Shown here: one piece after another, positions 1 through 64,000 of the stretch
How positions within the stretch are numbered: position 1 is the first letter of the stretch
Layout of the letters: every line of letters begins with the position of its first letter
Assembly (NCBI GenBank): GCA_964247055.1
Contig: OZ176053.1
Coordinates: 7,192,001 to 7,256,000, forward strand
DNA from: Paragordius varius
Taxonomy: Eukaryota > Animalia > Nematomorpha
Direction: 5' to 3'
Length of the DNA: 64,000 bases
Program-made: the position numbers and the translations under genes
Notes under the pieces: model-generated
Told to the model about the DNA's origin: nothing
What the model saw: the letters and a program-made list of their open reading frames with translations, nothing else
Database searches by the model: none

Positions 1-589
1 ATGTTATGGTCAGATATTTTCGTTAAATAAGATTTCATAGTCATTTTTGTTTCTTTCTGGATTTTTAGTGTCCTATTTGCGTAACCGCTGAGTTTGAGCA
101 GTGATATTTGATGAAAACAAGGCATATTAAAAAAACCTATCTTGTTAGAGATGGAATGATTTTGGGGATTTAAATAGGTTTTAAAATTGAATATGATTTA
201 AATAAAGATGCAATTATGAATTATAAGAATAAGAGATAAGGTTTTGAACAGAGAAAGAAGTTAAAATAATTTAATGAAAGGCAATAAAAGAATTAACAAT
301 ATGTGCCTGATAAAGAATCGTTTTTTAAGCGAAAAAATAAGTTTGCACATGTTGAAGGGAATACCTCCATGGAAGTTGTTTTTTGCATAATGCTTGCTCT
401 TGATCTCATTTATATAATTTCATTATATTATGGATAATTACGTAAATTGCTGAAAAATCTTACTTGAAAGTTGTTATTATTTATGCAAAAATAAAACTAT
501 TTAGGCGCCCCTAAGAACGGTGTCCAGGGCATGATGCACCCCCTTGCCCACCTCGGTATGCCCCTGCTAATGAATTAGGATTCCAACTA

Positions 590-760
590 ATGACAGGCAA
601 GGTCGAATGATCCAGGAGTGGACGCTGCAAGATGCGCTGGATCAAAAACCTAACTAAAGAAACCAATCTCTTTTTACAACAGCCAACAGCACTCGCTTAC
701 AATCGGATAAACTGGAGAAAATATACCTTCGAAAAAGCAATAAATCGACAACGATTTTTG
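590..760 (+). mobile_element. Degenerate 3' fragment of an RTE-like LINE
   Basis: Translates as GKVE*SRSGRCKMRWIKNL, resembling the G.R.RGR...RW motif at the end of RTE ORFs; contains a stop. Confidence 0.45.
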
Positions 761-936
761 TTATAGTAATAGCTTAACCTAATCGAAAATTTTATAAAAT
801 ATGAAAAAATTGTTTTTTAAAAGAATAATATAAGTATTAGAGCTGCAAGTAATGCGAATACATATAATTTAAATTTTTATATTATTTTGGCAATTTTACG
901 GTGGCAGATAAACATGTGTAAATTTAAATTTTACAG

Positions 937-2923
937 ATGACTGAAAGTAATGATTTGGATAAACAAATTCGAGAGCTCTTAGTAAATGTGGAATTGAATA
1001 AATTTGATAAAGACACAAAATTTCACACTGTACAAAAAATTCTTGAATGCTTTGATAAAGAAATTGATTATGAAGATTTACCTAAGAATATTATAGTTAC
1101 CAACATTCCTGAGAATGTTTTTTCTGACTCTCAGATTAAAGTAAATGATGATTAATTTAAGAAACAATTCGAAAATATATTTGACGCGACACTCATAAGG
1201 AATATTATTTATTTTCCAAGCTTTAGACGTGTCCGTGTTGATTTTGATTCCCCACGGTATTCTACATTTTATCGGATATACTTGAATGAAGCTGATTTCA
1301 AGGGATCTATCATAAAAGCTTTCTATATACAAGTTTGTTTTAATTTATTTTATTACAATTTTCTCAATATTTACCAGGATCCGATCAAAATATCTACTGA
1401 AAATTTTTTAAAAATTCCTCCACCATTCAAGAACTTTTTAATATCACCGCCCAGCTCTCCACCCGAGGGTTGGGAACAAACCGCCGAATCTCAACCAGTT
1501 ATAAATTACGATCTTATATCGGCATTGGCTCAACTTACACCTGGTATTTTGTAGAATTGATGTTTTAAATAAAATATGGGTTTTAAAAGTCTACCTTATT
1601 TATATTTAATAATTACTAATTTCGCTCCTTTTAATCATTAAATATGCATAAATTACTAGGAATTAACCATCCTATATATTGTAATTATTATAATTAAAAT
1701 TTTTAACAAAAAATAATATTTAATAGGTTAATATTAAATATTAATTTAAATTTATAAGTTAAAATTTTTTAATTATTTTTATGAATGGATATTTTTATTT
1801 TTAATTATTGTTATTATTATGAGTATGCAGACAAATTAATTTGCTTTCTGTCTGTCTAGTTTATGATTTACACTTAAAAATATGTGTTTTAAAATTTTAC
1901 TCTCTTAATTTGTAAATTTATATTTATTAGACTTTTCAAAAAGATATATTATTGTATATTAATTAATTTCTAGGAATAAAAATTTGGTATTATTTTTTTA
2001 AATAAAAGTTCATTATTATATTAACGTATTCAATATCGCATTAATATATATTTATAACTATGAAATTGTTGACTAAAATTTTATCTAAATCCGTTATGAA
2101 AACAGAAATTACATTTTTTTATAAATCTTCAATTGATTTTAAATCTTATTCAATTCATAAAATTAATTAATGTATTAATTAATTTTTTCTGAATTTATTA
2201 TGTTTTTAAAATCATACATCTCATATTCGCGAAGAAGCAAACCCATCAAATATTATGTTGACATACAAAATTTATTGATTATATTCATCGACGCGGTCAT
2301 CAACCCATGAATTAATAACTTTTAAGTGGTTAATAACTAAAAAATGGATTATTGATATAAAATATTTATTTTTTATGCAAAAAAGGACAATCCCACGAAC
2401 TCCACCCCGAATCCGAAACGACGCCCAAAATTGTAGTTCATATTGCCGAGGAGTCATATGATTCAGATGACCAAAATGCTTATGAAAATGATGAATTATT
2501 CACAGATGTGTATTCTTCTGAACAAGGTTCTAGTAACAACATTAAACAGTCTGGTATAAAATCATTTTTTTATAAAACACTTTGAACAAAGACATTTCGT
2601 CAATTAGATTTGTGAAACAATAGGATTAACATTTTAATGGAAAAACCATATTATTGCAAGTTTTGACAAATGTGATACCTATCATAAATTTTTAGATCCG
2701 TTTTCACATGGGGTCTCTTAGTTGTGATTTAAGTGTAATATCATTTTTTTATTTGGCATATATTGCCCTTTTATAGTGTTTCGAATATAATTATTTTTTA
2801 TTTAAATTTTGCATATTAGATCGTTCACGCGAAAAAAATAAAAAGTTGTGTGATGCTCTACCGCCTGGTGCAATACATACACCTAGACCACCCTTTAAAC
2901 CACAAAATACACCCAATTTGTGA
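937..2923 (+). CDS. RCAN: Calcipressin / regulator of calcineurin (RCAN, Sarah-like), 5 coding exons
   Basis: Exons 937-1140, 1162-1332, 1378-1543, 2386-2553, 2820-2923, all GT-AG and phase-consistent. RRM-like SFRRVRVDF, signature FLISPPSSPPEGW, PxIxIT-like PKIVVH and C-terminal HTPRPP. Confidence 0.92.
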
Positions 2924-4020
2924 CAAAATAAAATCAATTATTTTATCAAGAAAATGGGGTGTATTTTGGAGTAATTTGCACATTTTAGATTGCATCAATT
3001 GATACCTAACTATACTACCTATTAACTAAATCCCACATATATTAAAATTAATATACTTCTATGGAGCTCATCATTTTAATCTTAAATGTTTATTGAATTT
3101 TAATTTGAAAGCTTACAAAGCACAATATATAAATAAAAAATATGCAGATTATAACACTATAACCAAAAACTAAAAATCTCGTTTTTACAATTATTTATAA
3201 CTCTTTTATAAACTTTACACATAATAAAAATTATCATATTATTTTAATAAATTATTTTATCAATCATTGACAATTAGTAAGGTTGTTGATAAATTGGAAG
3301 AACAAATATATATTATTATACAATTAAGACAGAGTTTTGTTTTTACATTAAAAAATATAATTTTATTAATCTAATATATAAATTAATCTAAGTTTCACCA
3401 AAACAAGTTGTCCTCCTTAAAAAATATTTTTTTCTTTTAATAATTTTTTGTTAATTTTTACCTTGTTTCACTCGTTTTGTTCGTACAATTACAAAAACCA
3501 GGTCGCGCGTATGTTAAACGTAAAAAGCGTCAATTAAATTAATGGAAAAATGGTGGGAAAAGGTTCTACGAAAAGGATATATTTTCCATTATAAACCAAA
3601 CTAATAAAATTTTTGATATTATTCTATTGTAAAATTTGATTATAATATGTTTCAAGCGGCATCATAAAACAGATCATGTATGACCCTGCCTGTGTAAATG
3701 TCTTATTGTTATTGATCTGTTAATTGAATTATTTTTATTTTAGTGTTTTCACCTACCTTTGTGTTGTGTCATTTTTTATTACACACAAAAGGAAAATCAC
3801 TTCCTTAATGTAATATCGTTGCGCAATTTATTTTTACCTGTATAATAAAAATATATAATTTAAATTTTTTTCTCTTTTTTTTTAAAAAAAAATTAAACAT
3901 TAAATATTTTGATAAAACAAGGAAAAATTCTTTATAAAATTATCTGTCAAAATTTATGGAAATATTTATGACAGGAGTAATCGAGTGATATGGGGTGTTG
4001 AGGATCATTAGTGTAGATTT

Positions 4021-4320
4021 AAATGGGTTTAGCTCGCCCATCAAACTCGACTCTTAGCTTTCTCATAAATAAGTTTTCCATTCGAGACGATCTTGCGACT
4101 TTCGAAATATTTTAGTGATAAGGGTAGTAACTTATTTAATAATATTGAGAAACCGCTTGTAGACTCAAAAAAACCGCCCTAAAAAACGGTGATATTATTA
4201 AATCAGTTACTAACCTTATCCTCTCACAAATAATTCGAAAGTCACAAGATCTTCTAGAATGGTACACTTATTTATGAGAAAGATAAGAGTCGCTACGCGA
4301 TTAGCTTCTAAACACCATTT
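4021..4320. repeat. About 300-bp foldback (long imperfect inverted repeat, MITE-like)
   Basis: Arm gactcttagctttctcataaataag...cttgcgactttcgaa pairs with ttcgaaagtcacaag...cttatttatgagaaagataagagtc. Confidence 0.75.
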
Positions 4321-4723
4321 ATGACAAAATGTATTTGTTCCATTTAAGTTTGTTGGTTAATAAAGATATTTTATAAAAACAAAAGAATATATTTACCGTA
4401 TTGAATTCCTATTAATTATCAATTGTTGCTAATCTGATTTTAAATTTAAGCTAAATAATGACAAAGCATTAATTACATAATTATAGATTATACTTGAAAA
4501 TTATATAATTAATATAAGTCATTTAAATATACTTCATAGCTTTTGCTACAAAGTAATTTCTAAAAATTCTCAATAAACTTGGGAAAGTTTTTGTAATCAA
4601 AAATATTCCAAAAATAACGCAAAGGTAACCAATAATTTATTCACTAATATCAAATCAATGGAATTACAAATTTAATTAACGCAATGTTAGTAGTTAAAAA
4701 TGCTAAAAAGAAAGCTAAGTATA

Positions 4724-7700
4724 TCATTTTTTTACAGTAAGTGCTTTTGCATATAGCTCATCAATAAATTTCCAATTCGCCTTATCCCATATGGCCTTAA
4801 CATAGTCTGGTCGAACGTTTTTGTATTGCAAATAATAGGCATGTTCCCAAACATCTATCCCAAACAATGGTATCAAACCTAAATTTTTATATGGTATTTA
4901 TATAATAAAAAGTAAAACAAAACAAAAATTATTAAAATCTTTAACATATTATTGCTGGTTAAATGGCAATCATTCAGTACTGTAGGTACAAATAATTGAA
5001 ATTAAATAATTATTCCTATCATACAACATAAAAGTTTATTTGATTATGGACAAAATATTATATCATACGCTATTGTATTACCAATGAACCAAATATAATG
5101 TGAATTGGCCAGCATAAATGTGCATACTATTATATGTAAGAGAAATTGTAATAATGTCAAAAAGTTAAATTGTTAAAACTTAAGATTTATATATGAATAA
5201 TTGATTAACATATTTTATGGCGAAAACTTAATGCTTGTACAAAAATCAAAAAGAATATGGCAAAAAAGAGACGATCCTAATTAAAATATTTTATAGATAT
5301 AACTTCCAAAAAAGATTTAAAAAGCCATAATATTTTTGGAACCCCTGCGTTTACGCCAGGGTTTATAACCGCATCATAACGCTATTAAAAGTTAAAAAAA
5401 TTTTCTATCAATAGCATGAAATATGATGAAATTATTTTAAAGAAATTACAAATTAAAATTTGGATTTTAATTGCTTAAAAAACAATATACAAGCAGTTTT
5501 GGCGGTTTTCTATAAGGATTTGAAACTTATTTAAAAAATGGGAAAATTCCATGAATACATGAAGTAATCGCGTTTAAGCACTTATTTTAGGGAAGAAAAT
5601 AATTTTAAGTACCTTTAAGACATAATAGCATAAATATAAATATCAGGGCTTGGAAATCGAGGCTAAATTTGGAACGGTTCCCAAACAGTTTTTAAAATTT
5701 CAAAACTTTTCCGGTTCTAGTTCTCGCATTTTTTTTCGGTTTCAGAACCGGAGAAGAATAAAGCCGGTTTTTAAAATGGTTTCTATCATTTATCCAAATA
5801 TCTGATAGTTAATTTAAAAACAAACACATAGCACCTAAATTAATTAAATTAGATAAAATCAACATATTGGATAAGTGTAGATTAAGTATTTAGATATTAG
5901 TATGTCTATAAAATTCAATAAAAATTAAATCATATCATGTTTGTTCAATTTTAAAAAATGATGACTTTCAGATGTGACAATAATGATCTAAGATTCGAGA
6001 AAATAAATTTTAAAGTTATAAAAGATCTTTCCATATTGATATTAATATATAAAAACTTGTGCCCGTATTCCCAAAATTATTCTTGAAAGGTTATATAATT
6101 CTCGATTTTTAAGCTTTAAATCTTCCCATTCCAAAGTTTTTATGGAGGTGGGTACAAATGAAGTTTTATCAAAATCAAATATTAATCCTTTATCACTTTG
6201 TTATTGTCTAATTATTCATTTTTATTCATTACATACGATAAAAATCACCGACTTCCATTAAATTTGCATGACTCCACTTGACGTAATACGTTTACATGGA
6301 ATAGGTTATTTCTTGCAGTGCATTTTTCCTCGTGTGAAAGTGCCCCTTTAAAACGAGGATCCAAATACATTGCAGGAAAAAGCATTAAATTTTGTGATAT
6401 TGCTGCTCTCTATTGTGCAAAGATTCCATTGTACAATTATTCAATTGATCTAACTCAAACAATAACCTCCAGATATCAAAAAAATCTGAAAGAGTAATTT
6501 GCTCGATGTATTTTAAATTATTATATAAGAGTGTAACAATACTCAAAACTTTGCCATAATAAATTCAAAAACTTGGTATCTAATACAGAACCGGTTCCAA
6601 AACGGTTCTTAAAATTTTAACTGGTTCCAGTTTTTTACATTTTTTTCGGTTCCAGAACCGCCTTTTTAAAAATTGGAACTGTTTCAAAGACTGTATTAAA
6701 AATTCTAACACCGTTCCGCCCGTTCTCATTGTGGAACAACGGTTCTGTCAAAGAAGTTTCAAGCCCTAATAAATAACATATCTTTTCAATCATTCTAAAA
6801 TGATAAAACTTGAACACACTGTATTTCAACCCAAATTACATATTTCCAAAATATATTAATTGACCTTAAAAATTTAATGCAATATTTAATATCTTTTAAA
6901 TGTAGTAGCAAATACCATGTGTAGCCTGTAACGGATCCTGATTAGGACATGTGGCAATCTGCAAATGATGCGTCATTGGATTAAAACCTAACCAAGCCCA
7001 CCCAGACCCTTGAACACCGACTGCGGCCGTACTCATGTGTTGTTTCAATTTATCAAACGTACCAAAATCGTGTTTTATGGCATCCATCAATTTTCCTAAG
7101 ATCAAAAACAAAATTTCATTTTAGGCTAAAGATTTGTGATTAAGCATAACTAACAAAAAGATGTTATTTGAGTCATAATTTTGATAGGATAATAATAATA
7201 ATATATTTTTTATATGATATTCTACAGCCAAAAGAAATAAAAAAATAATCGGGACTATGCAGTAAAACTATTTTTTTTGTATTTGAATATAACCTTTTGG
7301 TTCACCGCCCCCGTTTGGCGATAACACTTTCCAAAAAATGGAATGATTGATGTGACCTCCACCATTGAATCGCAAAGCTGGTCCTTGAGCAATCATGGCT
7401 GATAAATCATCTAAACCAACCAAACATATTATATTTAGGGAAAAAAACATAAAATTGGAATCAAAAAAACTTATTTTAAGAGATATTTGTGCGATTATGA
7501 TTAAATTACCTACCGTTTTACATAATGTTATAAGTTTAACCCCGTTTGTACAATAACTTTTTATTTTAGACAACTTATTACTAAAAATTGATATGCGTAT
7601 ATTATCTATATTTACAAAAAACAACCAAAAATGGATGGTTTATAAAAAAAATACTTGAATATTAAATGATTAAACAAGTTAATACGGGGTCTTATAAAGC

Positions 7701-8885
7701 TGTAATAACAAAATAAAATGGTTACATTTAAATATCATATCCCATGATGCAATCACCATAACTCTTGTAAAATGTGTTTTAATTACATTAAGTTCTAAAT
7801 AATTGTTGTCGACTGATTTTCCACCATTTATCCAATACAAACTACTTAAAACTTTATTAATACTGTATCTCAATCCCAGAATGTAATAAAAAACTATGGC
7901 GAAAGACGGAAAGATAAACATATACTGTATTTCATAAATTCGCAATGAAATTATCGATATTTGATTGGACTTAAAGATGCATAAATGAGGGGTGTCTAAC
8001 ACGGTGCGCGGGCGGCATCGGTCCTCCCCCTTTAAAAAATTCGAAAAACCAACTTAACACTTTATTGTAGAATTTTAGAAAATATTTTAAGAAAATTAAA
8101 AAATTATATCATTTACTTTAAACGAAAAGATAACTAGATTTAAATTTGTTAAACTTTTTTTATTTTAAATATGTAGGCAAATCTGAATAAACAAATTTTG
8201 CCAAAGAAATGAAAACGTGGCTGTAAATTTTTATGACAATCTTATATTATATAATAAAATATAATGTGTTATATTTTTTTAATGTGGCCCGCTGAATTTT
8301 TCGAGTTGAAAATGGGGACCTTGAAGAAATTTGTGATGGACATCTTGAGTTCAAATTATTCAAAAATACAATTTAAGGGGCAAAAATCACCTATATCTGA
8401 AAAAAAATACAAAAAATCAGTGTCACTAATTGGGCGATTATGTATAAATAAGGTATGTTTATGTTAAAAATAGGCGTCAAAATATATGCAATAGTGTAAG
8501 ACAACTATTTTAATACTAATGTAATTGTCTGGTATATTTTGGCTTAAAAATTATAGCCATAAATATTGGCAGTATACGTTTACAATCAATATAAAAACAT
8601 ATAATTAGAATAATTATTTGGCATCTAAGAGTTTTAAATAATGTAAATATAAAGTACTTTTGGATTTAGCCTCCAAAAACTTTTCTTCGGCCGCATTTAG
8701 GTTATTCACGTAAGCTGCATGGTGTTTCTGGTGATGCAACTTCATAATTTCACCAGATATAGTTGGTTCCAAAGCATTGAAATCGTACGGTAAATCCGGT
8801 AAAGTGTGCTTAGAAACAATAAAGTATCTAAATAACTATATAAATCAAACCTAATCAAATTTGTTGATTTATTCTTCAACAGCAT
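4724..8885 (-). CDS. SOD2: Mitochondrial Mn superoxide dismutase, 5 exons
   Basis: Exons 8885-8851, 8827-8658, 7410-7294, 7095-6916, 4878-4724. Motifs [66 protein letters not shown]. Confidence 0.97.
5644..6768 (-). mobile_element. Internally deleted hAT element in the last SOD2 intron
   Basis: Termini CAGGGCTTG...CAAGCCCTA; 8-bp TSD ataaatat/ataaataa (7/8); many subterminal GAACCG/CGGTTC motifs; minus-strand remnant [10 protein letters not shown] near 6340-6390. Confidence 0.8.
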
Positions 8886-8969
8886 TATTGGGTTATTTAA
8901 ATTTACAGCATATGATATATTTTATCAGCAGTACTTTACCATATTTCAATCGTCCCAAACCTTCCACGC
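8886..8969. promoter_or_regulatory. 84-nt interval between divergent SOD2 and COPB2 start codons (putative bidirectional promoter / overlapping 5' UTRs)
   Basis: SOD2 ATG at 8885 (-); COPB2 ATG at 8970 (+). Confidence 0.7.
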
Positions 8970-11900
8970 ATGGTATTAAATTTTTGCTTTTTAATTTTTT
9001 TTTTACATTTTTAAATTATATTATGTATTTAAAAATTAGCCCTTAAGATTAGATATTAAACGGAAGCTAACATCTCGTTCGGATAGAGTGAAATGTATCG
9101 ATCTTCATTCTACCGAACCATGGATGATGGCAAGTTTATACAGTGGACAGGTTCATATTTGGAACTATGAGAACCAGGTTTTCAATATCCTTTGCTTAAA
9201 TATATTTATATTAATAAGAAACAAAAAATAGGGCAAACCATATTTAAACATCCCGAAAATTATTGTTTTTAATATATATTTTGTTTTTTGGATACAAGCA
9301 TTTTAAAGGGTTTTACTGATCACTACGCTTTTAAGTAATAATCATTATAGCTGCAAATAAAATTATTTTTCACCTGTGCTATTACGAAAAATCTCTCTTT
9401 AAACGTTTATAAATTAAAATACAAACTAAATTCGGTTAAACAATATATTTATATTTATTGAACATATACAACTTCACAACAAAGCAATTGATTAAAACGT
9501 TTGAAATCTGTGAGTTACCTGTACGCGTTGCCAAATTCATTTCCAGAAAAAATTGGATAGTTTGCGGTGCTGTAAGTTATTTTACATAATTTACATATTT
9601 GTTATTAAAATATAAAATTACAAATCACGATTAAACCATTTTTTGCTATTTGCAGGATGATATGAACATTAGAGTTTACAATTACAATACGCTCGAAAGA
9701 ATTCACATGTTTGAAGCGCATAGCGATTATGTCAGATCTATCGCCGTACACCCTACCCTTTCTTACATCCTTAGTTGTAGTGGTAAAATTTCTAATATAT
9801 ACATATAATATTATAACACTGGGTATAAGTTTTATATTCCGCGTCATGACCTAACAAACAACAATAAAAAAATTATTAAAAAAATTTTTTCAATTATTAA
9901 TTTTCGTATATTGTTTTAGCTTATAATGCTAAATGAAAATATTCACAAATTAATTGATTTATCCAATTTTTAAGGGTTAAATATATCGAATATTATTTAA
10001 ATTTTAGAAAACAGACTTAGATATTGCTCTGATATAGAATATATCATAATTCGTTTTAGTTATCAAATCTAATCTAAAACTTGTGAAAAGCTTATATCAA
10101 AAAAGACAATATGTACTGTTTTTTTTCAAGATGATATGACCATTAAACTTTGGGATTGGGACAAAAAATGGACATGTTCTCAAGTGTTTGAAGGCCACTC
10201 CCATTACGTTATGCAGATTGTGTTTAATCCCAAAGATAGTAATATTTTTGCCAGTGCCTCGCTTGACCGCACCGTTAAGGTTTTTTAGTTATACATTTAA
10301 TAATTTATAAAAAAAGCATTTTATTAGTATTTAAATATATTCTTTTTACAGAGGTTTTTACCATAAAGTTTCCATTTTGGGTGCCATTTACTTTATATAT
10401 ATATAAACTTTTTAACCTTGCAAATAATTATTTTGAATAATTAATTTTTACATACAATAGGTATGGCAATTAGGCTCAACCGTACCTAACTTTACCCTAG
10501 AAGGGCACGAGAAGGGTGTCAATTGTGTTGATTATTATCCCGGAGGAGAAAAACCTTATCTCATTTCTGGTGCCGATGACCGAACCGTTAAAATTTGGGA
10601 TTATCAAGTAATTAATTTTAACTTTTTGTAGAATTAAAATTTATCATATTTATTGGAAAATAACGAGTTATTGATATAGTAATAAATGATATTTTTATTT
10701 TATCCCATAGAATAAAACATGTGTCCAAACACTTGAAGGCCACGCACAAAATATATCGTGTGTCTTGTTTCATGTCGATTTACCCATTATTTTAACCGGG
10801 TCTGAAGACGGTAACAAATATAATTTCAGTTAATATATGTGTTAATATTTTTTTTCGCTAATATCTATATGGAAAAATTTATACACATTTTTTTTAAAAA
10901 AAATTGCCAAATCTCATAGTTATAAAATTTTTTTATCATTGCTAAAGATTATATTTCTATTTAAATTCATAATTTATTCTATTAATTACATTTTTTAATG
11001 TCCTTTATTCATAATAATAGGTACTGTAAAGATTTGGCATTCCACGACATACAGATTGGAAAACACGCTAAATTATGGTATGGAACGAGTTTGGACCATC
11101 GCATGTCAAAAGGGCTCAAATGCATTAGCCCTGGGCTATGATGATGGGAGTGTCTTGCTCAAAGTATAGAAATTAAATAAAATTCTTTTTTTGTTAAAAA
11201 TAATTAAAACATAAAAAGTTTTTTGATTCCTGATAATTTTTTATAATAACCTGTCTTACAAATAAAAAATTTTTATCTTGCATATTCACATTAATCTTTT
11301 TTCCGCAAAAAGGATAGATCACATTACAAAAGGTTTAAAACGAATTTTTTGAAAATATGTTAACATCTCTCCATCATTCTTTTATTAAATAGTTGATGGC
11401 GCTTTTTTATTATCGCAGAGTAATAATAATAATAATAATACATATCGTATAACATACATGATAGCCAAATCAATATTTAAAATGTTTATAAAATTAATTA
11501 TCTACTATACTGAAAACTAAAAATCTTTGAGCGCGGTATAGAGTGGTTTAGTAATCGAAAATATATTCTAAGCGTGTGAGTACGATGGAATATTTTTCAA
11601 CATGATTTCCAGCCCTGGGCAAGCTATTAAAGTTTTTATAAGTCCACAAACAATATTAGCCTCATAATGTGGAAAAAAATATATGAGTTTTACCCGCATC
11701 ATGAACCCTTAAATATAAAAAATTATTTTAATTAGATTACTTAATATTATATGTTAAATTATTGACGGATATTTAAATGAAAATTGTTTTTTTTTACTTT
11801 TGGTTCGTTATTAGGGTTGTATAATACAATGAGAGGTTATTATCAACTTAAACACCGTCATAACTAAAAATTAAAACCTTAGTTGAAACAAAAATTATAA

Positions 11901-14900
11901 AAATATAAAAACCAATTTAATTATCATTAAATACATTTTGCCTTTTGGCGTTTGGCTTAGTTGGGCCGTGAAGAACCGGCTATAAGTATGGATTACACAG
12001 GCAAAATAATTTGGGCCAAGCACAGTCTTATCCAACAAGCCAACCTTAAAACAATCATGGAAAAAACAACCCACACATCTCCCACTGGTATCGATGGCGA
12101 TAATGACACTTTGGACATAGATAATGACCAGGAAACACCTTCTTTGGGAACGAAAACATCCACTTCAGAATGGATTATAAATAGTAAAAGCATTATATAT
12201 ATATATATATATATATATTTGTGCCATCAATTATTTTGTTTTATATGAATGAAAATCGACATAAATATATACTAATTCCTCGTTTTATGTTTTCCTTTGA
12301 TCATTAAAATACCGCCTTTTTGGGATGCATTTTTTATTACAAAGTTAAGGAATCATTGACAAGTTTTATTTTTCATGAATCACATCATCGGGGCAATAAA
12401 CCATTAATTTTTTAGATGCAATTGTGTATCACGTTAAAGATTTTTGTAATTTAACTATGAATTATATCATATTATCAAGAATATACCAACAAAAATCATT
12501 TTAGTTTAAGGTAGTGTGAATTCAAAATTAATTTTGAACAAGAAATATTAAAATATCTACGGTAAATTAGATAGGATCAAGTAAAAATTTGAAATGATCA
12601 AGGATGGATTTAAGCAAAATTATTAAATGTTTGGATAAATATTTTATTTTCTCTTTTTTTTCAAATATGAATTGTATTTATGACCATTTTTTCTGACATA
12701 TATATATATATATATAAACTAATTAAAAAAAGCAAAACAATATTTTTTATAATATTTTAATTCGTAGATGTGGGTTACAAAAGTCTCATATTTTTTTGCT
12801 CTTCAAAAACCGGCTAATTCTTTTCAAATAACCGCAAAAATTCCGGAATTTCAAAACAAATTTTAAATATATGCTAAACTTTGACATCAAAAAATTTTTT
12901 TCAAAAGCACATATATATATATATATATATTTAATTATATTTTTAGTAATATCTAAAATATGTAACTCAATATTTATATAGCATCATTCAAGGATGGTCA
13001 AGTCTTACCCCTTAATGCCAAAGATATGGGTAGCTGCGAAATTTTTCCTCAACATATATCACATAGTCCAAATGGCCGGTGCTTATTTATCATTAATTTT
13101 ATTTCGCAATTATAATAGATTTTTACTTATTTTACAAACAACCATCATAAATATGTTTATAAGACATAGAGTATAATACTGTTAATTAAAGTTGGTATGA
13201 AACGAATCAAAAATTCTTAAATATAGCTTCATCACTATAAAATATTGGGATAAAACTCAAATTTAAGCAAAATATTTAAACGGTTAATTCCATTATGATT
13301 GGTTAAGTTAGGAAATATAACATATTTTTGGTTATAATGATGAAATACTTTCAAGCATAAAGCATATAGAAACGTTCGCCTGACCGGTTATTAAGTTATT
13401 AATATTATTGTAAATTTTGTAAAATATTGAATGAAGATTTGTTACCGTTTGCGGTGATGGAGAATACATAATTTACACATCTATGGCATTGCGTAACAAA
13501 AGTTTTGGTTCAGCCTATGATTTTGTCTGGTCTAATCAAGATGCTTACGCTTTAAGGGAAAGTAACAGCACCGTTAAAATTTATCGGAATTTTAAGGAGA
13601 GTGCCATTTTCAAACCCGATTATGGTTGTGAAGGTATATTAACATATTGGAACTATTGGAAACATTTAATGATCTTTTGAGGATGTGACGCAGTAATATT
13701 TACAATTGTAAATATATAATAGAGTGTATTACCGATTCACATCTATATTCCCTTTTTTTGCAACCTAAACTATAGGTTAAATTAATCAAATCTAGGTTTA
13801 AAATGGTATGGCTGTTTTTTTATAGAGATACTTCTTTCAAATTTTACGTATGTCTTTATTTTATTTTTTTATGGAACTTACATTTGGCAGTTTATTGTTT
13901 TATCCATAGGAATTTTCGGCGGGTATCTTCTTGGAACCAGAACAGCGAATTCCTTATCTTTCTACGATTGGCAAACCACTGAACTCATTCGTCGTATCGA
14001 AATCCAGGCTAAAAATGTAATTTATGTTTATAAATATCTACATCTTTCGATCTCTCTAAATAAAATAACTTTTTAATTGGTAAAAATGACTAACATATAC
14101 ATTTTGGCCAATTGGCACCAAGCGTATGGATAAAAACGAATATTATTGAAATTAAACAATTTTTCCCATCTACAACAATAATTTGTTTATCTAATTATGG
14201 ACAATCACATGGTATTCTAATACCAATGGGTCAACAATAATGTGAATTGACCAACATTAAATATTTATAAAAATAACTAGATTACTTTGAATTTTAACTG
14301 ATAGAATTTTTTTAAACTATTACTTTTACCAAATGGTTATATCCGTTTTAACCTGATTGTAAATATTTTTTTATGTTAGGTATATTGGTCAACTTCCGGA
14401 CCGGCGAGCATAACACCTGGTTCTTCATCTAACGAAAACTCCTTACAAAATTCAATTCAAGGTAATATTTAGCGATACATATATTTGACTACAAATTATC
14501 TTATGACGTAATTATTGATTACCACCGTCTATTTTATTATGGTTTTAATGTTAATTGTAATAAAATTTTCTAAAACTTTTCAGTTACCTATGATTTTACT
14601 ACTTAAAACAAAACTTAACATTGAAGGTGCATAATGTGATTTATATAATTTGTGATTAGTGAGTAAATAAATAAGAATTCTTGAAAGAAAATATTTAACT
14701 TTAATTAATTTACTATGCAAGAGTTTCCTACCATTATAGATTTCATCTAAAATTTCTAATATATGCAGTAAACTTCTTTCTGATTTGGGATTTTAGGCAC
14801 TACCCCTTAATAGAGTCAAGCTGATCATTATGCACGTTTGCAATATTGATTAGTCTCATCAAATTAAATGTTCCCACAAACTAATATTATATAAAAATAA

Positions 14901-17900
14901 ATTTAATCATTTTTCATTTTTTTAGACAACTGTATGTATTAATTATTATATACTAATTATTTATTCAAAAATTAATCTATATTTTTAAAAAGTTCCATAA
15001 TGCGGATAAGGACTCATATAATTGGGTCTTATAGGGGAGAGGGTCCACTGCATATATCTCTTTTTTTGTGTGGAAGTGAAAATTTAGCCTTTTTTACCTA
15101 AAATTTATAGACGCCATAATAAAAGTGGCTAGCGGGAAAAGGGTGGTCATCCCTCCTTCCATAAAATTTAATCTAATAAATATAAACTTTATTTAAATAT
15201 ACTATCACATTTTTTATTCAATTTTATTCTAATAAATAAAACAACACAGTTGCCCTGGTTACGGATGAAAGTTTTTTCATCCTAAAGTATGATGGGGAGG
15301 CCGTAGCCCAAACTCGAACTCAATATGAGAGTGGAAGCGGGCCAACGCCAGCCACCACGAATGAAGACGGTTATGAGGATGCCTTTGAAGTCCTGAGCGA
15401 AATTGGGGACACGGTTAAAACGGCTTGTTGGGTCGGAGATTGTTTCATTTACACCAATGCCTACAATCGCTTGAGTTATTATGTTGGAGGTGAAATTGTT
15501 ACCATAGCTCATATGAACAGGTGTGGTGTCTTTACATCATATATCTATATATTCATGCTTTTAAAGGATTAGTTTATCCTCTTTTTTATTTATATTCTTT
15601 TGTTTTTTGACGTATATTTTGGTCGTTATTTATATATTATGCACTATATAAAGATTTTATGTTTTATTTCATTTTTTTGCAAGAAATCATGAAATTTGAT
15701 TTATCACTGTCTTAAGTATTCGCTTATTAATATTCATTGTCGTATAGCAACATTGAAATTTTGAAAATTATTTGCGTATTTATAAAGACATTGAAGATTA
15801 TGAAAAGCATTAAAATTGATGTTATTACGTTCTATTTTAACATATTATATTTATCATGTAATTTTTTTCCCTTTGAATTAGCCCCTTGTATATGCTGGGA
15901 TACATACCTTTACATAATCGTGTGTACTTATGTGACAAAGATTTGAATGTCGTGAGTTACACTTTGTTATTGCCCGTTTTACGTTATCAGACTGCAGTGA
16001 TGCGTCGTGATTTCACTGAAGCCGACAAACTTTTACCAACTATACCATCTGAGGAAAGGGCAAAAGTTGCTCATTTCTTGGAAAAGCAAGTAAAGTTTTT
16101 TGCTTATTCGACAAAATTTATATAAAAATATTTTTTTAAACAAAAGCTTATGGTTTTTATTAATAAAATAATAATTTTATTACCCAATAAAGATTGGAAT
16201 TAAGGCCATGTTATTCCTGAAAATCTATTTCTTTTTTATATAAATCATAAAGAGCTTTGATGGATCCAATAATTATTATGGTGATAATGGCGAGATTAAT
16301 AATTGGTTCACCATCATTTTATTTTTTACACAAAATTTTCTCTTTTGACCTTGAAAAATATATTATAGTATTGTTTATAGATCTATTTATTCTATATTAC
16401 AAAGTGGTATAAATAAAACTCATTTTTAATCTCTTAAAAGATTGAAATAATTCTGAATTGTTTTAGTTTACAATCAAAGTTAAATATGTTGGGTTATAAT
16501 TTTTTTCAATTTTTTCGAAAGGGAATTTTTTGATTGATGTCTAGATAACAAATTCTCTTTAAGATTGGATCTAAAGATTATGATACTTTCTACCTCTCAC
16601 TGTATAATAAAATTCAATGGCCTATTTTTTATTTAAATTTGACTAAAAAATACTAAACATAATATACCATTGTTACGTTCACAAATAATTATTCGAATAA
16701 TTGAGTAAAACAAAATATTTTTATCTTTAAATTTTTATGAGGGAATTTTTTTATTTCAAAATAGGGCTTCAAAAAACAAGCTTTGGTAGTATCTACAGAT
16801 CCTGAACATAAATTTGAACTTGCTCTCCAATTGAATGAAATGAATTTGGCCTTTGACATTGCCAATGAAATTGACGTAAATAGATTTTTATACTCTGTGT
16901 TATACCTTTTGAAAATATATATTACATGTTCTTAAATATCGGTTTAATTATTAATCCACATGTGTTGTTTCATATAGTCTGACCAGAAATGGAAACAGTT
17001 GGCAGATTTATGCATTAACACAACTGGTGATTTGGTGATGGCTCAAGAATGTTTGTGGAAAGCCAACGATCTAAGTTCGCTCTGTCTGTTGGCCCAAACT
17101 CTTAATGATGGGATACTTATGGAACGTGTCGGGTCATCAGCACTAAAATCCAAAGTGTATAACGTGGCTTTTCTGGCATACTTTTCCCTGGGAAAGTATA
17201 ACTTTAGTATAATATTTGGGTTTGATTTTAAAAAAGATATAGAGTGTTTCCTAAAAAAGGTGTATTCATGGTCTGTTGTAATGGTTGAAATGAATATATT
17301 TTTGGTTGTTATTGGATATAATGTGATTAATTAAGTTAATTGGTATAAAAAATGAATAATGTCATAAAACTTGTCCATTTTAAAAGATTAAGGCTAATTT
17401 TACGGATATGAAATTGAAAAGTATATGCCTGTTTGATATGGGTAACGTTTTTTACGTACATATTTTATAGGCCAATTATTCTGAGAATTAATAAACATAA
17501 ATTATTTTAGCCCTAAAACGTGCTTGGATATTTTGGTCAAGTCAAATCGCTTACCCGAAGCCGCTTTTTTTGCTCGTTCCTATGTACCATCGCAATTAGA
17601 GAGGTATTTTTTATGTTATATTTTTTATGTGTTTTAACGTGATTTTAAATTTACTAAACATCTTTAATACCAATAGGGTTTACCTTAAAAATTATCTTAT
17701 TTTAAAATATACATAAAAAAATTTGATTAAAACTAATTTAATTAAAATAACAATCATTATATGAAAACCCAAGCACACACCCTTGTAACATTTTCTTTCA
17801 GAATATTTTTATACATTATTAGTTTAATTGAATTTATATTTTTGCTTAATATCTAGAGTTGTACATTTATGGCGTGATAGTTTGAATGATAGTACCTCAA

Positions 17901-18391
17901 AAGCTGACAAAAAAATTGGAAAAATTTTAGCTTATCCTTCCGAATATGAAAATTTATTTCTTGGATTCAATGAAAGCTTGCGCTTAGAACACGAAGTCTA
18001 AATCTCAATTTCCAAATTATATTTTTTATCACAATTATTGGATTATATAATTTACCATAATTTTAATGTAAATTAATTGATAAATAAATTAACAATTATC
18101 CCAAATATAATTTATTAGTAATGTATTGTTTATGGAATTTACATTTAGATGTATGGTGGAAATATATTAAACGAAAATACTTTACATAGTAATGAAGCTA
18201 CTGAGATAAAAAATCATGATTCTACTGAAAATAGATCTAAAAAACGGAGCGAACATATAACCTCATCGGATAGTGAAAGCGAAAAAATTCCGAAAACAGT
18301 TTTGGATAAAAGAAAAGATTCTACCAAACACCTAGACATTGATAGTATTGATCTGACACATTTTGAATTGGATTCAGCGGTACATGACTAA
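8970..18391 (+). CDS. COPB2: Coatomer subunit beta' (WD40), about 20 exons
   Basis: Exons 8970-8972 (ATG only), 9040-9177, 9485-9571, 9656-9782, 10131-10279, 10461-10607, 10711-10810, 11021-11163, 11961-12183, 12982-13078, 13437-13633, 13910-14016, 14380-14461, 15250-15520, 15882-16089, 16765-16875, 16978-17195, 17511-17603, 17857-17995, 18149-18391 (last exon less certain). Translation begins [24 protein letters not shown] and follows the known protein throughout. Confidence 0.96.
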
Positions 18392-18939
18392 ACTATTCTA
18401 TTGACTTATTTAATTATTTTACTAATTTTGATGTCCTAAAAGTTATTATTGGTAAAAAATATAAAATATATATTTTGCAAGGATGTTTGTATTTTAATCC
18501 GAATATGTATTACACAAGACAACAAATTTTTGTGCCACTAGAGATTTTTGCATTTTGTTATATTTACTCTCATTTTAACAGTAAAACTAAATTAAAAATT
18601 CTACCTAAGGATTTTTTGTAATTTGATTTTTATGATTATGCGCCCTCTTTCTCAAACGTGTTATCAATGAAATATTTCATATAAATAGTTCTATATTTAA
18701 TTATTATTAATTTCTTTTATCCATGTAGAATGGAAACGAAACAGAACATTAACGAAATGTGTTTTGCGGCTGTTTTTCATAAAATTATTTATTTATCATA
18801 TTCGTCTTTTTTCAATATATTTATTACATATATTTACTAATACAAAAATAAATTGACATGGGTATAAATTGACAAAATATATACATAATTATAATTATAT
18901 ATTGCACTAATTATAATTGCACATTTGAAAAAGTAAGTT

Positions 18940-21900
18940 CTACAAGTTTTTGGAATGAAACGGTGAGCTTTGGTCCATAAGAAGATATTGGCATTGACCA
19001 TTAGAAAATCTGAAATATAATATATAGTTAAACTTTGCCTCAATCTCCAAAGTAAAAAGTTTTTAATATAGAGCATTAATTTAAACCAAAATTTTTAGAT
19101 TCTTTTACCTATATAGCTTGAAATTAATTAGGGTTGTTTAATTTGTAGTTAAGAGCCCTTTAACTATATTTAAAAACCCTTAATACCCAAAACAAAATAT
19201 CAGGGGCTAGAGATTTGATTATGTTTATAATACAAAATTATCTTATTATTTTATCCGGTCTAATATAAAAAAACTTTGGAATATATATAATTTCAATTTC
19301 TCTGTATAAGCTATAAAATTAATTATAATATTAAAAAAATGTATTACCTAACAACTCCCTGAAAACATGGAATGTCTAACGTATCGAATGGTGTTTGAGA
19401 TATTTTGTAATCTGTAAAACACGATAAAATTTTGTGAAATTCCTTTTTTTCTGAAACTTCAATCAGTATCACATTGGTACTAAAAAACAGAAATTTATTA
19501 ACATATAAAATTAAGACACAATAGATGAAGGTTTACATTATTTTAATTAAACACTATTCCAATTCCGTTTTTTGAGGTCCCCCTTTAAATACTTTAACTT
19601 TATTGTCCAGATCCAATAATTTAAAAAAATATACGCATAAATTATTTTATAAGTTTTTTAAATAAAATACTCCAAAATCGACCTTATCTTACCTAACAAG
19701 TGTAAATTAGAAAATAATTTATTATACAATGTCAAATATTGGGCCAATATGTGCCAATTAAACCCGTACTTTAAGTTGGTTTGTTATTAAATTCAGTATA
19801 TATTTCTTTAAAAAGTTTTACTTTTATTTTTTTTCAATTATTTTATAAATACCCCAAAACTTACGTATGATGCGTTTTAAGTTGCTGACATATTTCGGAA
19901 TATAAAACGTCATTTCCCAATTGTTCCATGGAAAAGGTATATATTATAGCCGAGTATCGTAAACGATGAATATAATTTGTATAAACCAATAATGAGCTGA
20001 AATGTTCAATTTCATTTATCCAAATAAATGGATCCCTATTATAATAAAAAATAAAATAGATGAATTTTATATTTATGGAAAAATCTGAATGATTAATAAC
20101 AAATATATTTTTTATATCACTAATATTTACTGATTTATTGACAGGGTAGGGATATTTTGATATTCCATTCCCGATTTGGATAATTGAAAATGTAAAACAC
20201 GTGAAACATCTGGATATATAACCAAACTTCCCGCCAAAATTTTCATAGATAAACTATGATAAGATATGATTAAATTATAGATTAGTTAAAAAAAAGATAA
20301 TAATATTATATTTTACCCATTGTAATTGTTATGATTTGTACCAAGTAGATTAATGTTAACCAAATACGAACCCTGCAGTAATGTAGGCGAAAATGATACT
20401 AAATAAAGTTCCCTGGGAAGCGACGACAAATAATTAAAGCCTGTATATAGCGGCAAAATATGATAAATTATAAAACATATTTAATAAGTGATTGTAAAAA
20501 TTATTGTATGCATTTTATTTGATTTCCCACCATAGTCGGTTAATTTGCACAGTAATGTGAAAAAACAACAAAATGTTGACAAAACAATTTCCTTTCTTAC
20601 ATTACTTTGTTTATTTTATTCAATATTTTGTTGTTTTTTGTTGCAAATTGCCCAACTATAATGTGAAATAAGCAGCCATTAAAATGCATAGTGTATAATA
20701 TATGAAACAGACAAAAAATGTGGTTGATATGTAAAATGTATATGGGTAAATAAAACCTATAGGATTATAAGCAGACACTATGCTAATTCTATTTGTGATT
20801 TTGATAGTGTCGAGTTTTGACGAATTGGATATGATATCATAGGCACGGGACATAAAATGTATGTAATCGGGTGATAAAACAGTGTATGGTTTAACAATTA
20901 TTCCATATCCCTGTTTTATTGAAACAATAAATTAATTAAATATATACATTCATTAGTTTTAATTAACAAAAAAATACTTGAATAAAACCATTCATGACAG
21001 ACCAATCCAGATAAGGATCTAAACAAAATATAAAAATACGTAAATATTCTATAATAAAATTTGTGAATTTTAGCACTTTTGCATCAGTTTTGTTTTCAAT
21101 CATGTAATTGTTATTTCTTATTCATCCAATAAAAATATACGTATTTAACAAATATTAACCGTCGCAACCAGTCCATTTTTCGAAATCCAATCCTTCATAA
21201 TAGTGGTATTTTGCCCCAAATAAATTACATAGCTTTTCAATGCGTGCGTTATGATGATACGAATCGTTACATTCATTAAAAGTATTTTTTCTTGTAGCGC
21301 TTGAGATTAAAATAACCTAGAAGAATTATAAATCTGTATTATTATACGTCATGGATACATAAAACCGAAAAAACTAAAATATTGTTAAATTCATATTTTT
21401 TAATTAATTCAAAAATTATTTTAGTTTATGTAAGACCGTTATGAGATGATTTTTGATGCCAGGTTGATAAGAGATTGTTTCGAGAGTCATGCGAAGCATA
21501 GAGATATCTTCCGATTCTAAAATCATAAAATAATGAAAGCAATAAATGATTATTTAGTTTAATGCGATTAACTTATAAATGAGTTTATAAAATATATGAA
21601 TGGACAAGTTTAAATTCGAATAAAAGAGTTTCCATTTGTATTTATATATGAAATAAATACTCTGTTAAGTAAAATATTTTTATGTGTTTTGTAATTAATT
21701 ATTATCTTAAAGTATGTTTAATCTAAAATATTATCGGTATCATTGCGTTTTCATCAAGTAAGGGACCATATTTTGGTTAATTATGATTGTGAAAAATACA
21801 AATTTTATATAAATACTTGTAAATACTAGAATTGGTACATCATAGATCGGATGATATGCCAATTCGGGTTTAATCAAAGGAGCCGATGGTATAGTATCAT

Positions 21901-24900
21901 ATATTTGATAATCTGCAATTAAAAATTCAAATTTATTAAATTATAAAAATAACGCATATTTAATTTGTTACAAACGGATTAAAATAAATCTAATATGCAA
22001 GTTTTAAACCAAAATCTTTTAATCCGAAATATAATATTGTCTCAACAAATCTCAAACTATTTAAGAACAATAAAAAAATACCAGAACAAAAGTTATTTTC
22101 CCAATCATAACTTGCATTGATTACAAGATTTCCCCTTTCATTACACCAGGAGGATTTATCCGTGTTAATATTAGGCAAATAATCCAAATAAATAGGTACC
22201 ATTAAAGGTACAAACATTGAAAAAAAATCTCTTTGGTCCCTGTTAACTAGTTGATATAATTGTGAATCGATATGGTGATAAAAACATGTAGCGAATTCTA
22301 AGCGAAAAGCCCACGCAGTTCGCGTATTTGGATATTCCATCTAACAAATGTAATTTTTGTAATATTAAGACCCATGATTAAGTAAGTACGAATGTAATAC
22401 TTTAATTTATCAAAAATATATTTTCTTTCGTTAAATGGGTATAGATATTTGTTATAGAATGGAAACAATAAAAGCTCTATGGTATTAATTATATCATATT
22501 CTTCATAAAAGTATAAGAATTATTATGAGCTCTTGTTTTTTTCCATTCTTTACCAAATATTTATACCCATTTAACGGAAAAAAATAAATTTTTAATAAAA
22601 TAAAGGATACATGACTGTAAGTACGTATGGAATACTTAAGTCCATTTACTTCGGTCCTTATGCTTACATAAATAAATATCATCATAAGTCTGCCCCTTGT
22701 AGACTTGTTAAAATAAAATTTCAAAGGGGTAAAACTTGAAAAATATTGCGAATTTTTAATTCTGTAGAATGGGAGATTGAAATTCGAGTATATTTAACAA
22801 ATAAATAGGACTGACTATAATTGCTTGAATCGTTCGACTCAAATTTAATACATGAATATATAGATCCTAAAAAACACATGTCAAATACAAAATTTTTTAG
22901 ATAGTAGGTGCGCATAGTTAACTATTTCATGGCGATTTAGATATTTGCATAATGGTTATAATATTTAAATTATTTTTATTGCTTACAAGCGTCTAAAGTT
23001 CTGTTTTATATCGGTTCAAGTCGGCCAATTTTTACCCTTTATACCCTTATTTATGAGACCCCCATTTTATTTACATTCTTGAATTAAATTCATATAACAT
23101 AAATGAAATCAGAGTCAGACAGGATTTAGTTGATCTTTTGGAAAAGTATAAGGAATTTATATTTTATAGATACCCTATTACATTCAAATAAAGAAAAGTC
23201 CAAGTGGTTTAAAAGAAAACTGGGACATGCTATATTTAAAACACAAAAAGGAATTGGAAAAGAGCCCTATTTTCAAATATCTTTGCATCCTCTATCCTTA
23301 CAGGATCTTTTACCTCCAAAGAGGTAAAACATTCGTTACTATCCATTGTCGTTTTTATGATATAAGTAAAGTAATTTTTCCTATTCAAAAAAATTAAAGG
23401 ATCCTTAGATGGTTAATTATGGGTGCCGAGGGTTTATTTATTTCTACATGGGTGCAGAAGGTTTATTTAAATTTTATGAATAGGAAAAATTACTTTAGTT
23501 ATAACATACAAGCGACAGTGAATAGTAAAGAATGTTTACCTTTTTGGAGGTAAAATATCCTGAAAGGGTACATGATGCCAGGATATTTGAAAATAGTGCT
23601 CTTTTCCAATTCTTTTTTATATTCTAAATATAACATCTTTCAGTTTTCTTTGACATGACTTGGACTCGTTTGTAATATAGGGAATCTATAAAATATAAAT
23701 TCCTTCTACTTTTCAAAAAGATCAACAAAACCCTCTGGGTCTGATTTCATTTTGCATATTATATGAATGTAAAAGGATGTAAGAAATAATGGCAGACTTG
23801 AAAGAACCCATTACACAATTTTAGACATTTGTACGCAATAAAAACCATATTAAATCTAAATGGTTATACACATCATTGCGCAAATATTTTAATCGCCGAG
23901 ACATCAATAAAATATTGTTCAATATGTTTGGATTTTACATGTATGTTTAGGATTTTATTTTTTTAATGGAATAAAGTAACCTTGAATTTGAGTCGGAAAT
24001 ATTGTTAAATTTACTTGACTTTCTATCCTCCAATACAAAAAACTCAAAAATTTGCAATATTTTTTAGTTGTGCCACTTTAAAATTTTAACAAGTTTGCTA
24101 GGAACAGACTTATGATTGATGTAATAATATTTATTTAAAAATGTTAGCATAAGTAAAAAAACAAACCATAAGTACATATTTTGTATAAGTACGTAATTTT
24201 AACACGGATTAAGAGTAATTTTTTGTAATTTAAATAAGAATTAATTAAATCAAAAGAACACAATAAAATTTTTAACTAAGGTAGTGAAAAAAACATGGTA
24301 TTTATGAATACCCTTCATAATAAGAGCTTTCATTATATAAACAGCGATCATTATCCAATGAGCCCCTGCTAATCATGCAATTATTTTTTAATTAAGCCCT
24401 AATAGTCATCGAGTAAATAAAAATTATTTGATCACTTTGTTTTATTTTAAATTAAAAATGTCTGTAGTATATTATTAATTATAAATGTATGTTGTTTTAT
24501 AAAATTTAATATTAAGTAAATTAATCAAAAAGCAAAATATTAATTATTTTTAAATTGTACATGCGGACAGATAAAAACAATGTTTTTTGTCCGACAATCA
24601 GAGTCATAAGAAAAGAGTGGGGGTTGGCAGATTTATTAGTATTAAAATGTTTTATAAAAATGTCTCGTTTAGCTTTAAATTATCATTTTCCATTATTATG
24701 CTGCACAGATTTTATTTGATTCATATTTTGATGCCTAGTGCAAAGGCTGAATCAAAACACAAAAATTTTGATAAGATAGTTACTAAAATATTTCTTAATA
24801 AATCTATTAGTAAATCATTCGCAAATATATTTTATATTTATAAAACGCTTTATATAAAAAAATTTCAATCTAATAGAATGGAGTAAAAATTTACATGTTC

Positions 24901-27900
24901 AATGGACGCAAAACTTCCACTTTTTTCAGTTTTTTGAGCCATTATATACCACGAAGCTCGGTATTGAAAATTTTGAATCATTCCGCTTCCAAAATTTTTA
25001 GCTAATAATTCTCGTGTCGATGGCATTAATCTGGGTTAAAAGTATGAATGAAAAATTGAATGAATAAATATAAATAAAAATCATTGTTAAGAAGAATAAT
25101 AGGTTTGCTACTTTAAGGATGCTTCATCAAACGTAGCCATAATTAATATGTCATTCAGAGGAATATCCTCTAAAAAGATTTCAAAACTTGAACTATCTAT
25201 AAAAAAAGTAAAAACAAATGTAAATTTTGGTATTTAATTGAAAAAAACTGTAATATAAAACCTTCATTATATGTATCAAAATGTGCCATTTTATATGGTT
25301 CAAGTGTGCCAGATCGAAGTAACAAAACATTAACCCCACGTCCACCAATAAAATCAAAAGTTTGATTAAAATATCTGTAGTTTGAATAAATTAATGGGGT
25401 ATAAATAAAAACATAAATAATCATGAGGACCTGATATTACCCTCAAGCATTCAGATTCTCCTGAAATATTAAACATTATAATTTCACTCTCTGTTAAATA
25501 GAAAAAAAAATTTTGTAAAAAAATATAAAATTATATATTACATAGTGTGATTGAAACAAAGATGTAATCCATCATTTAAGCCATGCCCAATCAAAATGTG
25601 TAAAGGATACAGACGAAATGACTCATAAGTACTTTCATTTATATTTGGTAGTTGACAAATATCATTTATCCCACAATTTAGCATTGATATGTTTATGTTT
25701 TTACGTCCCATTGCAGCATAATATGAATCAATATTTTTAACATGAGCGTCCGTGTCGGATAACATTGTTAAATTTAATTCACCAACTAAAATGGATATTA
25801 AAAATCATTCTTTTACACATTATTAAAGAAACTAATTCAAAAGTATGCAAAATGTAAAAAGTTATATAGAAGCAATTTTCGATTCAAGATAAATTTGGAG
25901 TAAATATGGCTTAAATACTTGGAGATTTGAGACACCCAGACGTTTCAATAATTTTTCCGTATGAATCCTTATCATTTTTATCTGTTTTGGTACCAATCTT
26001 GATCATAATAAAATATAAAAAAATTAAATTTCTTGAATTTGTATAATAATGAAAATAGTAAATTTTATTCTAAAATCATCAAGTAATTAACAACTATCTT
26101 TAATTTTAATGCCCGTATAAACTTATAGTTGCTCAATTCACATTATTGTTAGCCAATATGGTAATATAATAGCATATATAAAACGCTATAATTAAATCAA
26201 AAGTTGTAAGATAGGAAAAATTTGTAATTTCAACCATTTGTTCTTTTTTACCCATATTCTACCGTATTAGTAATAGGATAAGAATAATGTGAATTGGCCA
26301 ACATTAATGTGCCCACTGTGATTAAGGCAGTTGTTAGTTTTCAATAGTTTCGATAAAATATTTCTGAAAGACCCGCATCTTAATTTGGCTATAAAGGAAA
26401 TACAACGTCATCTTTTATGATTGGCATGGGGGATAATATTTGCAGGTCCAGCTAATGTATCTGCATCCTTGTTTAAAAGATCATACACATATTGAAATTA
26501 TCTTGCTTTAATTTCTATAAGCTTGGTGATTATGTTTCCCTTTTCATTTTTAATTTGCTTTTCAATTTTAATGTCGCTTTTATTTAAGATATATTTTATT
26601 TTTTTAAAAACCGCTATACTTTTCTTTTAATATCGTTTTTTTTCAAAATCTTCGGCAATTTCACAAAATTTAAAATTAATATTTTAGTTTCCTTTGTAAC
26701 ATTATTTATCGCTTACACAATATCAAAAGTGAAAGTGAATTTATTATTCAAAATGTAAACTTATAAAACGATGGGTATCTTTTAGGAATATCGTATAGAG
26801 AAGAAAATTAGACAACAGAAAAAGGTCCATAAAATTGCTCTGAAAGAAGAATGTTGGTGTGAATACGATACGATGCTGTTTGTTCAAGTATTGAACTTAT
26901 TAAAATGTACTAACATCAAAGGAATGTAATAAATAAAAATTTTACATGTAATAAATGCAATAGTGGTATAAGAAATATACAAGCTCAAAGCGCGTCAGTA
27001 CAAATGATGAATCAATAATCTAAATGACCTAGAATAATAAAAGACCTGTTATATGTGGGACCAATTCAGCAATAATCACAAATGTGAAAAAAAAATTAGA
27101 TATCGCGTTAACCAAAGATGTGCTAAGCTTCACCGATTAACAATTTCAAAAAGTCCTTTCGCATAAAAGGTAAGATATAAAAGCGACAATTCGACCAGCA
27201 TTCCTATATGTAGTAAGACATGGGCAACCATACAGAAGATAAGTGCTTAGTAAATATGGCGAGAGAGTGAACAGTAACGCCAAAACTGCGAAATATGGAA
27301 ATATTATTATAGAATATGCTATCCCAAATACGTTTTGATGGTAACATTAAACGGCATGGCGAAAGTATAATTAAAATGCTAGAATTGAATCCTGAAAGAT
27401 AAAATATGAAAAGATGACCGCAAAAAAACTGAAAGAGATAAATAATTCACACAAAACTTTAGATATACATGAAATGACATACATGAACCGAGAAAAGTAC
27501 AGATAAGTTTTAGTAAATGATTATACATCAAATCGTTACTACAAAAAAATGGATGATGAAAATTAAAATTGAATAATAGTAAAACTCTCTACGGCCAAAA
27601 AGCAATGCGGCCTTACTTGAATTTTTGATGAGAATTCTCACAATAAAAAAATTTGGATGGTGTAAAATATATAATGCGATTATTTAACCTTATTCAATGT
27701 AATATATCCGATATATAATTGATTTGTGGATAAAACAGCTGTTTTAAAAGCTATTTGAACTTATCTTTTCTCTAACTACATTTATCTTATTCTACATCTT
27801 TTGCTCCCATTGGGCAAGCTGTGGAAAAAAAGCCACCCACACGCAAAAAATTTGATGAAAAATTAAAATTATTATAACTAACCTTCCTAAATATATCAAA

Positions 27901-29308
27901 ATAACTTATAATAAAAGTCAAAGTCACAGCCTTTAAATCAATAACAACCCGAATTATTATTTTCTGGCAAAATAGCATTTATTAATTAGTCATTTTGTTT
28001 GCTAATGAGATAAATATAAGAAATTTAAAATAGGGAAATTAAAATAAAGCTCTAAATCAGGGGTTACCAAAACAAATGGATTCATGGGCCGCATCATACA
28101 AACATATACGGATGATTTTATAAAAAATAATAGTTAACCAAATAAAGTAAGGATATTTGAATAATAATAAATGTTTATGAGTTAAGACACGTGAATATAA
28201 AAAAAAATAATATTTTTTAGCGATAAAGATTTCAGTTTTAGTATTAATTATTTGATTACGAAAATATTTGCTATACAGTTAAGATTTTATTACAAATTTG
28301 CGTAAGACGGACAAAAGGTCGCTGAGGGCCACGCCTGCTCTATATGAATCAAACTTTATGATGCAGTTATATAATTTGTTATAATTATTCATAATTTTTG
28401 ATTGAACCGCAACTATAGCGTATTATTTTAAAATTACATGATTTATAACTATTTTACATTTTTAAAATAAAAATTTAAATAAAATATGTTATATTACCAA
28501 TTCAACAGCTTGGCAAGGCAATAATCCATACTGTCCAATAAGCATATAATTTTCGCGATAGCCCAAACTCTTAATATGGCAACTTCCAAATCGTTCAATA
28601 AATTCTCTACTTTGATCACTAAGCCTAGAGTGTAGTTTAAAGATACATATCAAGATATTGGTAAATTAGTAAGTAGTTTTATTATAAATATAAATTAGTG
28701 AATTTATAATAAGCAACACTTCACTAAAAAATGAGAAATATAGGGATAAAATAAAACTTACTTTGCGGTGCATTCGTCATGGCATAATAAAAGTATAAAT
28801 TTGAATTTTTCGATTTTCTTTAAATATTTAAGTAGTTCGAAATCTACATATTATAATAATTTATTTTAACCAGAGGAGTAGGTGTCAAATTTTGTGACGT
28901 TTGTCATAATGTCTAAAAATATTAATGTAATAATACTTGCAAACTCTATAACATACATGCCTCTAGAAGCATTAGAATTAGATATATTAATCCTAAAAAT
29001 AAATTTATAAATAATTAACCTTTTATTATTAATGCAAATTAATGGTAAAATGTTAGCTTTATAACCGGATCGTATATGATAGAATATAGAGTCATTGCAA
29101 AGACTATAATTACAATTAGGACCGAAATTGTAATTATTATTAAGCGTTAAAGTTGGAATATGATTTTTGATTTCATGTTTCGCTAAAAATTATTAAGTTT
29201 CAAACTTTGTATCAAATAATAAAGCGTTAGACCCAAACAAAAAGATGTGATTATCCATTTGTTGCGCTTTGCTAAGAAAATTTCAAAACCAAAAATGCAA
29301 TTAACCAT
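18940..29308 (-). CDS. POMGNT1-like type II membrane protein: two ILEI/PANDER domains plus a divergent GT13 domain, about 22 exons
   Basis: Exons 29308-29206, 29182-29020, 28992-28937, 28912-28871, 28843-28762, 28624-28498, 25997-25919, 25785-25542, 25374-25262, 25196-25112, 25030-24895, 22340-22082, 21912-21817, 21516-21437, 21316-21160, 21018-20978, 20910-20757, 20440-20317, 20253-20131, 20035-19865, 19479-19348, 19009-18940. Signal anchor KWIITSFCLGLTLYYLIQ; ILEI motifs RG...FDTY...DE...FGS...YR twice; GT13 landmarks DVPILVFT, VSAYNPIGF, YPDVSRVLHF. Confidence 0.82.
22388..22617. mobile_element. Short Tc1/mariner-like foldback MITE, same family as 30322-31398
   Basis: Right end atacatgactg followed by TA; arms cgttaaatgggtat...aaagctc and gagctc...atacccatttaacg; left end degenerate. 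Confidence 0.65.
23085..23770. repeat. About 690-bp inverted duplication carrying a PIF/Harbinger transposase-like fragment in each arm
   Basis: Arms about 23085-23352 and 23512-23770. The right arm reads KYPERVHDARIFENSALF (+); the left arm reads KDPVRIEDAKIFENRALF (-). Confidence 0.75.
26120..26320. mobile_element. Small Tc1-like MITE; related fragments near 5040-5130 and 14180-14265
   Basis: Recurrent aatgtgaattg(g/a)cca(a/g)cat motif; right end aatgtgcccactgt is the reverse complement of a CAGTG-type TIR start. Confidence 0.5.
26760..27500 (+). mobile_element. Degenerate LINE (RTE-like) 3' remnant in a POMGNT1-like intron
   Basis: Broken translations VGVNTIRCC and KGKI.KATIRPAFLY...TWAT, typical of the region after the RT domain. 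Confidence 0.5.
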
Positions 29309-29352
29309 CCACTTGGACCTTTGATAAATATTTCACATGATTACACTCTATA
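29309..29352. promoter_or_regulatory. 44-nt interval between divergent POMGNT1-like and GLRX5 start codons
   Basis: Predicted ATGs at 29308 (-) and 29353 (+). Confidence 0.6.
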
Positions 29353-31576
29353 ATGTTTAAAATAACCAACCATGTGTTGGCAAATTTCGGGCGAATAAGA
29401 TTTTTAACCACAACAGTGCAAAATGTTAAGGATCTCATAGAAAAATCCCCTCAAAAAGTTGTCGTTTTTATGAAAGGTCACAAAGATGCTCCAAAATGCG
29501 GTTTTAGTAATGCCGTCGTAAAAATTTTGGAGATGCATGGAGTGGATTTCCAGGATGTAGATGTTTTGGAAGATGAAACTCTCAGAAACGGTAATTATAT
29601 AGTGATGATGTAATCTAATCTTATAATTTTTTAAGTCACTGTTTATTATATTTGTTCAAAAAAATAAGTGGTTGCCGCTTTCTAAGACGGAAAGATTGGT
29701 GTTTTAATTATATTTATTTTTACTATTTATATATAATTTATAATTATCGGGATCATTATTAATTTATTTATACTATTTTTAAAAATTTCTTATTCACCCT
29801 TAAATATATTAGCTTTAATCTTGCTAAACCCATTTGCATCATTTTATTAAAATTGCCCTTTTAATTTGTTACTCGTGTTCGCTTATGAAATTTTTTCTTT
29901 CATAGAATTTTAATTGCCACTTTATAACCCAATAATTCTATATTTCAATATAACAATTATAAGCATTTTCTTCTAATTAATATAAAACAAGATTGGCAAA
30001 TGATATATGAAAATTAAATTATTCCAAATAAAAATTTTTTATAAAAAATTATAAATTTACAGGCGGTTTTTATAAGATTCCGCGAATTACCGTAAAATCA
30101 CTCTTGCTATATACATTTCGACTTCAAATAAAAAAAAACTTTTTGTTTTTACTTTAGCTCATTGTTAAATAAATTTTGTTTATAATAATTTATTGATATA
30201 TAATGAATAAAGGATATATATTGTATAGTAACGTTACCTTAGTTTTTTTTAAAAATATTCGTTACAAAAGTTTAGTTAATAAGATTGCTCCCTTTTTTAA
30301 AACAGTTCAATATTTATGTTACAGTCATGTAGACTTTATTTTATCAAATATTTACTTTTTTTCATTAAATGGGTATAAACATTTGGTAAAGAATAGAAAA
30401 ACAAACTATGGTATTAACCATATCATAATCATTAAAAGAGTAAAAGAAGTGTTGGGGAAGGGCGTCGGAAATCTTTGGTAAAAATGGAAATACACTAATT
30501 ACTAACCCTTCACTTAAAATTATTGTATAAAAGGGTTAGGAAAGTCGTAATTTTTATCTCATTTTTAATTTTTTTTTGTTAAGATATGGGAACGATTTTA
30601 AAAGGGATATTCACGATAGATGCTATATTAAATAATCAATTTGATCCGATTTCGTTAGGATGGATATCCTATTAAATAAATCATAATAAACCTATACATA
30701 AAAATCTGTATTTAAGTGGTTAATTTGTTTTGTTTAACACTTGGATACAACACATTCATTTTTAAGCTATAACCGAAAGGTAAAAATTTAGTCAACGTGA
30801 CATGTGTGCAATGCTAAAATTGAAAAATAATACAAAATAAATCGCTTTTTCCATTTCTAGCAATGTTAGATGTGATTTAAATAAAAAATTAGCTTTAATT
30901 TTACCCTTAACACTAAATGAAGACGACATTTTGCAAATATTTGGTAAAATAAAAATGGCGTCGAACTAGTTTGACATAAACCTTTTTTTAAAACAAAATT
31001 TTATTTAGATATTTTGGCATTATATAATTTTTATTAGGAAAGAAGCATATGGGACCGTTTCTCTAGTTTTTTAAAAATCCTAACTCAAATTTAGTCTGGG
31101 GTATATTTAGATACCCCAATTTGAATCTAGGTGTTAAATAAAAATTTATCAAAAAAAATTAATGTATAAAATTTTGCTAAAAAATTAACAAAAATATTAC
31201 CGTTCTCCTTTAACAATATTTTAATATTTTCATTTTTTACCAAAGATTTCCGACGCCCTTTCCCAACACTTCTTTTACTCTTTTAATGAATATGATATGG
31301 TTAATACCATAGAGCTCTTGTTTTTCTATTCTTTACCAAATATTTATACCCATTTAAGAAAATAAAGTAAATTTGATAAAATAAAGTCTACATGACTGTA
31401 TATAATATTTAGCCATAAAGGAGTACTCCAATTGGCCTACAATCCCACAAGTGTATATTAACAAAGAATTTTATGGTGGATGTGACATACTAATGCAAAT
31501 GCATAAAAACGGGGAATTAGTCAAAGAATTAAAGAAAAACGGAATCATATCACAATTATCTGATGATGTAGCTTAA
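29353..31576 (+). CDS. GLRX5: Mitochondrial monothiol glutaredoxin 5, 2 exons
   Basis: Exons 29353-29590 and 31413-31576; VVVFMKG, CGFS active site, WPTIPQVY and GGCDI motifs; transit-peptide-like N-terminus. Confidence 0.96.
30322..31398. mobile_element. Non-autonomous Tc1/mariner-like element with about 160-bp TIRs in the GLRX5 intron
   Basis: TA|CAGTCATGTAGAC...GTCTACATGACTG|TA; arms about 30322-30485 and 31236-31398. Confidence 0.85.
30734..31137. mobile_element. TTAA-flanked piggyBac-like MITE, internally deleted, nested in the Tc1-like element
   Basis: TTAACACTTGGATACAACAC...GATACCCCAATTTGAATCTAGGTGTTAA. Confidence 0.8.
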
Positions 31577-32603
31577 AGGTTGTAAAGATCTTTGGATGAT
31601 CACTTCTTAAATTTTAGATTTAGCACATATTATTAAATTATATATAGATATAATAAATTTCAAATGCAATGATTGTTTAAAATATTTTAATAAATATGCA
31701 CCTTCCAATTATTGTTTGAGACAAATTAAGTTATTCAATGGAACGATTGCCTTAAATTAATATTTAATTTACCATAATTTTTTTACCATTACTTATTTAT
31801 CTCATGTAATTTTGGCATTCTTTAGGTTAAAATAAGATTTTAAATTGTGGAAGAAAACAGGTTAAATAATGGTATAATACTTAACATTATAAAGGTATTG
31901 TAAACATCAAATGCATATAAATTTATATTATACCACAAAATTTTTGAATATCTAAAATTTTCAATTATTATTGAACATTAATAAAGAAAACACTCAGTAT
32001 AGCCTCATTTTAAAATAATATGGTTAACAGATATAGAAATCATCGCATGAGCTTCTGTAATATATTATATACTAAAAGTTATTTTTACAAGCTTGTAGAA
32101 TTTAAGCTCTGTTTACACCTTTTACTGAATTTTTGATTGCAAGGAAGATTTTAAAATAATATAAACTAAAAAACCCATAATACCTAAAACATCTAATAAT
32201 CAATTAACTACCACAAATATAGTAATACATACCTCCAAAAAATAATATTTTAAATTTTTTTTAAATTAGAATTTAATATAGTTTATTATTATAAATTTTG
32301 AAGAAAGTTTTGTAATAATTTTAAACGTAAGTTTTATCCTGTCTTTTTTTTTAAAAAAATTTAAGTGGTTTGTCGCAGGGTTTTGCATTTACTCATTTTT
32401 GGTGTCTTACAGCCGAATATGTTGGGAAGCTTATTATTCATTAAAAAATTTTCCCAAGACATGCAGATATTGATCTATCTAATATCAATTATAGCCATTG
32501 CTTATGTTAATAACATGTTAGATTCAATATTTATTTTTTATATATTTTTATTATAGTATTTGAATTAATGTCGATGCGATTTATGTTTATGGTGTTTGTG
32601 TTT

Positions 32604-33357
32604 CTATTGTTTATTATGGCTTGGTGATGTGGATTCTCGTTTGATCTTGAGAGTATTGTGTAAATCTGTCATATTGAAATAAGTGTAAAAATGAATTTAT
32701 GAACGTAATGGTTAATAAAATAACTTATGATCAACCTTTTTTATATAACTTTTCATCTTGAATCGGGCTAATTTCTTTTTTTATTTTTCGCTTTTCCATA
32801 TGACTTTTATTTTTCATTTCCATTACCGAGGAATTAGGGCCTACGCCTTCTTTTCTCAGCGTCGAAGTTATAATATCTTCATCTTCTACCTCTTTGGGTG
32901 TTCTGTAATCCGATACATGATCAACTCTAATAACTCGATTTAGGAGCTATAGTATATATATATGAAATTATAATTGGAAATAAATTAATATAAAAGTGCT
33001 ATACTAACTTTAATTCCATTAAAATTATCCACAGCAAGTATAGTACTACGCTGATCTTCATAACATAAAAATGCAAAACCTTTGCTTTTACCCGTAACTT
33101 TATCGCGATTTAAATTAATATCTACGATTTCTCCAAATCTTAAGATAAAAAAGTAAATACTGGGAGAAAACACATATAATATCCCCTTCGGTCAAATCAT
33201 ACGGCAAGCCGCCAATAAAAATGTAAGCGCTATCTTTATATTGTTGATGCCACGATTTATCTATACTGACACCTAATTGCTCTTCAATCTCATTCAATCG
33301 CGTTATATTTTTTACATTGCTATATTTTAAAATTAAGCCTTACGTTAGAGGGTTCAT
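32604..33357 (-). CDS. RBMX2: RNA-binding motif protein X-linked 2 (Snu17/Ist3, RES complex)
   Basis: Exons 33357-33344, 33319-33161, 33138-33009, 32946-about 32736, about 32665-32604 (3' end uncertain). [76 protein letters not shown]. Confidence 0.94.
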
Positions 33358-34776
33358 TCATGTAAATATAAACAAATTTACAATTTGGATAGAACATATT
33401 CGTTTCACTTCGATTCAAATTGGGGTATTTAGGTACCCCAGGCCTGTTAAAAATGAAATACTTTAAAAATATAGAATAATTTGTAAACATGGCAAAAGTT
33501 TTCGCTAATATAACATAATGAACCAAAATTATTTAAATCTTGATGTTTGGCAAGTAATTTATGGATCTTTTTTATAACTTATATAACAAAATAAGTTACA
33601 GTTGAATGGTTAACACATTATTTCCTTTTAGAGAAGTTGTATTTTACGTACATTTAAAAAGTATCCATGTTCAAATATAAAATTACCCATTCACTGGTTT
33701 CATATTGTATTAAAAATATTTTTAATATTAGAAATTGAAACAAACTCATCATCTTAAAGCTTCGTCCATGTTGCATTGTTTAAACAGATACTGGCAAATA
33801 TTTTTGGCTAGAAATCAAATAGCATTACATAAATTAGCATTTTTCTAACTAAACATCACTTCATGAACTTTTCATCCTTTTGTCCTATTGACATGTTAGG
33901 GTATCTTTAAATAAAGCCGTTGTTAATAAACTGCTGTTTTGAAAAATTGTTATATTGTTCTCATGTAATAGAAGAAAAGATTATATTTGAAGTTTGTGGC
34001 TTCTAGAGTCTGTAATTGGGACACTCTAGGATTTAGACAAACGATATCAAATTCAAATATTAAGCTTTTGCTGGTAAATTATGCCTGAACGCTTTTTAAA
34101 GTTAATAATATATTTTTAACCATAATATTCAGTTATCTACCTGTTGCATTAGCTATAAAGAAAACGAGCGGCAAAATAGTAATGATGATTCGTTACAATT
34201 TTAATTGTTAAAAAAATTTCTTTTAAGATATTTAAATATAAAATCGATTATATAAGTATTCCAATAGGTCGTGGGGTGTAAATATTACAAATTTCACAGC
34301 AAATTTTAAATAGTTTAACTTAATTAAAAAAATAAACGTCGAAGTATAGTGTCTTTTCTTAATTATGTTCTTAGATCAATAATAATATATAATCAATACT
34401 CACTTTAGTGGGAGACTTTTTAGTAAACTTCAATTTTGCATATATGAAATTATTTGATTAAAAGTGTTTCTATTGGCTCAAGAATGCTCTTTTCAAGAAA
34501 GATTGTACCAAGATTTATATGGAGCTTTTAGTTTTGCACTTGCGATCTATGTAAAAAAAGTTATAGCCCTTTTTCGGTAATATCAAAAAGTTTTGGGCCG
34601 CTAAGGTTTTAAAATTTGGTTCGGATTTAAGTAAGTTAGTTCGATGCAAAATTGCAATGTCTTAAAATTCTCAATTTGTATTAGATTATAGTATCAAAAA
34701 AAATATTTTAATAAATGCATATTTAGCTTTAAAATTAAGCAATATTTTTCTAAAACATTCATGGTTGGCAGCGTGG

Positions 34777-36238
34777 AAGGAACAGTAAAAAAACACTATA
34801 TAATACTGCTGAAAATTTCACCTTAAAATTTTGATTTAAATATTTTTTTGATTTAAAATTTGAGTAGTTAAAAAAAATATATATTTAATTTAACACCTCG
34901 ATTCAAATTGGGGTATCTAAATACCCCAGACTAAATTTAAATTAATATTATTAAAAAACTACTGAAGGAAACGGTCCCAATTTAATTTATGCTTTTATCC
35001 TGATAAAAATTTTATAAATATGCCAAAATATCAATTTTGTTTTAAAAAAAAGTTCCATCTCAAACTACTTAAACGCCATTTTTATTTTACAAAATTTCTG
35101 CAAAATATCGTCTTCATTTAATTTTAAGGGTAAAACTAAAGCTAATTTTTTATGTAAATTACATCTAACATCGATAGAAATAGAAAAAGCGGTTTATTTT
35201 GTATTATTTTTCAATTTTACAATTTGACACATGTCACGTTGACGAAATTTTTGCCTTTCGGTTTTAGCTTAAAATAAGGAATATCAAGTATTTTTGAATA
35301 AAATTTTTTATATATATCGATTTATTAATGTTATATAAGTGCAAAATTTTGCCATGGTTTCGATTCCTTCCATACTTTTTAAAGTATTTGATTTTAAACA
35401 GGCGGTATCCAACTACCCCAATTTGAATCGAAAGACTAAAAGGAGTGTGTTTTCAGCAACATCGATATATTGGTTTTTATATCATTGCATATGTTTTCAC
35501 ATCAAAATACCATAAAATCGAGTTCAACAGATTTCGCTAAAATTTGAATTTTAAACCAATGTTTTTAAAAATTTTTATGATACCTATATTGACAATTGTT
35601 ATTGTATATCTCGGCACTTTTGCTGTTATTTTATAAAATAGCAGCCCAATTACGTGGTCCAAAAAGTTAAACTATTGACAACCCACATCTAAGAATAAGA
35701 AAATACTAGGGTGTTTAATGGTGCTTTAGTTAAGTACGATCGAATAATACCTTTTTTCCCTTTTATAGTAAGGAACAGTAAAAAACACTATATATAAGCA
35801 GATACTGATAAAAATTTCACCTTAAAATTTTGATTTAAATATTTTTTCTATTTAAAATTTGAGTAGTTTAAAAAAAATATATATTTAATTGAAATGATAA
35901 TCGATTATTGAAAGATAGAATTCAGCAACATCGATATATTGGTTTTTATATCATTGTATATGTTTTCACATCAAAATACCATAAAATCGAGTTCAACAGA
36001 TTTCGCTAAAATTTGAATTTTAAACCAATGTTTTTAAAATTTTTTATGATACCTATATTGACAATTGTTATTGCATATCTCGGCACTTTTGCTGTTATTT
36101 TATAAAATAGCAGCCCAATTACGTGGTCCAAAAAGTTAAACTATTGACAACCCACATCTAATAAGAAAATACTAGGGTGTATAATGGTGCTTTAGTTAAG
36201 TACAATCGAATAGAACCTTTTTTCCCTTTTATGGTAAT
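34777..36238. repeat. Local direct duplication (A-B-A'-B') with a TTAA MITE in the first copy only
   Basis: A 34777-34889 matches A' 35770-35890; B 35452-35770 is nearly identical to B' 35921-36238. Confidence 0.85.
34890..35451. mobile_element. TTAA-flanked piggyBac-like MITE, one end truncated
   Basis: TTAACACCTCGATTCAAATTGGGGTATCTAAATACCCC at the left end; gtatccaactaccccaatttgaatcg near the right end. Confidence 0.8.
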
Positions 36239-36494
36239 GGCTCAATATCAAAAATTCGCAAAATTAAGCATACATTTAATAAATAAAATTATTTTTTAGC
36301 AAAAAGTAGATGCTTAATTTCAAAAAAGTAGTTATTAAAATTTATATTTGGAAAGCTATAATATTTTAACACATTTTTTATATGCTTCAAAAATTAGCTT
36401 TTCGAGTCCCTAAAAGCGGGATTAAAAGATAACTTTTATTTTCTATAATCTCACATCAAAATAAATTTTCGAAAAAAATCATTTGTTTTAAATA

Positions 36495-39400
36495 TCACTG
36501 ATCAACAAGGTTTTGCACCACTCCACATTTTTGCATTTTCTCTTACTTAATGACATGGAAAGGCGAAAACAAAAAAAATTTGAGGCCGCCAATAGGATTT
36601 TTTTAAAATTTAATTTTAAAAAACAATTATTCGTCGTGTACATATATTCAAATATTTAAACCAGCGTCAATGCAAGTGGTATTCCAAAGCCAGGTTTTTC
36701 ATTATAATTTTAGAACGAAAATGCAAAAATGATCCAAATATACCACCCCATTATACGATTCCACAGAAGATTTTTTTTATTAACGAAGACTTTGCAGAAA
36801 ATGTTATTGATGATCCATATAATTGTCCCGACATTGCTGCTGGTTTGTTATCTTGCACGAGAAATACGTCTTATCGAACGAACTTGTTATTCGACAAAGA
36901 AATAGACAACATACAAAAAATAAATATTTAATTAAAAATTCTAAACTTCAAAATCAAAAATAATAAAAATTGGAAAGGGCTTATATATGATGGTGGTATA
37001 ATATCCCGGCGGCTTGCACAATCTCTGCAAAAATCCCCCATGCAATCTTATAATCGAGCCAGTATTGCAAAGGTATATAATAATGGATTAAAGCCTCGTA
37101 GGAGAGACTGCAATATAACAAATTCAGCAAACTTTAAAATTGAGATGTCAAATTAACCAATTCACAGAATAGAGTTAGACAGATTTGACCATGTAATCTG
37201 ATAAGAAGATTAGATAAGTTCAAATCATCTTATTACAGTTCATAAAATTATGATATATTATCCATAATCCAGGTAATAAAAGTGGCTGCCCCCAACATTC
37301 ATCTGAAATTTAAATAATAACGCAGCCAATCAATTTATAAATAACACTAGTCGACAAATTTGGACATTTTTGAGCACCACCACTCACAATTTTAAATTAT
37401 GACTAATTTTAGTCTTAAACCGAATCTGAAAATTTTTTTGATCCCCCAATATTTTGAGATATTATGGGTTTTTCAAAAACAAGAAAAAATCGAGAGAAAA
37501 TTAAATATAACCTTATAATAAAAAGTTATTATATTATAAAATTAATATCATTTAATGAAGCGTTTTAAACTCTATCTTTTGAATATTATCATTTAAATAT
37601 CGAGGTGAAAAAAATAGTACGGATATAAACGACAAAATTGAATCTTTTTTCTAAGTTAATTTTAAACACGTATAAATTTATATTTAAAAAATACTAAAAT
37701 AGGCATTCTATGGTTTAAACATTCGGCTTTCAGATAGGCTATATTTATTTTGTTAGTTTTCCTTATTTCGAGTACTTAATATGGTTTTTCTCTTCGCTTG
37801 ATTCGGACAAAAAATCCTTTATTTATACCTAGTGGATATTATTTTTTTTTAAATAATTGGTTGGCCTGTATTTTGAATTTCAGATGGATGTTGGGTAGCC
37901 ACTTTTAGTAGAATATTCTGTTATGGGATTGGACATTTGTATTTATTTTATCTCTTTATTCGATTCAATGGTAGAATTTATCTAACTTTATTCTGTGAAT
38001 TGGTTGACATGTCAATTTGCCTGGATTTAGCTTGCAAGCCTCTCCTATCGCGCTCTACGATTACTTGTTACCTTTGCCATATCTGGCATAATTATAAGAT
38101 CGCTTGGGGGATAAGTTGAAAAGCTTGTGCAAGCCGCCCGGATCTATCACACCATACTTTAGTACTTTTAGATTTTTAATACTTTGGCTTAGCTTGTTTA
38201 GTATCTCATTCATTTTATTTAATGCCTACAATTTAATTATTCATGCAAATAAATTTTTTGGACAAATTTTAGTGATGATTATAGTCTATATATCCATTTA
38301 CTCGTATATCTTTGTAGGTACTTCCACAAAAAATTGTATAAATACATATTAAAATTATTCACAATATTTTCATTTTCTTTTTAACTACAAATTTTTAATT
38401 AATATATTCAATAAAATGAATATTTATTTATTGTATATATTTAAAATAATAATTGTAGCAATAAAATTCCAGATAAAATAAGAAATATTGTTTCGCGAGT
38501 TGCTCGCTTCAAATCGGTATTAAACGGAAATCTTTCAATATGTTCATCTATTATGTGTAGCTTCATAATTTTACAGCCTACATTTTATAAAATAATATAC
38601 CCATCCGATGGTAACTTTCTGGCCTAATATTTTATACTCTTCAGACTTATGTGATCCTAATATTTAAAAATATATTATACCCCAGTGTTAAATTTTTATA
38701 AAGCTTCAAAAGCTTTTTTTCCTTTGCAGATAATAGGTTTATAAAGTAGTTACCTTGTAAAATAATTTTGATTAAAGGCCCATTAGCTATCTTAGCCTCA
38801 GATTTGGCTGTACTGAGTTTATAATGATTATGAAAGTAGACGAATGAGGCTGAATATTTCTCAATTAGCGGCATTTTTAGGCAGTTTATATTTTTTAATA
38901 TAAAGATAAACGGAATTTTCAGATAAAGTTTTATTTAATGGATCCCCAATAAATTTTCTGTAGAGTCTTCGGTGCTCTGTCATTATCAATTTAGGTATCA
39001 AAATATTTTGTAAAAAGTTTTCCAGCATTAACATCGATATTCCTCAAGTTATTTTTCTTAAATATATATTTACCACAACAGATGCAAAATTCATTTGGAT
39101 CATTTTTGCATTTTCGTTCTAAAATTATATGAAAACTGGATCTGGAATGTTACTTGTATCGACTTGCTCGTTAAATATCTAAACATATGTACACGAGGAA
39201 TGATTGTTTTTTTGAAATTAAATACGAAATTAAAAATTAAATTTTGGAAAAATCGTATTGGTGGCCTTAATTTTTTTTTGTTTTGGCCTTTCCATGCCAT
39301 TAGTAACCAGAAAATGCAAAAAACGGGGTGGTGCAAAACCTTGTTGAGCAGTGTAAATAATATTCAAACCATAGAATGCCTCTTTTAGTGTTTTTTAATA

Positions 39401-39745
39401 TAAATTTATACGTGTTTAAAATTACCTTTAATAAAAAGACTAAATCGTTTATATCCGTGCTATTTTTTTCTCCCTGATATTTCAATGACGTATTTATATT
39501 CAAAGAGAGTTTAAACGCTTTATCAAATGATACAATTTTATAATATAATAATTTTTTATTATAAAATTATATTTAATATTTTCTCTCGATTTTCTCTTGT
39601 TTTTGAATAATTGAAAAACCTATAATATCTCAAAATTCTGATTGGGGGATCAAATTTTTTTCAGATCCTGTTTTAGAACACTGAAATTAAGCATATAAAA
39701 TTTTGAGTGGTGGTGCTTAAAAATGTCCAAATTTGTCGACTAGTG
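36495..39745. repeat. Large rearranged imperfect palindrome / nested inverted duplication with Tc1-like ends
   Basis: Inverted pairs 36495-36740/39095-39355, 36780-36830/38938-38975, 36990-37345/37855-38160, 37355-37725/39365-39745; TIR-like CACTAGTCGACAAATTTGGACA at 37355 and its reverse at 39745. Confidence 0.7.
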
Positions 39746-40155
39746 TATTGAATTTTGGTTCAGCGGATTCCAATGTATTCAAATATATAAATATTAAAAA
39801 TTTTAAACACCCTTTTCATAAAATTCAATAAGGGTAAATTATAAAATATGACTTAAGAATGTGTTAGCCTAATACTTATATATATATTATTTATTAACAG
39901 ACTATTACTTCTATATATTAATCACATAATATACTTTTTAAACATCATGGATACGAACAAGCTGTTAAATCTAAATTCTAAGGAGAAATATATTTAATTA
40001 TGTCAAAATGTCAATATGCCTAAAAATATTAGAAGGCGTCAACAAAATTTGGTAAACATTATTTTTAAAACATATGCTTTTTTTCAAAAGATGATTTTGA
40101 TGTTGTGATAAAACACTTATTCCCAATATATATATATATATATATATTATATATA

Positions 40156-41788
40156 GTAGCGTATGCAGTAAAAGATTGTTAGTGCAAAATAAAAAACCCT
40201 TTTTATTAAAAACAGGAGGATAATATGGATAGTCTATACAAAATCAGGGGACAATCTTGGTATATGTAAAAATGCGCATGAGGTCTTTTTAAAATTGCGA
40301 TAAAAAATTGTAAAAATATTAGTAAAAACATAATTTCCCAGATTTCTTATAAATAAATGTTAAATTTTTATTTCATGGTAGAACATTCGTGATTTGAATT
40401 ATGGAACTTTATACAAATACAAATATACAAGATCTTTGAAACTGTATAAATACAAATTATACAAGATCTTTATTTAAATTATTACTTGCTTTTCTCGATT
40501 TATCTAAAACTGAATATGCGTGAGGTGAAAAATTAAAGGATTTTAAAAATTTGGGGTTTTTGTAATTAAAAATAAATTACAAAAGTTTACTTGTTAAATG
40601 CATTACTTTTTTGAGCGTTTATAATTAACCATAAAAAGCAGTACGAAAAATCACACAAGATTTGACAGAAGTTGCGTTACAGAGAAAACATTTATTTAAT
40701 GAAAATACACATAGAAATATATCAAATATTATTTAACATAAGAATATCACAATGCTTTAGCGGAAAACGCCATCTTTATAGTAAATAATAAACTTATTAT
40801 GGAAATTATTTTTTTAGCCTACCTTTGAATTTAGAAGTTATAGTACTTCCTATCAAGCAATAGGTGGCTTTATGAAACGAAAATTTAAAGGGGACAGTGT
40901 TTACCACGTGTCATAGTGTGAGACGCGTTTCGTCCTTGTTGTGGACTCATCAGCCACACATAATAAGCACGGGTAAACACTGTCGTTAAAAGTTTGTAAT
41001 ATCTGAGTATTTTAAGATTTAAAACCAATTATAGGTGAAAGAGAAAACGGAGAACTTAGGCCCGGAGTGGACAACCGATTGAACTTAGGTTAAGCCAATT
41101 AACATATCTCCTTTTTTATCCATTAGCCAGGATATGGCTTATATAATGAGAAAATCACTCCATAATATGTTTAATATTATTTAACAGGTTGCATTAGCAT
41201 TATTGTTCAAATATACCTATTTCACAGTAGTATTAATAAATAGATATTTATTCTAATGTATGGTTTTTATTGTTGCACATTTAAGAAAACATCACTGTTA
41301 AAAATATCAGTGTTTAAAATCTTTACGTGAATCTGTGTAAAAGACAAGGTGTCGGTTAAAAAATGATATAAGTAGTGTATTTAACAAGTAAACTTTTGTA
41401 ATTTATTTTTAACTACAAAAACCCCAAATTTTAAAAATCCTTTAATTTTTCACCTCACGCATATTTAGTTTTAAATAGATCGAGAAAAGCAAGTGATAAT
41501 TAAATAAAGATCTTGTATAATTTGTATTTGTATACAGTTCCATAATTCGAATCACGAATGTTCTGCCATGAAACAATTTAACATTTTTTATTGAAGATAT
41601 CTGGGAAATTATGTTACTAATATTTTTACAATATTTCATCGCAATTTCAAAAAAACCAAATGTCCTTTTTTACATATACCAAGATTGTACCCTGATTTTG
41701 TATACACTATCCATAATACTCCTGTTTTTAATAAAAAACTATTTTTTAGATTATTTTGCACTAACAATCTTTTACTGCATACGCTTTG
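40156..41788. mobile_element. Non-autonomous element with about 450-bp TIRs, flanked by (TA)n
   Basis: agcgtatgcagtaaaagattgttagtgcaaaat... (40156-about 40610) is the reverse complement of about 41365-41788; TA repeats on both sides. Confidence 0.85.
40893..40984 (-). ncRNA. Type I hammerhead ribozyme (Penelope/retrozyme-like, minimal palindromic stem III)
   Basis: Minus strand: GACAGUGUUUACC CGUG CUUAUUA U GUGUGG CUGAUGA GUCC ACAACAA GGAC GAAACGCGUC^UCACAC UAUGA CACG U GGUAAACACUGUC. All core nucleotides present; predicted cleavage between 40922 and 40921. Confidence 0.9.
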
Positions 41789-42817
41789 TATATATATAAA
41801 GCATGTATTAAGATGGTTTATCTGAGATTAAACAATATAATTAAAAAAATTAGATTGAGCTTCTCAGTATTTTTGTTATGTGATAACAATTTTTATTAAA
41901 TTAAATTATGATTTTAGGCAATTACCATAGTTGATATAACTGTGTTGAATGAGTCAATCTTAAAGCTACCGCAACTAGAGAATGATAGATTTTCTGCCAG
42001 AATATTTCAAAATATTGTCTGCACTATGTTATTATTATATAACTTAGAGTATGCAAAATCTGGGGTTAAAATGGTATTGAAATGTCACACCAAATTTAAT
42101 ATGATGATAATATTAAAAACAACTATATAATTCTAATCCGAATTTAAAGAAGTATAGGGGCATTTAATTATCTAGTATAGATAAATTGTTGAAAAAATGT
42201 TTGACACCGTATAATTTTTTACCAAAGAGCATTTAGACTTTATAACTTTTTGAATATAAAAATTTGTGGTAAATAAATCTCAAGCCTAAAAAAGTTTCCA
42301 TAACCCTAAAAGATAATTAAGGTAAGAAAATATTTCAATTTCCATATTTTATGGCTTAGGCGCATTATTCAAAAATATATTAAAAGAATGTAAAAATCCT
42401 CTTATCATAATTTTAGCAGCCAAGTTACAGTTTAAGATAAGGTCTATCAAAAACGTATTGGCATACAAATTTTCAATTATTTTTTTAAATTCAAATATAT
42501 AAGCAAATAAACACTAAAAATATTTATTTATTAATTAATATACATCTTAGATGAAACATGATGATCTGTAAATTTCTATAATTATATATATATGATAGAG
42601 ATACTGTGGACCGACATTTATATCAAAACTACTGAAATATGTATTTTATTAATATGCTAAATATTAAATAAAATTAGGAATGTCTCTTCCAACAAGCTCT
42701 GGACATAGAACAAAGCTTTGATAAAAAATATAAATGATATCAAAATTATAACAAAGAATATGTGAGATAGGGGCTATAAATAGCAGGAATGTTTACAATT
42801 TTTTATTAAATGATTCA

Positions 42818-45800
42818 CTATTCATCGTCAGATTGTTTGGCTAACCCTAAAAGCAACAAAAAATATAATCAATTGATTTTCTAAAAGATAATCATAAAAT
42901 TTAATAACACTACTTTACCATATTTTTGACGCATTCCATCCCATTTAGTTTTGCGTTCAGCTTGTCTAAAAAATTAGAAAAAATTCATTATATTAGACAT
43001 TTGTTTATGCATTTATCGAGTTTATCCATGGTAAGGACAAAGTCTCATGTAAATAAACTATTATCATTGGAGCAAAAAAATGATTTTTGGCACAAATTAT
43101 TTGGTAATAGAAGATAGATAAAATGATTGATAAGTGTATAGGTAATTATATTTTTTGCACTTGTTACCGGTAAACAGCTATTATTTCTGTATCAACTAAA
43201 GCGCGTTATTGTGCAAAAAGGATTTTTTACCCAAGCATTTAACACCTATATAAAATGTTAAGTATAAAATATCAAATGTACAAACATAAAGTATTTTTAT
43301 TTCTATAGAATATTTTTTAGTTATTTCTCACAAATTTAAAACTTAACACGACGGAAGACCATAATGAAATAGTTGATAAAGTACAGAGAAATATATGTCA
43401 TATTTATAAATTAAATAATTAATTGGTAAAAATTGGATAAAACTTTTAATTTTTTTAATAATACTATTAAACGAATATTTTTGGGATAATATTTACTTTT
43501 CTTGATATTCGGCCTCTCGATTGGCTTTGTCTTGTCGTTGTTTTTCCTCTAATCTTTGCCATCTACACCAATTAATATATAATAAAAAATGTGTTAAACT
43601 TCAAAAGTAAACTTTTTTAAAGAATTTCATTAAATAACATTGAATAAATGAAACAATTTAATAGTCAAATAAATATATTTTTATACTACAAAATGTGAAG
43701 TTTTATATGCTTCAAATTAAGCGTATATATTTTATAAGAAACTTATGTGAATAGAAATCTAGGAAACATTAGGCAGAACAAAAAATAAAAGTTTAGAATT
43801 TAAATATGGAATGATAAAATTATGTCATCCAATATTTTGAGACTAACAGTTAATCGATTGCATGATATATTAAATTTTTATTACATTTTCTTTTTTCGCT
43901 AAATAAATATTATGCTCAATCTTTGCCGCAAAAAGCTTTTTTAATAAAAAAACTAATTTTTTTCCCGATGCCAAGTTATAGAAATGTAACACAATTGGCA
44001 ATCCAACTCAATTTTGCTATTTATTTAATGACTTTGTTTATAGTGTCCATTTTATAAGTAGTAACACTTTTAGATTTTTCCATTTCGGTATACGTCACAT
44101 AAAAAGTGTCTGTAACGGTCAAATGGAAAAACATTAAACAAAAAACTACCACTCAAACAATACCATTCTTAATGATAAAGCTTTATGTTTTTTGAATAAA
44201 AATCAACATTTGTATTCAAATTGTGGTATCTAAATACCCCAGACTATATTTAAGTTCAAATTTTTAAAAAAACTACTGAAAGAAATGGTCCCAATTTAAT
44301 TTTATGCTTCTATCATAATATAAATTATATAAATAAGCCGAAATAACTTAATAAAATTTTGTTTTGAAAAAAAGTTCCATATCAAACTACTTCAACGCCA
44401 TTTTTATTTTACAACATTTTTGCAACATATCGTGTTCATTTAATTTTATAGCTAAAACGAAAGCTAATTTTTCATTTAAATTACACCTAACATTGATAGA
44501 AACAGAAAAAGTGGTTTATTTTGTATTATTTTTAAATTTAGCACATGTCGTGTTGACTAAATTTTTACCTTGAGGTTTTACCCAAAAATAAGTCATATTA
44601 AGTATTTTTAAATAAAATTTTTATTATATTTCGGTTCATTAATGTTATAAATGTGCAAATTTTTTCCATGGTTTCGATTCATTCCATATTTTTTGAATTA
44701 TTTAATTTTTAACAGGCTTAGGGTATCCAACTACCCCAATGTGAATCGAAGGACTATAATGTAAGTGTTGTATCCAAGTGTTAAATAAATTTTTCTCGTT
44801 ATTTAAGCTTTTCCTAATCTGATAAATTGATGATTAACTTACTGTTGTTGCCTTCGCCTTCGATTTCGTATCCAACACCAACAACAGCAAGATAGGAATG
44901 ATAGGGTCAATAAAACCAATCCAATCCCAATTAATATTACCAGGGTTAATAAACTCACTAAAGCATTACATTTATAAATAAATATTATGCAAAAAACGAT
45001 TATATATAGGAATACTTTAATAGTCAAATTTGATGGAAGTTATATCAATTTACTTAAATCTTGTATTTACCCAATAAAATAGTTAAAAATTAGCAACCAA
45101 AATCTTAAAAATCTTTTACACATATTCTTTGACGATTTTACAGTATGCATTTAAATGGTTGATTTCACACTATCGTAGGGCAATTTTCAACACACTAGTA
45201 TATGGGGAAAACAGCAAATTGTTAAATAAACAATTATTTCCTTTCTTTTTTTCAGACACTCTTGTAAATTGCCCTAGAAATAAGCAACCATTAAAATGCA
45301 TACTGTATATAAATAAATTAGGCACATACACCAGATTGACTCCTGAGAGTCTTTGAACTTTAAGTAAGTTAAAATAAATGCTTTCATACCACCACAAACT
45401 ATAACATTGTTACAACGTTGTCAGAGGAGGTAAAGATGCCTGCCAAAAATCAATAAAAAGATGTGGCATCTAGCTTAAAACATTTTTGTGAGATGAGATA
45501 TGTTGAAATTAGAGCAATTAGCATTATTTATGAATCTTGCACAACTATACTATAATAATAAATGTAACCCTAGGCTAGGCACATTTGACTGTCATATACA
45601 TGGATGATAGTTTTTTTTATTATTTGCACGCAGCGAAAATTATTTAATTATAGTGTCAAATGTCAAATTTTTCATGTGTTTTACCTATCACAAAAAATAT
45701 TTGCTCATAAAACGCTTACTTATAGAACAAAAGTATGTGATGCACAAATACTTATAAAAATCAATTAAAAATTATGTTGATAGCAAACTGCCAGTTATAA

Positions 45801-48800
45801 TAAAGTATTTTGGCTCCTTATTAATTTATCAATTAAAGACTATTTTATATTAGGCTTTTAGAAGTACATTCATTATACAATCGTGTTAACATAATAAATT
45901 AGGTAGATTTGTGAAATGAGAATATTATAAAAATATTTTATAAGCGAAAGCGTATTAGGCAAATTTTTATTTTTGTAGTAGTGTTAAAATGGAATAATCA
46001 AAACTGATAAGATTTTCCGTTTTTATAGCAATCCATTTAAATATACAAAACCAATATTATTAAAAGTAATGAAGGCCCATAATAATTATGATGTTCGTAT
46101 ATTGAATTTTATATATCTATAAAGTTAATTAAATTTTTATTAAAAATACCAATAATGTTGTCATTTTTGAATCAGATTTTTTACATCATGTAAAATGCAA
46201 AATTAATCGTGCTTTACTAAATTTTTAAAGATTACATATATATAATATATATTGATGTCAAACGAAACGACAAAAAAATGACAAAGCATTTACTCTTTAT
46301 GTTTTGTGTAAAGTTGAATAACCCCTTTCAACTTTTTTTACAAAAAAGAGTATTTTGAAATGGACTTTAAAAAATATCTTGACATTTTTTTAATGTAATA
46401 CAAATTTTTAGGAGTATATTTTGAAATATTGGGTTTTTTTAAGATAATTAAAAATAGATATCCCTGTAAAGCTAGTTTTAAAACTATTTTATCTTTGAAA
46501 TTTGGCTATATTAATGCACAGAAAACTTTTTCATTTCAACCCTTCTATTGACATGAAGCCAAAATATCATTATTTAAATTAAAGACAATAATTTTCTTGC
46601 TTTTATTAAATATGTTTATAACATCCTAAAAAAAGTTGGATGGCTAATTAAGAATGTTAACGAGCTCATGTGCGCAATAGATCATGTATATATTTAATAT
46701 GGACAAAAACTAATATTGGTTGACATGAAACTAGAAAATAGAAATAAGACGCGATTTTTTTTGATAATTAATATTAGACGTCAAAATTATAATAAAACGT
46801 TATGGATTATAAAACTCTTAAATTAATAAATACATTTCTTCTCTTACTAATATTTTTGTTTAGAATTATTTTGGGTAGGTGCAATAATGCGTTTTTATTT
46901 GGGAAAAAATTATTTATAAAATTATTAATATTTTTTGTAAGTTTTTATAACCGCAAATAAAAGATATATATATATATATATATATAGATTTATAAATTTA
47001 TTGTCATTTCAATGGTTGATTGGTTGCAAAATAGCATATGAATATGGATGAGAGAGAAGACACAACATTGTTGGGATGACAATTATTTATCAATTTAATT
47101 TTAAAACAGAAAAAAATGTACAAGTTTTATCGTAAGAAAGAAGGTTTATAAAACAAAATAAATAATGATTAAATTTTAAATATGGGTGTTAAAACAGATG
47201 CATAAGTTAATACAGGTGTGGGCAAACAAGGGTCAAGATAATATATATTTATATCTCTTTAATAAAATCAACCTTTTTTAATGCAAATATTGGCGAGAAA
47301 TATATAAATATATATTATAAACAAGCCTTTTCTGCCCACAACAGTCAAAATTTGGCAATGAGACAAAAATGTCTAAAGTTATATACAGCTAAAATAATGA
47401 ATAAACATGATTGAAATATAAATAAAAATTCATATCTTGCGCTAAGAATGTACATTTAAGACTATCATGTTTAATATATAAATTATTGACAATTTTTGTT
47501 GAAGTTTTGGCTTAAAATCATATTTGATAATGTGGAAGTATATATGGTTATATACCTATCATAATGGTATATTTACCATGAGTGAATTTAAAAATGTTAT
47601 GTTAAAAAAAATATGTTGTAAAATCCGTAAAAATGCACAGCGGATGGAATTTTAGATGTAATATGGTGTTGAATATTCATAAAATATTTATTGACCGTTT
47701 CGGAAAAGAATATAACACATATACACAAGTATATACACGTTATATTCTATTCTTATGATAAATAAATATTTTATTCACTATATATATATATATATATGCC
47801 TTTGAATCATTTCGTCTGACACTATAATATGATAATGTTAACAACAACACCAACCACAGCAACAGCACAGGCAACTAAAAAGGGCGGAAAGTAGGATGGA
47901 TAAAATTACGACTCCAATAATCACGATAGTAGACAAAGGAACTAAATGTTATCATTAACAATAATTATTCGTCGTGGATTAAAAAATATAATATTTGATA
48001 GATAAAATATTAGATTAAAAATATAAAAAAATGTCTGGGACGTAAAGCGTTAAAACAATTATCGTCTGCTAAATATGCATTGAACCAACCCCGAAAATCT
48101 TCTCTCTCATCTATATGCATAACTGGATAAATAACAAATTTTTTATAATTTTAAAAAGTAATTAATTAACGATTAGAGAAACATAATTTGTAACAAATTA
48201 ATATTAATCATCGATTTACACAAAAAATTGCTGTAAATGATGACAATTTTATAAGTAAATAGAATAGATATATGGTAATAAGCATAAATTATACTTAAGC
48301 ATTCTCACTACGTATATACAAAACGTTTTAGAAAACGGATATAATAAATTGTTACTTGTTAGTTGATTAGCTTCCTTATAAAGCAATTACACATAATAGA
48401 AAAATACAAGATTGGTGTACTTACAATAAAAATTAATTATAAAATTGCAATGATTAATTTTATGATATAATTGAACTTATACACAAATAATTATGGTATC
48501 ATATAACTTCTTGAAAATTTGGTAATATTTGAAACTTAACTTTTATGTATCAATGTAAACGCTATTTTCTATAATTGTGAATTATGAACAAAAAATGATT
48601 ATAAAATAAAATTGCGCACGCAGCGCATCTTCTTATCAAGGTTAAAATTAATAAAGTTTGCATGTAATATGCGAAAATTTAAAAACAAAAGATTCGCAAA
48701 ACATTCTACACAAATCAAATTAGGTAAAATGCGTAAAATAATATAAAATTGTCTGGTTAATTAATATTACTTATTGAAAAAATCAAATTATGGAGCAATA

Positions 48801-49655
48801 TTAGTAATTTCAAATAAAAGATATTGATTTTTACAAATTTGTTTTAAGACAGTACTGGCCAAAACCTGATAGTTACCCTTATTTCCAGTTTAATATCCAT
48901 TATTTTAAGTAATATATTAATTAATAATTGCAAACATCTATATGTATACCTTAATTTGAAATTAAATATTGACTTTTCGCAACGCAAAATAATAAAAATC
49001 AATAAATGTATATTTTTAAAAAGCTAATGCAAAAAGATGCAATAATAATGTCATGAAAACTCTAAATGTATTGCATAATTTCCCTTCTAGCTTGTTATAA
49101 AAATATAATTAAAGTATGCAAAATTTTTGTATTATGAATCACCGTTTTATAGGCAAAATTTTCTTAAAGGTAAATATTGTACAGAAATTTCATTCATAAT
49201 AATTTAAAACAATATTACGTAACAAATAACATTAGAGAGAAGAATTTCGGGTATTTTTGAAATTTTAATTAAATATATTTGATTAAATATACTTGAACAA
49301 GTAGCCCAATGTGAATCACGTAAATTACATTGTCCTGCAAGAGTCGGAAATGCTTGGGTATATGGATATGGGCGACATAAACGATCCGTTGAGCAATAAT
49401 AACACTTTAAAAACAATAAATTTTAAATACACCATATATTAAGAATTATATAGGGTAAAATAAAGCATACTTTGCTGGAACTTTTAACACATTCCTCACA
49501 AAACCCACTCTTTAAACCACAATCTAACAAAGATAAATAAAAATTTCATATTTAACAAAAAAATTACAATATAAAAAAGCCATACTTATTTCCTGGGTAA
49601 GGGAATAATATAGAGAAAACAAGGCAAAAAACGTTAAAATTGCAAATATTTTCAT
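42818..49655 (-). CDS. PTTG1IP: PTTG1-interacting protein (PSI domain, TM, basic coiled tail)
   Basis: Exons 49655-49586 (signal peptide), 49523-49471, 49404-49293, 44957-44843 (TM+CCCWCW), 43562-43497, 42965-42919, 42846-42818. CEECV..CYYC..LCRPYP..C.L....W..C and RKTKWDGMRQKYGL match the family. Confidence 0.9.
44203..44784. mobile_element. TTAA-flanked piggyBac-like MITE in a PTTG1IP intron
   Basis: Same internal sequence as the family; right end gtgttgtatccaagtgTTAA; left end degenerate. Confidence 0.8.
47838..47941 (-). CDS. PTTG1IP: Alternative terminal TM/Cys-rich exon of PTTG1IP
   Basis: Phase-1 acceptor; encodes IPLSTIVIIGVVILSILLSALFSCLCCCCGWCCC*; AATAAA at 47775-47770. Confidence 0.7.
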
Positions 49656-50141
49656 ATTTTTCGAACTAAAATTTAAATCATTATACTATCATATGATCAT
49701 AATAAAAATGTTAAGGGATGTTTTATAAATAAATAACTATAATACTCGGTGCGCAGTAAGCGATAAGGCATATATTCGATAGCTGAGAAGGTCAGACATA
49801 TTATATTTTGGAAAAGCTTTGTTTGAGCGAGGGTATCCAACATAGTTTATAAACAATAGATCGGATAACATAAAAAACCTGATGAAATATATGTATTTTA
49901 GGAATATATATTAAAATCATTATGGTGCTTTTGGTTTTTTGGCTCTTATAAGTGATTTAAGAAAATACAATTTTGTGGTAAGTGCTCAGAAAGAAAAAAT
50001 GGCCATTTCGCTCATTTTAATTTTTAATGAAAATATATGCTTAATTCCAAAAAATATAAAACAATATTTTTTATAAGTTTTAATTTTAAGATGTGAACAC
50101 TGAAAGCCCAAATTTTTTGATATTCTGAAAATGATCAGTCT

Positions 50142-50965
50142 TAACACTTTGATTCAAGTTGGGGTATGTAAATAACCCAGACAATATTTAAATTGAAATT
50201 CTTCGAAAACTACTGAAAGAAACAGTTACAATTTGAATTTATACTTTCCTAAAAATTTTTTATAAATAAGCCAACCAAATAAAATTTATTTTGGAAAAAA
50301 AGTTCCGTATCAAACTACTTGGACGCCATTTTTTACAGCATTTTCGCGAAATATTGTGTTTTTTTATTCTAAGCCTAAAATTAAGTTTATTTTTTTATTA
50401 AAATTACATTTAACATTTATATAAACAGAAAAAGTGGTGTATTTTGCATTATTTTTGTATTCTGTTTATGCACACATGTCATCTTGGCTAAATTTTTACC
50501 TTTCGGTTTTACCCCTGAATAAGTAATAATATGTATTTTTGAATGAATATTTTATTATGTTTCGGTTCATTGTTGTTGTTATAAGCTAGTCATGCAGTGA
50601 TTCTTGGCTTTCTCATATATTAATGTTCTTTATTTTTGACGATCCTGTGATTCCCTCAACAATTGAGGAAAAATTCGGTTTATTATTGATTTAAGCATGT
50701 CGATCCCGCTTTTTGGGTCGGCCCCTTCTACGAGTGCCATCTACCAACCCAAAAAGTATGCTTTTTTCTAGCGAGTCGGATCGCAGGATATGACCCAGAT
50801 ATTTTAGCTGTTTGAAGATTATTAAATGAAGTATAATGTTGTATAAAGGCAAACTTTTGCCATGGTTTTAATTTATGCCATATTATGTTTAAACAAGACT
50901 AGGGGATCTAAATGCTCCAATTTGAATCAAAGGACTATAAGGAATAGGTTGTATACAAGTGTTAA
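50142..50965. mobile_element. TTAA MITE copy with an insertion of about 260 bp
   Basis: TTAACAC...GTGTTAA ends; extra sequence at about 50575-50835 is absent from other copies. Confidence 0.8.
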
Positions 50966-51197
50966 AATAAACGCTAAACTGCCAGCGCGATTAAATTTTA
51001 AATATATGCTAAATTTTTGTATCAACTAAAATTATAAAAATATGCAAATTTTTAAAAATTTAATTTTAGCAAAATTATTTTGCGTACTTACTATTTTGAG
51101 GATATTGTAAACGGTATAAAAACGCCTCAAAACATTTTACAAACACTTTTTCTACATAATTCAATGATGATAAAAATTTCTATCTCTAAAATTTGAT

Positions 51198-51750
51198 TTA
51201 ACACTTGGATATAACACTCATTTTAGTCCTTCGATTCAAATTGAGGTAGTTGGATACCCTATGTTTAAAATCAAATACTTTAAAAAGTATGTAAGGAATC
51301 GAAACCATGGCAAAATTTTGCACTTATATAACAATTAAACAGAAATAAATAAAAAATTTTATTCAAAATACCTGATATTACTTATTTAAAGCTAAAACCG
51401 AAAGGTAAAAATTTACTCAACGTGCATGTGTGAAATGATAAAATCAAATAATACAAAATAAACCGCTTTTTTTCTCAATATTAGATAAAAAATAGCATTA
51501 AATTTACCCTCAAAATTAAATGAATACGATATTTTACAAAAATTTTATGCAATAAAAATGACGTCGAAGTAGTTTGACATGGAACTTTTTTTTCAAAACA
51601 AAAATTTATTAAGATATTTTGGCATATTTATATAATTTTTAGGATAGAAGCATAAATTTAAATGACCGTTTCCTTCAGTAGTTTTTTGAAAATATGATTT
51701 TAAATTTAGTCTGGGGTATTTAGATACCCCAATTTGAATCGAAGTGTTAA
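51198..51750. mobile_element. Full-length (553 bp) TTAA-flanked piggyBac-like MITE
   Basis: TTAACACTTGGATATAACACTCATTTTAGTCCTTCGATTCAAATTGAGGTAG...TAGATACCCCAATTTGAATCGAAGTGTTAA. Confidence 0.88.
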
Positions 51751-51920
51751 AGGTACTAATAAAAATGTAAGGGAATTTTTGTAAAAATACACAATATATT
51801 TTAACATAGGCTTGAATACTACATTTACTTCAAATTCTGATGTCATATAAATGTTTGGAATCCTCATATTAAATAAAAGTGTTTTTATAACACTGTGCGC
51901 AAAGTCGGGGGTTAAAATGC

Positions 51921-51957
<37 letters not shown>

Positions 51958-51978
51958 TAATGGAAAAATATATTAGAA

Positions 51979-52560
51979 TTAACACTTAGATACAACACAT
52001 TCATTTTAGTTCTTTCGATTTAAATTGGGGTAGTTAAATACCTTAGGCCTGTTTAAAATTGGATTTTTTAGAAAATATGGAAGTAATCAAAGTTATGGGA
52101 AAAATTTGCACTTATATAACATTAATAAAACGAAATTTATGAAAAATTTTATACAAAAATATTTGATATTACTTATTTTAAGCTAAAACCGAAAGGTAAA
52201 AATTTAATCAACGTGACATGTGTGCGATGGTAAAATTGAAAAATGATACAAAATAAACCGCTTTTTTTATTTCTATCAATGTTAGATGCAATTTAATTAG
52301 CTTTAATTTTACTCTTAAAATTAAATGAAAATTATATTTTGCAAAAAATTTATAAAATAAAAATGGCGTCGAAGTAGTTTGACATGATACTTTTTTTTCA
52401 AAACAAAATTTTATTTAGATATTTTGGCATATTTATATAATTTTTATTAGGATAGAAGCATAAATTTAAATTGAGACCGTTTCCCTCGGTAGTTTTTTAA
52501 ACTTTTAACTCAAATTTAGTCGGTGGTATTTAGAAACCCCAATTCGAATCAACGTGTTAA
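51979..52560. mobile_element. TTAA-flanked piggyBac-like MITE
   Basis: Both TTAACAC/GTGTTAA ends present; family internal sequence. Confidence 0.85.
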
Positions 52561-52594
52561 ACTCGTTCTTTTGGTGTTTTGGTCCTTAAGAGTG

Positions 52595-53115
52595 TTAACA
52601 CTTCGATTCAAATCGGGCTATATAAATACCCCAGACTTTTTTAAAAAACTGTAAAACGGCCCTAATTTAAGTTTATAATTTTACTCTAATAAAAAATATA
52701 TAAATAAGCCGAAATATCTAAATAAAATTTAGTTTTAAATCAGTATTAAACTACTTCGACGCAATTTTTATTCCGCAATATTTTTGCAAAATATTATGTT
52801 TATTCAATTTTAGAGCTAAAATCAAAACCACTTTTTTGTGTAAATCACATCTAACATATAGAAACAGAAAAACATGTTTTGTGTAGTATTTTATATTTGA
52901 GGCCTACATGTCAGGTTTTTTTACTTTGGGTTTCATTTTAACATAAGTAACATGTATTTTTGAATTAATTTTTTCTATATTTCGGTTTGTTATATAAGTG
53001 GAAACTTGGTTTTGAATCCTTCCATATTTTTTAGTATTTATTTTTAAACAGGCTTGGAGTATCCAACTACCCCATTTCGAATCAAAGGACTGAAATGAAT
53101 GTGTCCAAGTGTTAA
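52595..53115. mobile_element. TTAA-flanked piggyBac-like MITE, inverted relative to the previous copy
   Basis: Both ends present; more diverged interior. Confidence 0.8.
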
Positions 53116-53324
53116 GAAAGTAATTTACACTTTTGTGGCAAGTGCTCCATAAATAAAATTTTTTTGGTTAAAGTTAAATCTTTCATTACAAATCACTAAA
53201 ATATATTATGAACTGGATATAAAAAGCAAAACAATATTTTTAAAAAATTTTGATTGTTAGATATAGGCTCAGAAATTTTTTCGCTCTATAGGCTAGTTCT
53301 CTTAAAATAAAATAAAAAAAAGCG

Positions 53325-53795
53325 TTGCGTGATAGAAATTTAAAATATATGCTATATTTTGATATCACTAAAAGGATTTTTAAAAATATGCATACTTTTT
53401 AAAAAATTAAATTTTTGTAAAATTTTGTTGTTTATTTCATACTATTTTGAGGCATGATGGAAAAGGTATAAAGACCCTTAACATTTCTATCGTTTCATTT
53501 TTTATTTAAAAGGTTTGTTTGCTTTGAAATTTTGGTTAAGAAAAAATTTATTATAATCTTGAAGTCTAACGTTTAATTTATTCTGGGGTGATAGATATGT
53601 TCAGCATTATTGAAACATATGCAAAAAGTGTTTTTATAAAGTCTTAAAGCGTCCGTATACCGTTTCCATGATACCTCAAAATAATATGAAGTGCGCTTCA
53701 ACCAAATTCAATTTTTTTTTAAAAAAAATTATACATATTTTTAATATTTTTAGTTGATATGAAAATTTAACATATTTTTAAAGTTTTTATCGCGT
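53325..53795. repeat. Foldback element; related half-copy near 50985-51150
   Basis: gcgtgatagaaatttaaaatatatg...actattttgaggc pairs with cctcaaaataat...catatttttaaagtttttatcgcg. Confidence 0.6.
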
Positions 53796-54269
53796 ATTCT
53801 CTTCATTGCGGGTTTTTCAAGAAAACCAGCCCATTTCAAACGAGTAAATTGGGAATTTTAGAGCCCACATCAATAAATTTTTCGATAAAAATTATTGTAT
53901 TTTACAGGTAGTTCATGAACAATTTTAGTGATATTTTTTGGAACGAAGCATTTAGCTACCAAAAAAATTTTATTTTTAAAAATTTGCACAAATTTTCTAT
54001 ATTCTGGTATGGACCACTTACAACAAAAAGGTAATAACTTTCTTAAATTACTCCTAAATGCCAAAACCAAAAGCACCTTAATAATCCTGATAATTTCTAC
54101 CAGACTTATATATATTTCGTCAAGTTTTTTGTGGACACTGTAAGTATTTTTAAGTAACGCAACTTAATTAGAGCCAAAAATATATTTTAGGGTATTATCA
54201 AAAAACGAAAGAAGTTCATCACTTATGTAGGTTGAGATGTGGTAGAAACTATATGGAAAGGGGTGGCTG

Positions 54270-55740
54270 AAAGACAAAAAAATAATTTGAAATCGCGAGA
54301 GAAAATTAAAGGTTTCAAAATGTGGAGGTTTATTTACTAAACAGAACTAGGAAAAATATTAAAGGATTAATAAGGAATAAAAAGGCTTACGACAATGCTT
54401 AAAAACAGAAAACGGAATCACTATATGAGGAGTTAAATGGTAGAAGTCTAAATAAAATTTTTAGAATTGCTCGACAAAAACGTTGAGTACACTGGCTTGC
54501 CCCCTTATGCGACCGCTATAAAAGACAAAAACGGTAAATTATTCGTTGATTAATTTTTCCAGGGCCTTGAATTGGGCGTCAGTGCAGCAATTCACCCGAA
54601 ACACCAGATCATACGAACTGTTGGAAAATATGATATAGAAAGAGATTCCAAACGGATAAACTAGCTAGTACAGGTATAATACCGTTCGAATGAAAGGAAA
54701 GTTTACCCTTCCTATTTTTAAAAGTAAAGATACATAAATGATTGTAACAATAACAGAATAAGCTTGATGTCTTACAAAATGAAGTTACCTGAGAAAAATA
54801 GAAAAATGGATGAGAAGGATGATTAGTTTCGAGCACTCAAGGAAAAATTTTACGACAAAAAATATTTGTCTTGTTTCAAGGGCCGCGCACCATATAATAC
54901 CAATAAAAATTTCACTGTTTGACACATTTGCAGATGTTTATATTAAATAATAAATCAATGAACCTAATATATATTTCAGGGCCACAAATATGTACTTTTA
55001 AAGCCGTAGGCCACGGGTTGAGTATGGCCGGTTTAAAAGGTAATCAACGTTTTATTCCTGAAAATACACCATCAATCTTATTCTGTTAGAAAGTTAAGTA
55101 AAGAGCTAGAAAAGAAAAGGGAGTTTTATGGAATATTTATTAATATTGAAAAAGCGTTTGTGCCACGGACTATAATATAATGGAGTTCAACACCAAAAGT
55201 ATGAAAGTTACATAAAAATCTTAAAAAGCGTGTATAGCTCTCACCATACCAAAGTTAAAGACATCAGAGAGTATCAGATCCTATTGAAATAAACCAAAGC
55301 ATCTATCAGAGGTCAGCAATCAGTCTGTTGCAAATTAATCAAATGGATAATTCAAAGAAATAGACATGGTGGCTTATATTTGCTTTATGCAGATAATAGT
55401 TGTCACACAAGTTGCATGAAATGATCTTTAACACATCATATAAATTTGAGAATTCGAAATAGTTGGTAAAATTTCTTTTAATTGTTTTATCCGATAAAAT
55501 ATTGATTCAAAAGTAAAGGGTAATAATTAGAGTGCTTTACAGTCAACCATAACTCACAGATATTTAAAAAATCAGAAAAAAGTACTTTAAGTTTAAATGT
55601 GAATGCTTAGATTAATGTGCGGTGTAAGAGGAAAGACAAAATGAAGAATTAAGATACTAAAGAAATCGAACCGGTAAAGCAAACGATTATGTTAAATCAT
55701 ATTATATGATTTAGACATATAGAAGGAAGAGATGGTAATC
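54270..55740 (+). mobile_element. Highly degenerate RTE-like LINE reverse transcriptase remnant
   Basis: Fragments resembling FxDxEKAF (ttattaatattgaaaaagcgttt), HQGSA (tatcagaggtcagca) and LYADD (ctttatgcagataat). Confidence 0.5.
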
Positions 55741-56449
55741 ACATCGGTAAAATATTCATTAATATATTGTAAAAGTTAAGAGTCAAAGACGGCGCCTTAA
55801 AACGCGGTGGATCTATTAAAAAACTTAAAGCAAAGTCTCTACATTTTGCGTTTATTTAAACAAGGTTATTTTAGAGGTTAAAAATGTTTACGCTGTATTT
55901 CATTTAAAATCAGGGCATGGATATACACATTAAAAATATTTGGCAAGTTTTCCAGAAATTTAAACTAAATTTTAGAAAATTTCAAAATATATAGTTAATA
56001 CCCAGTTTAACCTAGTTTTTATAAACTCATCCAGATCTTTTTAGATTTTTTAAACACGTTTTAAATAGCCAAACACACAAATGTTTTATTAAAAATAATT
56101 TTTTTCAAAGCTATTTTGTTTTTAATCTAGCTATAGAGTTATACGAAAATATAATTAAAATAAGCGCTTTGCATTTTAGCTATAATTATACGAAATACTG
56201 GAAACAGCGGTTTATTTTTAGGTTCTATATGGCTAAGGTGACCAGACGTCCCGCTTTTTCACACTTTGTCCCGCGTCCCGCTACGTTTTTAAAATGTCCC
56301 GCTTTTTCACGATTATATAAAAAAATTTTTGTAATACAAATAAATTTTTTTATCCGTTTATATTTTTTATCATGAAATATCTTAATCTATTTATTTCGCA
56401 TATGATTTTACACTTTGCTTTCTACTACTACTGTCATCATTCTCAAAAA

Positions 56450-56850
56450 GCAAGTTAATACCACAAATCTCTAGATTAAAAGACAAATTAATACCACAAA
56501 TCGGTAGCTTACACGTTTATTTCAGGAAATTAAGGTTATATAATATTTACTATGCTAATATTTTAGTTTTATTACTTGCTAACATATCAAAAAGCCAAAT
56601 TAATACCACAAATCGGTAGCTTAAAAGACAAATTGATACCACAAATCGGGACCTTACACGTTTATTTTAGAAAATTAAGGTAATATAATATTTATTATAC
56701 TAATATTTTAGTTTATTACTTGCCAACATTGTTAAAAAGCCAAATTAATACCACAAATCGGTAGCTTAAAAGACATATTGATACCACAAATCGGTACCTT
56801 ACACGGTTATTCCAGAAAATTAAGGTAATATAATAATTATTATACTAATA
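56450..56850. repeat. Three imperfect tandem units of about 145 bp in the hAT 5' region
   Basis: ATACCACAAATC occurs six times in pairs with similar spacers. Confidence 0.8.
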
Positions 56851-57833
56851 GTAGTTTATAAATATGAGCACAAAAAGAGGATGTAAATTCAACGATGAAT
56901 TAATGAAAGATTTTCCTTTTATCAAAAAAACGAAGAATGAATCATCTGTTGAATGTCTTATATGTGAGGGGGAATTCACCCTAGCACATGGCGGCAAGAT
57001 AGATATTACAAAGCATATGGAAACACAGAAACATAAAAAATGTTTAGATAAGCGATTTTTTTCGAAAAACCGCTTTTGGAGAGGAAGAAAGGAATTTGGC
57101 ACTAGCTGAGGGCGTGTTATCTTTTCACGCCGTTAATCACAATCATTCCTTTAGATCTATGGACTGTACCTCACAGGTTATTCGCACCTTATTCAATAAA
57201 AAATTTACATGTACCCGTACAAGGGCTGAAGCCATTGTATGCAATGTCCCTTTCGCCACATGCATTTTCTGAAATACAAGAAGATTTACTGAAAATTAAT
57301 TTCATATCGCTATACTTTGATGCATCTCACAAGGAAACAAAATTATTTCCCACTTTAATAAGATATTTTGATCCACAAACTGGAGTAATTAAAATTTTAG
57401 ATTTTATTTCGCCACCCGGTGTAAATTCCGACATAAGTTTTATTTCAATAATGAATATTTTAGAAAATAATAATTTAAAAGGCGAAATCATCGCATATTG
57501 CGCTGATACCATTACGAACTTCAGTGGAAAAGCAAGGAGGGGAACAAAAAATATTTTTCATAAATTAGCAAATAATCTTAATCAAAACATTATTGGCATT
57601 GGGTGTGCAGCGCATTTACACAACGCTATTCAAACAGCTACTGATTTGTTCTCCTAGATGTGGAAAATTTGGTTATTAAAATATATATCTTTTTTATATA
57701 TACACGGTACGCGTTGAAACGCTTCAGGAATTCTGTGAAAATGCAGAAGTTCAATATCAAAAAATGCTAGGATATTGTAAAACTCGTTGGTTAGCTCTTT
57801 TGCCAGCTATCGAAAGAATTTTAAAAATGTATG

Positions 57834-58160
57834 TGTTAATTGGTTATAACCTTAAGTTATATTATTATTTTTTATTATATAATTTATATGACATTGTATG
57901 TACAAGTATTCTAATTATAGTTGCCAACTTGATAACCTTAAATTATACGACATTGTATTTAATAAGTAATCTAATGACTATTATATATATGGATATTTTA
58001 TATGACATTGTATTTGATACAAATAGTATTCTAATTTATTATTGTAATTTATCCTTGCTAAAATATATAAATACACCTATACCAACACTGAGCTATCAGT
58101 TAATAAATGTACTTAATTTGAGTTATTAATTCATATGTCGTCTCTATTCTAAACGCATTA
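57834..58160 (+). repeat. 5' LTR (TG...TA)
   Basis: tgttaattgg...ctaaacgcatta; matches 61978-62304. Confidence 0.95.
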
Positions 58161-58161
58161 T

Positions 58162-58170
58162 TGGTGCCGT
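58162..58170 (+). promoter_or_regulatory. Primer-binding site, probably tRNA-His
   Basis: TGGTGCCGT one base after the LTR; complementary to the ...ACGGCACCA 3' end of tRNA-His (9 nt). Confidence 0.7.
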
Positions 58171-58172
58171 TA

Positions 58173-60812
58173 ATGGACGAAATTTCCAAAATCAGTATTA
58201 ACGAATACGATCCAAACACTAAATTTAAACAATACTTAAAGCACGTGAATCGTATCTTAATCGCTAAAAACATTAATCCAAATGATGAAATATTAAAAAA
58301 CTTATTCCTGGCCTATGCAGGACTACGCACAATCTCTAAACTGGAAAACCAAGCGTTTCCTACGAAAATAGAGGAGATGACATGGGCTCAAATTCAAAAA
58401 TTGGCAATGCAAATCTTTGCCCCGGACAAAAGCATATGGCTGAGTCGTAAAGAATTCTTTAAAACAACCAGACAAGAAGGCGAACCAATCATGAGTTATA
58501 TGGAAAGATTAAAAGTACTAGCTGACGATTGTGATTTTGAAGGCAATATCTCATACTTATTAAGAGATGTTTTCTTGATAGGACTAAATATGCCAATCCT
58601 AGAACGGGAATTACATATAAGATTCCCCACGGGCCAAAATGAAGGCGAACCAGTGTCACTACAAATGGTAATTGATATGGCGCATTCCCTCGAAGTGATT
58701 GAACCGAAGGTGCTGAAAATCCGCCAAGAAAGAACCATACACCAAAGAGACTGCCAAAGATGTGGGAAATGTCATGCAATCGATAAATGCAGTGCAAAGG
58801 GTCAACGATGCTATAAGTGCGGAAAATACAACCATTTTGCAAAGTATTGCCGAACCAAATATCCCACCAAACCAGGTATTCGGGCAGTGACAAATTCAAC
58901 GGGGATGGGCCCAACGATAACAGTGCAACTTAACGGAATAGAAACATCAATGTTGTTTGACACCGGTGCGGATGTGACAGTTATCAATGAGAGATGCTGG
59001 AAATCAACAGGACAACCACGACTGGAGGTAGGACAAAGACTATCCACATACAATAATGAAACTATCCCAACCATGGGTAAAACAGAATTGCGCGTAACAA
59101 TGAACGGTATGACAAAAACCCTTGAATGTTTTGTAACCGAGGGAGATCGGCCATTAATTTTTGGTCTCCCTTGGATCCGTGCATTTGCTTTAAATTTACC
59201 AGATAATGTGATGATCAATAATATAACTAATAAATCTATATATAACCAGTATAATAGGTTGTTCTCGGACGGGTTAGGCTGTCTTAAGGATATGGAGGTA
59301 TCGATTGCGATAAAAAATAATGCAACACCCAAAATATACCCTTGCAGGAGAGTTCCCCTACCCCTCCAAGAACGTGTGGAAAAGGAACTAGATAGATTGA
59401 TAAACCTAGGTATCTTGAGAAAAATTGACCCAAATAGGGAGCGAATATCGTGGGCCACACCAACAGTAAATATATTAAAACCAAATGGCCAAATAAGGAT
59501 ATGTGCGGATTTTCGAATCAGCCTCAATCCTCATTTGCTACCCGATTCTCATGTAATCCCCACCTTTGATGAACTAATCTCAAGAACAGCTCAAGGGACA
59601 GTTTTTACGTCACTAGACTTGAAGGATGCTTACCTGCAAATTCCCATAAAACAATCATCACAACCACTACTGACCATAACTACCCATCAAGGTTTTTATT
59701 GTTACCAACGACTTCCATTTGGGTTGACTACGGCCCCTCATATATTTCAACGAATCATGGATAATTTGATTGGTGATATACCAGGTATATGTATCTATTT
59801 AGATGACATATTAATATCAGGTAAAACAAGAACCGAACATGACGCCACATTGACCAGGGTATTGCAACGATTGGAAGCTGCAGGGTTGAAACTGAGCCGA
59901 GACAAATTGCAACTTGCCGTTTCATCTGTCAATTACATGGGATATGAAATTTCAAAGAATGGAATTCGTCCCACCAATGACAAAATTCAAGCTTTGATCA
60001 ATTGTCCGAGACCCACCAATAAGACAGAACTAAGATCATTTTTAGGACTGCTAAACTTTCATGAACGATTCATACCAAATCTCCATCAAGCGATATGCAA
60101 CCTCCACAGAAACACAGGTTCAATTAGACCATGGGCCTGGACCGAGATAGAAGAAGAGGAGTTCCAATCCGCAAAACAACTAATGATAAATTACAATACA
60201 TTAATACCGTATAACCCAAATTGGCCAATACTAATAGAAACAGACGCATCAAACAAGGGATTTGGAGCGATCTTACTACATATTACCCCGGAAGGAAAGC
60301 GTCCCATATCATACGCTTCACGCAAATGTACCGATGCCGAAACCAATTATTCAACAATAGAGAAAGAAGCAAAAGCTATCACGTATGCTATAGAAAAATT
60401 TAAACCATTTATATATGGTAGAAAATTCAAAATTATAACCGACCACAAACCACTAATCGGGTTATTTGGTCGAACTCGAAATTTACAAAATATTAATAAT
60501 GCTAAACTTCTTAGATGGATCTATAAAACATCGGGATACGACTATGAAATCGAATATAAAAAAGGGCAAAACAACTTAGCCGACGCTCTATCCAGATTAC
60601 CAAATAATGATAATACCATGGAGGTGCAAAATGAAGATGATGAGGTATCACACACGGTAAAATTTTTAACTATGAATAAATTTAATCTAAGTAAAGAGTT
60701 AGTGGAGGAGGAGATAAGGTTAGATCCATTGGCAAACAAACTTAAATCAGCAATAAGAACAAATGATTGGAGTGATCCAAGTATAAAGGAATTTCTGAAA
60801 GTAAAAAAATGA
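58173..60812 (+). CDS. Gag-protease-RT-RNase H polyprotein in a single ORF
   Basis: CYKCGKYNHFAKYC zinc knuckle, LFDTGAD, RLPFGL, YLDD, ETDAS, TDHKPL, ADALSR. Confidence 0.95.
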   Translation: MDEISKISINEYDPNTKFKQYLKHVNRILIAKNINPNDEILKNLFLAYAGLRTISKLENQAFPTKIEEMTWAQIQKLAMQIFAPDKSIWLSRKEFFKTTRQEGEPIMSYMERLKVLADDCDFEGNISYLLRDVFLIGLNMPILERELHIRFPTGQNEGEPVSLQMVIDMAHSLEVIEPKVLKIRQERTIHQRDCQRCGKCHAIDKCSAKGQRCYKCGKYNHFAKYCRTKYPTKPGIRAVTNSTGMGPTITVQLNGIETSMLFDTGADVTVINERCWKSTGQPRLEVGQRLSTYNNETIPTMGKTELRVTMNGMTKTLECFVTEGDRPLIFGLPWIRAFALNLPDNVMINNITNKSIYNQYNRLFSDGLGCLKDMEVSIAIKNNATPKIYPCRRVPLPLQERVEKELDRLINLGILRKIDPNRERISWATPTVNILKPNGQIRICADFRISLNPHLLPDSHVIPTFDELISRTAQGTVFTSLDLKDAYLQIPIKQSSQPLLTITTHQGFYCYQRLPFGLTTAPHIFQRIMDNLIGDIPGICIYLDDILISGKTRTEHDATLTRVLQRLEAAGLKLSRDKLQLAVSSVNYMGYEISKNGIRPTNDKIQALINCPRPTNKTELRSFLGLLNFHERFIPNLHQAICNLHRNTGSIRPWAWTEIEEEEFQSAKQLMINYNTLIPYNPNWPILIETDASNKGFGAILLHITPEGKRPISYASRKCTDAETNYSTIEKEAKAITYAIEKFKPFIYGRKFKIITDHKPLIGLFGRTRNLQNINNAKLLRWIYKTSGYDYEIEYKKGQNNLADALSRLPNNDNTMEVQNEDDEVSHTVKFLTMNKFNLSKELVEEEIRLDPLANKLKSAIRTNDWSDPSIKEFLKVKK

Positions 60813-61977
60813 GATTCAAATATATTATAATCTTTTATTTGTAAATGACAGATTACTAATACCCACATCTTTGCAGCGGGACGTAATGAAATTCCTACAT
60901 ACTGGATATAACGGAGCGCAATCGATGAAACAACAAGCAAGACAATCCATATATTGGCCAAACTTAGAAAAAGATTTAGAAAATTTTGTAGAAACATGTG
61001 AACCGTGTCAAAGAAACAAGCCTAATATAAAGGAAAATCCAACGTGGAAATGGAATTTCAACACCGCGTTGTGGGAGAGAATTCACATCGACATAGCCGG
61101 CCCCATAGATGGTTATTTTTGGTTAGTTACCATTGATAGCGCTTCAAGATGGGTTGAGGTGGATCTACTCAAATCGATAACCTCACAACAATTATTGAAT
61201 TGTTTAGAAAAACACATGGCCAGATTTGGTTTTCCGAGACAGATAGTCACTGATAATGGGCCATACTTTACATCCCATGAATTTAGAAGTACCTTACATA
61301 ATCTTAATATAAAACATATTTTAGTGAGTCCATACCATCCCAAGTCCAATGGATTGGTTGAAAGATGTATTGCAACCCTCAAATTCAGATATAGAGCTAC
61401 GAAAACGCAAACAATGCATGCCCACGAGGCAATCAACACGATTTTATATGGCTATCGAAACTCAACACACAGTGCCATTATGAATACACCATCACAAGTC
61501 TTTCTGAAGAGACACCCAAATGGTCCGATGTCATGGCTCAAAACACAAACAACTGAGTTTATCGATAATGAAATAGAACCGACTCGCCAGTTCGTTCCAA
61601 GAGAGAAGGTTTTTATAAAAAATGAAATAGAAAAAGGATGGAGGGCAGGGGAAATATTAGAACGCCGGGGTCCATTATCATATATGGTAACAGACGAAAC
61701 AGACAGAGTTCTTAGAAAACACGCTGATCAATTAAAACAAAGAATGGAATGTCCGAGAACAACCACGCCAGCGCCCGAAACACCAATTAATTCCGAAGAA
61801 TATACCTCTACTCCACCAGATCTCGAAGCCATAAACAATAATATACAACCATCGCCAATAGGCATAACCACACAGGATAATAACGTAGCTCCAACAACGA
61901 ATATAGACATGCCTAAACCCAGGTACCCACAACGCCAGCGAAAACCCCCAGACCGCTTTACTATAGGGGGAAGATAA
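60810..61977 (+). CDS. Integrase, +1 frame relative to the upstream polyprotein
   Basis: KNEIQIYYN...LHTGYNG...CEPC, IHIDIAGP, TDNG, SNGLVER; frames join if one A is removed from the A7 run at 60803-60809. Confidence 0.9.
61965..61977 (+). promoter_or_regulatory. Polypurine tract
   Basis: AGGGGGAAGATAA immediately before the 3' LTR. Confidence 0.85.
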
Positions 61978-62304
61978 TGTTAATTGGTTATAACCTTAAG
62001 TTATATTATTATTTTTTATTATATAATTTATATGACATTGTATGTACAAGTATTCTAATTATAGTTGCCAACTTGATAACCTTAAATTATACGACATTGT
62101 ATTTAATAAGTAATCTAATGACTATTATATATATGGATATTTTATATGACATTGTATTTGATACAAATAGTATTCTAATTTATTATTGTAATTTATCCTT
62201 GCTAAAATATATAAATACACCTATACCAACACTGAGCTATCAGTTAATAAATGTACTTAATTTGAGTTATTAATTCATATGTCGTCTCTATTCTAAACGC
62301 ATTA
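61978..62304 (+). repeat. 3' LTR
   Basis: Appears identical to the 5' LTR; followed by TSD GTATG. Confidence 0.95.
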
Positions 62305-64000
62305 GTATGGTCCTTTAATATCCTATTTTTTATCACAGGACAAATGTCCTACAACTTTGGAAAAGTTTTTTGAAAGTGATTCTTCAAAAATATGGTTAGA
62401 GTCCCTACATGATCAAGCTTCTCTCTTATGTTATTAAATTGATAGAAGGTGACAAAATTTCGGCAATTGAATTAGTCAATTAAGTTAGAACCTAATTTTA
62501 ATGTCAAGAAAGGTTAGAAAATAATTTTATAACATTAACCATCCGCATATAAATAATTTAGAAAACCTAGGCATAATAAATCGCCAAGATATCCTGTTCC
62601 ATATAAAAATGTTTTATACAATCTGTAAAGATTATTTGGAAGACTGGACGACGCAATTCAATGAAATTGATCATTTTCATTGGATAACATTAAAACCATA
62701 ATTTAATTGGTGCGATGTTCAAAAATCATTTGATTATACCTGTCAAAAATTCTTAGTTAAAAGATATTTTAATAATGAAAAACTTAAATTATGGACAAAA
62801 AAATATACGGTAGAAAAGAAATGGTTGGAAATATTTCATCATTTTGAAGCCAACTATATTACATACAATAATATTTAAAAAAATATGGAATTTTCACTAT
62901 CTTTACCTGGAACCAACGCTGCTACTGAGCGCGTTTTTTCCACAGATCAGGTGTGGACATCGGAAAAATCAAATTTAAATGTTGAACCTTTAAAGGCCGT
63001 TTTATCTGTCAAATATAATTTGACAAATGTATAAAAATTTTTGGTTGTACCCCCCAATGCCCCCCCCCCTTCTCAGATTTGTCCCGCTTTTTCCTTCAAA
63101 AAATCTGGTCACCTTATATATGGCGCTTACTAAATTTTTTTCGGATTCTTAAAGTTTATCATATATTCTATACTTTAAAAATTGAGTCTCTCAAAACTCA
63201 AAACGTACAAAGGGACCTACAAATTTTACACACTATGTTTATATAAATAAATATACTTATATTAAAATGACATTTTGCAGCAATCAGTAATATTTATTAA
63301 TCAATTTTAATGCCAAATATGTTTTTCTTGAAAATAGAAAGGATTAAAAATATTTTTCGGTCGACGATTTTAAAAAAAGTTATTTTTATTTATACTTTCA
63401 ATTAATTTATTCTATATATTTTATGTTTTAAAGTTGTATTGTCAGAGCATAAATATTTATATATATATATATATATAAAAAATAATCTGGAAATTTTGGC
63501 GTATTAAGTTTGAGTTATTAAAATATCAATCTATTAATAACTAAAATTATTATACAAATGTAAAATATAACTTTATTCCCTAAAGACACTGTAGAAGCTA
63601 TTGAAATTAAAGCCTATGTTAAGGATACTTTATTACGAATTATATGAAAAACACTATTAAGTATTTTTGACCACTCCCAAGTTATAACATTTGTTTAACG
63701 AAATTAATTTGCCTTGTAATAAAAAATGATATAATAAATTTATTTTTATCATCAAGGAGATATATGTATTTTTATAATAACTCGTGTCATAGAGGCTAAA
63801 GATACAATATTATAAAGCATTATTTCTTAATGTGCTCAGTACTAATAGGTAGATTGCTGACGTGAGATATTAGGGGTGAAGTGATGTTTCCTCACTATTC
63901 ATGGAGAGAGTGGAGAGAAGGTTAAAAAACCTTCGGTAGAAATTTGATCATGAAGGCCAGAATTTTTATCACTTTGTGATATATCATGTTGTACTGGAGT

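What the first reader, a model, noticed from the sequence alone, without database searches (positions are those of the whole stretch)
40156..41788. Self-cleaving hammerhead ribozyme carried inside a long-TIR DNA-transposon-like element
Seen: a complete type I HHR (CUGAUGA, GUCC/GGAC stem II, GAAAC-GC-GUC cleavage site, 6-bp stem I extended through an internal loop into a perfect 13-bp helix) in the spacer between about 450-bp TIRs. No Penelope ORF or second HHR is nearby. Known: such motifs with palindromic ACGCGU stem III occur in Penelope elements and retrozymes and often act as dimers. Inference: a captured PLE fragment, or a TIR element that uses a ribozyme to cut its transcript between the two dsRNA-forming arms.
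Basis: partly seen in the sequence, partly recalled or inferred. Interest (0 to 1): 0.8.

Follow-up and report, generated by a model that had tools for sequence, protein, structure and literature searches.

The report
Hammerhead retroelement nested in a MITE
The hammerhead ribozyme is real, but it belongs to a small non-coding retroelement (an animal "retrozyme", of the Penelope-associated kind) that landed by chance inside an old Tc1/mariner-type inverted-repeat transposon, so this is two ordinary mobile elements nested, not a DNA transposon that uses a ribozyme.

Summary
A complete type I hammerhead lies on the minus strand at 40916-40959 (Rfam RF00163 31.4 bits, gathering score 34). Its cleavage site is 40922|40921. 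It caps a roughly 92-nt hairpin between two long inverted arms of about 430-470 bp.

The "one element" reading does not hold.
- The ribozyme sits in a 424-bp unit (40740-41163) flanked by its own target-site duplication: 14 bp perfect, 23 bp with 3 mismatches.
- Two paralogous copies of the inverted-repeat element have the uninterrupted site.
- None of the other copies of that element I held carries a hammerhead.
- The unit occurs at 75 or more other places without these arms. Those copies show 5' truncations, partial tandems, head-to-head inverted pairs and 9-26 bp duplications, which are the insertion hallmarks of Penelope-like elements.

The host element runs 40154-41788. It has CAGT...ACTG-type ends and TA duplications, so it is a non-autonomous Tc1/mariner element.

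Penelope-like elements (RT plus GIY-YIG) are abundant in this genome. The one family I could sample has no hammerhead and no similarity to the unit, so the mobilising partner is unidentified.

As a solo copy with a palindromic, loop-less helix III, this ribozyme is predicted to cleave poorly on its own.

This is a known kind (non-LTR retrozyme). Earlier notes of this scan reached the same reading for other copies in this genome.

The parts
40154..41788 (.). Host element: a non-autonomous Tc1/mariner-type long-TIR element (MITE or foldback-like). It is 1,635 bp now and was about 1,187 bp before the insertion. TA duplications lie at 40152-40153 and 41789-41790.
   Evidence: The family termini are CAGTAGCGTATGCAG... 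and ...CTGCATACGCTACTG, and 15 of 18 termini in other copies are flanked by TA. The window copy has slightly decayed ends (TAGTAGCG... and ...CGCTTTG). There are many genomic copies.
40154..40621 (+). Left inverted arm of the host element
   Evidence: Inverted-repeat pairs I1-I6. 82.6% identical to the right arm over 459 bp.
41357..41788 (-). Right inverted arm of the host element
40716..40738 (.). Left copy of the target-site duplication made by the hammerhead unit (perfect 14-nt core at 40725-40738)
   Evidence: Direct repeat D3. This stretch and its right-hand copy both align to a single stretch of the empty-site paralog L003.
40740..41163 (-). Inserted hammerhead-bearing non-coding retroelement unit, 424 bp, sense on the minus strand. 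The canonical family 5' end is at 41158. Bases 41159-41163 are 5 extra nt at the 5' junction. The 3' end is at 40740 (or 40739).
   Evidence: Absent from paralogs L003 and L005. At least 75 genomic matches without the TIRs, with recurrent ends at unit positions 6 and 423.
40893..40984 (-). Long hairpin with the hammerhead at its apex (helix I extended by a perfect 13-bp helix)
   Evidence: MFE -43.7 kcal/mol, z = -6.96. It is the most conserved part of the unit across 28 copies, 96.7% against 90.2% for the rest.
40916..40959 (-). Type I hammerhead ribozyme motif; predicted cleavage between 40922 and 40921
   Evidence: RF00163, 31.4 bits, full model length. Genome pattern counts 33 against 0 in the control.
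41164..41186 (.). Right copy of the target-site duplication (perfect 14-nt core at 41173-41186; a cluster of 3 mismatches at 41169-41172)

Best explanation
Two unrelated mobile elements are nested here.

(1) An old non-autonomous Tc1/mariner-type DNA transposon with long inverted arms inserted at a TA dinucleotide (40154-41788).

(2) Later, one monomer of a roughly 420-nt non-coding retroelement carrying a type I hammerhead inserted by reverse transcription into the short spacer between the arms. It duplicated 14-23 bp of target. The unit belongs to a dispersed family whose copies show the insertion signature of Penelope-like elements. It is best described as an animal non-LTR retrozyme, that is, a non-autonomous Penelope-type element.

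Likely mechanism. Source loci with two or more tandem units are transcribed. Hammerheads of neighbouring units pair through their palindromic helix III (ACGCGU) to form the active dimer, and they cut the multimer into unit-length RNAs. That RNA, or the multimer, is copied into new sites by the RT/GIY-YIG protein of a Penelope-like element.

The window copy has a single hammerhead whose helix III cannot close on its own. It is most likely a dead-end insertion that cleaves poorly or not at all unless another copy's transcript pairs with it. It has no role in the biology of the DNA transposon.

Shown here: the nesting, the duplications, the empty sites, the family architecture and the presence of Penelope-like elements. 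Inferred: transcription, dimer cleavage, and mobilisation by Penelope-like elements.
For: Empty site and duplication. Paralog L003 (contig 5 at 8.58 Mb) runs straight through the site, and one 23-bp stretch of it aligns to both 40716-40738 and 41164-41186. L005 is a second uninterrupted copy.

Independence. The 1,633-bp query splits into TIR-element matches (1-584, 1009-1630) and unit matches (about 583-1003) at different loci. The composite is unique. TIR-family loci L002-L005, L013, L016, L021 and L026-L029 have no hammerhead.

Family architecture.
- At least 75 unit matches.
- 5' truncations at unit positions 63 to 244.
- Recurrent 5' end at position 6 and 3' end at position 423.
- Tandem junction 423|6.
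- Head-to-head inverted arms, for example contig 2 at 14,440,477-14,441,393.
- Duplications of 9, 9, 13 and about 26 bp around solo copies or whole inverted pairs.

These are the published Penelope-like hallmarks: 5' truncation, partial tandems, an adjacent inverted 5'-truncated copy and a 30-40 bp tail (PMC8557442).

Penelope-like elements in this genome. A 787-aa ORF has RT motifs plus GIY-YIG. Its nearest Atlas clusters carry RVT_1 and GIY-YIG. There are at least 150 endonuclease-domain matches, many in the same head-to-head arrangement.

Constraint on the ribozyme. The hairpin is more conserved than the rest of the unit. It stays 93-97% identical in subfamilies whose flanks are only about 74% identical. 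A second hammerhead family in the genome changes all four helix II pairs compensatorily (GUCC/GGAC to UGCU/AGCA) and keeps helix III palindromic (ACGCGU to ACUAGU).

Literature.
- Animal type I hammerheads with 6-bp helix I, 4-bp helix II and a short palindromic helix III act as dimers (PMC4209133).
- They lie in 150-450 bp low-GC repeats called non-LTR retrozymes, with duplications longer than 4 bp (PMC7229834).
- They are proposed to be non-autonomous derivatives of Penelope-like elements (bioRxiv 10.64898/2026.07.22.740005).

Host element. TA flanks at 15 of 18 termini and CAGT termini.
Against: - The mobilising element is not identified. The one Penelope-like family I could sample (family A, five copies) has no Rfam-detectable hammerhead and no sequence similarity to the unit, including at its 3' end.
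- No intact-hammerhead copy lies within 5 kb of a detected Penelope-like ORF. This rests on comparing the coordinates by eye.
- The hammerhead scores just under Rfam's gathering threshold.
- There is no RNA evidence for transcription, cleavage or circles.
- This family forms mostly monomers, partial dimers and inverted pairs rather than the long tandem arrays typical of published retrozymes.
- The right-hand duplication carries a cluster of 3 mismatches, so its length is 14 or 23 bp depending on how the junction is read.
Confidence: 0.8

Rival explanations
1. The hammerhead is an integral, functional module of the long-TIR DNA transposon. It cuts the transposon's read-through transcript between the two arms that would form double-stranded RNA.
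For: The ribozyme lies nearly central between the two arms. The motif is intact.
Against: The unit has its own duplication, and two paralogs have the empty site. No other family copy in hand has a hammerhead. The composite occurs only once in 110 Mb. The unit is dispersed at 75 or more loci without TIRs.
Confidence: 0.02
2. The 424 bp is a solo pseudo-LTR, a severely 5'-truncated copy of an autonomous hammerhead-bearing Penelope-like element. It is not a member of a separate non-coding (retrozyme) family.
For: Penelope-like hammerheads sit in pseudo-LTRs, and most genomic motifs are truncated Penelope-like elements (PMC4209133). At least four divergent Penelope-like families exist here (31-100% identity classes), and only one was sampled. 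5' truncation is rampant.
Against: The unit has a recurrent, defined 5' end (position 6) and a 423|6 tandem junction, so about 420 nt is the complete repeating unit. No intact-hammerhead copy lies next to a Penelope-like ORF, and the apparent cases are nested insertions. The sampled Penelope-like family shares nothing with the unit.
Confidence: 0.12
3. The unit is moved by other machinery. It would be either a LINE-dependent SINE (like Schistosoma Sm-alpha) or a plant-style LTR retrozyme mobilised by Ty3/Gypsy elements.
For: One inverted hammerhead pair lies about 330 bp upstream of an intact 1,327-aa Ty3/Gypsy pol ORF (L072:4410-8393). Plant retrozymes use Gypsy machinery (PMC4918200).
Against: The unit has no poly(A) or A-rich 3' end, no LTRs and no 4-5 bp duplications. 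Its duplications are 9-26 bp and variable. Head-to-head inverted copies and arms slightly longer than one unit are Penelope-type, not LINE- or LTR-type (PMC8557442). The Gypsy adjacency is a single locus.
Confidence: 0.04
4. The hammerhead is a chance look-alike with no catalytic ability.
For: It scores 31.4 bits, below the 34-bit gathering score. Its helix III has no loop.
Against: All core nucleotides are present. Pattern counts are 33 and 171 against 0 in the controls. The hairpin is the most conserved part of the unit. Helix II and the helix III palindrome change compensatorily between the two genomic families. The loop-less palindromic helix III is the published norm for animal hammerheads that act as dimers (PMC4209133).
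Confidence: 0.02

Closest known systems
Animal non-LTR retrozymes (Cervera and de la Pena 2020, PMC7229834; Li, Clavereau and Pollet 2026 preprint, 10.64898/2026.07.22.740005)
   Same: A non-coding, low-GC unit of a few hundred nt with one type I hammerhead per unit. It has head-to-tail junctions, duplications longer than 4 bp, no LTR, PBS or PPT, and it co-occurs with Penelope-like elements.
   Different: Copies of this family are mostly monomers, partial dimers and inverted pairs rather than long tandem arrays. The unit (about 420 nt) is at the upper end of the published size range. No RNA or circRNA evidence is available here.
Hammerheads in pseudo-LTRs of Penelope-like elements (Cervera and de la Pena 2014, PMC4209133; Craig et al. 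2021, PMC8557442)
   Same: A short palindromic helix III that implies action as a dimer. The same insertion architecture: 5' truncation, partial tandem, an inverted 5'-truncated neighbour, a 30-40 bp tail and variable duplications.
   Different: No RT/GIY-YIG ORF is attached to this unit. Helices I and II are canonical (6 bp and 4 bp) rather than the min-HHR layout. The sampled autonomous Penelope-like family here carries no hammerhead.
Tc1/mariner MITEs and long-TIR or foldback derivatives
   Same: TA target duplication, CAGT...ACTG termini, no coding capacity, variable internal deletions, and copies nested in one another.
   Different: The arms are unusually long (about 430-470 bp of a 1.19-kb element). 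No autonomous partner with these termini was identified here.
Schistosoma Sm-alpha and newt satellite-2 hammerhead repeats
   Same: Short dispersed or tandem non-coding repeats with a canonical type I hammerhead that works best as a dimer.
   Different: No sequence similarity was tested. Sm-alpha is SINE-like, whereas this family shows Penelope-type inverted and tandem insertions.

Membership tests
Type I hammerhead ribozyme (Rfam RF00163) | Conserved catalytic core (CUGANGA ... GAAA ... cleavage triplet GUH) in the type I topology, with helix I open | tested here: met
   The full-length model alignment shows all core blocks. The sequence was read directly.
Type I hammerhead ribozyme (Rfam RF00163) | Score at or above Rfam's gathering threshold (34 bits) | tested here: not met
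   31.4 bits in the window. The best genomic copy scores 33.2 bits. The shortfall comes from the loop-less helix III and loop differences, not from the core.
Type I hammerhead ribozyme (Rfam RF00163) | Helices supported by compensatory change | tested here: inconclusive
   Within the family there is almost no variation, apart from G-U to A-U at the base of helix I. Between the two genomic families, helix II changes at all four pairs and helix III stays palindromic, but the homology of the two families was not established.
Type I hammerhead ribozyme (Rfam RF00163) | Self-cleavage activity | not testable with these tools
   Needs in vitro transcription of monomer and dimer constructs.
Animal non-LTR retrozyme | A short non-coding repeat unit (about 150-450 bp, low GC) with one type I hammerhead per unit | tested here: met
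   The unit is about 418-424 bp with one hammerhead, in a genome of about 26% GC. The region holds no ORF of 70 aa or more.
Animal non-LTR retrozyme | Head-to-tail (tandem) arrangement, so that two hammerheads can release a unit-length RNA | tested here: inconclusive
   The 423|6 tandem junction is seen in several loci, but usually as 1.1-1.2 units. The window copy is a single monomer. The second hammerhead family shows 3 tandem motifs spaced 444-445 nt apart.
Animal non-LTR retrozyme | Dispersed copies with target-site duplications longer than 4 bp, and no LTR, PBS or PPT | tested here: met
   Duplications of 9-26 bp. No terminal direct repeats were seen.
Animal non-LTR retrozyme | Expression as linear and circular RNAs of unit length | not testable with these tools
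Penelope-like element (autonomous) | An ORF with a telomerase-like RT and a GIY-YIG endonuclease | tested here: not met
   The unit is non-coding, and tblastn with a Penelope-like protein of this genome finds nothing in the window. Such ORFs do exist elsewhere in the genome.
Penelope-like element (non-autonomous, insertion type) | 5' truncation, partial tandems (pseudo-LTR), an adjacent inverted 5'-truncated copy, and variable duplication or tail | tested here: met
   compared with the description in PMC8557442.
Penelope-like element (non-autonomous, insertion type) | Sequence shared with an autonomous partner (3' end or pseudo-LTR) | tested here: inconclusive
   No similarity to family A.
Tc1/mariner superfamily (non-autonomous) | TA target-site duplication | tested here: met
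   15 of 18 termini in family copies, and both ends of the window copy, are flanked by TA.
Tc1/mariner superfamily (non-autonomous) | Terminal inverted repeats with Tc1-type CAGT termini | tested here: met
   CAGTAGCG... and ...CGCTACTG in family copies. That CAGT is typical of Tc1 comes from my own knowledge, not from a tool.
Tc1/mariner superfamily (non-autonomous) | A related autonomous copy with a DD(E/D) transposase and the same termini | not tested
   Not searched. Earlier scan notes report Tc1/mariner transposases and long-TIR foldback forms in this genome (s1-298867, s1-243090).

The most novel reading that the evidence does not exclude
The hammerhead repeats of this genome may be free-standing parasites of the Penelope-like machinery rather than deletion derivatives of a hammerhead-bearing Penelope-like element. 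Two things fit that reading: the autonomous family sampled has no ribozyme, and the copies are permuted and slightly longer than one unit (arms starting at unit positions 340-356, crossing the 423|6 junction and ending at 381-408). Such copies would be genomic footprints of reverse transcription on circular or multimeric ribozyme-processed RNA.
Probability: 0.2. Interest if true: 0.45.

Novelty: new member of a known kind. Interest (0 to 1): 0.17.

Why it matters
Mainly as a correction. A DNA transposon with a built-in ribozyme would have been new, and it is not what is here.

What remains is a clean, datable example of a hammerhead retrozyme insertion with a paralogous empty site. It lies in a very AT-rich animal genome that carries two hammerhead repeat families and many Penelope-like elements. 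Earlier scan notes take the animal for a horsehair worm; I did not check that.

The family could serve to test the current proposal that animal retrozymes are non-autonomous Penelope-like elements, because insertion junctions, tails and permuted copies are readable here.

Tried and rejected
- The default Rfam scan of the whole window found nothing, because the hammerhead is 2.6 bits under the threshold. The permissive scan found it.
- A global MAFFT alignment of the filled and empty copies did not open the large gap. I replaced it with flank BLAST and local alignment.
- I looked for an autonomous partner:
  - The GIY-YIG search led to a 787-aa Penelope-like ORF. Pfam did not recognise its RT.
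  - Its loci hold no hammerhead and no similarity to the unit.
  - An ORF next to an inverted hammerhead pair turned out to be a Ty3/Gypsy pol, with a fucosyltransferase gene on the other side. I rejected it as partner on the architecture.
- RNAcofold of the ribozyme with itself was uninformative about the dimer.
- None of the loci I held contains the second hammerhead family.
- I did not run the large protein searches, because the claim does not rest on them.
- I did not verify the organism.

Full report
**1. The observation**

- Hammerhead match. Rfam's default scan of the window returns nothing. A permissive scan of 40600-41350 aligns Hammerhead_1 (RF00163) end to end to 40959-40916 on the minus strand. 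The score is 31.4 bits and E = 9.3e-6, against a gathering score of 34.
- Core and helices. In RNA sense the motif has helix I of 6 bp (one G-U pair) and the core CUGAUGA. Helix II is GUCC/GGAC with a 7-nt loop, followed by GAAAC. Helix III is the palindrome ACGCGU, and the GUC cleavage triplet follows, cutting between 40922 and 40921.
- Helix III. In the Rfam alignment helix III has a loop of zero nucleotides, so it cannot close within one molecule.
- Hairpin. Helix I continues through an internal loop into a perfect 13-bp helix. The roughly 92-nt hairpin folds at -43.7 kcal/mol, z = -6.96.
- Inverted arms. They are real: 40154-40621 against 41357-41788, 82.6% identical over 459 bp.
- Neighbourhood. 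The window has no other hammerhead, no other copy of either repeat and no Penelope-like ORF.
- Chance. It is excluded. The exact core pattern occurs 33 times in the 110.6-Mb genome and 0 times for the reversed control. A looser pattern occurs 171 times against 0.

**2. The 1.6 kb is two elements, not one**

Searching the window's own genome with 40156-41788 splits the query.

- Positions 1-584 and 1009-1630 match many loci. This is the inverted-repeat element.
- Positions about 583-1003 match a different set of loci that lack the arms.
- Only the window itself matches end to end.

One paralog (contig 5, 8,580,581-8,581,707, L003) goes from position 584 straight to 1009.

Local alignment shows that a single 23-bp stretch of L003 aligns both to 40716-40738 and to 41164-41186. 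The window therefore carries a target-site duplication around an insert at 40740-41163. The duplication is perfect over 14 nt (40725-40738 = 41173-41186). It extends to 23 nt with a cluster of three mismatches in the right copy. L005 (contig 11) is a second uninterrupted copy.

None of the inverted-repeat loci in hand (L002-L005, L013, L016, L021, L026-L029) contains a hammerhead.

**3. The host element**

Aligning the termini of family copies shows that the true ends are CAGTAGCGTATGCAG... and ...CTGCATACGCTACTG. In 15 of 18 cases they are flanked by TA.

The window copy has decayed ends (TAGTAGCG at 40154, CGCTTTG ending at 41788), and both are still flanked by TA.

TA duplications with CAGT termini are the Tc1/mariner signature. 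That CAGT is typical of Tc1 comes from my own knowledge, not from a tool.

There is no ORF of 70 aa or more in or next to the element. Copies vary by internal deletion, down to about 170 bp, and nest in each other. It is a non-autonomous, long-TIR Tc1/mariner derivative.

Earlier notes of this scan describe several long-TIR or foldback Tc1/mariner elements in this genome.

**4. The inserted unit**

With the 424-bp insert as query in sense orientation, the genome gives at least 75 matches, with only 40 of 168 candidates scored.

- Ends. Copies recurrently begin at unit position 6 (window 41158) and end at 423. Many are 5'-truncated, starting at positions from 63 to 244. Many others stop at 373-408, that is, without the last 15-50 nt.
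- Arrangement. Several loci are head-to-head pairs. At contig 2, 14,440,477-14,441,393, two arms diverge from a central point. Each starts inside a preceding unit (positions 340 or 356), crosses a 423|6 junction and runs to 381 or 408.
- Duplications. They flank solo copies or whole inverted pairs and vary in length: 9, 9, 13 and about 26 bp.
- 3' end. The unit has no poly(A) and no LTR-like ends.

These features match the published description of Penelope-like insertions (PMC8557442): 5' truncation, partial tandems, an adjacent inverted 5'-truncated copy, a 30-40 bp tail and variable duplications.

**5. Constraint on the ribozyme**

- Across 28 copies the hairpin (unit positions 180-271) is 96.7% conserved, against 90.2% for the rest.
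- Subfamilies whose flanks are only about 74% identical keep the hairpin at 93-97%.
- A second, larger hammerhead family in the genome (about 130 motifs, in places three in tandem 444-445 nt apart) has helix II as UGCU/AGCA instead of GUCC/GGAC. Its helix III is ACUAGU instead of ACGCGU. All helix II pairs are exchanged compensatorily and the palindrome is kept.
- That is what is expected if the motif works as a dimer through an intermolecular helix III, as published for animal type I hammerheads (PMC4209133).
- The whole unit folds better than shuffles (z = -3.2), mostly because of this hairpin.

**6. Penelope-like elements in the genome**

- A GIY-YIG search found a 787-aa ORF (L071:3346-5709, minus strand). 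Its translation shows RT motifs, including YVDD, followed by a GIY-YIG module.
- Pfam did not recognise the RT. The protein's nearest Atlas clusters are animal proteins carrying RVT_1 and GIY-YIG (score 0.98).
- The genome holds at least 59 matches to the whole protein, in identity classes of 95-100%, 65%, 40% and 31%. It holds at least 150 matches to the endonuclease part, many as head-to-head pairs.
- The family I could sample (five copies) has no hammerhead at E up to 1. It shows no BLAST similarity to the unit and a different 3' UTR.
- Comparing the coordinates by eye, no intact-hammerhead copy lies within 5 kb of a Penelope-like ORF.
- The one apparent association (contig 4 at 5.137 Mb) looks like a hammerhead element inserted into a Penelope-like ORF.
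- One inverted pair sits beside a Ty3/Gypsy pol ORF. I take this as coincidence.

**7. Mechanism and status of this copy**

The most likely life cycle is inferred from the architecture here and from the literature (PMC7229834, PMC4209133, the 2026 preprint 10.64898/2026.07.22.740005).

1. Tandem source copies are transcribed.
2. Neighbouring hammerheads dimerise and cut.
3. Unit RNAs, possibly circularised by a host ligase, or multimers are reverse-transcribed at a nick made by a Penelope-like protein.

The window copy is one monomer with a single hammerhead. It should cleave poorly by itself and cannot yield a unit-length RNA from this locus. The mismatches in its duplication and its roughly 9% divergence from the nearest copies mark it as old. 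It has no demonstrable relation to the function of the DNA transposon around it.

**8. Comparison and novelty**

The thing works like, and fits the definition of, an animal non-LTR retrozyme, a non-autonomous Penelope-type element. Two features are untestable here: RNA circles and cleavage. Long tandem arrays are not typical of this family.

The kind is known, and nesting in a MITE is ordinary. Earlier follow-ups in this scan reached the same reading for other copies in this genome. Earlier notes take the genome for a horsehair worm; I did not verify this.

Noticed in passing
Genome-wide, e.g. G000:C4:11695915-11697058 and G000:C1:4310819-4311295 (not in the window): A second, larger hammerhead family of about 130 motifs: CUGAUGAG-UGCU-AACA-AGCA-CGAAAC-UAGUC. 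Helix II is exchanged compensatorily and helix III is the palindrome ACUAGU. In places it is tandem with a 444-446 nt period and forms inverted pairs.
   Followed up: partly
G000:C1:7513-7929, C2:7637-8059, C5:6718-7134, C7:7596-8087, C28:8281-8769, C3:14411727-14412215: Matches to the Penelope-type GIY-YIG endonuclease part (26-33% identity) lie about 7-8 kb from the ends of several contigs. This suggests a subtelomeric repeat that contains a Penelope-like element.
   Followed up: no
L071:3346-5709 (-) with L071:5841-6398 (+): An intact 787-aa Penelope-like ORF (RT plus GIY-YIG) abuts an inverted 5'-truncated copy, head to head. Pfam RVT_1 does not recognise the RT. The 3' UTRs of the five copies end at two alternative points about 32 nt apart.
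   Followed up: partly
L072:4410-8393 (-): An intact 1,327-aa Ty3/Gypsy pol ORF (protease, RT, RNase H, integrase) lies about 330 bp downstream of an inverted pair of hammerhead units. A fucosyltransferase gene, split over two ORFs, lies on the other side.
   Followed up: partly
G000:C4:5136634-5138652: A Penelope-like ORF appears to be interrupted by about 1 kb holding an inverted pair of second-family hammerheads. This would be a retrozyme nested in a Penelope-like element.
   Followed up: no
L002:2166-2337: A derivative of the same Tc1/mariner family of only about 172 bp, with both termini, sits 50 bp from a longer copy. The family spans about 0.17 to 1.2 kb.
   Followed up: no
L065:1921-4341 (+): An 806-aa uninterrupted ORF with Vps51/Exo84/Sec5-type N-terminal domains, probably a host gene, lies near the Penelope-like locus.
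   Followed up: no
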